Source: Octopus sinensis (taxonomy: Eukaryota). From it: a stretch of 64,000 nt of DNA. Location of the stretch: contig NC_043006.1 in NCBI RefSeq assembly GCF_006345805.1, forward strand, positions 68,572,001 to 68,636,000, in the 5' to 3' direction. Position numbers and translations under genes: made by a program. Within the stretch, counting starts at the first letter, position 1, and every line of letters starts with the position of its first letter. Shown here one piece after another: positions 1 to 64,000 of this stretch. The notes beneath the pieces were generated by a model, which was not told where the DNA came from, did not search any database, and saw nothing but the letters and a program-made list of their open reading frames with translations.

Positions 1-1056
1 GTAGATCAACACAGAAGGAACTAGAGAAAGGGGGACATTCATGGTGGAGTATAAGTACAGAAGCGAAAAATTATGCGACATGGAATTCAACTATAAGTGG
101 CCTATACTCCGCGTTGGAGGGTTAAAGGCAGGAGAGAATATAGAATGAAGATGAGGATATTAACTATAATTAGACAATTTTAATTTATGATAGAGTCTTG
201 GGTATGACTTCAAACTGCATTTGGTAGGGAGACCCTGGTTTGGAAATTCCAGAGTTTGAGGCATGTAGAAGTACCTCTTAGCCATCATTGTTCTTTGGTT
301 TACTCTGGCCTAGAGTAGTAGCATCTGCCAGCATACATGCTACAGGTTAAATAATATGTAAACACCTGAGGTAGGGTATGTTGAAATCATGGTATGCAGC
401 ATCATGGATGTGAACTATTGCAGCAGATGAATCTGATTGAGTCAATAACAAATATCAATAGCCAGGATCAACCAGTTCAGTTAGTGAGCCACTGCTTTCA
501 TCTGTAGTCATGGCATGCACAGATGAAATATTTCAGTAAGTGAATGACTAATGTGACTAAATTTCCAGGACAGACGTTCATGCCCTCGTCACGTCTGGCA
601 TGGAAGGGTTACATTGGTCTGAGCAAGTTGCCTAACCTAGTTGATGATGATGATAATGATGTTGAAGACGCTAAGAATGGCCTGAAGGACCTTTTAGTAA
701 GGCAGAAAAGCCCTCATATTCTGGGTAAGCATTTCTCTTTGAAAATACTGATAAGGAAAACAGAGAACATCTATGTAGTCAGTCAACCTGTTAGAAATAG
801 CAGCTAAATGGTCCTCAAATCAGTGAGATTTCCCTGATTTCTAATCTGTGAGTGGAGCAATAGCAGTAGCTACAGATAAGGGAGCAGTACAGTACAGTGA
901 AATATAGCAATGCCCTTCTGTCATCCTTCTACTGAGGATCAACAACGATTGCAGACCTGAAAATAGAACCTAGCTTTGTCTTCCAAACTGACTAGAATAA
1001 TTAAAATAATATTAATCATTCACTACACACTGTTAGATATGTTGACATTATTGTTT

Positions 1057-1400
1057 GGAGGTGCATGGCTCAGTGGTTAGAGTGTCATGCTCACAATCAT
1101 GAGTTGTGAGTTTGATTTCCAGACTGGGCTGTGTGTTGTGATCTTGAGCAAGACACTTCATTTCACGTTGTACCAGTTCATTCAGCTGTAGAATTGAGTT
1201 GTGACATCATTGTTGCCAAGCTGTATCGGTCTTTACCTTTCCTTTGGATAGCATCATGGCATAGAGAGGGGAGGCTGGTATGCAAGGGCAACTGCTGGTC
1301 TTCCATAAACAACCTTGCCCAGATTTGTGCCTCGGGGGGGGGGGGGAACTTTCTAGGTGCAATCCCATGGTCATTCATGGCCAAGGGGGTGGTCTTTACC
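1057..1400 (+). mobile_element. tRNA-derived CORE-like SINE (family D)
   Basis: A-box-like tggctcagtgg, B-box-like gtttgatttcc, CORE-like cttgagcaagacactt; a reverse copy lies at 20100-20416. Confidence 0.8.
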
Positions 1401-1451
1401 CTATTATTGTTTGTGGATATAGTACCATGGTACCACTGAGCAATTTCTCAG

Positions 1452-2126
1452 AATGTGGCACATAAAAACACCATCCGAAGACCCGGCAAGACTAGTCAGG
1501 CCATAACCCGTGGCCCCTACCTGGGACGTAGTCAGTCCACCTGTGCATACCTTCCTTCTTGTGACACTTGTGAAGACCTGTTGAGGCAAGTGAAAATCAA
1601 AACAAATCAAAATAGATGAACATCAATGGAATTTGTATCTTTGTGGTACCAGTGCCGGTGGCACACAAGAAAACCATCCAAACGTGGCCGTAGCCAGTAC
1701 TGCATCGACTGGCCTCCGTGCTGTGGGCACGTAACAAACACCATCCGATCGTGGCCATTCGCCAGCCTCATCTGGCACCTGTGTCGGTGGCACATAAAAA
1801 CACCATCCGAGCGTGGCCGTCTGCCAGCCTCGTCTGGCACCTGTGTCGGTGGCACATAAAAAACACCATCCGAGCGTGCTGTGTCGGTGGTACATAAAAA
1901 ACACTATCCGAGCATGGCCGTTCGCCAGCCTCGTCTGGCACCTGTGTCGGTGGCACATAAAATCACCCACTACACTCTTGGAGTGGTTGGCGTTAGGAAG
2001 GGCATCCAGCTGTAGAAACACTGCCAGATCTGACTGGCCTGGTGCAGCCTTCGGGCTCCCCAGACCCCAGTTGAACCGTCCAACCCATGCTAGCATGGAA
2101 AGCGGACGTTAAATGATGATGATGAT
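1452..2126 (+). mobile_element. RTE LINE 3' UTR/tail with internal ~57-bp tandem units
   Basis: ggttggcgttaggaagggcatccagctgtagaaac motif, ending in a (GAT)n tail; repeated gtggcacataaaaacaccatccga units. The same UTR follows the RTE ORF at 39080-39759. Confidence 0.85.
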
Positions 2127-2659
2127 TCAACCTCTAAAACTATAAAACCAACTCTATAAACCCGAAGAACTGACATTTACCATATTCTACAATGTGAGGA
2201 AGGTTAAAAGATTGTGGGTAACACCATTGAAATTTTAATATTTACATTAAGCAGTGAATACTGTCGTGAATAGTTTAAACTTTGAATTATTTTCCTTTCT
2301 TATTTAGTTGTTGTTGATCCAGAACTGGATGAACGCCTCAACATATCCTTATTAGCTTCTCTATAGTGATTATAGGTCTATCTCTCCTTGCTGACCATAT
2401 TGGATGGGGTACCCTCATCTTTTAGTGAATAGCCTGGTCATCAACACCTAAAAGGCTAATATTTATTTAATTTGGCCTCTAGCAAACATAGTGGACATGT
2501 TTCACTCTTGTTAGACCTCACCAGTAAACATAAGCGCCAGATCTACTGATAGACAATTGCTATACAAGATGGACAGAGATGGTGCAACAGCTTACTGTAA
2601 TGAGTGGAGAATGAACAAGGAACGCCATCTGCATGAAGTATAATAGTTAAGTGCATAAA

Positions 2660-2900
2660 GGTAGAGACTACATGTGATTAGAAGTTACATGTGACCAAGG
2701 TTTATATGTGGTAGACGCTACATGTGATCAATACTCTGAGTTGTAGAGGCTACATGCAATCAAGCTATGCAAGACAGATACTACATGTGGCTAGAGGCTC
2801 TGTGTGTGAGTGTGGAAGAGACTACATGTGCTCAGGAGCTATGCATGGTAGATGCTACATGTGGTCACAGACTACGTGTGGTAGAGGCTACATGTGTTCA
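2660..2900. repeat. Degenerate minisatellite, core gtagaggctacatgtg
   Basis: About 8 recurrences of (c/t)tacatgtg at irregular 17-60 bp spacing. Confidence 0.75.
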
Positions 2901-3089
2901 TGATAGATTATAGAAAAAAGAAACAAGCAAGGGATAAACGTCTATTTAAATGATGATGATGGTGATGATGATGATGTTGGTAGTGGTCTAGCTCCAACCC
3001 CACTTTAGTAATGTGAAGGGTTACAACTAAATGCCAGTGGTAGTAACATTGTTGAGTAGCTAAGATAGAAAAGGGGCAGCACTTGTGCT

Positions 3090-3250
3090 GGTTATTGTTT
3101 AGCTCCTAATCAGATCTGATTCAGCAGACCTATGATCAAATGTGTTCCATCCATGACCATCTTAAGAACTTCATTCTTTAAGAAGATGTGTGAATTGAGA
3201 GAGATTTGACAGCTATACAGCTATTTTTAGCAGGTTGAATGACCATATAA
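3090..3250 (+). repeat. Old unclassified dispersed repeat (copies also at about 9680-9880, 21330-21580, 31380-31450, 55440-55610 reverse and 56300-56500)
   Basis: Recurring cagacctatgatcaaa..ttccagccatgaccatc and tgatttga.gga.atttggctgctatttctagcagg motifs. Confidence 0.6.
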
Positions 3251-3419
3251 AGGACTGAAATAAACTGACACTGTTGTCACCATCAGCCGAAATAATCCAA
3301 GAAGAGAGTTTCTACATGGTTACTCAATCTACAGAGATAGCAGTCAAAGCTTCCTTAAGTGATATCCTCAAAAACAACAACAAAAAAAAGGAAGTACAAG
3401 ATAATGTGTTTGTGATACA

Positions 3420-3605
3420 TGAAAAGCACCCAGTGTACTCTGCAAAGTAGTTGGTATTAGGAAGGGTAACCAACCACAGAAACCCTGCCAAAGCAGATAT
3501 TGGAGCTTGGTGGAGTCCTCTGGCTTGCCAGCACCTGTCAAACCGTCCAACCCATGCCAGCAGGGAAAACAGATGTTAAACGGTGATGATGATGATGGTG
3601 ATGAT
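3420..3605 (+). mobile_element. RTE LINE 3' tail fragment
   Basis: aaagcaccc...ttaggaaggg...aaaccgtccaacccatgccagc...(GAT)n. Confidence 0.75.
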
Positions 3606-4804
3606 AAATGTACTCCAAGACATATGATTAAAATGGACGGGGTTGTCATGGCTGGAATGACTTTTAGTACAGGTTTATTCAATCAGGAATAACCTGTGGG
3701 TATACAAGAACAACAGGAACCAAAAGAAAGTGGGTGGTGGTTGTGGTGGGGGTGGTAATAGTGGAGAAGTGTGTGTAGGGAGTGAATCAAAGGAAGGCTC
3801 TCTTCAGATTAACTGATTAATTAATCAGTGCAGGTTGTTGCCAATGGTTACAGAAAGAACTTGAAGAGAACGTGATGATAGTAATAGTAGTAGTAGTAGT
3901 GTATATTAAAACGTTAATATATACCCATTACCATATATTGTCATCATCATCATCATCATCAATTATTATTATTATTATTTAAATATTTTTGTTTAATGTA
4001 CTGCACCTCAGAAATCTTATGTTTCTAGTAACACACCAGGGGATATAAATAAACAAGATGATGATGATGATGGCGATAATAATAATAATAATAATTTAAG
4101 GAGTCAACTAGTGTATAGACAGGCAAGGCTATCTGTAGAATTATGGTTGTGAATATGTGTACATATATAAACAAGCAAAAGTATATATAGAATGTGTGTG
4201 GGACTGTGTGTGTGAATATAAATGAGTGAGTATATAGAATTGTGTATGCGAATGTGTATGTTTATATACAAAGAGGATGTATAAAAAATTGTGTGAATGT
4301 GTGTATAGGCAAGTTAGGATGTTTACAGAATTGTGTTAGTGTATGTAAGTATTGAGACAGTCTGAGGGTGTTTATGGAATATTGTGCATGTGTGTGTCAA
4401 TGTGGATGCATGTAAGCAAGTGAGGGTGTATATATAACTGCATATATAGACAGACAGGTAAGGGTGTATGCAAAAATGTGTGTGTGAAAGTGTTTCTTTA
4501 TATAAGTAGGTGAAGACATATATAGAACTGTGTTTGTGAAAATGCGAGTATACAAATGTGTGCATGTAGAAGTATGTATGTATACGTAGACAGAAGAGGA
4601 TGATGTGTGAGAGAGAGAGAGACTGAGAGATGAGAGAGAGAGATCATCATCATTGTCATCAAAATATTTTCTATATTTTGCAGTTATTTTTAATTGATGT
4701 TAGCACCAGTCTGTATCCACCTCCACATGTATGAGTCTGTGTGTGTATGAGTGTGTGTATGTTTGTGTGTATGTATGAATGCATGTGTAAATGTACATGT
4801 ATCT

Positions 4805-4844
<40 letters not shown>

Positions 4845-5434
4845 CTAGATGTATAATGTATGTATGTGTTGGTATACCAACAGACTTGCTTCCATACTTC
4901 CTCAGCAACAAAAATAATCATCTCTTACATAGCAGAAGGGGAGGGGTGAGAGGGGCGATATTAGAAATGGTGGTGGTGGTGTGTTGGTGTCTGTGACTTC
5001 CCCAATTACATTACTGATATGAACTGGAAGAGAAAAAAAAAGAGATCACGCAACCATCGTATGTCAGAATCTCACCTCAAAATAATGGTGCGTGGGACAT
5101 CTTTCTTTAAATCAGAGAAATATATATAACCCACCCTGTAAATATGTTGAATTCTCAATGGGTTGGTCACAGCTGAAATCTTGTTTTTCTTTCTTAAGAT
5201 ACCTGACAACATGTCAGGTATCAAACTGGTTTACCTACCCATCATATGACACACATACATAGTTCCGCTCATAGTCACATGAAGCTCAAAGACAGGATAA
5301 GAGATGCCAAACCAAAATGCTCACCAAAAGTTAGTCCACATGACACACACATACACATATCTACACATAGTTTTGATGCTAGTCAGTGGAAACTGTACAA
5401 GTGGAGATAAAGAAGACGTGCCAAACATGTTTAC

Positions 5435-5495
5435 CATTATTCTTGTGATTCAGGAGAAATCGCTTTTACTCACCTGAAAGAGACAAAAAAAAATG
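5435..5495 (-). other. Candidate recursive splice site (3'ss immediately followed by 5'ss) with a 39-nt cryptic exon
   Basis: Minus strand reads gactca-T9-gtctctttcag|GTGAGT; second donor ATG|GTAAAC 39 nt downstream; stops in all three frames. Confidence 0.5.
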
Positions 5496-6189
5496 AGTCA
5501 AATAAGTCACCTTTTCAACATTGGATTAACAAAGAAACACATAACAACCAAAACACAATTGGTAAATTTCACTAAACTATAAGAGTACAGACCAATGGGC
5601 ACACCACTGTGTAGTCACTAGAAATAATAGACAAATCTTCAAATTACATCTTAATGTCACAAAAAGAAAAAAGGAAGGATTCATTGGATATTTTAGGCCG
5701 TTGTCTAGCTGCCACCACAAAGGTGTAGTCATGGTTGGAATGACTTTCATTATAGAGCTGACAGGATTGACCTAGTGCTCAACAACAACACAATATTTAT
5801 AGTAGTATCCAGTAGAGGAGCAGGGCTGACTTGGGGTTAAATAACAACAACAAACCTACAATAATATCAATAGGAAACCAATGTTGAGAGAGGATTAACT
5901 TTAAGGGCCACATTGCTCGCAAACATGTTGCCACAGGAGCTGTGTATTTTTAAACACGTTTACAACAAAGATTTCTGACATATCAATTCTTTATTAAGTA
6001 AAAATATTTTAAAATCTTTTATTTGCTCATCAATAGTGCAATTTTTATTAAATTATTATTAATTATGTTTTGTTATTAAAAATTTTTGGGGTTCCCCATT
6101 TTTAAACCTGTAGCTATATCATTCCTGGCTGCACTTGTGTTTGAAAAGGGTCGCATGTAGCCCACAGGCAGTGTGTTTCACATGCCTGC

Positions 6190-6412
6190 CTTTTAGCATC
6201 CAAATTACTCAGTCAATTGTAATGCTTATTTAATTCACATTTTTTAAAATTAAACCTGCATTATCTTATAATTTTGAGATTTCAATAAGAGGATTGTTTA
6301 ATTTTTGAGTGAGATTGTGGGGTAGGTGTGTGAGGATGGATATGGCCAGTTTGATCATGTGACAGGTAGAATATTTGGGCCAGATATTGCCAGTTTAAAT
6401 ACTAAAGAGTTA
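6190..6412. mobile_element. piggyBac-like MITE (family F)
   Basis: Ends cttttagcat...tactaaagagTTAA; reverse homolog of the outer element at 43208-43648. Confidence 0.7.
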
Positions 6413-6454
6413 AACAACATCACAAAAGCTGCAGTTATATAAGTAGGGGACCAA

Positions 6455-6660
6455 AGGTGGCGAGCTGGCAGAAATGCTAGCACACCAGGTGAAATGCTTA
6501 GTGGTATTTCATCTGTCTTTACGCTCTGAGTTCAAATTCCGCCAAGGTCGACTTATCCTTTCAGGGTTGATAAATGAAGTCCCAGTTGCATAATGGAGTC
6601 GATCTAATCAACTGGCTCCCTCCCTAAAAATTTCGGGCCTTGTGCCTGGAGTAGAAACGT
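6455..6660 (+). mobile_element. tRNA-derived SINE with Meta-like domain (family B)
   Basis: ggcgagctggcagaa head, gagttcaaattcc B-box, gtcgact..cctttc..ggtgataaa..gtaccag domain. Confidence 0.85.
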
Positions 6661-7231
6661 ATATAAATAGGTGACCAGGGCTGATCTGGAGTTAAACAAC
6701 AATGTCAGCAAGGGACAGTTTAGATTCTTTATATTTCTAGACAAGAATTCATCCAACTACCATTAATTTCTAAGTAACCTAAAACTATTCACAGAAAACA
6801 CTAATACATGCCACAGCTAGATATTAGAAGCAGCGACATGAGATATAAAATGAATGAAATAGTTATTGACAGAACTGTTTGTGCTACACACACTGTTGAA
6901 AAGAGGGTCATTGACAAGATTGTTGGTGTCACAGGTTCCACACACTGGTGTCACAGATTTGTGACACTAACCATCCTGCCAATGGTCTTGATGTCCCCAG
7001 TTTATTATGCTCTCTTTCTCTCAAGTACTATATTACCCAACAAACTGACGAGTATCCAATCACCAAGTGGCTGTTTGGTTAGAAGTTTGCTTCCCAATCC
7101 TGTAGTCTTGGGTTCACTCCTACTATGTGGCAATTTTGTCAATTATCTTCAACTATAGCCCCAATCCTACCAAAGGCTTATGAGTAGATTTAGTAGAAGG
7201 AATCTGAAAGATGTGTGTATGTATGTATCTA

Positions 7232-7630
7232 TCATCATCATCATTGTTTAACGTCCGTTTTCCATGCTGGCACAGGTCGGATGGTTTGACTGGGGACTGG
7301 CAAGCCAGGAGGCCTCACTAAGCTCCAATCTGATCTGGCAATGTTTCTACAGCTAGATGCCCTTCCTAATGCCAACCACTCCAAGAGTGTAGTGGGTGCT
7401 TTTTACATGTCACTGGCACGGGAGCCAGTTAGGTGGCACTGGCATTGGCCATGTTCAGATCGTGCTTTTTATGTGCTACCGGCACAGGAGCCAGTTGGAA
7501 TGGGGGCTGGGGGTGGGTTGGCATAGACCACGGTGCTTTTTACATGCCACCGGCACAGAAAGCCTGTCAGGTAGCACTGGCAACGCTCCACACATGAATG
7601 GTGCCTATTGCATGCCACCAGCATGAGTGC
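7232..7630 (-). mobile_element. RTE LINE 3' UTR/tail
   Basis: (CAT)n-gtttaacgtccg...ctagatgcccttcctaatgccaaccac followed by tandem units. Confidence 0.85.
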
Positions 7631-7767
7631 ATTTGTGTTTGTTCCTCTCACCACTGTTTGACAACTGGTCTTGGCTTGTCTATGTCTCATAACTTAGTGG
7701 TTTGGCGTAAAAGACTGACAGAATGAATACCAGCTAAAAAAAAAGTAATGGGGTTATTTTGTTTGAC

Positions 7768-8147
7768 TAGTAGCTTGCTTACCAACCACATGGTTCTGGG
7801 TTCAATCCCACTGTGTGACACCTTGGGCAAGTGTCTTCTACTATAGCCTCAGGCTGACCAAAGCTTTGTGAGTGGATTTGGTAGATGGAAACTGAAAGAA
7901 GCCTGTCATGTGTATATATATATATATATATATTCATGTGTGTTTATGTGTGTGTGTCCCACAACACTGCTTGACAACCAATGCTTGTGTGTTTACGTCC
8001 CCGTAACTTAGCAGTTCGGTAAAAGAAATTGATAGAATAAGTACTAGGTTTACAAAGAATAAGTACTTGGGTCGATTTGCTTGACTAAAAGCGGTGCCCC
8101 ATCATGGCCACAGTCAAAATGACTGAAACAAGTAAAAGAGTAAAGAG
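7768..8147 (+). mobile_element. tRNA-derived CORE SINE (family A)
   Basis: ggttcaatcccac B-box, ccttgggcaagtgtctt CORE, internal (TA)/(TG) tract, gactgaaacaagtaaaagagt tail. Confidence 0.85.
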
Positions 8148-8844
8148 TTAGCCCTTTAAGGTGGTGCCCCAGCATGGCCACAGTCCAATGTAAAACAAAT
8201 AAAAGATAAACAATAAAAGATTAGTAAAAGTTTACTGATATAAACTTTAATCAATAAGTAACAATTGCATTGCTCCAGCATGGTCAGAACCAGTTGACTG
8301 AAACAAGTACAGCAAATTTAATAAATTGTCAAATAAATTGACGTCACACAGAAAAGGTTAATAATTCTGGATTTTATAACTGAAGCTAATAGACTCGCAC
8401 ACACACACACATGCATACACATACATACAAACAAAGACACACGTATATACAAAAACTTTGCTTCCGTTAACAATTCCAGCAGGAATCTTGCTATCAGATA
8501 GCAGCTGTTCTAAATAGATTTACCTTTTAGTTTACACTATTCCTTGATGTTACCCCAGGGTATACTGCTCAAAAGAACAAACAAACAAAACAAAACAAAA
8601 CAAACAAAATCACAGTAAAAAAATCATTGAAAAATAAACAAATTTTCTATTAAAAGCATAAAATTAATATTGTTGTTGTTGTTATTGCCTCATGGCAGAG
8701 ATAAAAAAATATATATATTATCTGAATCCATTTAGTAAATGAAATGAAAATAATGTCAGCAAGCTGAGTTTATATTTTGGGGTTCAAGGATTCTTCACTT
8801 TCAATCGTGGCAGGAGATATATTTCAATAGTTACTTAAGAAAAT

Positions 8845-9225
8845 CCAATAGATTAACCCACTAGATTAATGATAATCCACTGGGATAATACATTATACAA
8901 TCTACTAGATTAACATATTAGATTGATAATCTATTGTGTTAAACACATTATATTGAAGATAATCCATTAGGTTAATACATTAAATTGCTAATAATTCACT
9001 GGGTTAACATATTATATTGGAAATAATCTATGAGGTTAACACTCAAGTGCTGATTCACAAGGTTAACCCATCAGATTAATGACAGTCCATTGGGTTAACA
9101 CTAAATTCCTAAATTAGCACTTCAAATTGAAGATAATCCAGTAGTTTAACACTGGGTTAACACAGATAATCCACTAGGTTAATATGTTAGATAATCCACT
9201 TGGCTAATAGTAGATTGCTAATAAA
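8845..9225. repeat. Degenerate ~30-bp minisatellite (gataatccactgggttaacacattagatt-like)
   Basis: About 12 diverged units containing taatc(c/t)a and ggttaac. Confidence 0.75.
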
Positions 9226-10097
9226 CAAATGTAACATTCTGATTACAAATGAAGTATGAAATCAATTCACCTACAATTTATTCATTGGTCTACAATTAAT
9301 GAAGTTGCTCCATTAAGGCCTTCACTTCCAAACTATTAACCAAAATGGGAGCAGCCAAAGAGAGCGTATTGTTTTTCACATTTAAACAAGAAACTGTGAT
9401 AGATTTGGGAATAGAAAGATTATGTAACGTAAATGCTGTTTCACTTCAGGTCAACCATGATCCAGCAGATCACCAATGATTAAAGATTTTCCAGTCCACT
9501 TAGCTCTAAGTAGGTACCACAAGATGAAACAACTGACCATAGAAGTAACATCCAGCACTTTGTTAGGTCTTATTTCCACTTAGGCCCTGGTAGAACTGTT
9601 GTGGGAGGAGTTGAATTCATCACTACAAACAAACAAAACACTCAACAATCATATGATGCTCCCCACTTTTGTTGTTTAGTTGCATATCAGCCTTGATTGA
9701 ACAAACTTTTGATCAAGAGCATTCCAGAAACGACCATGCTGGTTTGTCTGACGTTGTTTATCTAGGATTATACTACCTGTTCTTCTTTTACAGGACAGTA
9801 GGGTGTTGGTAGAGTGTAATTTGAAAAATATTTGGCTGTTATTTCCAGCAGACTGAATGGTGACATAGGAGCTCCATCATTGGTTTGATCGCCTCCCCAC
9901 CCTGCCTCTAGCTCCTTTGTTTACAGCAAGTACTCAACACACCATCGTGGATAAATATTATTTATTTGTGGATTAACAAGGCAGCTAATAGTTTCATGTG
10001 GAAGAGATCTTCAAAATTGTTCAAGCTCACCACATTGGAATCTCAGTACTCATCCCCATTTTGGATGAGAAAAGGAAAAACATATGTGTAGTGTGTG

Positions 10098-10296
10098 TAT
10101 ATATGTATATATATATATATATACATATATACATATACATATATATATATAATATATATATATATATATTATATATATATATATATAATATATATACATA
10201 TATATATACATATATATACATATATATATATATACATATATATACATATATATATAATATATATATATATACATATATATACATATATATATATAC

Positions 10297-10341
<45 letters not shown>

Positions 10342-10342
10342 A
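10098..10342. repeat. Long compound (TA)n/(TATACA)n microsatellite
   Basis: Direct reading; source of the spurious YI-rich ORFs. Confidence 0.95.
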
Positions 10343-10344
10343 AC

Positions 10345-10500
10345 ATGGGCTTTTTCTGTTTCTGTCAAACAAATCCACTCGCAATGCTTTGGTCAGGCTG
10401 GGACTTTAGTAGAAGACACTATCCCAAAGTGCCACACAATGGGATTGAACCCAGAACCACGTGGTTGAGAAGCAAACTTCTTACCTCACAGCCACACCTG
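10345..10500 (-). mobile_element. CORE SINE family A, 5' half
   Basis: agaagacactatcccaaagtgccacacaatgggattgaacc is the reverse of the CORE and B-box. Confidence 0.8.
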
Positions 10501-11000
10501 TGAGTATGTATTGTTTATACAAGGTATATCTTCATGTACTGCTTATAAAAGGTATGTTTTAACATACATCTTGATGTATCATTATCATGTTGCTAGCAGT
10601 TTTCATGCAAGTTTCAACTGCACCACCAGTGCACTTCTGCATTTCTGAGATGCATGCAGGATTATATTTTGGCGATGTAGAAAAGTGTCTGTGTACTACA
10701 GGAGTTTTGCATTGTTGTGGGGGTGTATTTTGTTATTTCTGATGGTATTTTAGGGTTTCATCGGTTTGTTATGTAGAATATGTGTGGATTTTGTATGTGT
10801 CGTGTGGGCTGTGTTGAACTGCTGGAGTATGTGTATGTGTGTGTGAGCTGAGTTATATTGTTGTTGTATGTATGTGTGTGTTATAGAATTCTTGTGTGTG
10901 TGTCTGTTTGATATGGGGTAACTGTGCATCAGTTTCTCAGATGTTAATTATATGAATGTAAGTGTCGTGTTATCTTATTGGCTGATATGATAACTCCAAC

Positions 11001-11485
11001 ACTGAAAGTACCTACCCAAGGTTAAGGGCTATAATTGTTACTTAGGGTCCTTAAATATAGTGAATCTACCCAAGCTCAAGGGTTGTAGAAGTTACTTAGG
11101 GTTCTTACATGCACTGAACTTACCCTAGGTTAAGGTTATAATACTTAGGGGACGACAGTGAATCTACCCCAGGTTAAGGGCTGTAATTGTTACCTTACAT
11201 ATAGTGAATCTACCCCAGGTAAAGAGCTGTAGAAGTTACTTAGGGTCCTTACACACACTGAAACCATCCCAAGTTAAGGGCTATAATTTGTACTTAGGGT
11301 CCTTACCTACAGTGAATTTACTCAAGCATAAGGACTGTAGTTGTTGCTTAGGGTCCTTATAAAAACTAAATCTACCCCCAGGTTAAGAGCTGTAATAGTT
11401 GGTTAGAGACTTTACATTCACTAAATCTACCCCTGGTTAAGGGCTATAATTTGTACTTAAGGTCCTTACATACAGTGACTCTACA
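11001..11485. repeat. ~54-bp minisatellite, about 9 units
   Basis: agtgaatctaccccaggttaagggctgtaattgttacttagggtccttacatat repeated in tandem. Confidence 0.9.
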
Positions 11486-12033
11486 CAACCAAGTTTGGAA
11501 TTATTTTCAGTTTTCATTTTTTTAACAAAGAACAGAACTTTGGAAATTCTTTCAATTACTTTATAACATTATCAACTAGGATTTCCTTGTTAACTGAGAA
11601 ATAGTAATTTAATCCAAGAAATTAATTTAGTCAAAAAATAATAATATAAAACAAAAAAAAACCCTTCACAACAAAAATTATATTTTTGTAAATATCTAAT
11701 TTGTGCTGAAATATTTTAAAGTAGTTTTCTTTGAAATTTAAGATCTAAACTAATTGCAAAACTATTTAGTTGAAACTTTTGATTGATTAATTATAGTTGA
11801 CCAATTAAGAACAGGAACTAAACGGGGATCGGGAATAAAAGTACTCTGCTATTGGATGAAATGCTTAGCGATATTTTGCCCCTTGCTACATTCTGAGTTC
11901 AAATTCTTCTGAGGTTGACTTTGCCTTTCATCCTGTCAGTGGGAATAAAATAAGTACCAGTTGAATACTGGGGTTGATGTAATTGACTTCCCCCTTCCCC
12001 AAAATTGCTGGCCTTGTGCCTTTAGCAGAAAGG

Positions 12034-12034
<1 letters not shown>

Positions 12035-12072
<38 letters not shown>

Positions 12073-12275
12073 ATTTTTATTATTGTTATAGACGTTGCAC
12101 AGTATACAATATCGAGAAGTTGTTGATTGAAGATATTGTGTTTGTACAGTTTGTCAAGTCACAACAAGGACCTCAGACAAACAGTACTTTACGCAATATG
12201 TGTGCAGTTCCAAGTAATGCCAACTTTTGCAATACACCTAGATTGTAGGGTATTTCTAAAGTTTTTAGATGTTTT
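12035..12275 (-). mobile_element. R4/Dong-like non-LTR retrotransposon 3' end
   Basis: Minus frame encodes LQKLALLGTAHILRKVLFV*, typical of the C-terminus of restriction-like-endonuclease LINEs; followed by a UTR and (TAA)n. Confidence 0.75.
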
Positions 12276-12387
12276 TTTTTAGATTGGGTGGTATTGAACC
12301 CAATGCTCGGGCCAACCAAAGCCTTGTGAGTGGATTTGGTAGACGGAAACGGAAAGAAGCCCGTTGTATATATGTGTATATATATAT

Positions 12388-12441
<54 letters not shown>

Positions 12442-12908
12442 AATTATGATGATCAGGGCAGCAAGCTGGGGGAATGGTTACTGCACCAGGCAAAATGCTT
12501 AGCAGCATTTCATCCGTCTTTACATTCTGAGTTCAAATTCTACTGAGGTTGCCTTTGCCTTTCATCCTGTCAGTGGGAATAAAATAAGTACCAGTTGAAT
12601 ACTGGGGTTGATGTAATTGACTTCCCCCTTCCCCAAAATTGCTGGCCTTGTGCCTATAGTAGAAAAGATTATTATTATTATTATTATTGTTGTTGTTGTT
12701 ATTATTTAAGATAGCGAGCTAGCAGAACTGTTAGTGCACAGGACAAAATGCGTAGCGACTTTTTGTCTGCCTCTACATTCTGAGTTTAATTTCAGCTGAA
12801 GTCATCTTAGTCTTTCATCCTAAAATAAGTACCAGTCAAACACTGGGGTTCATGTAATCAACTAGTCCCTCCCACCAAATTTCAGGCCTTGTGCCTTTAG
12901 TAGAAAGG

Positions 12909-12955
<47 letters not shown>

Positions 12956-12964
12956 TGTTGTTGT

Positions 12965-13300
12965 TGTTGTTTTCAGTTGTGCATGTTTGTTTGTTCATGG
13001 ACAAGATATCTCAAGAACCATGGGATGGATTTGGATAAAACTTTCAGGGATGTTTGACCTCATGACTGACACGAACTGATTAAATTTCGGGATCAATGCA
13101 GTACCGGGCAAGGATTCTAGATTATTTTTCCTGTTTTTTTACTTAATTTTTGAGAGCAGTGAGGTTTCTTTTTAGTATTCTCATTTGTAAGAGCAGTCAA
13201 GTTTATTTCAGTCGAGTTAATTAAAATTCATCTCTGGCTAATCATTGAGAGGACATTGGTGTTGCCTTGGCGGAGGTTTGCACTCTCTGGGTTTTCTTCT
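12965..13300 (+). mobile_element. Helentron-associated (HINE/DINE-1-like) non-autonomous element
   Basis: gtttgtttgttcatggacaagatatctc..ggatggatttggataaaactt body and ccttggcggaggtttgcactct end; the 5' end is not seen. Confidence 0.55.
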
Positions 13301-13942
13301 TCTTATTATTATTATTATAATCATTATTGTTAAGGCAGCGAGCTGGCAGTATCATTAGTACGCCAGGCAAAATGCTTAATGGCATTTCATTTGTCATTAT
13401 ATTCTGAGTTCAAATCCTGCTGAGGTCGGCTTCGACTTTCATCCTCTAGGGAGCAATAGAATAAGCACCAGTTATGCACTGGGGGTCAATGTAATTGACT
13501 AGCCTACTTCCCCAAAATTTCAGGCTTTGTGCCTATAGTAGAAAATATTATTATTATTATATTATTATTACTATTATTATTGTATTCATTCTGGCTCTTA
13601 ACACTCTGAGTTCAAGTCATGCTGAGGTCATCTTTGCCTTTCATCTTCTGAGGTCACTAAAAGTACCAAATCAAATACTGGTATTGATGTAATCGACTAG
13701 ACCACCTCCTCTGAACTGCAGGCCTAAGGCTATTATTAGTAACAAGTATTATTAGTGTTGTTCTTGTGTTTTGTTGTTAAAGAAGCAAGCTGGGGGAATA
13801 ATTGGAGCATCAGGAAGAATGTCTTGTAGTATTTCTTCTAGCTCATTACATTCTGAGCTCAAATTCCACTGGGGTCAACTTTTTTGAAAGTACTGACAGA
13901 AACCACTTCCTCAAATTTATAATCTTGTACCTATGCTAGAAA

Positions 13943-14480
13943 CATCATCATCGTTTAATGTCTGGTTTCCATGCTGGCATGGGTTGGATGATTTGATTGA
14001 GGACTGGTGAACCAGATGGCTGCACCAGGCTCAATCTGATCTGGCAGAGTTTTTACAGCTGGATGCCCCTCCTAACGCCAACCACTCTGAGAGTGTAGTG
14101 GGTGCTTTTATGTGCCACCAGCACAAGGGCCAGTCAGGCAGTACTGGCAACATCCACGCTCAAATGGTGTTTTTTACGTGCCACCTGCATAGGAGCTAGG
14201 TGGCGAACATTGATATTATTTTATCTGTTAAATTATTTAGGGGCAAAGCCAGAATGTACGACTCTTTTGCCTCTCATCTTCACCATTATCATCACTTAAC
14301 ATCCATTTTCCATGCTGGCATGGCTTGGCCAGCTGGAGAGCTGCACCAGGTTCCAATTGTCTGTTTTGGCATGATTTCTATGGCTGGATGCTCTTCCTAA
14401 TGCTAACCACATTACTGGACACTTTTTACATGGCACTAGCACAGGTGCTTTTTACATGGCACCAGCATGGGTGCTTTTTA
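13943..14480 (-). mobile_element. Two adjacent RTE 3' tail fragments
   Basis: (CAT)n-tttaa..ttccatgctggcatgg..ctggatgc..ctaa occurs at 13943 and at 14288. Confidence 0.8.
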
Positions 14481-14734
14481 TCTGGTTGATTATTGGTAGT
14501 GGTGAGTGATGCAAGTTATCCTTAGATTAGAAACCTGGCTCAAATGCTTGCAGCAGGTCTAAGTGCTAATCTGGATGTTAGAATATGTCATCTGGCAAAA
14601 TTGGTAGAGTAACAGAAAAAGTACCAAATGGCATTTAGTTCCAACCCATTACATTCTAAGTTCTTATCCTCAAAGGCTAATTTTGACCTTTCATCTTCCC
14701 AAGGGTAGATGATGAAGACATCATCATCATCACC

Positions 14735-14752
14735 ATCATAATAATAATAATG

Positions 14753-14830
<78 letters not shown>
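14735..14830. repeat. (TAA)n(CAA)n microsatellite
   Basis: Direct reading. Confidence 0.95.
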
Positions 14831-14831
<1 letters not shown>

Positions 14832-14989
14832 CTTTATTTTTTCCTCCTTGCATGAGTTGGACAGGTCTTGTTGCACCAATATTTTGTGTTACACTATTTT
14901 CGTGTTTGTTTCCTCTACAAGATTTACCATCCAGCAGTCAGCTAAATTTTCCTTTTCTGAAAATTCTTTCTGTTTAGATTGACTGATAC

Positions 14990-16090
14990 CATTTTTATCC
15001 AATTGCCATCTTACACATGCATCACATAGCCATACCATCAAAGTCTTTACTTTTGCTTACTACATCTGATTCTCTATATCCAGTTTTTTTCTCTCAGTTC
15101 ATTTCTACTTCATCATTCATATACACTAACATCACACACCAATGGAGCATGTTCAACTCATTTCTTGCCTACTCCTACAGTCAATTCCCATGTTTCACAA
15201 CCATTCAGCATCACTAGAATCCCTTCGGTACTAGCAGAGGTGATAGTTACCTGAACTTTTTCCATCCCATTCTTACTCTGGCTACTCTCCTATCAGAACA
15301 TTCACCTTCACAGTTAATTAGGTCACCTAGGTACCCAAAACTATCAACTACTTCTAGTGAGTCCAGCAAGCTTTTCAAAGAATTTCCTTCACATATGCTT
15401 TCACAGCTAACTACTCCTGTACATCTGTCATACATGAAGTCTGCCTTCTCTGCTAGCTTGCTGATCTCACTACACATCTTGTACACTCACAATTTACATT
15501 GGGCACACCATATAGAATTCCTTCCTTCCCACTCTCTTTTAGCATATCAAACATGGACATTTTCCAAAGGATAGCAGAGTCCTGTCATTAATTAAAATCT
15601 ATATCTTTATTAGGTTTAGCTGGAGACCATTTTTTCTATATTTTGTTTCCATGTTTAGAATTTCATCTCTAAATTTTGGTTCTTAGTTGAATCTCAGCTG
15701 CTGGAATCAAAATGTGGTTATCCAAATCTTGATTCAAACAGCTAAGATTTAGTTGTTAGAACCAAGTCATTAGCATACAGGAGTTCCCATGGTCAGCTGT
15801 TAAAATCTGGAATGAATAATACTGAGCTAAAAACCAAACCCTGATGAACACCTATTTAATTGCAATCTAAATTCCTTGCTGAATTCATTGACAATATCAC
15901 TTTGTTGACAGCTCTCACAAGCCATTCATCAACACCTAGTTTTCTTAGTAATCACCAAACTACAGAGCATGGTACTCTGTTCAAGGACTTCTCCATATCA
16001 ACAAATATAGGAACTTCTATAGTTGTCTCACTAGGATGAGGACATCAGTGAGACCTTGCCTCAGCCCTGAAATACACCTCAATCAAAAGC
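14990..16090 (-). pseudogene. Decayed RTE LINE reverse transcriptase (ORF2) fragment
   Basis: Minus frames give FVDMEKSLNRVP..RKLGVDEWLVRAV, PWELLYANDLVL, VDSFGYLGD, RVRMGWKKFR and GCETW, with stops and frameshifts. Confidence 0.85.
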
Positions 16091-17832
16091 TAATTATCTT
16101 TCTAATTAGTTGTGCTTAATTTTCTCTTGCTTTCGTAACCTGGCTCATTTGTTTAATCCCCTTGTAGTGGCTTCTTTCTGGAGCAACTCCCTAAAAGCAG
16201 TTGATGATGACGATGCCTCTACACAAATCATTGGGTAATGTACAATACCAATTATCTACTGGAATAAATTAAATCAAATATAGCTCTCTTCAAAATATTT
16301 AGGCAACCTGCCAATGTCAGACACCACTACCACCACCACCACCACCATCATCATCATTGTTTTGACAAGAAGTTCAGGTGTGTAACAGGGTTGGTGTGTT
16401 ATGACTAGTTATGTAATGGTTTATGAGAAAACTAACACAAGTTAGAAGAGACGGGGGGAGGGGAGATTTTCAAGCATGAAATGGGATGGTTCCATCTCTC
16501 TCTCTCTCACACTCTCTCCCTCTCTCTGCAACTAAAATATAATTTTAGTTCTGTTAAGTAAGCTAACACATTGATCAATGTATGTAGGTGTTTGCATGAA
16601 TGCATGCTTCTATGTGTGTGTATATGTATGTGTGTGTGAGTGTATGTGTGTTTGTGTGTGCGACTGTGTGGAAATGTATATTTGTGTGTGCTTATATATT
16701 CAAACAGTAGTGGTATACAAATACAACTGTTGTGTGTGTGTGTTTTGACTAATTATATAGATTACTGCCTTTTAGAAATGTAAGGATTTTTTTCTTCTGT
16801 TATTTTTGCCACACACACACACACACACAAATTCTCCAGAGATTTACAGGAAAAAAACATGTATATAAATTCTTTGTACATATCATATACTCCGCATCAC
16901 ACACACACATGTACATATATATACTACACTATATGTATACACATTCTCTCACACTTTATACACACACACACATATATATAGATATCTTTTATTCTTTTAT
17001 GTATTTCAGCCAAAAAGCTGTGGCCATGCTATGGCACTGCCAGTCATACACACACACACACATATTAAATGAATATTGTAATTATCATCAGCGTTGCTGA
17101 TGATTTGATGCCTAATTTTCCATACTTACATAGGTCAGACAAAATTTGTTGTTGAAGCAGATTTCTTTTGCAGCTGGATGTTCTTGCTGTTGTCAACCCT
17201 CACCTGTTTTCAAGTAAGGTAATATTCTCCTGAGTCTGGATATTTTTCACAGAAGATTGCAAACAACACTGTTTGAATGATGGTGATGTCTGTCTATAGC
17301 TAGCATGGGATATCAAACAAGGATACACACACACAACAGACACAAGCATGTGCATTTCTGTCCATCATATTCACTCACAAGGGTTTGGTTGCCAGAGGCC
17401 ATAGCAAAAAAGACTTACTGAAGGTAGCACACAGTGGGAACTGAACCCAGAGCATGATTTAGTCTCACTGTGTTGCACAAAGCCATGCCAGTACCCTCAC
17501 CCATATGTGTGTGTGTGTGTGTATGTGCAGGTACTCTTGAATGAACAGTAGAGCATTGTTCCAGCAAATAAGATGTTAGAAAATCAAAGGCCAGCAGTCA
17601 AACTACAGTGTTCAGGACGTCCATGCTGTAAGTTCAATTAGTCGCCTGCAAATGCAAAAGGAGAATCGGAGCCATTGGACCAGAAAATAGTCCATAAAAC
17701 TGGATGTGCTCATAGGGAAAGACACTCTAGAACACCAGCTAGCCATATTCGGAGACATTGTTTACACGAATTGCAGAGATGCCTATGGAGTAATAGAGAC
17801 AAAAGGGAAATTTTACCACTATATAAATATAT

Positions 17833-18304
17833 ATCATTATTGTTTAACATCCGCTTTCCATACTGGCATGGGTTGGACGGTTTGGCAGAGGACTGGTGAG
17901 TCAGAGGCTGCACCAGGCTCAATCTGATCTAGCAAAGTTTCTACAGCTGAATGCCCTTCCTAATGCTGAGAGTGTAGTGGATGCTATTACGTGCCACTGG
18001 CATGAGGGCCAGTCAGGCGGTTCTGGCAACAACCACGCTCAAAAGGTGTTTTTATGTGCTACCTGCACAAGAGCCAGTCCAGTGGCACTGGCAATGACCA
18101 CACTCGAATGTTGCTTTTCACATGCCATCAGCACATGTTCCAGTAAGGCGACGCTGGCAATGATCACGCTTGAATGGTGCTTTTCACGAGTCACCGGCAC
18201 AGGAGCCAATCCATGGCCCTGGCAACAATCACGCTAGGATGTACTTTTAACGTTCCACTGGCATGAGTGCCAATCAGGCAGTACTGTCATCGGCCACATC
18301 AGCA

Positions 18305-18305
<1 letters not shown>
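17833..18305 (-). mobile_element. RTE 3' UTR/tail (same subfamily as 36556-37091)
   Basis: Shared diagnostic ggtgag(t/c)cagaggctgcaccaggctcaatctgatct and the same order of repeat units. Confidence 0.85.
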
Positions 18306-18335
<30 letters not shown>

Positions 18336-18696
18336 ATATTTTATGCACATATAGTATATTTGAAGGTGTATATCTTGAGTTAAACTCTATATGATCTTAG
18401 AAATAACATACTATGTTAGGTGTAAGGAACATTGGACTATAGATTGGATCAAAATTATTTTAGACAAGTTTTGGTTTTAAAGGTAGAAAAAAATGATGTG
18501 ATGTCCATATTTTTCTCTTTGGATTAATTAAAATAACTTTACACTGGATTGTCTGTGCATCTATTCAAAATATTAGGATTGTAACTGTAATGTCTATAAT
18601 TCCTCATCTCAAATCATATTTGGTGGACACCAATACTATATGTGTGTGTGTGCATACACTCACATACAAGTTTATATACATACCTCACTCCCTGCT

Positions 18697-18855
<159 letters not shown>

Positions 18856-19359
18856 AATATAAATATATATGCAGCAATGTCAGTGATATCCAGTATCAAA
18901 TTTACCAGCTCACTTGCCCTCATTCTGTCAAGTTTGTTATTACATCCAACAAATAATGTTCACCTCATTTCCAATAAACCACATTTACCTTGTTCCTTCT
19001 TTACAACTATTTCAAGCCTTTTACTTCATTGCTCAATAGTTCTTTATAGTATTTACAAAACACATCATACCATCGCTATGACCTTTGCAAACCTTTGATT
19101 TTCACTCCTAATATTTCATAGCCACATAATGCCTTCTACTTTCAGTGCCCATATTTCACTGCCATACAATGTCTGCCATCTTCATTTGCACATATTTCAC
19201 AGTCACACTGTATCTTTCACCTTCACTGTTTATATTTCACTATTACACAGTATCTTTATACTTCACTGCCCCTAGTTCAATGCCATATCACATCACACCA
19301 TTCACAAATCTTCAATACAATTTCTCAAGTTAATTGTAAATAAGAATAATAAAGGAGAT

Positions 19360-19375
19360 GACTGATGACGATGAC

Positions 19376-19407
<32 letters not shown>

Positions 19408-19480
19408 GATGATGGCTGATGATGATGGTTGATGATGATGATGGCTGATGATGATGGTGACTGATGATGACCATGATCAT
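19360..19480. repeat. (TGA)n microsatellite
   Basis: Direct reading. Confidence 0.9.
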
Positions 19481-20099
19481 AAATTTATCGAGGGTTTGTT
19501 CTTTATTTGACACTTGCTGAGTATGAGGTGAGTGGCAGTGCTTGTAACCTTTGAAGGCCCTCTATGATCAGTAAACTTGATGCTCTTAATTTTCTGCTAA
19601 AAAACCATTAGCGGTCAAAACCTGCAGTCCAAAAGATACGCGAAGAGGATTGATGATCGGTGGGTAGAGTGGAGACTAAGCATAGCAGTTAGTGGAGGGC
19701 CAGGTTGGGTTGGATGCAATAAAGGTAATGCAACCAACTAAATCCAAGGAAAAGAGGCCATTATAGCAGTGACAGAAGAGTCGGCATGCCTGCAAACCAG
19801 AAGCTGGAGAATTTTATGCCATTCAGTCAAGGGGCTCTTCTCTGGATGGGGCCCAAGATGCTTGTGTGTATATTGGCAGCACTGTCCAAGATGTTGGGGG
19901 TAATACTCTATTGTAGGCTTCTTGTAAGCCTTGTAGAAAGGGGTTCTTGACCATTTTTGCCCTTGGTTCCTATTTTACTTGGCTGGACCCTCATAGCTAT
20001 TCAAAGTTTTAAAATCTCATATTTTTATAATTAAATATTATTAGGAATTGCATAAGAAATTGTTAAAATATTTTGTGAATTGTAGAAGTAAAAGGCAAA

Positions 20100-20416
20100 A
20101 AAGGGTAAAGAAACTCTTCAGTCATGAATGACCATGGGTTGCACCTAGAAAGTTACCCTCTGAGGTAAGGTTGTTTTATGGAAGATCAGCAGTCGCCCAT
20201 GTATACCAGCCTCCTCTCTCCACACCAATGATGTTATCTAAGAGAAAGGCAAAGGTTGATACAGCTTGGCACCAGTGATGTCGCAACTCATTTCTGCAGC
20301 TGAGTGAACTAGAGCAATGTGAAATAAAGTGCCTTGCTGAATAACACAACACACAGCCTGGTCTGGAAACCAAACTCACTACCTCATGATTGTGAGCCCA
20401 ATGCTCTAACCATTGA
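20100..20416 (-). mobile_element. CORE-like SINE family D
   Basis: Reverse complement of 1057-1400. Confidence 0.8.
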
Positions 20417-20546
20417 GAGTTTATTGCTTATGAATTTTAAGAACAAAATCTTACATGGAGCCCCCACCCAAGGGTCATATGGACTTTGGTTGAAAACCAC
20501 TGTTGTAGTGTCAGCAGCTGTTAGGGGATGAAATTACTTTCTGGCC

Positions 20547-20582
<36 letters not shown>

Positions 20583-22299
20583 CACCATTTGAGATATGTC
20601 CAGTATTTGGAGCAACTGTGAGGGTTCTAACTGAGAGTTACTTACGTTTACGTGCGAGGGTTCTGCTGAGAGTCACTTATGTTTAGGATTCGTGTCTATG
20701 TGGTAGGAACCAAATGATGTTGTGACATCATGTATTTCCCAGTGAGATTAGTGAAGCTAGTACAGTGAAGCAATCATAAAGAATAAATAGCACCAAGTAA
20801 TGTTTACTTTCACCAGCTTTATCTTATAGACAAAAGAGAATTTTATATGAGGATTACTTTCTTTAATACGTTTTCATCAATTTTATTCTAGCTGTTTTAC
20901 ATTTATGTGGGTTTGATGGGTCTGACTCTCATAAAAACAACCAAGATAGTAATTTGATTTAGAAGCTGCAATGAAAATGTCTGTATAGTATTTTGAAAGA
21001 TATCACTGGGGTTACCTGTATGTATTCAGGTAATAAAACAGAGGGAGATAACAGAAGGTAGTGGAGGTGGCGGGGGGGGGGCAAGAAAAACAAAACCCCC
21101 ATCAACACATTCATACAAGAGAATACAGTAATGTATCACTTCATTGAAAGGTGCTGGGGAAGGGGGCGAATGCCATCAACCAGATTCCAACATACCAAAC
21201 CTATTTGCAAAGGATGAGGTTGATTGTTTTCAGTTCTGGTGTCTAGCAACTCATGAAACACAATACATTGCAGCTCAAACTTTACATGTGACTACAACTC
21301 ACTCCACACGTACACACATTTGTTGGTAACATTGTTATAGTTTAACCCTAGGTAAACTTTGAATAAGTAAACCTATGATCAAAGGTATTTAGCTGTAACC
21401 ATTCCATCTTTCCTATTCCAGGTAATATATCCAATAGTGGATACAATGGATGTATTGCTAGTACAAGGACCATGCTATCCAATGCGTCTCTTTCTGTCTG
21501 AAGATGGCCGCTTGTGACTGAAGGAAATTTGGTTGCTATATCTAGCATACCACTGGTTTTATCAGTAACACTGATAGTAATATCACAGGTATTTCCCCTA
21601 TCTAAACACCAATAAATAGGGAGCAGAAATGACAAATGCTTTCTGGGTAATTATTGTTTCATGTTATTTCAAACTCTGTAGTACAATCAAAATTACACGA
21701 CAGGTGGCAAATTACCAGCATACATACCATTGACATCAGCCCAGCTAGCTTTCAACAACATTAGCTTTACATAGCAGACATTTGCAACACTTATACCAAC
21801 ATAGTAATAAGACCTTAGATTTCTTAAGGCAGCAGCACCTCAATACAATGGAAACCTAGATTCTCTTGGTGGAGGACATTTCAAGTACAGATCATTGCAA
21901 GACATCAGACAAGGTGAATGATTCAGTTGTGAAATAGAACTGAACCCAGAATTAATTCTCAAAGCCAATAAGTATTTGTAACATAAGCACAAGGATACAA
22001 ACTAGCGTGAGGATTATAAGCAAGTAGTTTCACCTAGTGCTCAACTAATGTTTATTTTATTAACCTTGGATGTATGAACGACAAAGTCATCTGCAGAGTG
22101 ATTTGAACACTGAACGTAAAGATCCACAGATAAATAATCCAAAACATTTTGTTCATCACTCTAACAATTCTGTCAAGATTTTTAACCCTAGCACACATTT
22201 TGAGGGGAGAGAATACTGACTTCAGTGTTTAACTGGTAGCTTAACTACCACTCCTGTTATTACCACTATTGCAAAGCATTGATAATACTAATAATAATG

Positions 22300-22752
22300 A
22301 TGGTTTCAAATTTTCCACAAGGGCATCCATTTTGGTTGAGGGGATGAGTCGATTACACTGACTCCTAGTGTTCAACTGGTACTTATTTTATTAAACATGA
22401 CAGGCAAAGTCGACCTCAGCAGAATTTGAACTCAGAACGTAGCGACGGGTGACATACCACTAAGCATTTCGTCCAGCATGCTAACAATTCTGCCAGCTTG
22501 CCGCCTTGATGATGATAATAATAATAATAATAATAATCCTTTCTACTATAGGCACAAGGCCTGAAATTTTGAGGGAGGGGGTAAGTGGATTGCATTGACA
22601 CCAGTGCATAACTGGTACTTATTTGCTCAACCCTAAAATGATGAAAGGCAAAGTCAACCTAGGTGGAATTTGAACTCAGAATGTAAAAATGGACAAAATA
22701 CTGCTAAGCATTTTACCGGGTGTGCTAATGAATTCTGCCAGCTCACAGCCTT
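22300..22752 (-). mobile_element. Two tandem family B SINEs
   Basis: gaatttgaactcagaa B-box twice; copies joined by a (TAA)n tract. Confidence 0.85.
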
Positions 22753-22799
22753 AATAATAATAAGAAGAAAAAAAGAAAAGAAAAGAAAAGAAAACAATA

Positions 22800-23108
22800 A
22801 TAGTAATTGTCTTTGCACAGCTTCTAATGCTGGAGATGTACTATGGTGCCAGCTGTTCATTCCCAGTGAACTAAGGTAACACGCCTTATTTTTTTAGCAC
22901 CATCCGGAGTATTCAAGCAGTTCCAAGCAGTGCTGTTTTCTGCAAATGCTCCATCTTTATTGCAGCCACTATTTTTACTCGCTGTTCCCAAGACTCTGAC
23001 AATTATTGTTACTACTACCACCTTTTTCAGTGACCACAACTGCTTAACCTCCCAAGCTAACCTGTCATATCTATCAACTTTCCTTTCTTCCATTCTATGC
23101 AAAGACAA
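22800..23108 (-). pseudogene. R4/Dong-like LINE endonuclease-domain fragment
   Basis: EERKVDRYDRLAWEVKQLWSLKKVVVVTIIVRVLGT resembles the K..KY..L...W.....VPIIVGALG motif of REL endonuclease LINEs. Confidence 0.7.
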
Positions 23109-23129
23109 TAAATAATAATAATAATAATG

Positions 23130-23164
<35 letters not shown>

Positions 23165-23174
23165 TAATAATAAT

Positions 23175-23402
23175 AATGGTTTCAAATTTTGGGTACAGTG
23201 TCAGTAGTTTTTGAGGGAAGGTGAAAGTTGATTACATCCATCTCAGTACTTGACTGGTACTTATCAACTCCTGGTACTTATCAACTCCAAAATGACGAAA
23301 GGCCAAGTTGACTTTGGCAGAATTTGAGCTCAGAATGTCAAGACATGAAATGCAGCTAAGCATTTTGTCCGATATGCTGATGGCTCTGCCAGCTTGTGCC
23401 TT
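23175..23402 (-). mobile_element. Family B SINE
   Basis: Reverse Meta-like domain and B-box. Confidence 0.8.
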
Positions 23403-23404
23403 CA

Positions 23405-23822
23405 ACATCATCATCATCATCATCATCGTTTAACGTCCATTTTCCATGCTAGCATGGGTTGGACGGTTTGACCGGGGTCTGGGAAGCCAGGAGGCCCGCA
23501 CCACACTCCAGACTGATCTGGCAATATTTCTACAACTGGATGCCCTTCCTAACGCCAACCACTCTGTGAGTGTTGTGGGTACTTTTTATGTGCCGCCAGC
23601 ACAGGGGCCAAAGGAAGCTGGCAAACGGCCATGATCGGTTGGTGCTTTTTACATGTCACTGGCATGGACGCCAGTCAAGGCGGATTTGGCATCGGCCACA
23701 TTTGGATAGTGCTTTTTACGTGCCACCGGCATATGTATCACAACTACAATTTCCATTTGATTTTTATTTTGATGCTGATGTACTTGACTCAATAGGTCTC
23801 CTCAAGCACAGTAGGTCACCCT
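23405..23822 (-). mobile_element. RTE 3' UTR/tail (same subfamily as 57720-58150 and 42383-42620)
   Basis: Shares tatcacaactacaatttccatttgatttttattttgatg with the copy at about 58045. Confidence 0.85.
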
Positions 23823-24420
23823 AGAATTTGAACTCAGAATGTAAAGTATTTTGTCTGGCATATACAGATGCACACACACACACATTCCTCTATTGAAGTT
23901 TTTATCATTAATTTTTTTTTATTCTTAATCTTTAATTATGAATTGTAATTTTGATTTTATATTTTTTTCAATATTAGTTTTTCAGTATTAGTAAACTTTG
24001 TTTGACTCCTTTTTATACTAAATTTATAGCAATTACTTGCCTCCTTTAAATGTGTAGATATCCACTGTTTCATCCATCTAACCTGCTTATATGATTATCT
24101 CTTCCATCTTTCCCACCCTTACTCTCCTTTTATCCTACTTTCTTTCTTTTTTACTGTTCTCACTCTCTCTCTCTTTCATCATTACTGTTTACTTTGAAGC
24201 TAGTCTAGAAATGCCCATCCTACCTGATTTATGAGTCTGCATAATGCTACTCATATCTGAATACTGCTTTACTCCATCGACCAGACAACATTCTGAATAT
24301 ATAGACTAAATAATAAGTCCAGTTTCAAAATTAATCATATCAAATGATACACAATAACTTCTATCCTCTATGCCTCACTACTCTTTCATTTATTTACATG
24401 TCTAAGCGGATGCTTCCTTG

Positions 24421-24650
24421 CTGAGCTGGCAGAAACGTTAACATGCCATGCGAAATGCTTAGTGGTATTTCGTCTGCTGTTACGCTCTCAGTTCAAATTC
24501 CACCAAGGTCGACTTTGGCTTTCATCCTTTCGGGGTCGATAAATTAAGTACCAGTTACGCACTGGGGTCAATGTAATCAACTTAATCCCTTTGTCTGTCC
24601 TTGTTTGTCCCCTCTATGTTTAGCCCCTTGTGGCAGTGAAAGAAATAAGA
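24421..24650 (+). mobile_element. Family B SINE, long-tail variant
   Basis: Tail ttgtctgtccttgtttgtcccctctatgtttagccccttgtgg, as in 44696-45118. Confidence 0.85.
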
Positions 24651-25334
24651 TATAGGCTCCTCCACAAATTTGTATCTATATGTAGAGGATTTCATCATAC
24701 ACTCATGAAGAAATGACCACGAGGTGTATGTAGTATGATTTAATATTACATAATCATTGATTATATTCATGTTTTCTACTTTGTGAAATGATATGTCTGA
24801 TCCTTATATTATTGAAATTGTAACCAAAGAACAAATGTGATAACAGTACCTCCATTATTTCACTTGCTGTATTATACTCCAAGACTGGCAATAACATTCT
24901 GGATTTTCATTTTGTTTGAAACACTTTCTTTGACAGAAGTACTATGCTTTTCTATACACACTGTTAGCCAGTATTTGCATGAGTGCTGACTGAGGTAACT
25001 ACCTGGATTCCTGAATCACCTTTCACGATCATATATACATGCAACACCACTGTAAATCAACGTCTATAAAATATACTATCTCACTCACACAATACACATA
25101 CAACACATACATACATACATAGATACACGTTACACAGACTACCTCACACATACACACACAATATTATTATCATTATCACAACAGGACATTATGGCAATGC
25201 ATAAACAATATTAAACTGTATCCAATGATTTTACAACAGTAGATCACCACCCTTGTCTGCCAACTTTCTCGACATAACTGGCCACCACCAATGCTATCGC
25301 ATACTTCTGTTAGCTGCACAATTTCACACAATAT

Positions 25335-25620
25335 CATCAGCACTCGTGATCGTAAGGTTGTGAGTTTGATTCCAGGCAGCATGTTATATCTTTGAGCAAG
25401 ACACTTCATTTCACATTGCTTCAGTCCACTAAGCTGGTAAAAATGAGTTGTACGTGTAATTCAGAAAGGCCATCCTTGTCACATTCTGTGTTGCACAAAA
25501 TCTCCCTGAGAACAACATTGAGGGTACACATGTCTGTGGAGTGCTCAGCCACTTGCATGTTAATTTCACAAGCAGACTATTCCATTGATTGGATTGACTG
25601 GAACATGCCACATCATAACT
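25335..25620 (+). mobile_element. CORE-like SINE related to family D
   Basis: gagtttgattccagg B-box, tttgagcaagacactt CORE, cagtccact.agctg. Confidence 0.7.
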
Positions 25621-25657
25621 GATGGAGAGCCAGGCTCCACCACCAATCAACAAACAC

Positions 25658-25858
25658 TACTGTATTTTCCAGCATACAAGTCAAAGTAGTATATAGTGTA
25701 AACACATAATCATTCAGACATTGGGTACTATCTTTCTAAAACTTGCTATATTTCACATGTAGTCCTTCAAAGTTGTCTTGGCATCTAAGTCAACCTACCT
25801 TCTTTTGGCTAAATATTTTGGTCTGAAAAATTTGACTTGTATGCTGGAGGATATGGTA
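25658..25858. mobile_element. pogo/Tigger-like MITE
   Basis: Imperfect 27-bp TIRs tactgtattttccagcatacaagtcaa / ttgacttgtatgctggaggatatggta. Confidence 0.75.
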
Positions 25859-26954
25859 TTTTAGGTACACATTTCTGGTCGTATCTTGTTTTTGAAAATG
25901 AACGAGGGCTTCATCTCTCAGGAACAAAAGAGGACATAACTACACTGGAGACCAGTGATTCATGACTGCTCCTACTGACACTACTATATCTTGCATGTGA
26001 TGAAACTATGGAAAAAAATAACAAAACAAAAAAAAAACAGTATTTCATTGTTGCAGACATGTATCATATGGTCTGCCAGCTGTTTGTTGTTTCAAAAAGT
26101 TTGGTTCCTCAGCTACATCATAGATGCACAGTAGTGACCAGAGTAACCCCATTATTATCTGAGGTACACATCTCAGTGTCATTGTGGATATCACCTTTAC
26201 AGCAGTTCAAAATTTGACTATTGATGATTGAGTCTCCTCTGTGCAATCCACTAAAAAATCCTATCTTGGTATGCATCTTGGACACACACACACACACATA
26301 CATAAATGCAATATGTGTGTGTGTGTGCGCGTGTGCAATACTGGATGACTGTTGACTTTCTCTTTAGTTTATCCACTGTTTGATTGATTTTGCTTTTAAT
26401 CCTGCAGGTTACCCAAAAATCACTCCTCTCATTTGGAAGAGTTGCAGGTATATTCCCTACTGATCTGACAGTGCAAAATATTGCATTGGGTATATGTTAC
26501 CAGTAGTACCCGGGAGTACTCTGACATTAAGCACATGTCTATATTGTAGTAGTTAGACATTTCTACATTAGGTGCACAGAAGAATGTGCACTACATTAAG
26601 TGTACAATTCTACACTATAACAGATGTACAATTCTACAACATTTTCTATACTGTTAGTTGCACAATTGTACAGTTCACCAGGTGCATCAAGACACAAATA
26701 CAAACAGTTACCAAGAAATTCAGTTTTATCCAAAGACACTTAAATACCAATTCTTCAGAGATTGTTATTATTTCTGCTGTTGTTCCTGTTTTAAGTAAAT
26801 TTAGCTACAGAGCATGTTGATCAAATAACAACAGTCAGCTGAAATTAACACAGCTACCCCCATATAGCTTTCATACCCCACATTGCACTATATAAACAAC
26901 TGTATACTCATCTCCCTATCTCTCTTCCTTTCTATAAAAATATGTAGCCGCTCA

Positions 26955-27003
<49 letters not shown>

Positions 27004-27206
27004 ACCCTCTCTTTCTCTCTCTCTCACACACAGTACCTGTCTGTGTCTCCCCCTCTCTAACATACCCTAAATAGAAATGAGATATCAGAATCTGCCAAAA
27101 GTTCAAATTTTAATGGGTGCAGAGTAGTGTTATGACTGTGTGTGTGTGTGTGTGTGGTTGATTGATGTGTATTTGTATGAGTGTGGACGTATGTATGCTT
27201 GACTGA

Positions 27207-27238
<32 letters not shown>

Positions 27239-29095
27239 ATGTGTATGTGATTGATATGTGTTTGTATGACTATAAGTTTGAATATATATGATTAAGTGTA
27301 TTTGTGGATTACAAGTATTTTTACCAAAATCTGCCTTAAGTTGAAAACCAAAAAAAAAAAAATACATAGAGAGAAAACAGAAACTCACCCCAGTACCCCC
27401 AATCAACCTCACCCAAATGATATATTATCTTAAACTCCCAATAAAATCTATCCATAAGATATAAATACAAAATACAGTACCAAAATTAACTTATATTTCT
27501 AAAAACCTTGAGTAAAGCATAAATGCTCAAACTTACTAATTTCTTTTGATATACTCAAACTTAAAACTAATCTGAAAAATGATCATTATGAAGATCCTTA
27601 ATGACATATTAATTATTTCAACTGCTAATTGAACTATCTGTCTATTTAATATCTTGCATGTCTACTTGACTACCTTATCTACTTCACATGTTGCCAATAC
27701 CTTAGTAACATAGACACCTTCAAGTGTGTGTGTGTACGTGTGTGTACATATATATATATATATTTTATCTGTTACTTGTTTCAGTCATTTAACTGCAGCC
27801 ATGCTGTGGCACTGCCTTGAAGGGTTTTAGTTAAATGAGTTGGCCCCAGTACATTTCTGTATAAACCTAAAACTTATTCTATCAGTCTCTTTTCTTGAAT
27901 AACTAAGTTACATGGACAAAAACTAACTCCGATTGTCTAGCAGTGGAGTGGGGGATAAACGAACATACACACACACACGATGGAAGAAACTTGCCCAAGG
28001 CACCAAGCAATTGGACTGAACTCTCAGCTGGGAAGAAAACTTCTTACCACATAGCCACATATACATGTGTGTGCATATGTATATATATAAATGTTCGTAT
28101 ATCTATCTTGTGCACCTACTTACCTGTATACATATTTATCACCAGAATCTACCTACCTACATTCAAACCCATATATTTATCACCAGTCCACATACCTACC
28201 CACTCACCTACCTACCACCAGTTTGCTTTATCCCACTCCCAGCACTTCAAGTGTTAATAATCAGACATTTTTTGTACAGATTTGTCAAAGGAAGAAGAGA
28301 CTTGCATATGACTTTTGGAAGGACCTCCAAGACTGGGGAGTGGGGTAAGACAAGGAAGAGCACCCCGCCCCTCCACCAACCCATCAAGTGCAGTTCCACA
28401 AGATTTCTGTTATAGTAGATGATACCTGATCAAGGTTCCATGCAATGGAATTGGACCCATTATCTCACCCATGCCTGCATTCACCTCCATACAAGATAGC
28501 ATCCTGAATTGCTAGTGTGTAACCCAACTGCTAGAATCCTTGTAGCCCCACCTAACTAGTGTAATCCCTCCCCTCAAACCTTCCCTAGATGTTGCATATC
28601 TCCCTCTCTCACTTCCCCTATCTCTTCCCCCCCCCTATACACTTGCAAATCCTCACTCCCTCACTCTTACTGCTTCTGCTACCTGAGGTGCCACCTGGAC
28701 ACCTCATCACCACTGTCTATTTCTTTGGAGATATCCCTAATCCATTCTCTTTCATGCTCTCACCTAAATGTGAGTAGCCATGTAGCTCAATACAAGAACT
28801 TGCTCTGCCCCTGTCTCTTCTCTCATACTATAACTCCTGTCTAACATACAGATGCAGCCTCCACCCTTACTGGGTTTGTTAACATGTAAGCTACATGATG
28901 GCCTCAATAGGTCTGGTGGCAAGGAAAAAAAGCACCCAGTACACTGTAAAGAGGTTGGCATTAGGAAGAGCACACAGCCACAGAAATCATGCTAAAGTAG
29001 ACATTAGAATATGGTGCAGTCCTTCAACTCATCAGATCCTTGTCAAACTGTCCAAATAATTGCCAGCATGGAACGTGGATGCTAAATGATGTCGA

Positions 29096-29124
<29 letters not shown>

Positions 29125-29128
<4 letters not shown>

Positions 29129-29303
29129 CAATAAAGGGTTTAGCAACGAATTGCCTTACCACATACCGAATTTAGAAATAGCAGTCAAAGAGTTATAGCT
29201 ATTTCTTCTACTAAAAAGGGAAGAAATAGCTATAACTCTTTGACTGCTATTTCTAAATTCGGTATGTGGTAAGGCAATTCGTTGCTAAACCCTTTATTGC
29301 TTA
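29125..29303. repeat. Perfect 84-bp inverted repeat with 11-nt loop
   Basis: 29125-29208 is the exact reverse complement of 29220-29303 (checked base by base). Confidence 0.95.
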
Positions 29304-29408
29304 GTATTACTTAAATTTTCCTCGAATGAGGCTTTTACATGCCGAAGACTACTTGGTGTAATTGATAATTATTCCAAATTAATTAATTTCACCCTTCATT
29401 ATTACGGA

Positions 29409-29443
<35 letters not shown>

Positions 29444-29621
29444 TGCACACAAATTAGTATTGAATGAAATATAGGCATGTACAATCATATTCAATATGTT
29501 TGTGTCATGGAAAGCCATACAGTGGATATAAGGACAAGATTCCTCAAACAATTTTTGCAGTGCATATCTTTTCATGTTTGAGTGAACTTGAATATGTTAA
29601 ACATAACTGTACACATTTATA

Positions 29622-29841
29622 TATGATGGGGTGCTGAAAAGTTCCTGGTTTTAAGGGTATTGCAAAAGGCCTGGTTGGAGGCCCAACCTTCCAAGTCCTT
29701 TTACAGAGCTTAGAAGACCTGAAGGACCACTGCAATAAGTATGTGAATCTGAAAGGGGAATATGGTGAATAAAATCACAATTAACTGATCCTCCTGTATT
29801 TTCTTTTATCCAAAGCCAGGAACTTTTCAGCACCCCTCACC
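29622..29841 (+). mobile_element. mariner-derived MITE
   Basis: TIRs ggggtgctgaaaagttcctgg / ccaggaacttttcagcacccc; internal aataagtatgtgaatctgaaaggggaatatggtgaataa resembles the mariner C-terminus (KCV...GEYVE*). Confidence 0.8.
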
Positions 29842-30861
29842 CTACCCTTCATATATATATATATATATACATACAAAACATAGATATGTGATAGCAGTAA
29901 ATCCAAGTAGTAAACCTTCAAAAAAGGCTGTGGGCTGATCCATTTCCTTGAAATGTTGCTTAAATATATCTTATGTGTGAACCAAACTCACACAATAGTG
30001 TTTGTTTAACAGTAGATGTATATGTTATGTGGTTGTAGATCTTTCATATATTGTTCTATTTGTTGATACATTATACACACACACACACACGCATTCATAC
30101 TTAAATGCATGTACATGGACAGTGTGCTTACGTTTTATATATTGCATATGTGTATTTATATATATATATATATAATTATCATGATGATGATATATGTATA
30201 TATAAACAAATATATATGCATATAAATATATAGAAATAAATGAATATATATATACACACACATATGTGATGTGTGCATACATCATATATATATATGATGT
30301 GTATCATGTATACATATGTATGCCTATGCATCCTATATGACATATGCACATACACAATTCCTATGAGAATATTGAGGGTGTGTATGTGTGTGTATATTTG
30401 TTACCTTGATCATCTCTTTAGCAGCTGTTCTACAATGGCTATCTGACACACACACACACACACCAACAAACATCAGTGTACCGATATAAAAAGGTAGCAC
30501 ACCTACACACAAACATATACGTACATGAACACGCTTGCACACATGTAAGGATATGCAAGAGGAACTTGCATGAGCAGCTATATCAATACACACACACACA
30601 CGTGCATATAGAACATGTTGAGGAGGCAAAATGCCAAATTTCAGTAATCTTCAGGAAGCTGTTCGTGTTGATGTTTATTATGTTTTCTGTGTACGGGGTC
30701 TCCTACCCAACCCAATCCCCACCTCATCATACACTTCCTTAGTAGCTACAATCTACTACTGTTACCATTTTATTACATGTTCTCAACAAGAGCCCCCTAC
30801 ATATATACACATAGTTAACCCTCTCCACCCTGTATTTCACTGAACTCAGACATGTCTAATG

Positions 30862-31252
30862 CTCTTTTACTCTTTTTACTCTTTTACTTGTTTCAGTCAT
30901 TTGACTGCAGCCATGCTGGAGCACCGCCTTTAGTCGAGCAAATCGACCCCAGGACTTATTATTTGTAAGCCTAGTACTTATTCTAATGGTGTCTTTTGCC
31001 GAACTGCTAAGTTACAGGGACATAAACACACCAGCATCGGTTGTCAAGCGATGTTGGGGGGGACAAAAACACACACTCACATATATATACGACGGGCCTC
31101 TTTCAGTTTCCGTCTACCAAATTCACTCACAAGGCTTTGTACAGCCCGACTGCTGTAGTAGAAGACACTTGCCTGAGGTGTCACGCAGTGACACTGAACC
31201 TGGAACCATGTGGTTCATAAGCAAGCTACTTACCACACAGCCACTCCTGTGC
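30862..31252 (-). mobile_element. Full-length CORE SINE family A
   Basis: Reverse complement of 44076-44463, including head and tail. Confidence 0.9.
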
Positions 31253-31768
31253 CTATGCTGCATGAAATATAGACATATGTATGTTATTTCTTTATTCCCT
31301 AGTTCAATAGTGATCTAAGATATTCCACTTTATAGCACCTCATCTTTTCAGGAGGCGTCCTTCCTTCTTAAGATGATAAAGTGTGATTTGAAGGTGATTT
31401 GGTTACCATTTCTAGCAGGTTGAGTGATGGCATAGTGGTTTCCTTGTTGGTTCATATTCATATGTATGAGTGTGTGTGTGCATGCACGCGCGCATTTCTA
31501 TACACAGATACACACGCACATGGGTATATATAATATATATATATATATATACACACACACATACCCAGATACATGTGTACACATACACAGACAACTACAA
31601 GATATATGCATAGGTGTATGTCTATATATATATTCATACATAAATACATATTTATATATATATGTGTGTGTGCATGCATATATATATATATATATATCCA
31701 TAGAAAAAGAGAGAAATTTATATACTGTGTTTGTGAACACAACTTTAGGATGCCAACATAATGTTACA

Positions 31769-32700
31769 CAGCATGCACCAAATTTTGAATTTCTCATTTC
31801 TCTTTAAAACATATGGACACCATCAGCATGGCAGATTCCAATATGATACAGGAAATGAAGAGGCACACTGTGCTTCAGGCTCTAGCTGCCAACCACAGCA
31901 ACTCAGAAATCACCAGCTTCTAGAGCGTGGCCAAGACATTTGTGTTCAGGGATGGGAAAGAGCTTGGGGTTGATCTATAGCTAAGAGAAAGAAACATTTT
32001 CAGTGGTCAGGACATGTGAGTTCATTTAGTAATTTCAGGACATCATCAATAATCCCAGACAGTCAATGAGGGCCATTGTTGACCAGCTTAAGATAGCAGG
32101 TTTCACTATCAGTCACATGCTATGTGAGAACATTAGGCACAAATCCTATGTGATCATAAGAGGACAGTTTATATCTGTTAAAACCTCAGGGAAGCATGAC
32201 TCAGTTGAAACACTAAACAAATTCTAGTACAACAAGAAACCCATCATGCTCTGTCATTTTTTTCTTTTATGATAAAAACTTTAACTAGTTCATGATCTGA
32301 ACTTTAACTAGATAAGTACTTTAAATGGGAATGTTTACCTTTTGAGAGATGTCAGCATTGAGTTTCCATAATCTCTGATGATCCTAAGCAGTAAGGGTTA
32401 TGTCACGCTGCCTCATTTTTATCCTGAATTACCTAAGGCACAATGTCCCTGCTTGCATCAAAATACTGGACAGAGTAGCCAAGTCCTGGATGTGGGGTGG
32501 TGTATTCCAGTAACACTCAGCTTCTTCCAATTTAGCCCTTGTGACACTGAAGTGGTGGGCTAACAATTTTTCCAACCATGTAATGTTCAAGCTCTCCTAA
32601 TTTGAACTCCAAAAACGACTGCATCTGAAGTATGCTAAGGAATCATTAGGGGCTGCTATCATGAGTAGAGGCTAACTGATCATCCTATGCAGTCTCTAAC
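31769..32700 (+). pseudogene. Decayed Tc1/mariner-superfamily transposase
   Basis: MADSNMIQEMKRHTVLQALAANHSNSEITSF*, PRQSMRAI, ENIRHKSYVIIRGQF, PHFYP and VFQ*HSA (cf. FQQDSA); many stops. Confidence 0.75.
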
Positions 32701-33010
32701 ATGGCCACATTTTAACTTCCATTAGGGTTGTGGCTGACTTTGTTGAAAAGCATATTTGTTTGGCGTGTCTAACTAAATGTGTGCTGGTCAGTTTTCTTTG
32801 AGTATGTTGTATTTTTTCTGTTTGGTATCTCTTTGTTTTATTCTCAGTTGCATGGCTACCTGAATATGTATGTATGTATACATACATCCATACATACATA
32901 TAGAATATAAGGATACAAATCACATTAATGATTTTTATCAGGTAGTCAGCATGCTATAAAAATTTATAGGCAATATATACATTAAATTAATTATAATATA
33001 TATATGTATC

Positions 33011-33083
33011 TAATTATATTAAGCGAGCAAGGGCGAAAATGACCAGCATGGTCGTTTTCGCCCCTGGTTCCTTAATATAATTA
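33011..33083. repeat. Small fold-back element in TA-rich DNA
   Basis: taattatattaag/cttaatataatta outer stem and gggcgaaaatgacca/tggtcgttttcgccc inner stem. Confidence 0.8.
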
Positions 33084-33732
33084 TATATATATGTAATATA
33101 TTAATATATATATATATTTGTGTGTGTGTGTGTGTTACCCAGTAATATATACATACAGATTAGTGAATAAATGAAAGAAAGATGTACTCAACACATTTGG
33201 TAGGAGTTACATATTATTTAAAACAGTTTGATTTGGTCCCCATATGACTTCAAGTTTCATAGCTTTGTGCATGAAATAATGTGTGTGCATGTGTGTGTAT
33301 GTATGTATGTATGTATATATATATACCCCTGTGCCTGCGAAATCTTATATCCCTGCTGTAAGGCTTTATTTCCACACACGCCAGCTTAATTTAATTCATC
33401 CTTAGCTAAAAGACACCTGTTGTTATGTTCTTTTATTTGTATTTGTGTAACATTCTCCGTTTTTTTTCCGTCCTTGTTTTTGTATACATTCACTGCTTTC
33501 TTCCAAGGAATCTAATGCTCTTAGCTTAGTTTTTCCTTGGGGCAGGCCAGATTGGAGCAATCTCGAGTATAACCAGCCAAAATTGCAAAGATAATCTGAA
33601 ACTCGACTGAAGAAAGGAAACTCCTTTGTTGACCCATCCTTGTTTTCTTTGAATCGTCTATCTGGATGTTTTGTTGTCCTCTTTTTTGTATCACCTAACT
33701 GTCTGGATGTTTTGCGTTATTGTCCCATTTTG

Positions 33733-33799
<67 letters not shown>

Positions 33800-33849
33800 A
33801 ACAGTTAATGATATATATATATAAAATAAAAAATAAACATTTCCTTCTC

Positions 33850-34088
33850 GAGCTAAGCCAGACTCATGAGGGCTAGTTTCCTGGTTTCAATGGCATATAT
33901 ATTCCCCACCTGGATGGGACAACAGCCTGTCAGTCTCAGGATTACTCATTTTCGCCAACCAAATGGACTGCAGTAATGTGAAATGAAGTATTTTGCTCAA
34001 GAACAAAATGCATCGCCCTGTCCAGGAATCAAAATCACATTCTTATGATCATGAGTCCAACACTCCAACCACTAAGCCATGCACTTCC
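33850..34088 (-). mobile_element. CORE-like tRNA SINE
   Basis: ccaaccactaagccatgcacttcc head and ttgctcaagaac CORE, both in reverse. Confidence 0.7.
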
Positions 34089-34922
34089 ACATATATATAT
34101 CATCATCATCATTTAATATTCATGTTCCATGCCGGCATGGATTGGACAGTTTCGAAAAGTGCACAATGCTCAAGTGTTTGCTTTAGCATGGTTTCTATGG
34201 CAGGATGTGGATACAGGTTGCAAGGGTGTATGAAAGAGTGAGAAATTGGGTATAGGTGAGGGAGTGAATATAATGAATGAAAAACAAGTGTCAAGGGATA
34301 ATAAGTAAGAATGGAAGGGAAAAGTAGGTGAGAACTGTAGAAATTGGGCAGGGTTGAGAAGCGGATCTAGTAACTTGTGGATAAGTGGTGAAGGGGGTGC
34401 CCCATGATACTTATGATTGGAGGAAATGTAGGAGATGACTGACAGTGCAGCAAAAGGGTAGGCGTGAAGAGCAATAGTAAAGTAATAATAATACAGTAAA
34501 CAGGGTAAGGATGTGAGAGAAAGATGTGTAATTGGATAAATTGCAAGAGGGTGAAGAGAGAGGCAGATGCAATCCATGGGGAAAAGTAAGAGATGTATGG
34601 TGGCAGAGAAGGGGAGATAATTTGGTGGCTCAGGAGGGTGATCATTGTAAAATGTGGGAAGAGGACAGTATGAAGAATGAAGGATGGATATCAAGTGAAA
34701 TACTTCAGGGTAGTGAGAAAGACAAGTAGTATCAGGAAAAGATGGAGAAATATGCAGTTCTGCTCACATTCAATTACAGCAGTGGAATACTGCAGTTAGA
34801 GAGATGATGATTGGTGGGGATGTTTTGAGGAAGAAATTGGGCAAGGGGCCCAGTTGTGCATATATATACACATGGTGCTTCCAGAATCTCGATTTCACTG
34901 AAATAGGTGAGTCTTCTTAAGA

Positions 34923-34965
<43 letters not shown>

Positions 34966-35571
34966 ACACACATATAAATAAACATATAAATATATGCATC
35001 TATACATATATACATACAAATATATTCTTATACATACATACAAATGTATATACCATAATCATTATCATCATTTTAACATCCAATTTTCCATGCTTGCATA
35101 GTCAGATGGAATTCATTGAGATAGATTTTCTATGGCTGGATGCCTTTCCTGTTGCTAACCCTCAACTGCTTCCAAGTTAAGTAACATTTCCCCATGGACA
35201 GACGCATTTCCAGTGAAATACTGGAAATGAACAACATCACTTTAATGAAAGTGACACTTGTTTACAAGCATCATGTGACATCAAAACAAGGGAACACATA
35301 TATCCTTCTACTAACATACACACATACATGCATGCACACACATGTGCACACACACACACACATACTCATGATACTCGTCATTTATTGTGACTTTTCTAGG
35401 CAGGGGTTGGATGGTTCAGCAGGAACTGACAACTGAAATGATTGCACAAAGCTCTGCTGTCTGCTTTGACATGACTTTTATAGCTGGATGCCCTTCCTCT
35501 TGTTTTTTACTCATTTTTACTTGTATATATAAGCAACCTGTTGCCTGCCTCTTTTATTTATATACAATGTA

Positions 35572-35928
35572 TATATATAAATTAGAAAAGAACCACCTTT
35601 TATCAATTTGTTAATGAAATAACAATGATATAATTAAATTATACCATATAGAAAAAAATTAAATATACGATAAAAACATATACCAATAATTAAGTAAAGT
35701 ATAAAATAATAAATAAAAAGTATATAATTGGTAAAAAGACTACACGTGTAGTCTTTTGACCAATTATATACTTTTTATTGATTATTTATATATTATTTTA
35801 TATTTTACTTAATTATTGGTATATGTTTTTATCATATATTTAATTTTTTTCTATATGGTATAATTTAATTATATCATTGTTATTTCATTAACAAATTGAT
35901 AAAAGGTGGTTCTTCTCTAATTTATATA
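35572..35928. repeat. ~355-bp spacerless imperfect palindrome
   Basis: Apex tacac|gtgta at 35745/35746; arms match outwards to attagaaaagaaccacctttt / aaaaggtggttcttctctaat. Confidence 0.9.
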
Positions 35929-36041
35929 CATATATTATATATTGTGAAATTTGATTTAGTATTACTAAATTGAATTTTTCCCTGTAAGTTTGGAATAATA
36001 TTCCCTAATATTAGATATATATATATTTTTTTCTTTAACAA

Positions 36042-36150
36042 GAATGGTAATGACAGTGACTTTGAAGTTTCAGCCAGTTAAACCATCATCAGACAGTCTA
36101 ATGTTATCTTAACTGGCCAAAACTTTGAAGTCACTGTCAGTACTATTCTT
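36042..36150. mobile_element. Short hairpin MITE-like element
   Basis: 40-bp arms gaatggtaatgacagtgactttgaagtttcagccagttaa and its near reverse complement; a third arm at about 36480-36520. Confidence 0.7.
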
Positions 36151-36299
36151 GTTGATGAATAATACATTTGTACTCTACAAAAATATGGGGTAACCTTCAG
36201 ATTATAACAAAATTGTTGTTATTATAGCTGAACATAAAACAAACAATATATATATATATATATATATATGTGCGTGTGTGTGTGTGTGAGAGAGAGAGA

Positions 36300-36470
36300 A
36301 CTTACGGGAATAAGGTTGACAAACAAGTTTCATGGGGAAACAATGAAAGAAAAGGTGATGTAAAGAGTGGAAAATATTACTCAGAATTTAATACAAAGAG
36401 TTTATGGTGTGAGTAATAACTATAAAGATATTGTTATTAGTTTTGTAAGTTTTTCCAAATAACTTCACAG
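36300..36470. repeat. Unclassified dispersed repeat (family H); second copy at 40200-40460
   Basis: Shared aataaggttgacaaacaagt..aaagaaaaggtgatgtaaagagtggaaaatattactcagaat; both copies begin after (GA)n. Confidence 0.75.
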
Positions 36471-36555
36471 TCCAACAATGGTTTAGCTGGCTGAAACTTT
36501 GAACTCACCGTCAACTACATTCTTTTTCTAAGAATAATAAATAAATAAATAAATA

Positions 36556-37262
36556 ATCATCATCATCATTGTTTAACGTCTGCTTTTCCATGCTGGTATG
36601 GGTTGGATGGTTTGACTGCAGACTGGTGAGCCAGAGGCTGCACCAGGCTCAATCTGATCTGGCAAGGTTTCTACAGCTGAATGCCCTTCTGAATGCAAAC
36701 CACTCCAAGAGTGTAGTGGGTGCTTTTACATGTCACCAGCACAAGGGCCAGTCAGGCGGTTCTGGCAACAACCACACTCAAAATGTGTTTTTTATGTGCT
36801 ACCTGCATGGGAGCCAGTCCGGTGGCAATGGCAACAACCACGCTCAAATGTTGTTTTTCATTTGCCAACAGCACATGTGCTGGTAAGTTGACACTGGCAA
36901 CGATCATGCTTGAATGGTGCTTTTCACATATCACTGGCATGGGAGTCAATCTGTGGCCCTGGCAGCGACCACGCTCAGATGTGCTTTTAATATTCCACTG
37001 GCATGAGTGCCAATCAGGCGGTACTGTCATCGGCCACGTCAGTGATTTTGATTTGTTACATTTGCCTCAATAGGTCTTCACAAGCAAAGTTCATTGTTCA
37101 ATGAATGAGGGATACTAATAAGTGGGCTGGTTACACCCCACGTTTGGATGTGCTTTTAATGTTCCACTGGCATGAGTGCCAGTCAAGCGGTACTGTCATC
37201 GGCCACGTCAGTGATTTTGATTTTGATTTCACTTGCCTCAACAGGTCTTCACAAGCAAAGTT
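36556..37262 (-). mobile_element. RTE 3' UTR/tail with local duplication
   Basis: Homologous to 17833-18305; 36978-37091 is repeated at 37147-37262. Confidence 0.85.
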
Positions 37263-37592
37263 TATATATATGATGCAATATGACTGAATGGTTAAGAAAT
37301 TTGCTTTGCAACCAAGTGGTCCTGGGTGCAATCCCACTGGTGGCAATTTTTCTTGTATCAATTCTTCAATTGTTCTCCAAGAGTCTGAAATAATATTGAA
37401 GTGAAAACAGAAAAGGCTATGATATCTGTCATAGGTTTAAGTAAAAGGCAGGCATGGCTGAAGATGCAGTCAGTGGGTCCAAGAATTGCTTATAAGCCTC
37501 AGCTTAAATTAGGGTGTCTTTGAACAAAGTAACACATTTAATTTGTCAGGAATGCAGCATGAGTGTGATGAAGCATCAATGTTAAAAACCTT

Positions 37593-37665
37593 GAAATAAA
37601 GGTCTCAAAAATGTGGCAAGAACAACGCCTGTACCTGTGGTCATCAGACCTCTGGGCATAATACC
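37593..37665 (+). pseudogene. Short R4/Dong-like endonuclease-domain relic
   Basis: EIKVSKMWQ..VPVVIRPLGII with a frameshift. Confidence 0.45.
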
Positions 37666-37714
37666 AGATGGCACTCTAAAACCTTATGGCTAAACACCAA
37701 GAAACTCAAAAGTC

Positions 37715-38770
37715 TTCCAGGCAATAATAGAGGAATTCAAGACAGGTTTACCTGGGAGCTCCTCTATAATGATGACTTTGCTGAGTCACTACCAGATCTA
37801 GAGATGAAGTTTCAAGTGTGGAAGCAACTAGAATAGAAGAGCCTTAGAGTAAATCTAGCAAAAAACCAAAGTGCTAGTAAGTAGGAAGGCAAACAAATCA
37901 CAAAGCCCTTCAGGTTGATGGCTCTGCTTGATCTGTAGAAAAGGTGTAGGTAGAAAGTCCATAAGATGTACCTGGTGTAAGCTATGGACACATAAGTGGT
38001 GCAGCAATATCAAAGAGAGGTTAACCTGGAAGACAGTTTTTGTGTGTGGCAGATGCACAGGGGCAATAAATACTGAAGATGTACAGAAAACAGATTCCAT
38101 CACATGCCAAGAGAAGAAACTAGTAGTTGATAGCTTCCGCTACCTAGGTGACCAAGTCTGTAGTGGGGGTGGATGCTCTGAGAGCATAGCCACTAGAATA
38201 AGAAAAGCCTGGGTAAAAGTTCAGAAAGCTCCTACCCCTGCTGGTAACAAAGGGCTTCTTGCTCAGCGTGAAATGTAACCTGGATGATGCATGTGTGCAA
38301 ACAGCCATGCTACACGGCAGTGAAACAAGGACTATGACTGCTGAGGACACACATAGGCTTGAAAGAAATGAAGCTAGTGTGATCTGCTGGATGTGTGTTA
38401 TGTCAGTGTGCATACACAACAGAGTGTAAGCACCCTCAGAGAAAGGTTGGACATAAGAAGAATCAGATGTGGTGTGCAAGAGAAACAACTGTACTTGTAT
38501 GGTCATGTGCTGCATATGAATGAGGACAGCTGTGTGAAGAAGTGTCACACCCTAACAGTGGAAGGATCCTGTGGAAGAGGTAGACTCAGGAAGACATGGG
38601 ATGAGGCAGTGGAGCACGACATTTGAACATTGTAGATTATTTACATTTGACGGATATTTGTTCTCATCTTGTTTGTTGTTAACAACATTTCTGCTGATAT
38701 ACCCTCCAGCCTTCATCAGGAGACTTGGGGAAATTATGAACTGGGTTCTCATTCCTAAGGTATTTTTCGA

Positions 38771-38804
<34 letters not shown>

Positions 38805-38844
38805 ATTATTATTATTCAGGTCACTGCCTGGAATCGAACTCAGA

Positions 38845-38890
<46 letters not shown>

Positions 38891-39759
38891 TAACATTGAA
38901 AAATACCTTAGGAATGAGAACCTAGGTTTGAAATTTCCTCAAGACACCTGATGAAGGCTAGAGGGTATATCAGCCAAAATGTTGTGTTAACAACAAACAA
39001 GATGAGGACAAATATCCATTAAACGTAAATAATGTACATAATTCCTCATCTCTTAAATATGGGACAGTATTTGAACATTGGGGCTCGCAAAGGTAATATC
39101 AAAAGACTGATACCTTTGGTGCTATGCTATGATTGAGAAGATACTGCAAGTAAAGTGAGATCGCAGCTGTGGCTGATGCCAGTGTCACATGAGCAGCCCA
39201 TTTAAAAGCAGCCTTGAATTGTTGGGTGATATGCTATGCTTTTATAAGACCTGTTGAGTCAAGTGAAATCGTAGTTGTGGCTGATGCTAATGCCACCTGA
39301 CTGTCTCCCGTGCTGGTGGCACATATGCACCATTCGAACGTGGGTCGATGCCAGTGCCACCTGACTGGTTCCTGTGCTGGTGGCATGTAAAAAGCACCAT
39401 CAGAACGTGGTCGATGCCAGTGCTGTCTGGCTGGGTCCCCATGTTGGTGGCATATAAAAAGCACCATTCAAATGTGGATGATGTTACTATCCTCTGACTG
39501 GTTCCCATGCTGGGGGCATGTAAAAAGCACCATCTGAACATGGTTGATGCCAGTGCTGCCTGGCTGGCTCCCATGCCAGTGGCACGTAAAAAGCACCCAC
39601 TACACTCTCAGAGTGGTTGGCATTAGGAAGGGCATTCAGCAGTACAAACCTTGCGAGATAACATTGAAGCCTGGTGGAACCTACTGGCTAGCCAGTCCTC
39701 AGTCAAACCGTCCAACCAATGCCAGCATGGAAAAACGGATGTTAAACGATAATGATGAT
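37715..39759 (+). mobile_element. 5'-truncated RTE LINE (RT C-half plus 3' UTR), interrupted at 38633-39068
   Basis: WELLYNDD, LRVNLAKTKVL, PHD-like insert, VDSFRYLGD, GSETRT, YGHVLHM and GRGRLRKTWDE; the ORF end resumes at about 39081, then UTR repeats and a (GAT)n tail. Confidence 0.9.
38633..39068. mobile_element. Head-to-head Penelope-like non-autonomous insertion with hammerhead-like cores
   Basis: 12-bp TSD atttgaacattg (38621-38632 and 39069-39080); inverted arms; CTGATGA cores at 38948-38954 (+) and 38713-38719 (-). Confidence 0.7.
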
Positions 39760-40116
39760 ATATATATATATAAAACCAGTTAGTTTTATATATGGTCATT
39801 ACATATTTTTCCTTTATTGGAGCAAATTTGGCTTACATCTGTTTCCAGTTATCATTATAGGTACATTACTGATAGGTTTACGCAGTTAGTCTATTGATCA
39901 ATTGAGAAAAATTGAACGACCTAAGAAAATTAATGCTACTTTCATCAGAGCCATTTCTGGTTTTGAAATGAGTAAATCTATTACTACTATCAGCAATGTA
40001 CCCATAATGATAACTGGAAACAGCTGTAAGCCAAATTTACTCTAATAAAGAAAAATATATAATGACCATTATACTTTGTCTTATATATGTATATGTGTGT
40101 GTGTGTGTGTGTGCAT

Positions 40117-40165
<49 letters not shown>

Positions 40166-40614
40166 CAGAGAGAGAGAGAGAAGGAGAGAGAGAGAAAGAA
40201 ACTTTACTGTAATAAGGTTGACAAACAAGTTACATGAGTAAACAATACAATAAAAGAAAAGGTGATGTAAAGAGTGGAAAATATTACTCAGAATATTTCT
40301 GATATAAAAAGCAGCAGTAAATTCAGATAAAGAAACAAGGAAAATAAAAGGCATAGTTTAAAGAATGAGACAAAGTTGATTGTGTGAGTCACAGCGGTAA
40401 AGATATTGTTACAAGTTTAGTTCTGTAGGTTTTGGATTTTCCCAATAATTTCACAGTTGTCTTTTTTTTTTACTTATGGGAAAATTTGATCTCTTCCTCC
40501 TCTATCTACCTACCGTACCTACTACCTACTTTCCTATCTAGTGTGTGTGTGTAAATACAGGGAGAGAGAGAGAGAGAGAAAGAGAGAGGGAGAAAGAGGG
40601 ACCATGTGCATGAG

Positions 40615-40654
<40 letters not shown>

Positions 40655-41289
40655 CACACAAGCACATTGTGTTATCTATGTGTGTGTGTGTGTTATTTAC
40701 CTAAGCTCATTTTAGTTTAAATTATTTAAATTGCTTGACGCCATAAACATTTTCTGTGTATATCTATGTCTTATGTCTTGTTGAAGTCAAGATAGGACAA
40801 GTGCTGTGTTGATGTCACTGATTGAGACAGGCACATTTGCTGGCAGCTGTCATCTTTCTCGAATAAAACAGACTGTCTTTTCTTACATGGTATGTTTGTT
40901 CCAAACACTTGTTGACTTTTTGAAATCATCTCCACTTCTTAGTCAGAGTCTGTCACAACTGCCGTCAGGTGTTTGTTTACTTTCTCACAAAACAAAAATA
41001 ATTTCATAAACCAGGAATGTTATATGGCATTTAGTATATCATTCCCCACCCCCCATATATATGCATACATATATATATATTTGTTTCGTCATTCATACGT
41101 GCCATCCTTGCTACAGTCACCCATCTTTTTTTTAAACAAGTTTTGTCTAGCGAATGTTCCAAAAAAAGATGGGTGAATGCAGCAAGGATGGCATGTATGA
41201 ATGACGAAACCTTGAGCATAATCCTATGAACCCAGAAAAATTTTAAACAGAGGGTTACCTACTTGCAAACAAATGTGTTAACATGTGAA

Positions 41290-41545
41290 ATTATTGACTG
41301 AGGTTACTGTGGTCTTTTCTGTAGGCTTTTCTTTCCACAGATAAACCCTATCTGCTTCCCCCTTTATACTTTACATCATGACATACTGTGATACACGATC
41401 CCTATTGATCGTTTTTTTTCTTTTCTTTCCCTTTTACGATCCCTTTTGATCAAAAACCTACCCCACTTTTTTTTTCTCCCCATAAAGAAAAGCTCTACTT
41501 TGTAATCTGTCCCGTCTGTGTGCAGCCCTATGTGGCTAATAAAGA
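41290..41545 (+). mobile_element. Possible L1/Tx1-like LINE 3' UTR
   Basis: Pyrimidine-rich tract ending cagccctatgtggctaataaagaaa; resemblance only. Confidence 0.35.
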
Positions 41546-42382
41546 AACATATACATTTATAAGTTTGTATGTATTGGGAGCAGCTATTCTTTTATATGTT
41601 TCATTAAATACACAACTATGTCCAAGCTTTATCTGTTTTATTTTATATTTTTCATATTTTCTTATTAGCTTTTTACAGTTGGTTTGGAACAGTAGAGTAC
41701 CTAAATCTGTATTTAACATTTCTAGAACTTCACAGTCACAAAATCAAGAATTGAATAGAATATATTAGGCATTTGTGTTGTTTCTTATACACTGATTGAA
41801 TTTGTGTAGACACTTTCCTGCTTCAGCAGTCATGTGCTTATTTGTCGAAATTAAATTTTGACAATTAAATTTTTTTGTTGTTTTTTTTTTGGATGCCAGT
41901 AGCAAAATGTTAATTTTTCTTTATTGTTTTTGCAAGTAAATTTTGGCATTATAATGCAATAAGAGTATGGTTTCCAAGGTCTTCCCTTTGTGTTAAATTT
42001 TATAAAGTATGTAACTACTTTCCTCTATTGTTTTCCTATATAATTTCATTTTATGGTGTGTAATGTAATGTTGTGCAACATGTGAATAGTAAGCCTTTGT
42101 GAGAATGTTGTACATACATACAGATGTGTATATGTGTGTGAGTATGTGTAATGGTCAGAAGTGAAATGTAAATAAATATGTGCATTTGTCTGTATGTCAG
42201 CATCACCAGGAATGTAACAGTTTGTATGTTGATGGTTGATAAGTTGAGAAGACTGCATATTTGATTTTTCTAATATCGGATCATTAAAAGTAACAGGTGG
42301 TAGGATGTATGGTGGACGTTAGATCACTAAGAAAGATAAACTGAAGGAAGAAAATAATAGATGAAATTACTTTTATTTTAAT

Positions 42383-42620
42383 CAAAGCACCAACCGATTG
42401 TGGCCATTGCCAGCCTCGCCTGGCACCTGTGCTGGTGTCTTGTAAAAAGCACCCACTACACTCATGGAGTGGTTGGTGTTAGGAAGAGCATCCAGCTGTA
42501 GAAACACTGCCAGATCAGACTGGAGCCTGGTACAGCCTCCTGGTTCCCAGACTCTGGTCAAGCCGTCCAACCCATGCTAGCATGGAAAACGGACGTTAAA
42601 TGATGATGATGATGATGATG
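42383..42620 (+). mobile_element. RTE 3' tail
   Basis: aaaaagcacccactacactc..ggaagagcatccagctgtagaaac..(GAT)n. Confidence 0.85.
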
Positions 42621-43207
42621 AATATAAAACAACTGCTTCAGGTTGTAGTTGTATTGTATAAAGATTAGTAAAAATTCTATTGTTCATCTGTAGGTGACTA
42701 CTAAGGAATGGAGGGAAGGAGAGAGGAAGAGTTAGAGAATTTATCTCTGGGTTGATAAATGGAAAGAGAGTAAGGGTTGTATTGTCACTTGTTGATATAC
42801 CATGAATGAAGAGAGTGAATGGAGATAGATAGATGCTCCTTTAGCAAGGGTGCAAGGGGTACGGGTGGAGGAAAAGAAGCTTCTCTGGCAAATGCTGGAT
42901 ATGAAAAGAGAGTGCACCTTTGGCAAAGATGCTGAACAAAAGAGGAAGAATTCTATTTACTGTGTTCTGAATTTATACATGTTGAACATTAGAAATAGAT
43001 TGGAGAACAAATAAAGGCTAATGCATCTATCTCTGTTGAAATGAATTTAACCAAAGGATTTCCAAGGAAACAATAAGATTTATCTAAGTATGACAGTTAA
43101 TTCTTATAAATTTCCGAGTTTAAAATGCTGAGAACAACAGAGAGGAATGCACAGAAAAATCTAAACTAAGGTTTTGATTCCTGGCTAAGAATCCCGGAAA
43201 CAAAGGA

Positions 43208-43648
43208 TTAACCCTTTAACATTCAACCCAGTCAAAATATTTAACCCTTTTGTTACCAACCCGGCTGAAACTGGCTCTGGCTCTGTTGTACAAATGTCTT
43301 GTTTTCTTAAAGTTTTAATTAAAATCTTCCACCAAACTTTAGTCACAAATTATGTTCCTAACACTAGCTGAATGATAACTAAGTTATTTTACTAAATTCT
43401 TTGTTATATTTAAAGTAATTGAAAGAAACACAGAACATCTCAATATAAATACAGTAATGAAAGGGTTAACTGGTTTTAATTTAAACTAGTAGATTTGGCC
43501 TCTCACTTCATCCCTAAAATGTCATTCTGAAACTAGGCAATGACATCATTGACATCTCTTAAATACAAGATAATGCATAATTAATTTAAAGCAATATAAA
43601 TAAACAAACATTACATTTGACAAAATAATCTGAATACAAAAGGGCTAA
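43208..43648. mobile_element. Nested piggyBac-like MITEs (family E at 43241-43469 inside family F)
   Basis: Both have TTAA-CCCTTT...AAAGGG termini; the inner element is flanked by TTAA on both sides. Confidence 0.85.
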
Positions 43649-44075
43649 ACTAAAGCAGCCATCTATATATCATAACTAATGTAAATATATTACTGAAAGG
43701 AAAATTAATGGTGTTATTCATATAGAGGCAATCCTCTGTATCAGTTAACTAATTAAATGTGTCTACAACAAATGCAATCCACCCTGGATAATTGCTGCCT
43801 GGACAATTTCTCCAATTAAGTGTAACTTAAGGAAAAGTACAACTATGGGTGTGCAAATAAATACTAATAAAACTAATTACAGTTTTATTTACATGCTTTT
43901 ATCTATTATCCAAACTATATTGGTGCAGGCAAAGCTGTGTGGTTAAGAAGTTTACTTCCTAACCACATGTCTCCAGGGTTCAGTCACACTGCATGATACC
44001 TTGGGTAAGTGTCTTCTGCTGAAGCCCTGGGCTGACTAAAGCTCTGTCAGTGGAATTGTTAAAAGAAGCCCATCA

Positions 44076-44463
44076 GCGTAGGAGTGGCTGTGTGGTAAGT
44101 AGCTTGTTTACGAACCACATGGTTCAGGGTTCAGTCCCACTGCGTGGCACCTTGGGCAAGAGTCTTCTAATATAGCCTCGGGCCTTGTGAGTGGATTTGG
44201 TAGATGGAAACTGAAAGAAGCCTGTCGTATATATGTATATATATATATGTGTATGTATATGTTTGTGTGTCTGTGTTTGTCCCCCAACATCACTTGACAA
44301 CCGATGCTGGTGTGTTTACGTCCCCGTAACTTAGCGGTTCGGCAAAAGAGACTGGTAGAATAAGTACTAGGCTTACAAAGAATAAGTCCTGGGGTTGATT
44401 TGCTCGACTAAAGGCGGTGCTCCAGCATGACCACAGTCAAATGACTGAAACAAGTAAAGAGTA
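44076..44463 (+). mobile_element. Full-length CORE SINE family A, preceded by a partial copy at 43925-44075
   Basis: ggagtggctgtgtggtaag A-box, gggttcagtccc B-box, ccttgggcaag CORE, gtaaagagt tail. Confidence 0.9.
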
Positions 44464-44695
44464 TATATGTATGTATGTGTGTATATATGTGTGTGCGTGT
44501 GTGTGTCATTTCCCCTGCTTGACAAATGGTGTTGGTTTGTTTGTATGCCTGCAACTTTGTGGCTTGGCAAAAGGAGACTGATAGGCCTAAAAAAAAGTAC
44601 TGGTTCGGTTCGTTCGACTTCAAGGTGTTGCTTCAAAATGGCCAGTCTAATGACTGAAGCAGGGAAAGTTAAAAGACATATTTTTATATCAATAT

Positions 44696-45118
44696 AATTC
44701 GTTTCTTTACTACCCACAAGGGGCTAAAGACAGAGGGGACAAACAAGGATAGACAAATGGATTAAGTCGATTACATCGGCCCCAGTGCGTAACTGGTACT
44801 TAATTTATCGACTCCGAAAGGATGAAAGGCAAAGTCGACCTCGGCGGAATTTGAACTCAGAACGTAACGGCAGACGAAATACCTATTTCTTTACTGCCTA
44901 CAAGGGGTTAAACACAGAGGGTACAAACAAGGACAGACAAACGGATTAAGCCGATTATACCGACCCCAGTGCATAACTGGTACTTATTTAATCGACCCCA
45001 AAAGGATGAAAGGCAAAGTCGAACTCGGCGGAATTTGAACTCAGAACGTAACGGCAGACGAAATACCGCTAAGCATTTCACCCGGCGTGCTAACGTTTCT
45101 GCCAGCTCGCCGCCTTTT
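44696..45118 (-). mobile_element. Family B SINE with 184-bp tandem duplication
   Basis: tttctttact.cc.acaagggg begins at both 44702 and 44886; only the right unit has the complete head. Confidence 0.9.
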
Positions 45119-45124
45119 TTAACC

Positions 45125-45290
45125 TGGAAAACCTTTACCCACCTAGAGTCCTACACACGAACCATTTTTTATGTTGTAAACTGGGACCGCCACCTGGAAC
45201 AGTCTGTCAAACAGTGTGGTCGCAGCTCCATCAGTCAATGCCTTCAAGAACAGGCTTGACGCACACTGTAGGGAGCTTCCTGCAAAATTT
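45125..45290 (+). pseudogene. CR1/L2-like LINE ORF2 C-terminal relic
   Basis: WNSLSNSVVAAPSVNAFKNRLDAH matches the WN.LP..VV.A.S...FK.RLD tail motif. Confidence 0.75.
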
Positions 45291-45856
45291 GACCCTGTCT
45301 GTTACTATTAGCTACAACTGTCGAAGTGTTGTACTACACATGATAAATTAATTGTACTAATGGAAAAGGACCTGTGAACAAGCTCCTAGGGGCTTCAATA
45401 CGGAAAGTATCCAGTATCAAAAATACACAAGAAATGGGTGACGAATTTAGAAATTAGCAAAGGCTGGAAAAGGGGAGGTTATAGTATGATTGCTTCATAA
45501 ATGCAAGAGTAACTTCCCTTGCTTGTATTCTAGCCTCAGCGGGTGTGCACTGTACCAGTTGGTTACGGTGGCAGAAAAGAGAATAAATGTCCGAAGAGGA
45601 GACTGACTGAAGTATCTGCGCGCCCCGACACGCATATATGCAGATTGATATGCAATTTACTGTTGTTAAATAGTGAAAATAAATTATACTAAAAAAATGT
45701 GAAGACATTACGATAAAAACCAGAGGCGACGACAGTGATATACCAAAATTTCATAAAACACATTTAGTATAGGATGGGTGGGGTTCCTTCGTGGGTTTCG
45801 GCAACTTCTATGTCCATGAAGCTGTCAACCATTCACTCGGTTATGTTGCTACAAAT

Positions 45857-46062
45857 CAGTGGTTTTTAACAGGGCTCCACACAAGATTTGGTTGTTGAAA
45901 TTTAATTGCAATAAATTGGTTATACTTGTACAATGCACCAAATATTTTATCAGTTTTAAAATACAATTCTTAATAATGTTTAATTATAGAAATATAAAAA
46001 AAAACAAGTAAAATAGGAATGAATGGGTCCATAGGTAAAAAAAAATGGTCGAGAAGCATAAA
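45857..46062. mobile_element. hAT-like MITE
   Basis: cagtggtttttaac start and gggtccataggtaaaa..ggtcgagaa end, shared with 54752-55246. Confidence 0.6.
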
Positions 46063-46197
46063 CAGTGACAGCATCCATACAGACTATAGAAGCACCCACG
46101 GTTAATCTCAATTGTATTATAGAAAATTGGATGAAACAGAGAACACAATTGAAAAGGAAAAAAGGTAAAAAAGAGAAAGGAAAAAGAGAATAACCTC

Positions 46198-46609
46198 TAG
46201 TTTAGGACCGGTCAGAAAAATGGAAAAAAAATAGTGTAATAGGTGTAAAATAATGTGTAGTAAACATGAAAAAAAAAAATGCGCTCTGATGAACGGGAGG
46301 GTGGGGAGAGGACTCGGAAAATTCACACATCTGGTAACCCAACTTTGACACACGGTCACCAAAACAAAAACGAAAATAAAAAAGCAATCAAGTGTAATAG
46401 GTATAAAATAATGTGTAGACGAATTCAGAAAACACATTTGCGCCGACGAACGGGGGTGGGGTGGGGAGAGGACTCGAAAAATTCACTCTTTTCCTCACCC
46501 ACCCCGTTCGTCAGCGCAATTTTTTTATATTCGTTTACTACACATTATATTACACCTATTCCACTATTTTCTTTTTCTTTTTTCATTTTTGTGACCGGAT
46601 CCCAAACTA
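46198..46609. mobile_element. Fold-back element made of a ~130-bp unit arranged direct-direct-inverted
   Basis: Termini tagtttaggaccggtca / tgaccggatcccaaacta; the unit aataggtgtaaaataatgtgtag..gacgaacggg occurs three times. Confidence 0.8.
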
Positions 46610-48850
46610 AAAATTAGCCGCATCCACAGCCTCCAGAAGGCCGATGGATGTTTGCCAAGAGACTTAGGCGACAATGTGAGAGTAGCGATGATTTTCTTAC
46701 ATCATATCGCCATGTGTTATAATGTAAATGTGATTGTTTTTCACTTGTACGTTTTTCATGTTTTCATAAATATATGAACGTTTATGTATTGGATACATTG
46801 GTGCTTCACAGAATGTTTACCTGAAATTAGGGGATGTCACTGTCGCTACTTCCGGTTTCTATTGCAATATACATTTTTTTAGGGCTAATTTACTTTCACT
46901 ATTTTACGGTAGTAAACTGCATGTCAAAATATATACACATACGTATCTAAACACACGTGTATACACGTACACACACACACACAAATACATTCCTTTATTG
47001 TGTTTCTCGTTTCACCCATTGGGTTGTGACCATACTGGAGCACTAGCATTTAAAGCTCATTTGATTTCATCAACCTGTGTATTGCTTTCAGTGTTCTGGA
47101 ACTTATTTTATCGATAAACTCTTGTTCACTGAACAGCTAAGTTATGGAATAGCAAGGCACACAGTACAAACAACAGCAGTTTTAGACCAACTTAAGCAAA
47201 CACACTATATATAGGCTACACACACACACACAAACACGTTTACCAATTTCTACTCAGAAGGTATTGGTTAAGACAAGGCTATGGTAGAAATCATTTTGAC
47301 TATGGAACCATATAGTGGAATCAAACACGCATCAATGTGGTTGCGAACCAAACTCCTTAATTATACATCTATGCCCCTGTTATATGGTCAGGTTGTCAGC
47401 AACTAAACTGGCACCTCCACCAAGCTAGTCTGGTAAGGAGGGTTACTAGAAACCCAGCAGGACTTAAAAACAAGGCCTGTCAATAGGACCTATGAACCAA
47501 GTATAGGTTCACTCAGAAATTTGGGGTTGCTGTCAGGCATGATGAAAGACCACTGGGAGTGAAGCATCCTTTAGCTTTCGCTGAAGCATGTCTCTATGAG
47601 AAGGTGACTGATATAAAACCGGATATGCAGGAAATGGCATTGGACATTTTGAGGAACTTTGCTTGCACTTGAGATCGGGGTGCTCCCACATTTCTGAGCC
47701 TGTGACCCATATTGGCACTAAATATCTTGCCTTTGAATTTTTGCTGGATCATATCAATAGGAGGGAGAGGGTCTGTGAGGTGTTGTGCAAACCTTATTGG
47801 ACCTAAAACTTTGCACAGGCATTGCTTTGTCAGTGATGGTCATACTTACCTCCAAGTTGACAGCCATCATATGTATATTAATATACATATATATTTACAC
47901 ACACACACATATCTGATGACTTTTTATATGTGCGTGTGCATATACTCTCACAACAATTTTGTCTAGATAATATTAATATAGACAGATTAATGAAGAATCA
48001 ATCAATACAAAATCAATAAAATATTTTTACATACCTTTCTATATATAACAATCATCAATATACTATAACTGGCCACTGACAAGAGAACGGCTACATATAA
48101 AACTCTCTACTATAGTTGTATGCCTATGTTTATCTTGACAACTATGTCGATATGGTCCGAATGGGCCATATAACTGGATGATGGCAAGGCCAAATATATA
48201 AGATCTAATTCTGCCACTATCTTCTCTAGTATTTTAATTCCAGGGACACCTACAACACATTTAGCTTAATATGACCATCCTATTACATACCCATTCACAC
48301 AACTACAGTCATCTTTTCAGTAAACGCACACACACACATCAACTGATGACTTTAATTCACCATCATTCCTTCCTTCCCTCTCTCTCTCTCTCTGTTTTAT
48401 TTGTGCTCCATCTTTTCTATAAGTCAACATTACACATCTGGCCAGGTTTCATTACTGACCCCTTTCAGATTTAGTACAATATATTGCTTCTGTCTCAAGT
48501 TGCTTTTTGTAAATGTATTGTCAATATCTTTAAAAAAATCTTACTCAAAAAGAAAAATCTTGAGATGAATCTATGATATTTTTTATGTTACACTGTGTGT
48601 GGATATATACTTTTATATAATTAAGTAGTATATTTCTGGTTATGCCATGTAACAAGTCAAGAAGTTACCATGAGTTTCACATCTACAATTGCAATTTCCA
48701 AGAGCAATAGCAGACATAAAACCAATGCTAAATTTCTGCCATAACCAGGAATACACTACTCAACAATATAGAAGTGTAACTGCTCAAACTCTGTTTTAGA
48801 GTGTTTGTTTTTACTTATGAAAAACTGGCTGACACATATATGTATATATA

Positions 48851-48900
48851 CAGTAGTACCTTGGTTTTTGAACAACTCTGATCACAAATAAATCGTGCTT

Positions 48901-48936
<36 letters not shown>

Positions 48937-48997
48937 ATGTGTGTATTAAGCATGATTTATTCATGAACTGAGGTGTTCAAAAACCAAGGTACTACTG
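48851..48997. mobile_element. Palindromic Tigger-like MITE with central (TA)n
   Basis: Perfect 24-bp TIRs cagtagtaccttggtttttgaaca / tgttcaaaaaccaaggtactactg; the inner arms also pair. Confidence 0.85.
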
Positions 48998-50559
48998 TGT
49001 GTGTGTATCTATATATATATATATATCAATTGGTTTGGATCATGTTGATTGTAGTTATTAGCTTGGTAGCTTTCAACATGTAACTGGCTTGTAGTTTACA
49101 CTATCGGAGCACTGATAGATAAATAAATAAATTAATCAATGGACACTATTCTTATTGTATCATTCCATTATAGGATTAAGAACGATTATTTAATGATATC
49201 AGGCACTCCACAACTCCAATTTCAATAGTAACAGTTGTGGCTATCTGAAATTGTATAAAGGAGAATTTCTCCAGTGCAAACATAAGTTTTAGACGAACAG
49301 AAAATCCGAAAGGTTTATTTTCATCACGGAATATAAATAATAAATGAAGAACAGAAAGTGGTTGTGAAGCAAACTTCTTATGACACAGTCATGTCTGCAC
49401 CTGTATCTAAGTGGTTAACAATTTATGTGTGAATATAATAAAAGGAGGCAACAGTTACTTAGCCTCATAAAAGTCAGTGTTTAGAAACATTTAGAATGAA
49501 TGCAAGTGTTTAGGAGTATTTTGAATAAATGGAAGTATTTAGATTTATTGAGAACAGGTGAAAGTGTTAGAACCATTTAGAACAGGTGTGAGTGGTAGAA
49601 TCATTCACAATATGTGAAAAATTATAAAACTAAAATACAAAAAAAAAAAAATAGTTGGGGGAGAGAGAAACTATTTCTTTCTTTCTTTCTGATTTTTCGG
49701 GTTTTTTTTTTATTCATGCACCAACACACATACAAATACAGGCATACAAAGACAAACACAAGTACAGGCACACATGCATGCATACATGCATGCGCGCATA
49801 CACACACACAGATAGAGGCACCGAAATACACATTTACTACACCACCCAAACTCTACACTCAACTATATGCACATGCATACAAAAGAATACCAGCTTCAAC
49901 ACACACACACACACACACACACAGACACCACACCACACACTCACCCAACATCTCCTCCATCGATGGTACAGTACATTTTGCTTTATTGGGAGATGGGAAT
50001 GGAGTGGGACGTTGAGAGAGAGAGGGAGAACGAGAGGTGGAGTGGGGGGTTGGGTGATAGGGTTGGTTAGAGGGAATGGAGGTATGGGGAGGTGAGGAAA
50101 AGCTTCTAAAATAATTACATTTGAAAATCTGTGAAAATGGTGAATTTAAATGTAAGGAGCAGTTCTCCGCCAATGTGCAGAGTAGCGTTTGTGGTGGTGA
50201 GGGGAGAGCGAGTGAAGAGTCATTGATTTAGAAATTGGCTAGTATGGCAGTATTAGACAAAATGCCTTTCAGTATTTGTTTTAGTTCTATGTTTGTGTTC
50301 AAATCCCACCTAAGTACCCCTCTCTCAAATTTATAGGCCTTGTGCCTAAATTAGAAACATTATTATTATTATTAACAATAGAGAGTTTGAAACATTATTA
50401 TTACTAATAATAGTTCAAATGCTGCTGTGTTCAACTTTTTGTCTTTCATCCTTTTGAGGTCAATAAAATAAGTACCAATCAAGTACTGGAGTCAATGTGA
50501 TTGATCAGCTCATTCCCTCAGAATTTCAGGCTTTAAGCCTGTAGTAGATAGGATTATTA

Positions 50560-51069
50560 TTAACCCCTTTGTTACCAACCCAGCTGTAGTGTAAATGTCT
50601 GGTTTTCATAAGTTTTGAATTAAAATCTACCACCAAACCTTAGTCACTAATTATATTCCTAACACTAGCTTAATAATAACTTATTTTATTAAACTTTTTG
50701 TTATTTTTTTTATGCGCCCTTTTCATGGGCCCGGTTTCCTGGTTTCTGTGGCATATGTGTTCCCCCCCAGCTGGACAGGATGCCAGTCCATCACAGCGTT
50801 ACTCAAGAAACAGGAAAAAAGAGTGAGAGAAAGTTGGGGCAAAAGAGTAAAACAAGGGTCACCACCCACCCCCCTGCCGGAACCTTGTGGAGCTTTAGGT
50901 GTTTTCGCTCAATAAACACACATAATGCCCGGTCTGGGAATCAAAACCGTGATCCTCCGACCATGAGTCTGCTGCCCTAACCATTGCGCCTCCAAACGCT
51001 TTGTTATATTTAAAATAATTGAAAGAAGCACAGAGCATCTCAAAATAAATACAGTAACAAAGGGGTTAA
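50560..51069. mobile_element. piggyBac-like MITE family E with a tRNA-SINE inserted at about 50710-50996 (-)
   Basis: TTAAcccc..ggggTTAA ends; SINE head ggaggcgcaatggttagggc on the minus strand; tttgttat duplicated on both sides of the SINE. Confidence 0.85.
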
Positions 51070-51237
51070 TAAACTGGTAGAATCAGTAGAGAGATGGAAA
51101 AATTGTATTACTCTTAGTGGTGTTCGTTAATGTTCTGAGTTTAAATTCTATAAGCACTAGGAGTTACTTTCTCCGCTACTAGGAGTTTGATAGAATATCA
51201 ACCAGTTCATTACAGTTGTCAATATAATTGATGTTAT

Positions 51238-51480
51238 AAGACGGCAAGCTGGCAGAATCATTAGCATGCAGAACAAAATGCTTAGCAGCATTTCATCCGT
51301 CTTTATGTTCTGAGTTCAAATTCCACTGAGTTTGACTGCCTTTCATCCTTTCACAGCCAATAAAATAAGTAGTAATTGAGCACCAAATTGCAGGCTTTGA
51401 GCCAAGATTTAAAACCAATATAACTGACTTTATCTCTGCCCTTGCCTCCTGCAATTTCAGGCTTTGTGCTGCCAATGTAG
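51238..51480 (+). mobile_element. Family B SINE
   Basis: ggcaagctggcagaa head, gagttcaaattcc B-box, Meta-like domain. Confidence 0.8.
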
Positions 51481-51859
51481 GAAATCACAGAAATTGTATT
51501 GTGACTGATGTGCTAAGAATGAAAATGGATTGTCAACGTTTTGCTGATGTATGACAAAGACTGAATTATCAAAGGTGCATGAGCTTGTAAACACAAGGAT
51601 GTGAAAGCTACTTGATGAACCCAGGTGATAGATACAAAATGTGGTAACAAAGCTACAATCAGGACTTTGATAAAAATAGCCGAGTCCATGCTATTTAATT
51701 TCAAGGAGGTACATATGATTTCCTAGCAGCACTCAGCGCCAAGTGCTACTAGGAAATCATATACATCATCAAATGTGATGGACTTCAGTTTCAGTTTCAT
51801 CTTGATGGCTTGCTGCAGCTCTTAGCAGAAAAGTTGGAGTGTTGTGAGAAACTGATAAT

Positions 51860-52160
51860 AGAAACTGAGTAGTAAGTGATTGTGCGAGAGAAGGGGGGGG
51901 TCAATTGCCAAGTGTGGATGGTGTGCCCGATGAGCTTTATGGATACAAGTTAGACTGGCTTGCCCTTCTTTTGGCATCCCCAATGATGTTAAAATGGTGA
52001 GTGAGGCCATTGTTGAGAAAGGACATGAACTAAGAGAGCATCACTGACAATTTCTGGCTTATAACTCTGCTAAACTCAGAATTTAAGATTTTTGCTAAGA
52101 TGCTTGTGAAGAAGTAGGTACTTGTCATTTATAGTGTATCAGAAGAGTGTACAGTCCTGC
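51860..52160 (+). pseudogene. L1/Tx1-like reverse transcriptase relic
   Basis: DGVPDELY (cf. PG.DG.P.EFY) and ITLLNSEFKIFAKMLVK (cf. RPI.LLN.D.KI.AK). Confidence 0.7.
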
Positions 52161-52174
52161 AATAATTAACCCAT

Positions 52175-52395
52175 TCACTACCGTATTTATTTCGAGATGC
52201 TCTGTGCTTCTTTCAATTAATTCTAAATATAACAAAGAATTTAGTAAAATAACTTAGTTATCATTAAGTTAGTGTTAGGAACATGAATTGTGACTAAGGT
52301 TTGGTGGAAGATTTTAATTCAATACTTATGAAAACAAGACATTTGTACAACAGAACCAGAGGCGGTTTCAGCCATAGTGGTATTGAAAGGGTTAA
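52175..52395. mobile_element. piggyBac-like MITE family E, reverse orientation
   Basis: TTAAccc..gaaagggTTAA; reverse complement of 43241-43469. Confidence 0.85.
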
Positions 52396-54399
52396 ACCTG
52401 GTTTCCATGATGCTCTAATCAGTTTGGATTAATACAAAGCTAATGATGTGTAGGCATATCCTAAAGTTAAGGTATCTACAAAGTTTTCTTGATGGTGAGA
52501 ATGTGGTCTTAATTTGTGTAATTTTGCCCATGACTTTGACAGAGTTGTCATTCCAGGTCAAGTATAATGCAAGACTAAGCACTTGACATCATGAACGTTG
52601 TCAGATATTAAAAGTTCTCAACCAGCTACAGAAGGGCAGTTGGTGGTATGTCAACTTTTATAGTTGTATAGAGGGTTAGTGCTGACCTGAAAGCAACAAC
52701 TTTCTGAGGTGGTCGAGGGTGGAGGCGATTTGAAAGAATCAATGAAGGTTAACTGAACAGAAATGTCCAGTATTAAGAATGGAACTCTGAAGGAAGCTCA
52801 CCACTCACTACCCTTCACTATCATCAACCAGACCCAACTCCAGGAGACAAGCCCTCTAACATCACCCACACCCAGCTGTACCCAATAACACATCCTCCAT
52901 CACCATTAATCAGAACATACTCTACCCCCACCCACCCATTCTAGACAACACATCACTAAGATTACCCACCACCACCACCAACAACAACATCATCATCATC
53001 ATCAACAAGCTACTTCAGGATAAACATTAATTCTCCCACCTCATTCCACATATCCCCTGCATAAAGTGAAATATTCATCCAACTGCCTCCCTTATATATC
53101 CAGGATGGCCTGTGGGGAGGGGAGATTGTCTTCTGATTATTAGGCAGCGACTGAAGAGAAAGGAGTAGGGACACTCCTGCCGTCCCTTTTTTTTTCTCCT
53201 TCCCCCACTGACTGTACCTAGTGAGTCACTGTGCAGCAAATGATGGAAATGGTAAGGGCAGATTAGGGGGCAAGGGCAGTGAGGAGTAGTATAAAGGGAA
53301 TAGGAGAGTAAGAGAGACAGAGTGGGTACGAAGAGAGAGGGAGAGAGAGAGAGATAGACATATAAAAGAAGAAAAGACTGAAAAAGAGAGAAGTTCAAAA
53401 GAAAGGAAGAAAGATAAAGAGATGCAGTAGTAGTAATGCTACATGTCCATCATTACCTCATTGTGGTGGTGGTGGTGGTGGTGGTAGTAGTAGTAGTAGT
53501 AGGAGGAGGAGGAGGAGGCGGAGGTGACAAGTGGAGGCAGTGAGGATTGCATTCCCAGTGCTTGACTGGTTCTTTTAGCAACCCAGGAAGGACGAAAGGG
53601 CTAAGAGGACCTTGGTGGGATTTGAACTCAGGACATGGAGAGACACCAAAAGAAATACAGCCTGGCATTGTGTCTGCTCTAATGAGTGGCAATTCATTAT
53701 CCTCCACTACACAAATACACACACACACACCAAGAAAACTACTGATATTCTTTAACAGTGATGATGATGATGATTGTGAAGGTGGTGGTGATGATGATGA
53801 TAGTAGTGTTTTTCTGATGATGACAATAGTGATGGTGGTGATGATGATAGTGTTTTTGTGACAGTAGTGGTGGTGGTGGTGATGATGAAACATCTCTATT
53901 CCTTCAGATCTTCCCACTCGTATGTCCTAAGACACTATGAGGAGTTGTTGTTGTTGTTGTTGTTGCTACTGTTGAATGATGCTATGCTAGGATGGAGGCG
54001 TGCTACTGGTGGGTGGAAGTGGAGGATGATTTAAGGAAACCAAAAATTAAGCATCGTTAACATTTATTAATTTCACGAATTTAGTGAATAATATTTTTTT
54101 CCTATCGTGACTTCACTTCTCTCCTAATTTCTGCAATTTTCCTTTGATTTTTTTTTTTTCGACTTTCAAAAAGAAAAAAAAAAAAAAGAAAAATTAATTT
54201 CAAATAAAAGAGAAATAAATTGAAACAAATATAAATATTTCAGAAATGAACTAACAGACAGCAAGGGAGGTGGGTGAAGGAATATTTAGAAATTGTAGGG
54301 GGTGTGTTGTGTTCTTATCACAGCTAAGTTGTCAGTCATCATCATGTAACTTGGAACGGTAAGAACAAAGTGGAGGTGAAGGCAGCAGGGGAAGGACTT

Positions 54400-54715
54400 C
54401 TGTCATTTGATTGCAGTCATGCTGGGGCATGAACAGGACTTATATATATTTTGTTCTATCAGTCACTTTCACCGAACTGCTAAGTTACAGGGACATAAAT
54501 ACACCAGCAATGGTTGTCAAGCAGTGGTGGGGAACAAACATAGACACAAACACACACAAACATACATGGTAGGCTTCTTTCAGTTTCCATCTACCAAATC
54601 TACTTACAATGTTTTGGTTAGCCTGGGGCTATAGTAGAAGACACTTGCCCAAGGTGTCATGCAGTGAGACTGAACCTGGAACCATGTGATTAGGAAGTAA
54701 GCTTCTTACAACACA
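54400..54715 (-). mobile_element. CORE SINE family A
   Basis: agaagacacttgcccaagg CORE in reverse, plus the family tail. Confidence 0.8.
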
Positions 54716-54751
54716 GAAAATGACTGGATGGAGTAATTTATAAGTTTAGAC

Positions 54752-55246
54752 CAGGGGTTCTCAACCAGAGTCTATATGACCCCTGGGAGGTCCATATAAG
54801 ACTTTTGGGGATCCATGCTAGCAAAATAGTAAATAGTAAAACAGCAGTGTTTTAAGGGTTCATGAAAAAAGTTTTGATTTAACAGCTGGGTTTCCTTCAT
54901 CATCATCATTTAACATCTGCTTCACATGCTGGCATGAGTTGGATGGTTTGACTGAGGGCTGGCAAACCAGGAGGCTGCATCAGGCTCCAAACTGATTTGG
55001 TAAGGTTTCTACAGCTGGATGCCCTTCTTAATGCCAACCACTCTGAGAGTGTAGTGGGTGCTTTTTATGTGCGCTAACGTTTTTACATAGATCAACTTAT
55101 ATAGGTTCATGAGTAAATAACAAAATAGGTATTTTCCAAGAAGTTTCTATAAAACTAGTTTTTAAACATCGAATGGGTATTGGGATCCACCAGAAAAAAA
55201 TGATAATCAAAGGGGTCCATAGGTAAAAGGTGATTGAGAACCACTG
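54752..55246. mobile_element. hAT-like MITE with an RTE tail inserted at about 54895-55075 (-)
   Basis: TIRs caggggttctcaacc / gattgagaaccactg. Confidence 0.75.
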
Positions 55247-55827
55247 AACCCTCAACATCAGTCATGGGCAAACTATGGCACTTGGGACTTTCTGGATGGT
55301 ACACTTGACAGAAAATTACCTTAAATTTTTTTTGGTAGAGTGGCTTGCTTGAAGAAGAGCCATGTCACATGAAGACCACTTCCTGATAAAGGTTACCCAT
55401 GCCTGTTCGACATGGTCATCTACCCTGCAAGAAATAGCAGTTAAATCTTCCAGAACATATCCTGTTGTCTTTAAAAAAAGAGACACACAAAATAATGTGG
55501 CCCTGGGCCCTCAGTATGCAGTGAAAAGATGGGCTGGTCATGGTTGGGGGTGCCTTCAATTATCATTCTGCTGGATCAGAATTCACCTGCAGGTTAAACA
55601 ACAAAGTTACTAAAAAAGAGATCTCCATTGCAACATCTTCACCTTTTAGCATGATAATCTTAGAGATGTGAGATAAAATTGGTTCCAGTTGATCTGAATA
55701 TGGAATTACTGAAGCAGAAAAACTGACATTTGCCATGATATTATGGCTTTACTGTCAAATTCCTTTGAACTAGCTTCTTCATTACAACTACTTATCCCCT
55801 GTCTGTCTGTCTGGCGGTCTCTCTCTA

Positions 55828-55897
<70 letters not shown>

Positions 55898-57062
55898 AAG
55901 AGAGGGAGAGAGAGAGAAAGAAAGAGAGGAAGAGAAAGAGAGAGAGTCTTCTATATATGCAGTCTGTTTTATATAATTTCTTCCATATTTTCCATTTTAC
56001 AGTGTCATATATACAATCTCTTTAATATATAGCTGTTTCATTTATATACAGTTTTTCTATATACACTATATTTCTTATATATGCAGTCTCTTCTTATATA
56101 CAGTCTGTTATGCTAGAGTAATATATTACAGTTCAATATATGGTCTTTTTAAGCAGGAAGTGTACCTACTGTTTTGCTCTCTGGAAATTGAGGAGGAACT
56201 AAGATGTCTCACTCTATAAGTCCTATGATTAGACAGAGCTGTTAAAAAGACATTACTACAGTAAATAAGCCATTTTGAACTCTTTGTTGTGGCCAATGTT
56301 TAGTCCTTGGTAACTGTTAACCCAGCAGACCTATGATTAAAAGTTGTCCAGGTGTGATTGTCTCTTAATTTTTTTTTTTATTATCTGAAACACTGTATCA
56401 AGAACTTCAATATCTAATGTGTCATTCATTTTCAAAATAGTAGGGTGTGATTTGAAAGAGACTTGGCTGCTGTTTCCAGCAGGTTTAGTGACTACATATA
56501 GCAGTACTCCCCAAAGCAGGTTTCATGAAATAATTCTGAGTTTCCTTGAGATAAAATGTCATTTAATAAAGTTTAATAAAAAATATATTTTATTTTTTTA
56601 AATTAATAAATTCTTTCTCTAAAATAATTTTTAATTCATTGACTGTTTTATTAAAATTAGAATAGCAGAGTTTGTCAGTGAAATATGGATGAAAGGTTCT
56701 ATCATATCAGAGTTCTGTGACAAAATCTAATTGGGAAGTACAGACAAAGACTCCTTCTTTGGGAAATTTAAAGGCCACTGGGATCACAGCAACATAAATT
56801 TCAAGTGGGTTCAAATATTCATGAAATAATTTTGTTGTTAGCATTTCAGAATGCTATTGATTTTTATAAAGGAAAGAACACTATATTGTCAAGGAAGCTT
56901 CTGCTTAACATGAATTTCAACAGATCTAAACCATTTTGGAATGTAATATCCTCATAAAAACATATCTGTATTTACATAGCTTACATGACATTTTGCAAGT
57001 TGGCAGCAGTAATTTATAAACTATTTAACAGTGTGAGTATGTTTGTGTGTGAGTGTTTGTGC

Positions 57063-57096
<34 letters not shown>

Positions 57097-57719
57097 ATTT
57101 TATATGACTGAGAGAGAAAGGCAGAGCGATGTTGTTTGTTGTTTGGAGTGACCTCTAAGGCTAAGACATACAGTTATGCAACAGATACTTGTGTTGGCTA
57201 GTTATTTACTATTGTGGTATTTCTGGAACTGTGGTCTTTTAGTGCTGGTCAAATTTGGCAATCAACACCAAAGATTATAGGGCAAACCATACATTAAAGC
57301 GAAATAACTGTTTCTATTTAGCTTCTTTGCCAATCTATTAACTGTACAATTTGGTTAAAGTTATCACAGTAATAGACTATTTAAACATATTGTTTACAGA
57401 TACCAGGTTCACCACAAAGAGTTCAGAATTGTATTAGCAAAGCAGTAAACCTTCTAAGATAAATATGAACTTGTTCATGTGAATATACCAGCTTCATTAA
57501 TAAAACAATAGCAAAGATGTCCCACATTACAATATAAACTGCCAGAGCAATAAAAACTCTGTAGGAGTGTATTAGTCCTGTAATGTCTGTATAAGATTAT
57601 ATTAGTTATTCACAACTGGTGTTTTTCCTCACAGCTTAATTATTTAATTAACATATTTAATGTTTCTTGCATTAAACATATTATTTCTAATTTAACTTAT
57701 GCACATTAGTGTGCTCTTT

Positions 57720-58150
57720 AATCATCATCATCATCATCATTTAACATCCGTTTTCCATGCTAGCATAGATTGCACAGTTCGACCGGGGTCTGGGAAGCCA
57801 GGAGGCTGCACCAGGCTCCAGTCTGATCTGGCAGTGTTTCTACAGCTGGATGCCCTTCCTAACTCCAACCACTCTGTGAGTGTAGTTGGTGCTTTTTATG
57901 TACCACCAGCATAAGGGCCAGAGGAGGCTGGCAACATCCACGATCGGTTGATGCTTTTTACGTGCCACTGGCATGGACACCAGACAAGATGGCGCTGGCA
58001 TCAGCCATGTTCGGATGGTGTTTTTTATGTGCCACCAGCACAGGTATCACAACTACAATTTCCATTTGATTTTTATTTTGATGTTGATGTTCTTGACTCA
58101 ATAAGTCTCCACAAGCACAGCAGGTCGCCCTACGATCCAAGGTAAGCACA
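57720..58150 (-). mobile_element. RTE 3' UTR/tail
   Basis: Closely similar to 23405-23822. Confidence 0.85.
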
Positions 58151-58293
58151 GCAGGCCATCCTGTGAGCCTATAGTATCCCTGTAGTAAGTACTATGTGAT
58201 AATATTTATGTACTTATACTCCTGTAGTTCTATACTTAGAGATAGTATCCTAATGAGAGTCAATAAAATACTACAGAATTGAGAAAATGCCTT

Positions 58294-58497
58294 TGGCAGA
58301 AACATTAGCACGCCAGGCAAAATGCTTAAAGGTATTTCGTCTGTCTTTACATTCTGAGTTCAACTTCTGACGAGGTCGACTTAGCCTTTCATCCTTTCTG
58401 GGTCGACAAATTAAGTACCAGTTGTGTACTAGGGATCGATCTAATCGACTGGCCCCCTCCTCCAAAATTTTGGGCCTTGTGCCTAGAGTAGAAAAGA
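58294..58497 (+). mobile_element. Family B SINE
   Basis: Head, Meta-like domain and ggccttgtgcctagagtagaa end. Confidence 0.85.
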
Positions 58498-60419
58498 ATA
58501 TAATGTATGCCCCCTGTATATAACTGTTAACTTGTGGGTTGACTAGGTAGGTGAAGAAAAGTTTTTGATTTACCATGTTTACTATTAAAATAATGAATCA
58601 GATACAATGGTCGGACAGGGAACAACAGGTGAAAGAGTTCTTTTCAAACAGAGGTGTGGTTAGGGATTTGTTCTGTAGTTATGTATTATGTGTGTGTGAA
58701 AGATAGATGGATGGAAAGAGAGAAATAGTCCGGAAAAAATGAGTAGAATGTGTGTGAAAGAGTAGTTTTTGAATTAGTAGCAGCTCAGATCATGTTGACA
58801 AGTCTAATCATCAAGTTCAACAGCTGATTGCTGAACAGTGACTGACATGAGGCTTGCCTGTATTGTTCCCTTTTTCCTGCCAACTCCTTTGGTCTAGTCT
58901 ACTCATTGTGTGTCTGCCTTCTTGAAAGACCTTATATTAAGGTCGACTGATCACCATCCACAACTCTTAAGTAGTTTAGTCTCTTGCTTCAAGTGTTTTT
59001 GTGAATATTAAATGGTCAGTTTTTTTCTTTATTTTTTTTTGCTGACATCAATCAGTCAATTTAAATGAGTAATTAAAAGAGGATTAGTATTTAGGTTCTT
59101 GATGATGTCATCAATCAATGTGAAGAAACTGGTTGCTTAACGGAAATTTTCTAATAGGAATTAGTAAATTTCACTTTCAAATTCTAGGCTAACTTGCTAC
59201 AAAACCGATGTAACCTTGTGATTAAGAAGTGGTTTTGAAACCATGTGGTTCCAGGTTCAATCTTACAGCATAGCACCTTGGCAATGTTTCTTCTGTAGCT
59301 TTGGATTCACCCATATATTGTAAGTAGAGTTTAGTAGACAGAAACTGTACACACACAAACAAGTATAGCAGTGTGTGTGTGTGTGTGTGTGTATATATCA
59401 GCTTTTGTAAAAGATAGACATCAGTAAGAAAAATTGTAAATCAGAGCTCAAAGAACAAGCCAATGAGGTATTATTCTATTTCAGTTGCACAGATGCTCCA
59501 TTTTTTACTCTGGTTGCCGGCAATGGATTGATTCAGTGACTGCCTCAGTGGAAACTTGTAATCAATGATGCTATTGCTCACAAACTACAATGCAGAATCA
59601 AATATCTTTTATCCTCTTTGAATCAATACAATAAAATACTGGTCATGTATTGGGACCAATTTATTTGACTGACCTTTACCTAAATTTGTAATTTCTGACA
59701 AAGGTAGATATTATTACAGTAAAGTAATGGGTAGAACATTATTCAGAATTATTTATCCTCCATTACATCATCACTGTTTTCTCTCTCTCTTCCTCCCCAT
59801 CTCTCCTACTGAGGCAGCCATGTATCTTCTTTACTGCAAGATACCTATATCTATCCCTCTACTTATATTGTAACATTTCATCTGGCACAAAGCCACCTTC
59901 CTTAATCCTACTCCCCACCTCAGTTGAGGGGTCTTGTCTAGCTAATTATTTGGTGACCTCAATGTCACTAATATTGTGTAAAAAGCACCCAGGATACTCT
60001 GTAAAGTGGTCAGTACCATGAAGGGCATCCAACCATAGAAACCATTCCAAATTCAGGCAGTAAAGCTTGGTGCAGTCTTCTGACTTCCCAGCTCCATTCA
60101 AACTGTCCAACCCATGCCAGCATGGAAAACTGACATTAAATGATGATGATGATGATAATGATGATGATAGCTACTTAGTTCCATCCCACTACATTCCAAT
60201 TGAAGTTCTGCGAGGGTTAATTGATCTTTCCTTCTGCTAAATGCCAATTAAACTATCAGTGTCACACTTGGGTCTCCTTCCCCACTTAAATGTGTGTCAT
60301 TATCCTAATAAACATATGCCCGCGATCTTATAAATGTGCATCATAATTGCTGTAAATGAATATTCTAACTGTATGTGTTGTTGTGGCTAGGAGCAGGTGG
60401 ATTAGCACTAAACAGTAGT

Positions 60420-60815
60420 TATCTTTATCTTTTACTTGTTTCAGTCATGCTGGAGCACCATCTTGAATGGTTTAGTCAAACAAATCTAGAACTTATTGTG
60501 TCAGTCTCTTTTGCTGAATTGCAAAATTGTGGGGATGTAAACAAACCAACACTGGTTGTTGAGCAGTGCAGGGACACACACACATATATATATATACGTA
60601 TGTATAGATAGATAGGTAGCTAAAGATAGATAGATAGATAGATAGATAGACAGACAGACAATAGACTTCTTTTAGTTTCCATCAACTGAATCAACTCACA
60701 AGACTTTGGTCCACCAAAAAGTATAATAGAAGACACTTGCTCAAGATGCTGAGTAATGAGATTGAACCTAAAGTCACATGGCTGGGAAGCAAACTTCTTA
60801 ACCACACAACCACTC
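60420..60815 (-). mobile_element. Diverged CORE SINE family A
   Basis: Reverse tail (ttttacttgtttcagtca) and CORE (gaagacacttgctcaag). Confidence 0.7.
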
Positions 60816-62430
60816 CACAATTCTTTACTTCAAATCTTGCTGAAACACACTTTGTCTTTCATTCCCCTCTGGGGTCAATAAACAACCAAACAATCATGTA
60901 ATAGAATTGAACCAATGACCTCTATTCTGTCTCCCCTCTATATAAATACCCACCATTATTAAGGAACTGAAGATATTAACAGATTCTACTGGCATTATTC
61001 TACATAAGAAGTAAATCCTGTCCTGGAAATAGAATGGCACCATTGACCAGACAGCACTCTGCTTGGTGAAGATTCTCTCTACTAATGTTTCAATGACCTT
61101 TCACCTTGAGATATGTCTTCACATTACAGTGTGTAGAAGTTTTTACTTAAACACACTTACAATATAATATTATAATTGGTTCTTTGGTTTATGGTTTCAT
61201 TCTTCCCTAGACTTGGTGAAGTCAAACTAAGTGGTTTGTCTCACAGTCTGTCTGTCTACACTAGCAGGATACAAGTACAAGAATATACAACCCATTACAT
61301 TACACACACGTACATGCATTCACATTATTATACACATATCTACAATCTACATCTATACCTACACACATAAATACATACCTACATTAATATTCACATACAA
61401 GCACATACATACATTAGTATACATTACATATACACCCACACATGCAATTGAAGAGATGACATAATCTATAACCCCGAACTATAAAAAGTAAATTTTGAAA
61501 CAATAATTATTTCTGACAATAAACACAATTCATGACCACCACCACTACAACAAGCACAATGACCACCACCACCGCCGCCGTCACCCTTTACTACTACTAC
61601 CATCACAACTATAATGACCATGACAACACCACTACCTCCACTACAACTACCACCACAACTATGTCAAACTGCACCCTACAGTAGACACAAGGTTAAATTC
61701 CACCCTACAAATAACAATAGTTTGTTATATAACTACTTGTACTATATTATCCCATCTGAATCTTTTACAATACACCTCTATCATTTCATCCCTAACAACA
61801 TATTCCATATGATATATACATCATCATCATCATCAGCCCCCTGGACATTACTGTCTTTAGTCCTTGGATTAATAGAACCTGTTACCCAATTTCCAGGACA
61901 TTCCTCCTGAACAAGGTACCTGTCCATTGCAGGGTTTCTCATTTACACCCGAGTAAGCTGAAATAATAAAATGAAATGTTTTGATTATAAACACGATGCA
62001 CTGCCTGGTCTGTGAATTGAAACCATGATCTTGCGATCGTGGGTGCAACACATTAAACACTAGGCCACATGCCTTGCACAACATATATACATATATATGT
62101 AAAGTGGTTGGCATTCAGAAGGGCATCCAGCCATAAAAACCATGCCAAAAATAAACAGAGGAGCTTAAGTGCAGTCCTTCGCTTTCTTTCTGTCAAACCA
62201 TCCCACCCATGCCAGCATGGAAGAGGGACATTAAATGATAATGAGGCTGCTATATTTTCCCCTGCCCAATCAACTATATTTACTATAGATCAAAGAATTT
62301 GCCAAACCATTGGTTAACTACTGCAAATGCACCAGTAACAATCACACATCACTACCACCATCATCACACACCTCTTCACTACTGTTATAATTACATAAAT
62401 ACTTCACAGTTCCTAGTTGATGGTATATTA

Positions 62431-62795
62431 GTTTCAAATTTTGACACAAGGCCAATAACTTCAAGGAAGTTGATTACATTGATGGTACTTATTTTATTAA
62501 ATGGTATTAATTTTATCAAATGATACTTATTTTATCAAATGGCACTTATCTTACCAAATGGCACTAATTTTATCAAATGGTACTTTATAAAATGATACTT
62601 ACTTTATCAAATGGTACTAATTTTATGAAATAGTGCTAATTTTATGAAATAATACTAATTTTATCAAATGGAACTTATTTTATCAACCACAAAAGGATAA
62701 AAGGCAAAGTTGACTTTGACAGAATTTGAACTCTGAACATAAAAACGAATTAAATGCTGCTAAGCATTTTGCCTAGCATGCTAACGATTCTGCCT
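62431..62795 (-). mobile_element. Family B SINE with an internal 11 x 19-bp array
   Basis: tggtacttattttatcaaa unit repeated at 62483-62687 inside the SINE body. Confidence 0.85.
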
Positions 62796-62809
62796 TTATC
62801 ATTATCATC

Positions 62810-63170
62810 ATCATCCAGTGTTTTAAATCCGGGTTTTGTCCCCACTAACCAGGGTGACCAGATCTACCTCAATGCCATAGCAACTGCCCTCATACCGTCT
62901 CGCCAGGTTTTGGACGTCCTCCTTTTTCAAACCAACCCTTCCAACCTCCTCCTCCACCTGTCCCTTGGTCTACCTCACTTTCACACTTCATTTACCTCAA
63001 ATGCAATCACCCTCCTCAACACATGCCCATACCACCTCACTCCATTCGCCCTTTCCAACCATTCCACTGATTCCTCCAATCCCAGCATCCAGCATCCCCA
63101 TCAAATCCTCAATCCTCCTCTAATCAAACAGCTTCACCCCACACATTTCTCTCACCATTGCTCTCTCTCT
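62810..63170 (-). pseudogene. RTE LINE ORF2 C-terminal relic (another subfamily)
   Basis: Minus frame contains VRWYGHVLRR..AFEV and GRP motifs; (CAT)n at the left end. Confidence 0.65.
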
Positions 63171-64000
63171 ATTAAAAACTCATAGAATAACGAATATTTG
63201 CCACATAAACATGTTATCATTCATCCGTTGTTTCATTTAATGTCATTTTCTCAATGTTAGCAAGCCTTTATTTGGAAAGTAACTGAGGGAAGATTTTGAT
63301 GGTTGGATGCTCTTCCTGTTGCCAAACTTTGTCTGTTTTTCAAGTAAAAGATCTTTTATTCTAGAGGAATTCAGCAGTGCAGAGCTAGAGCTGGCAGAGT
63401 ATTTGTTAACAGGAAATATCAATAAATATCACTACTTGCTTCCCAGACTACATTGATTATACAGGCAGCTTAGCATAGGTTGTGAACACATACACACTTA
63501 TTTACATGTATGTATATGTAAACACAAACACACTCACACACACTTGCACACATACACACTCGTACACACACACACACACACATGCACTAATTCCAAGACA
63601 AAACACTAATGAGTCAGAGCCCCATATAGTGGGCCTGAACCCAAAGCCATGTGCTTGGAAAGTGAACTTGTTAACCCTATTTCCATACCTGCATAATATA
63701 TATATCTATATTTTCTATAATATATATGTTGTCATATTTTAATACAGTTATGTAATAAATATACTTTGTCATATTCATATATATATATATCTAAACATTG
63801 TATAAAGATGACTGTTTTTAACTCTTGATGAATCACAGGATGATGATGATAATGATGATGGTGTATGTGTGTGTGTATGAATATGTTATGTGTATATGTT
63901 TGTGTACATGTAATGTTCAAATGTAAAACTACATAACTATTCTACACTATATATTTTTACCTGGGTGTATATAGTATAGAATCTATGGGTGTAGAGTTGG

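Follow-up and report, generated by a model that had tools for sequence, protein, structure and literature searches.

Ratchet points and the cryptic exons associated with recursive splicing (RS-exons) have been described in Drosophila (Hatton 1998; Burnette 2005; Duff 2015; Joseph 2018; Joseph & Lai 2021, PMC8605326), where 99.5% of the ratchet points carry TT at positions -5/-6. In vertebrates, RS-sites and RS-exons are known from long neuronal genes (Sibley 2015; Blazquez 2018, PMC6224609; reviewed in PMC5126111), and in human about nine fully suppressed intronic RS-sites have been accepted from approximately 400 junction-supported candidates. In the 230-kb intron of locust NPF1, an RS site was predicted from its motif, and its use is supported by U2AF65 RNA immunoprecipitation (PMC8892266).

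How far the motif itself predicts use differs between animal groups. Shepard et al. (2009), who covered 13 animals, took the non-transcribed complement of large introns as background and measured 0.07-0.12 ratchet-point-like motifs per 100 kb there. The sense strand of such introns was enriched in the motif by a factor of 4-22 in sea urchin, bee, beetle, mosquito, and fly, whereas the ratio was only 0.9-1.5 in eight vertebrates; no mollusc was among the animals tested. As the motif is unenriched in the large introns of vertebrates, it has a low predictive value there when taken alone. An earlier note on the DNA analyzed here, a 64-kb stretch referred to as the window, proposed a ratchet point on its minus strand and knew of no recursive splicing described in cephalopods. 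This holds for the literature searched, where the terms co-occur only in one reference list.

A fused acceptor and donor at position 5473

Read on the minus strand, the window contains a splice acceptor and a splice donor fused without a gap, TGACTCA-T9-GTCTCTTTCAG-GTGAGT. The branch-point-like TGACTCA (5494..5500) is followed by a run of nine thymines (5493-5485) and by GTCTCTTTCAG (5484-5474), which forms the end of the acceptor. The polypyrimidine tract T9-G-TCTCTTT (5477..5493) has pyrimidines at 16 of the 17 positions from -20 to -4, with T at -4, -5, and -6 and thus TT at -5/-6. The CAG of the acceptor occupies 5476-5474 (AG at 5475-5474) and the GTGAGT donor 5473-5468, with the G of its GT at 5473, so that the putative ratchet point CAG|GTGAGT spans 5468..5476. 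A strong 3' splice site and a strong 5' splice site are hence juxtaposed around AG|GT in TTTTTTTTTGTCTCTTTCAG|GTGAGT at 5473(-). Two matches to yUnAy, TTGAC (A at 5498) and CTCAT (A at 5494), precede the AG by 24 and 20 nt, and the branch point predicted from the sequence therefore falls within the interval of 18-40 nt upstream that defines ratchet points together with a TT(-5/-6) pyrimidine tract.

The earlier note had described the branch-like element, the pyrimidine tract, the CAG, and the gapless GTGAGT, and also a second donor, ATG|GTAAAC, 39 nt further on with stops in all three frames of the intervening 39 nt; each of these is present on the minus strand, exactly where the note had placed it. 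Its likening of the arrangement to published ratchet points and RS-exons is borne out by the fused sites, the TT(-5/-6), the yUnAy matches 20-24 nt upstream, and the weaker donor downstream. The heptamer at 5494-5500 also fits TGASTCA, a consensus of the AP-1/TRE type. Since the window contains 11 heptamers of this form, the likeness is probably meaningless and the heptamer is not special in itself.

Donors were scored with an approximate metazoan matrix based on published frequency tables, and the scores are only rough. By this matrix, CAG|GTGAGT reaches 9.2 bits, compared with 0.58 bits for the donor at +39 nt and 4.0 bits for a better alternative at +149 nt. The former, ATG|GTAAAC (5429..5437, G of the GT at 5434), is equaled or exceeded by 656 of the 7,756 GTs in the window, and a donor at least as good is located 25-100 nt downstream of 30% of random window positions. 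The latter, TTG|GTGAGC (5319..5327, G of the GT at 5324), would bound a cryptic exon of 149 nt, and a donor this good occurs within 25-200 nt of 13% of random positions.

The putative 39-nt cryptic RS-exon, GTGAGTAAAAGCGATTTCTCCTGAATCACAAGAATAATG (5435..5473, minus strand), contains stops in the three frames (TGA, TGA, and TAA). Stops in all frames are found in 12% of random 39-mers from the window, and two of the three here (TGA and TAA) fall inside the donor sequence GTGAGTAA, which means that they are forced by the donor itself. The second donor and the three-frame stops fit an RS-exon, yet they do not discriminate and add almost nothing.

The fused site itself is rare within the window. 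The pattern YYYYYYNCAGGTRAGT has one match on the two strands of the 64 kb, which is the 5473(-) site, whereas 100 dinucleotide-preserving shuffles lead one to expect 0.04 matches per window, and Markov models (orders 1-5) 0.017-0.044. On the approximate matrix, its donor has the top score among the 7,756 GT dinucleotides of the window. It is also one of six YAG sites (both strands) with at least 16 pyrimidines in the 17 upstream positions, and ranks first of 452 AG|GT sites with the other 451 far behind. A second strong AG|GT was not found on the minus strand in the remaining 58 kb of the window.

At the scale of a genome the picture is different. At 0.02-0.04 per 64 kb, approximately 900-1,700 chance sites would be expected in an octopus genome of 2.8 Gb, and the background of Shepard et al. 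is of the same order as the window expectation once their looser threshold is allowed for. The motif thus exceeds chance within the window, but not at genome scale. Because the earlier note had come from scanning many kinds of motifs, meeting with one 2-4% event per window is unremarkable.

Surroundings of the site and the search for a host gene

The site lies in a 1.3-kb block, 4870..6187, without a second copy in the window (self-BLAST and TRF), a further copy being absent from the window by self-BLAST at word sizes 9 and 7. Within the window, the block therefore lacks the multiple copies of an interspersed repeat of the SINE, LINE, or MITE kind. On one side it is flanked by a TG-rich microsatellite (4738-4844, TRF) and on the other by interspersed repeats starting at 6188. 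By base counts the window has 37% G+C; TA, CA, and trinucleotide microsatellites are abundant, and in-window repeats alone mask 31% of it.

A motif of this kind could stem from a duplicated gene fragment or from a transposable element of low copy number, in which case the exon-intron boundary would reflect ancestry and not local function. Such an origin is encouraged by the density of SINE-like and LINE-like repeats in the window, given that old elements may seem unique within 64 kb. However, self-BLAST down to word size 7 leaves 4870-6187 single-copy in the window, searches around the site turned up neither a TE protein domain nor a homologue, and a 23-mer spanning the junction has no exact match in JGI metagenome contigs. 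We regard a repeat origin as highly unlikely. A TE origin as the main explanation was rejected when self-BLAST (word sizes 9 and 7) returned no second copy of the block.

The most numerous of the repeats listed is a SINE-like family with the head ATCATCATCGTTTAACGTCCGTTTTCCATGCTGGCATGGGTTGGACGG, of which there are at least 14 copies in the window (8 plus, 6 minus). Plus-strand stretches of this family are located at 7228-7495, 13935-14200, 17824-18210, 23410-23624, 54890-55103, and 57721-58051, and minus-strand stretches at 2059-2126, 3526-3593, 39497-39758, 42384-42613, 60086-60153, and 62181-62248. The bodies have internal tandem units of 62-66 nt, as at 1726-1962, 36705-36950, and 39283-39597. 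A second interspersed family is found at 6453-6624, 11833-12070, 12454-12704, 13331-13554, 24414-24654, and 58281-58504, with inverted copies at 22373-22730 and 44693-45116. In this family, a 184-nt unit forms a tandem duplicate at 44702-45067 (90% identity), and 11859-12070 and 12493-12704 are local duplicates of each other (91%).

Degenerate 3' parts of a non-LTR (RTE/LINE-like) reverse-transcriptase ORF occur at 37600-38623 (+) and 15250-15486 (-). The ORF has a weak PHD-like Cys/His finger (Pfam E=0.003, under the curated cut-off), and the named proteins most similar to it (47-61% identity) come from Octopus vulgaris and O. bimaculoides, which is the one pointer to the source and makes a cephalopod origin plausible. 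Two arms of 168 nt (35560-35727 and 35775-35942; 93% complementarity, 47-nt spacer) form a near-perfect inverted repeat, judged by its sequence a long hairpin or MITE-like palindrome. There are two minisatellites, at 62482-62702 and 11012-11488, one with a 19-nt unit ATGGTACTAATTTTATCAA (11 copies, 80% matches) and the other with a 54-nt unit (9 copies, 67% matches). An ORF beginning FQDIINNPRQSMRAIVDQLKIAGFTISHMLCENIRHKSYVIIRGQ at about 31900-32100 (+) resembles by eye the helix-turn-helix N-terminus of a mariner/Tc1-type transposase; it had no match in Pfam or in the homologue search.

No coding exon of a host gene was recognized in the searches made. Twenty-one stop-to-stop ORFs from the six frames of 5075-5949, across the site, were joined as a chimera and gave no hit in a homologue search, so that this route yielded no sequence from another species or from a transcript, and there were likewise no homologues for 64 window ORFs joined into a 4,986-aa chimera. 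Pfam found no protein domain in the 53 longest non-repeat ORFs of the window, and exact look-up of four ORFs in a contig index (two of 57 aa at the site, and 143 and 174 aa elsewhere) returned no record. Over the whole window, no RNA families were detected with Rfam at gathering thresholds and no tRNA with ARAGORN.

The composition of the window shows no strand asymmetry pointing to minus-strand transcription. Base skews are about 0.8% overall, poly-T and poly-A runs number 30 and 28, and the SINEs are oriented 8 plus to 6 minus. GTRAGT occurs 41 times on the plus strand and 29 times on the minus strand, which is uninformative on the transcribed strand; Shepard et al. saw no difference between sense and antisense for single donor or acceptor motifs.

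The exon-free result fits a very long intron and intergenic DNA alike and cannot separate them. As a giant intron would by definition be free of exons in the window, the negative exon searches do not count against the earlier note. In the annotation of O. vulgaris, introns and genes have medians of 2.5 kb and 20 kb, respectively, and the gene density is 8.4 per Mb; with introns this short and genes this sparse, an exon-free window of 64 kb is more likely to be intergenic than to lie in one intron. In O. bimaculoides, only about 14% of the genes exceed 30 kb. On such figures, we would give the sense strand of a long intron a prior of roughly 0.10-0.15.

The strength of the acceptor and of the donor, each taken for itself, also bears on whether an unannotated exon of the minus strand, non-coding or regulatory, might have an ordinary splice site here. 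The acceptor could open an exon of a UTR, an lncRNA, or a poison exon, running from 5473 to 5435 or 5325. Alternatively, the donor could close a non-coding exon whose last letters would be ...CAG (to 5474) and whose acceptor-like site would lie at 5617/5618 (TTGTCTATTATTTCTAG|) or 5571/5572. The acceptor-like sites 98 and 144 nt upstream and the donors 39 and 149 nt downstream would thus allow complete models of normal size, every one of them non-coding, which is consistent with the lack of protein hits, and the O. vulgaris annotation has 1,849 lncRNAs and long UTRs. Similar models can, however, be drawn at many AT-rich positions, 30% of which have a comparable weak donor nearby. An exon made mostly of a T9 pyrimidine tract, or one starting with a perfect donor, would moreover be unusual. 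An ordinary exon boundary is unlikely.

Chance motif or recursive splice site

The best explanation is that the site is a functionless chance motif, to which we assign a probability of approximately 0.55. A poly-T/pyrimidine tract, a CAG, and a GTGAGT would have come to stand side by side by chance in AT-rich, repeat-poor non-coding DNA of a cephalopod-like kind. The motif and its rarity in the window are observed directly, and from base rates together with the lack of any sign of a gene we infer that it has no function. With about 1,000 chance sites per genome and no sign of a transcribed strand, 5473 is a recursive-splicing candidate, no more.

Two points speak against chance. The site is extreme and not marginal, as it combines the top donor, a near-perfect tract, TT(-5/-6), and a well-spaced branch-point-like sequence. 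In addition, all five invertebrates of Shepard et al. showed their 4-22x enrichment on the sense strand of large introns, so that the 5473 site would probably be real, provided that cephalopods behave like those invertebrates and that the site is located in a sense intron. Should the minus strand be transcribed, the site would probably be recognized by the spliceosome.

These same points favor a genuine recursive splice site, which would consist of a ratchet point and its cryptic RS-exon within a long intron of a minus-strand transcript. Here, U2AF/U2 would bind the T9-GTCTCTTTCAG acceptor, and ATG|GTAAAC (5434) or, more plausibly, TTG|GTGAGC (5324) would aid definition of the cryptic exon. 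Joining of the upstream exon to 5473 would then regenerate a 5' splice site, ...|GTGAGT, which would beat the weaker donor downstream, and the cryptic exon would be removed with the remaining intron.

The sequence features of fly ratchet points (juxtaposed sites, tract, and TT(-5/-6)) are all matched, and the cryptic exon would be short, out of frame, and non-coding. The 9.2 bits of the ratchet-point donor exceed the 0.6 or 4.0 bits of the exon donor, as the competition model demands, and the site is in DNA that is unique within the window and not in a repeat. The long genes of O. bimaculoides are expressed in neurons. The first segment would measure at least 58.5 kb, which is close to the upper end of the 2.6-63.6 kb known from flies.

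Against this, the searches of the window yielded nothing that would point to transcription, a host gene, or conservation, and chance alone would place about 1,000 of these motifs in a genome. In flies, recursion is seen in only 6% of the large introns, introns above 64 kb are far in the tail of the octopus distribution (median 2.5 kb), and repeat-rich vertebrate genomes are nearly without ratchet-point enrichment (0.9-1.5), the window being repeat-rich as well with 31% masked. Combining the prior of 0.10-0.15 with an enrichment of 1.5-8 fold would give a posterior of 0.06-0.5 (approximately 0.06 at 1.5 fold, 0.3 at 4 fold, and 0.5 at 8 fold). By descent, cephalopod genomes belong with those of invertebrates, but their size and repeat load are like those of vertebrates, and an intermediate value of about 0.22 was adopted.

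A genuine recursive splice site is accordingly a doubtful alternative to chance, and a working ratchet point or RS-exon within a cephalopod intron of more than 60 kb is rather improbable. The giant intron removed stepwise that the earlier note proposed from the motif is possible but unsupported.

If the site were a true recursive splice site, it would be the first documented in a mollusc or lophotrochozoan, and the fly-type mechanism with its TT(-5/-6) CAG|GTRAGT signature would operate in the long genes that cephalopods expanded independently. Were the site in use, recursive splicing would reach into a third major animal lineage, one in which the expansion of long neuronal genes was independent, and there would be a concrete locus for studying how cephalopods splice very long introns. 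Validated, it would add a new phylum to those with this known mechanism; as long as it is unvalidated, it counts as one motif.

The present value of the motif is mainly methodological, as it illustrates that a second donor and stops in all frames arise near-automatically in AT-rich non-coding DNA. Since an AG|GTRAGT motif of this kind is a 2-4% event per 64 kb and occurs about a thousand times per genome, calls from motifs only belong at the genome-wide level and not at the level of single loci. They are best made as sense-versus-antisense enrichment across annotated long introns.

Comparison with described splice systems

Of the six features that define a recursive splice site, 5473 displays the two that are purely of sequence, namely the juxtaposed splice sites and the pyrimidine tract with its predicted branch point, and on these two class membership cannot be granted. 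Pseudoexons and decoy or cryptic splice sites resemble the site in having strong splice-like signals deep in non-coding DNA and a non-coding pseudo-exon. In pseudoexons, however, the acceptor and the donor are apart and no 5' splice site is regenerated, whereas at 5473 the donor abuts the AG.

For locust NPF1, the host intron is known and U2AF65 binding has been measured there, while 5473 is a motif. The two cases are alike in that NPF1 is from an invertebrate with a very large genome, and that its site was first predicted from sequence, in the locust with the Burnette matrix. Vertebrate RS-sites share with 5473 the YAG|GT core, an RS-exon with premature stops, and a competing donor downstream. 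They have been proposed for very long introns of neuronal genes, and the genome analyzed here is similarly repeat-rich and of vertebrate-like size.

Junction reads, saw-tooth coverage, lariats, and ultraconservation define the Drosophila sites, whose host introns and genes are known, in contrast to 5473, which is known as a motif in genomic sequence. They also differ in that the Drosophila consensus favors GTAAGT over the GTGAGT seen here, and in that the nearest downstream donor of 5473 is very weak (0.58 bits). What 5473 has in common with Drosophila ratchet points is a tract with TT(-5/-6) running without a gap into CAG|GTRAGT, a short (about 50 nt in the fly), out-of-frame, and non-conserved cryptic exon, here putative, and a ratchet-point donor that is stronger than the donor downstream of it.
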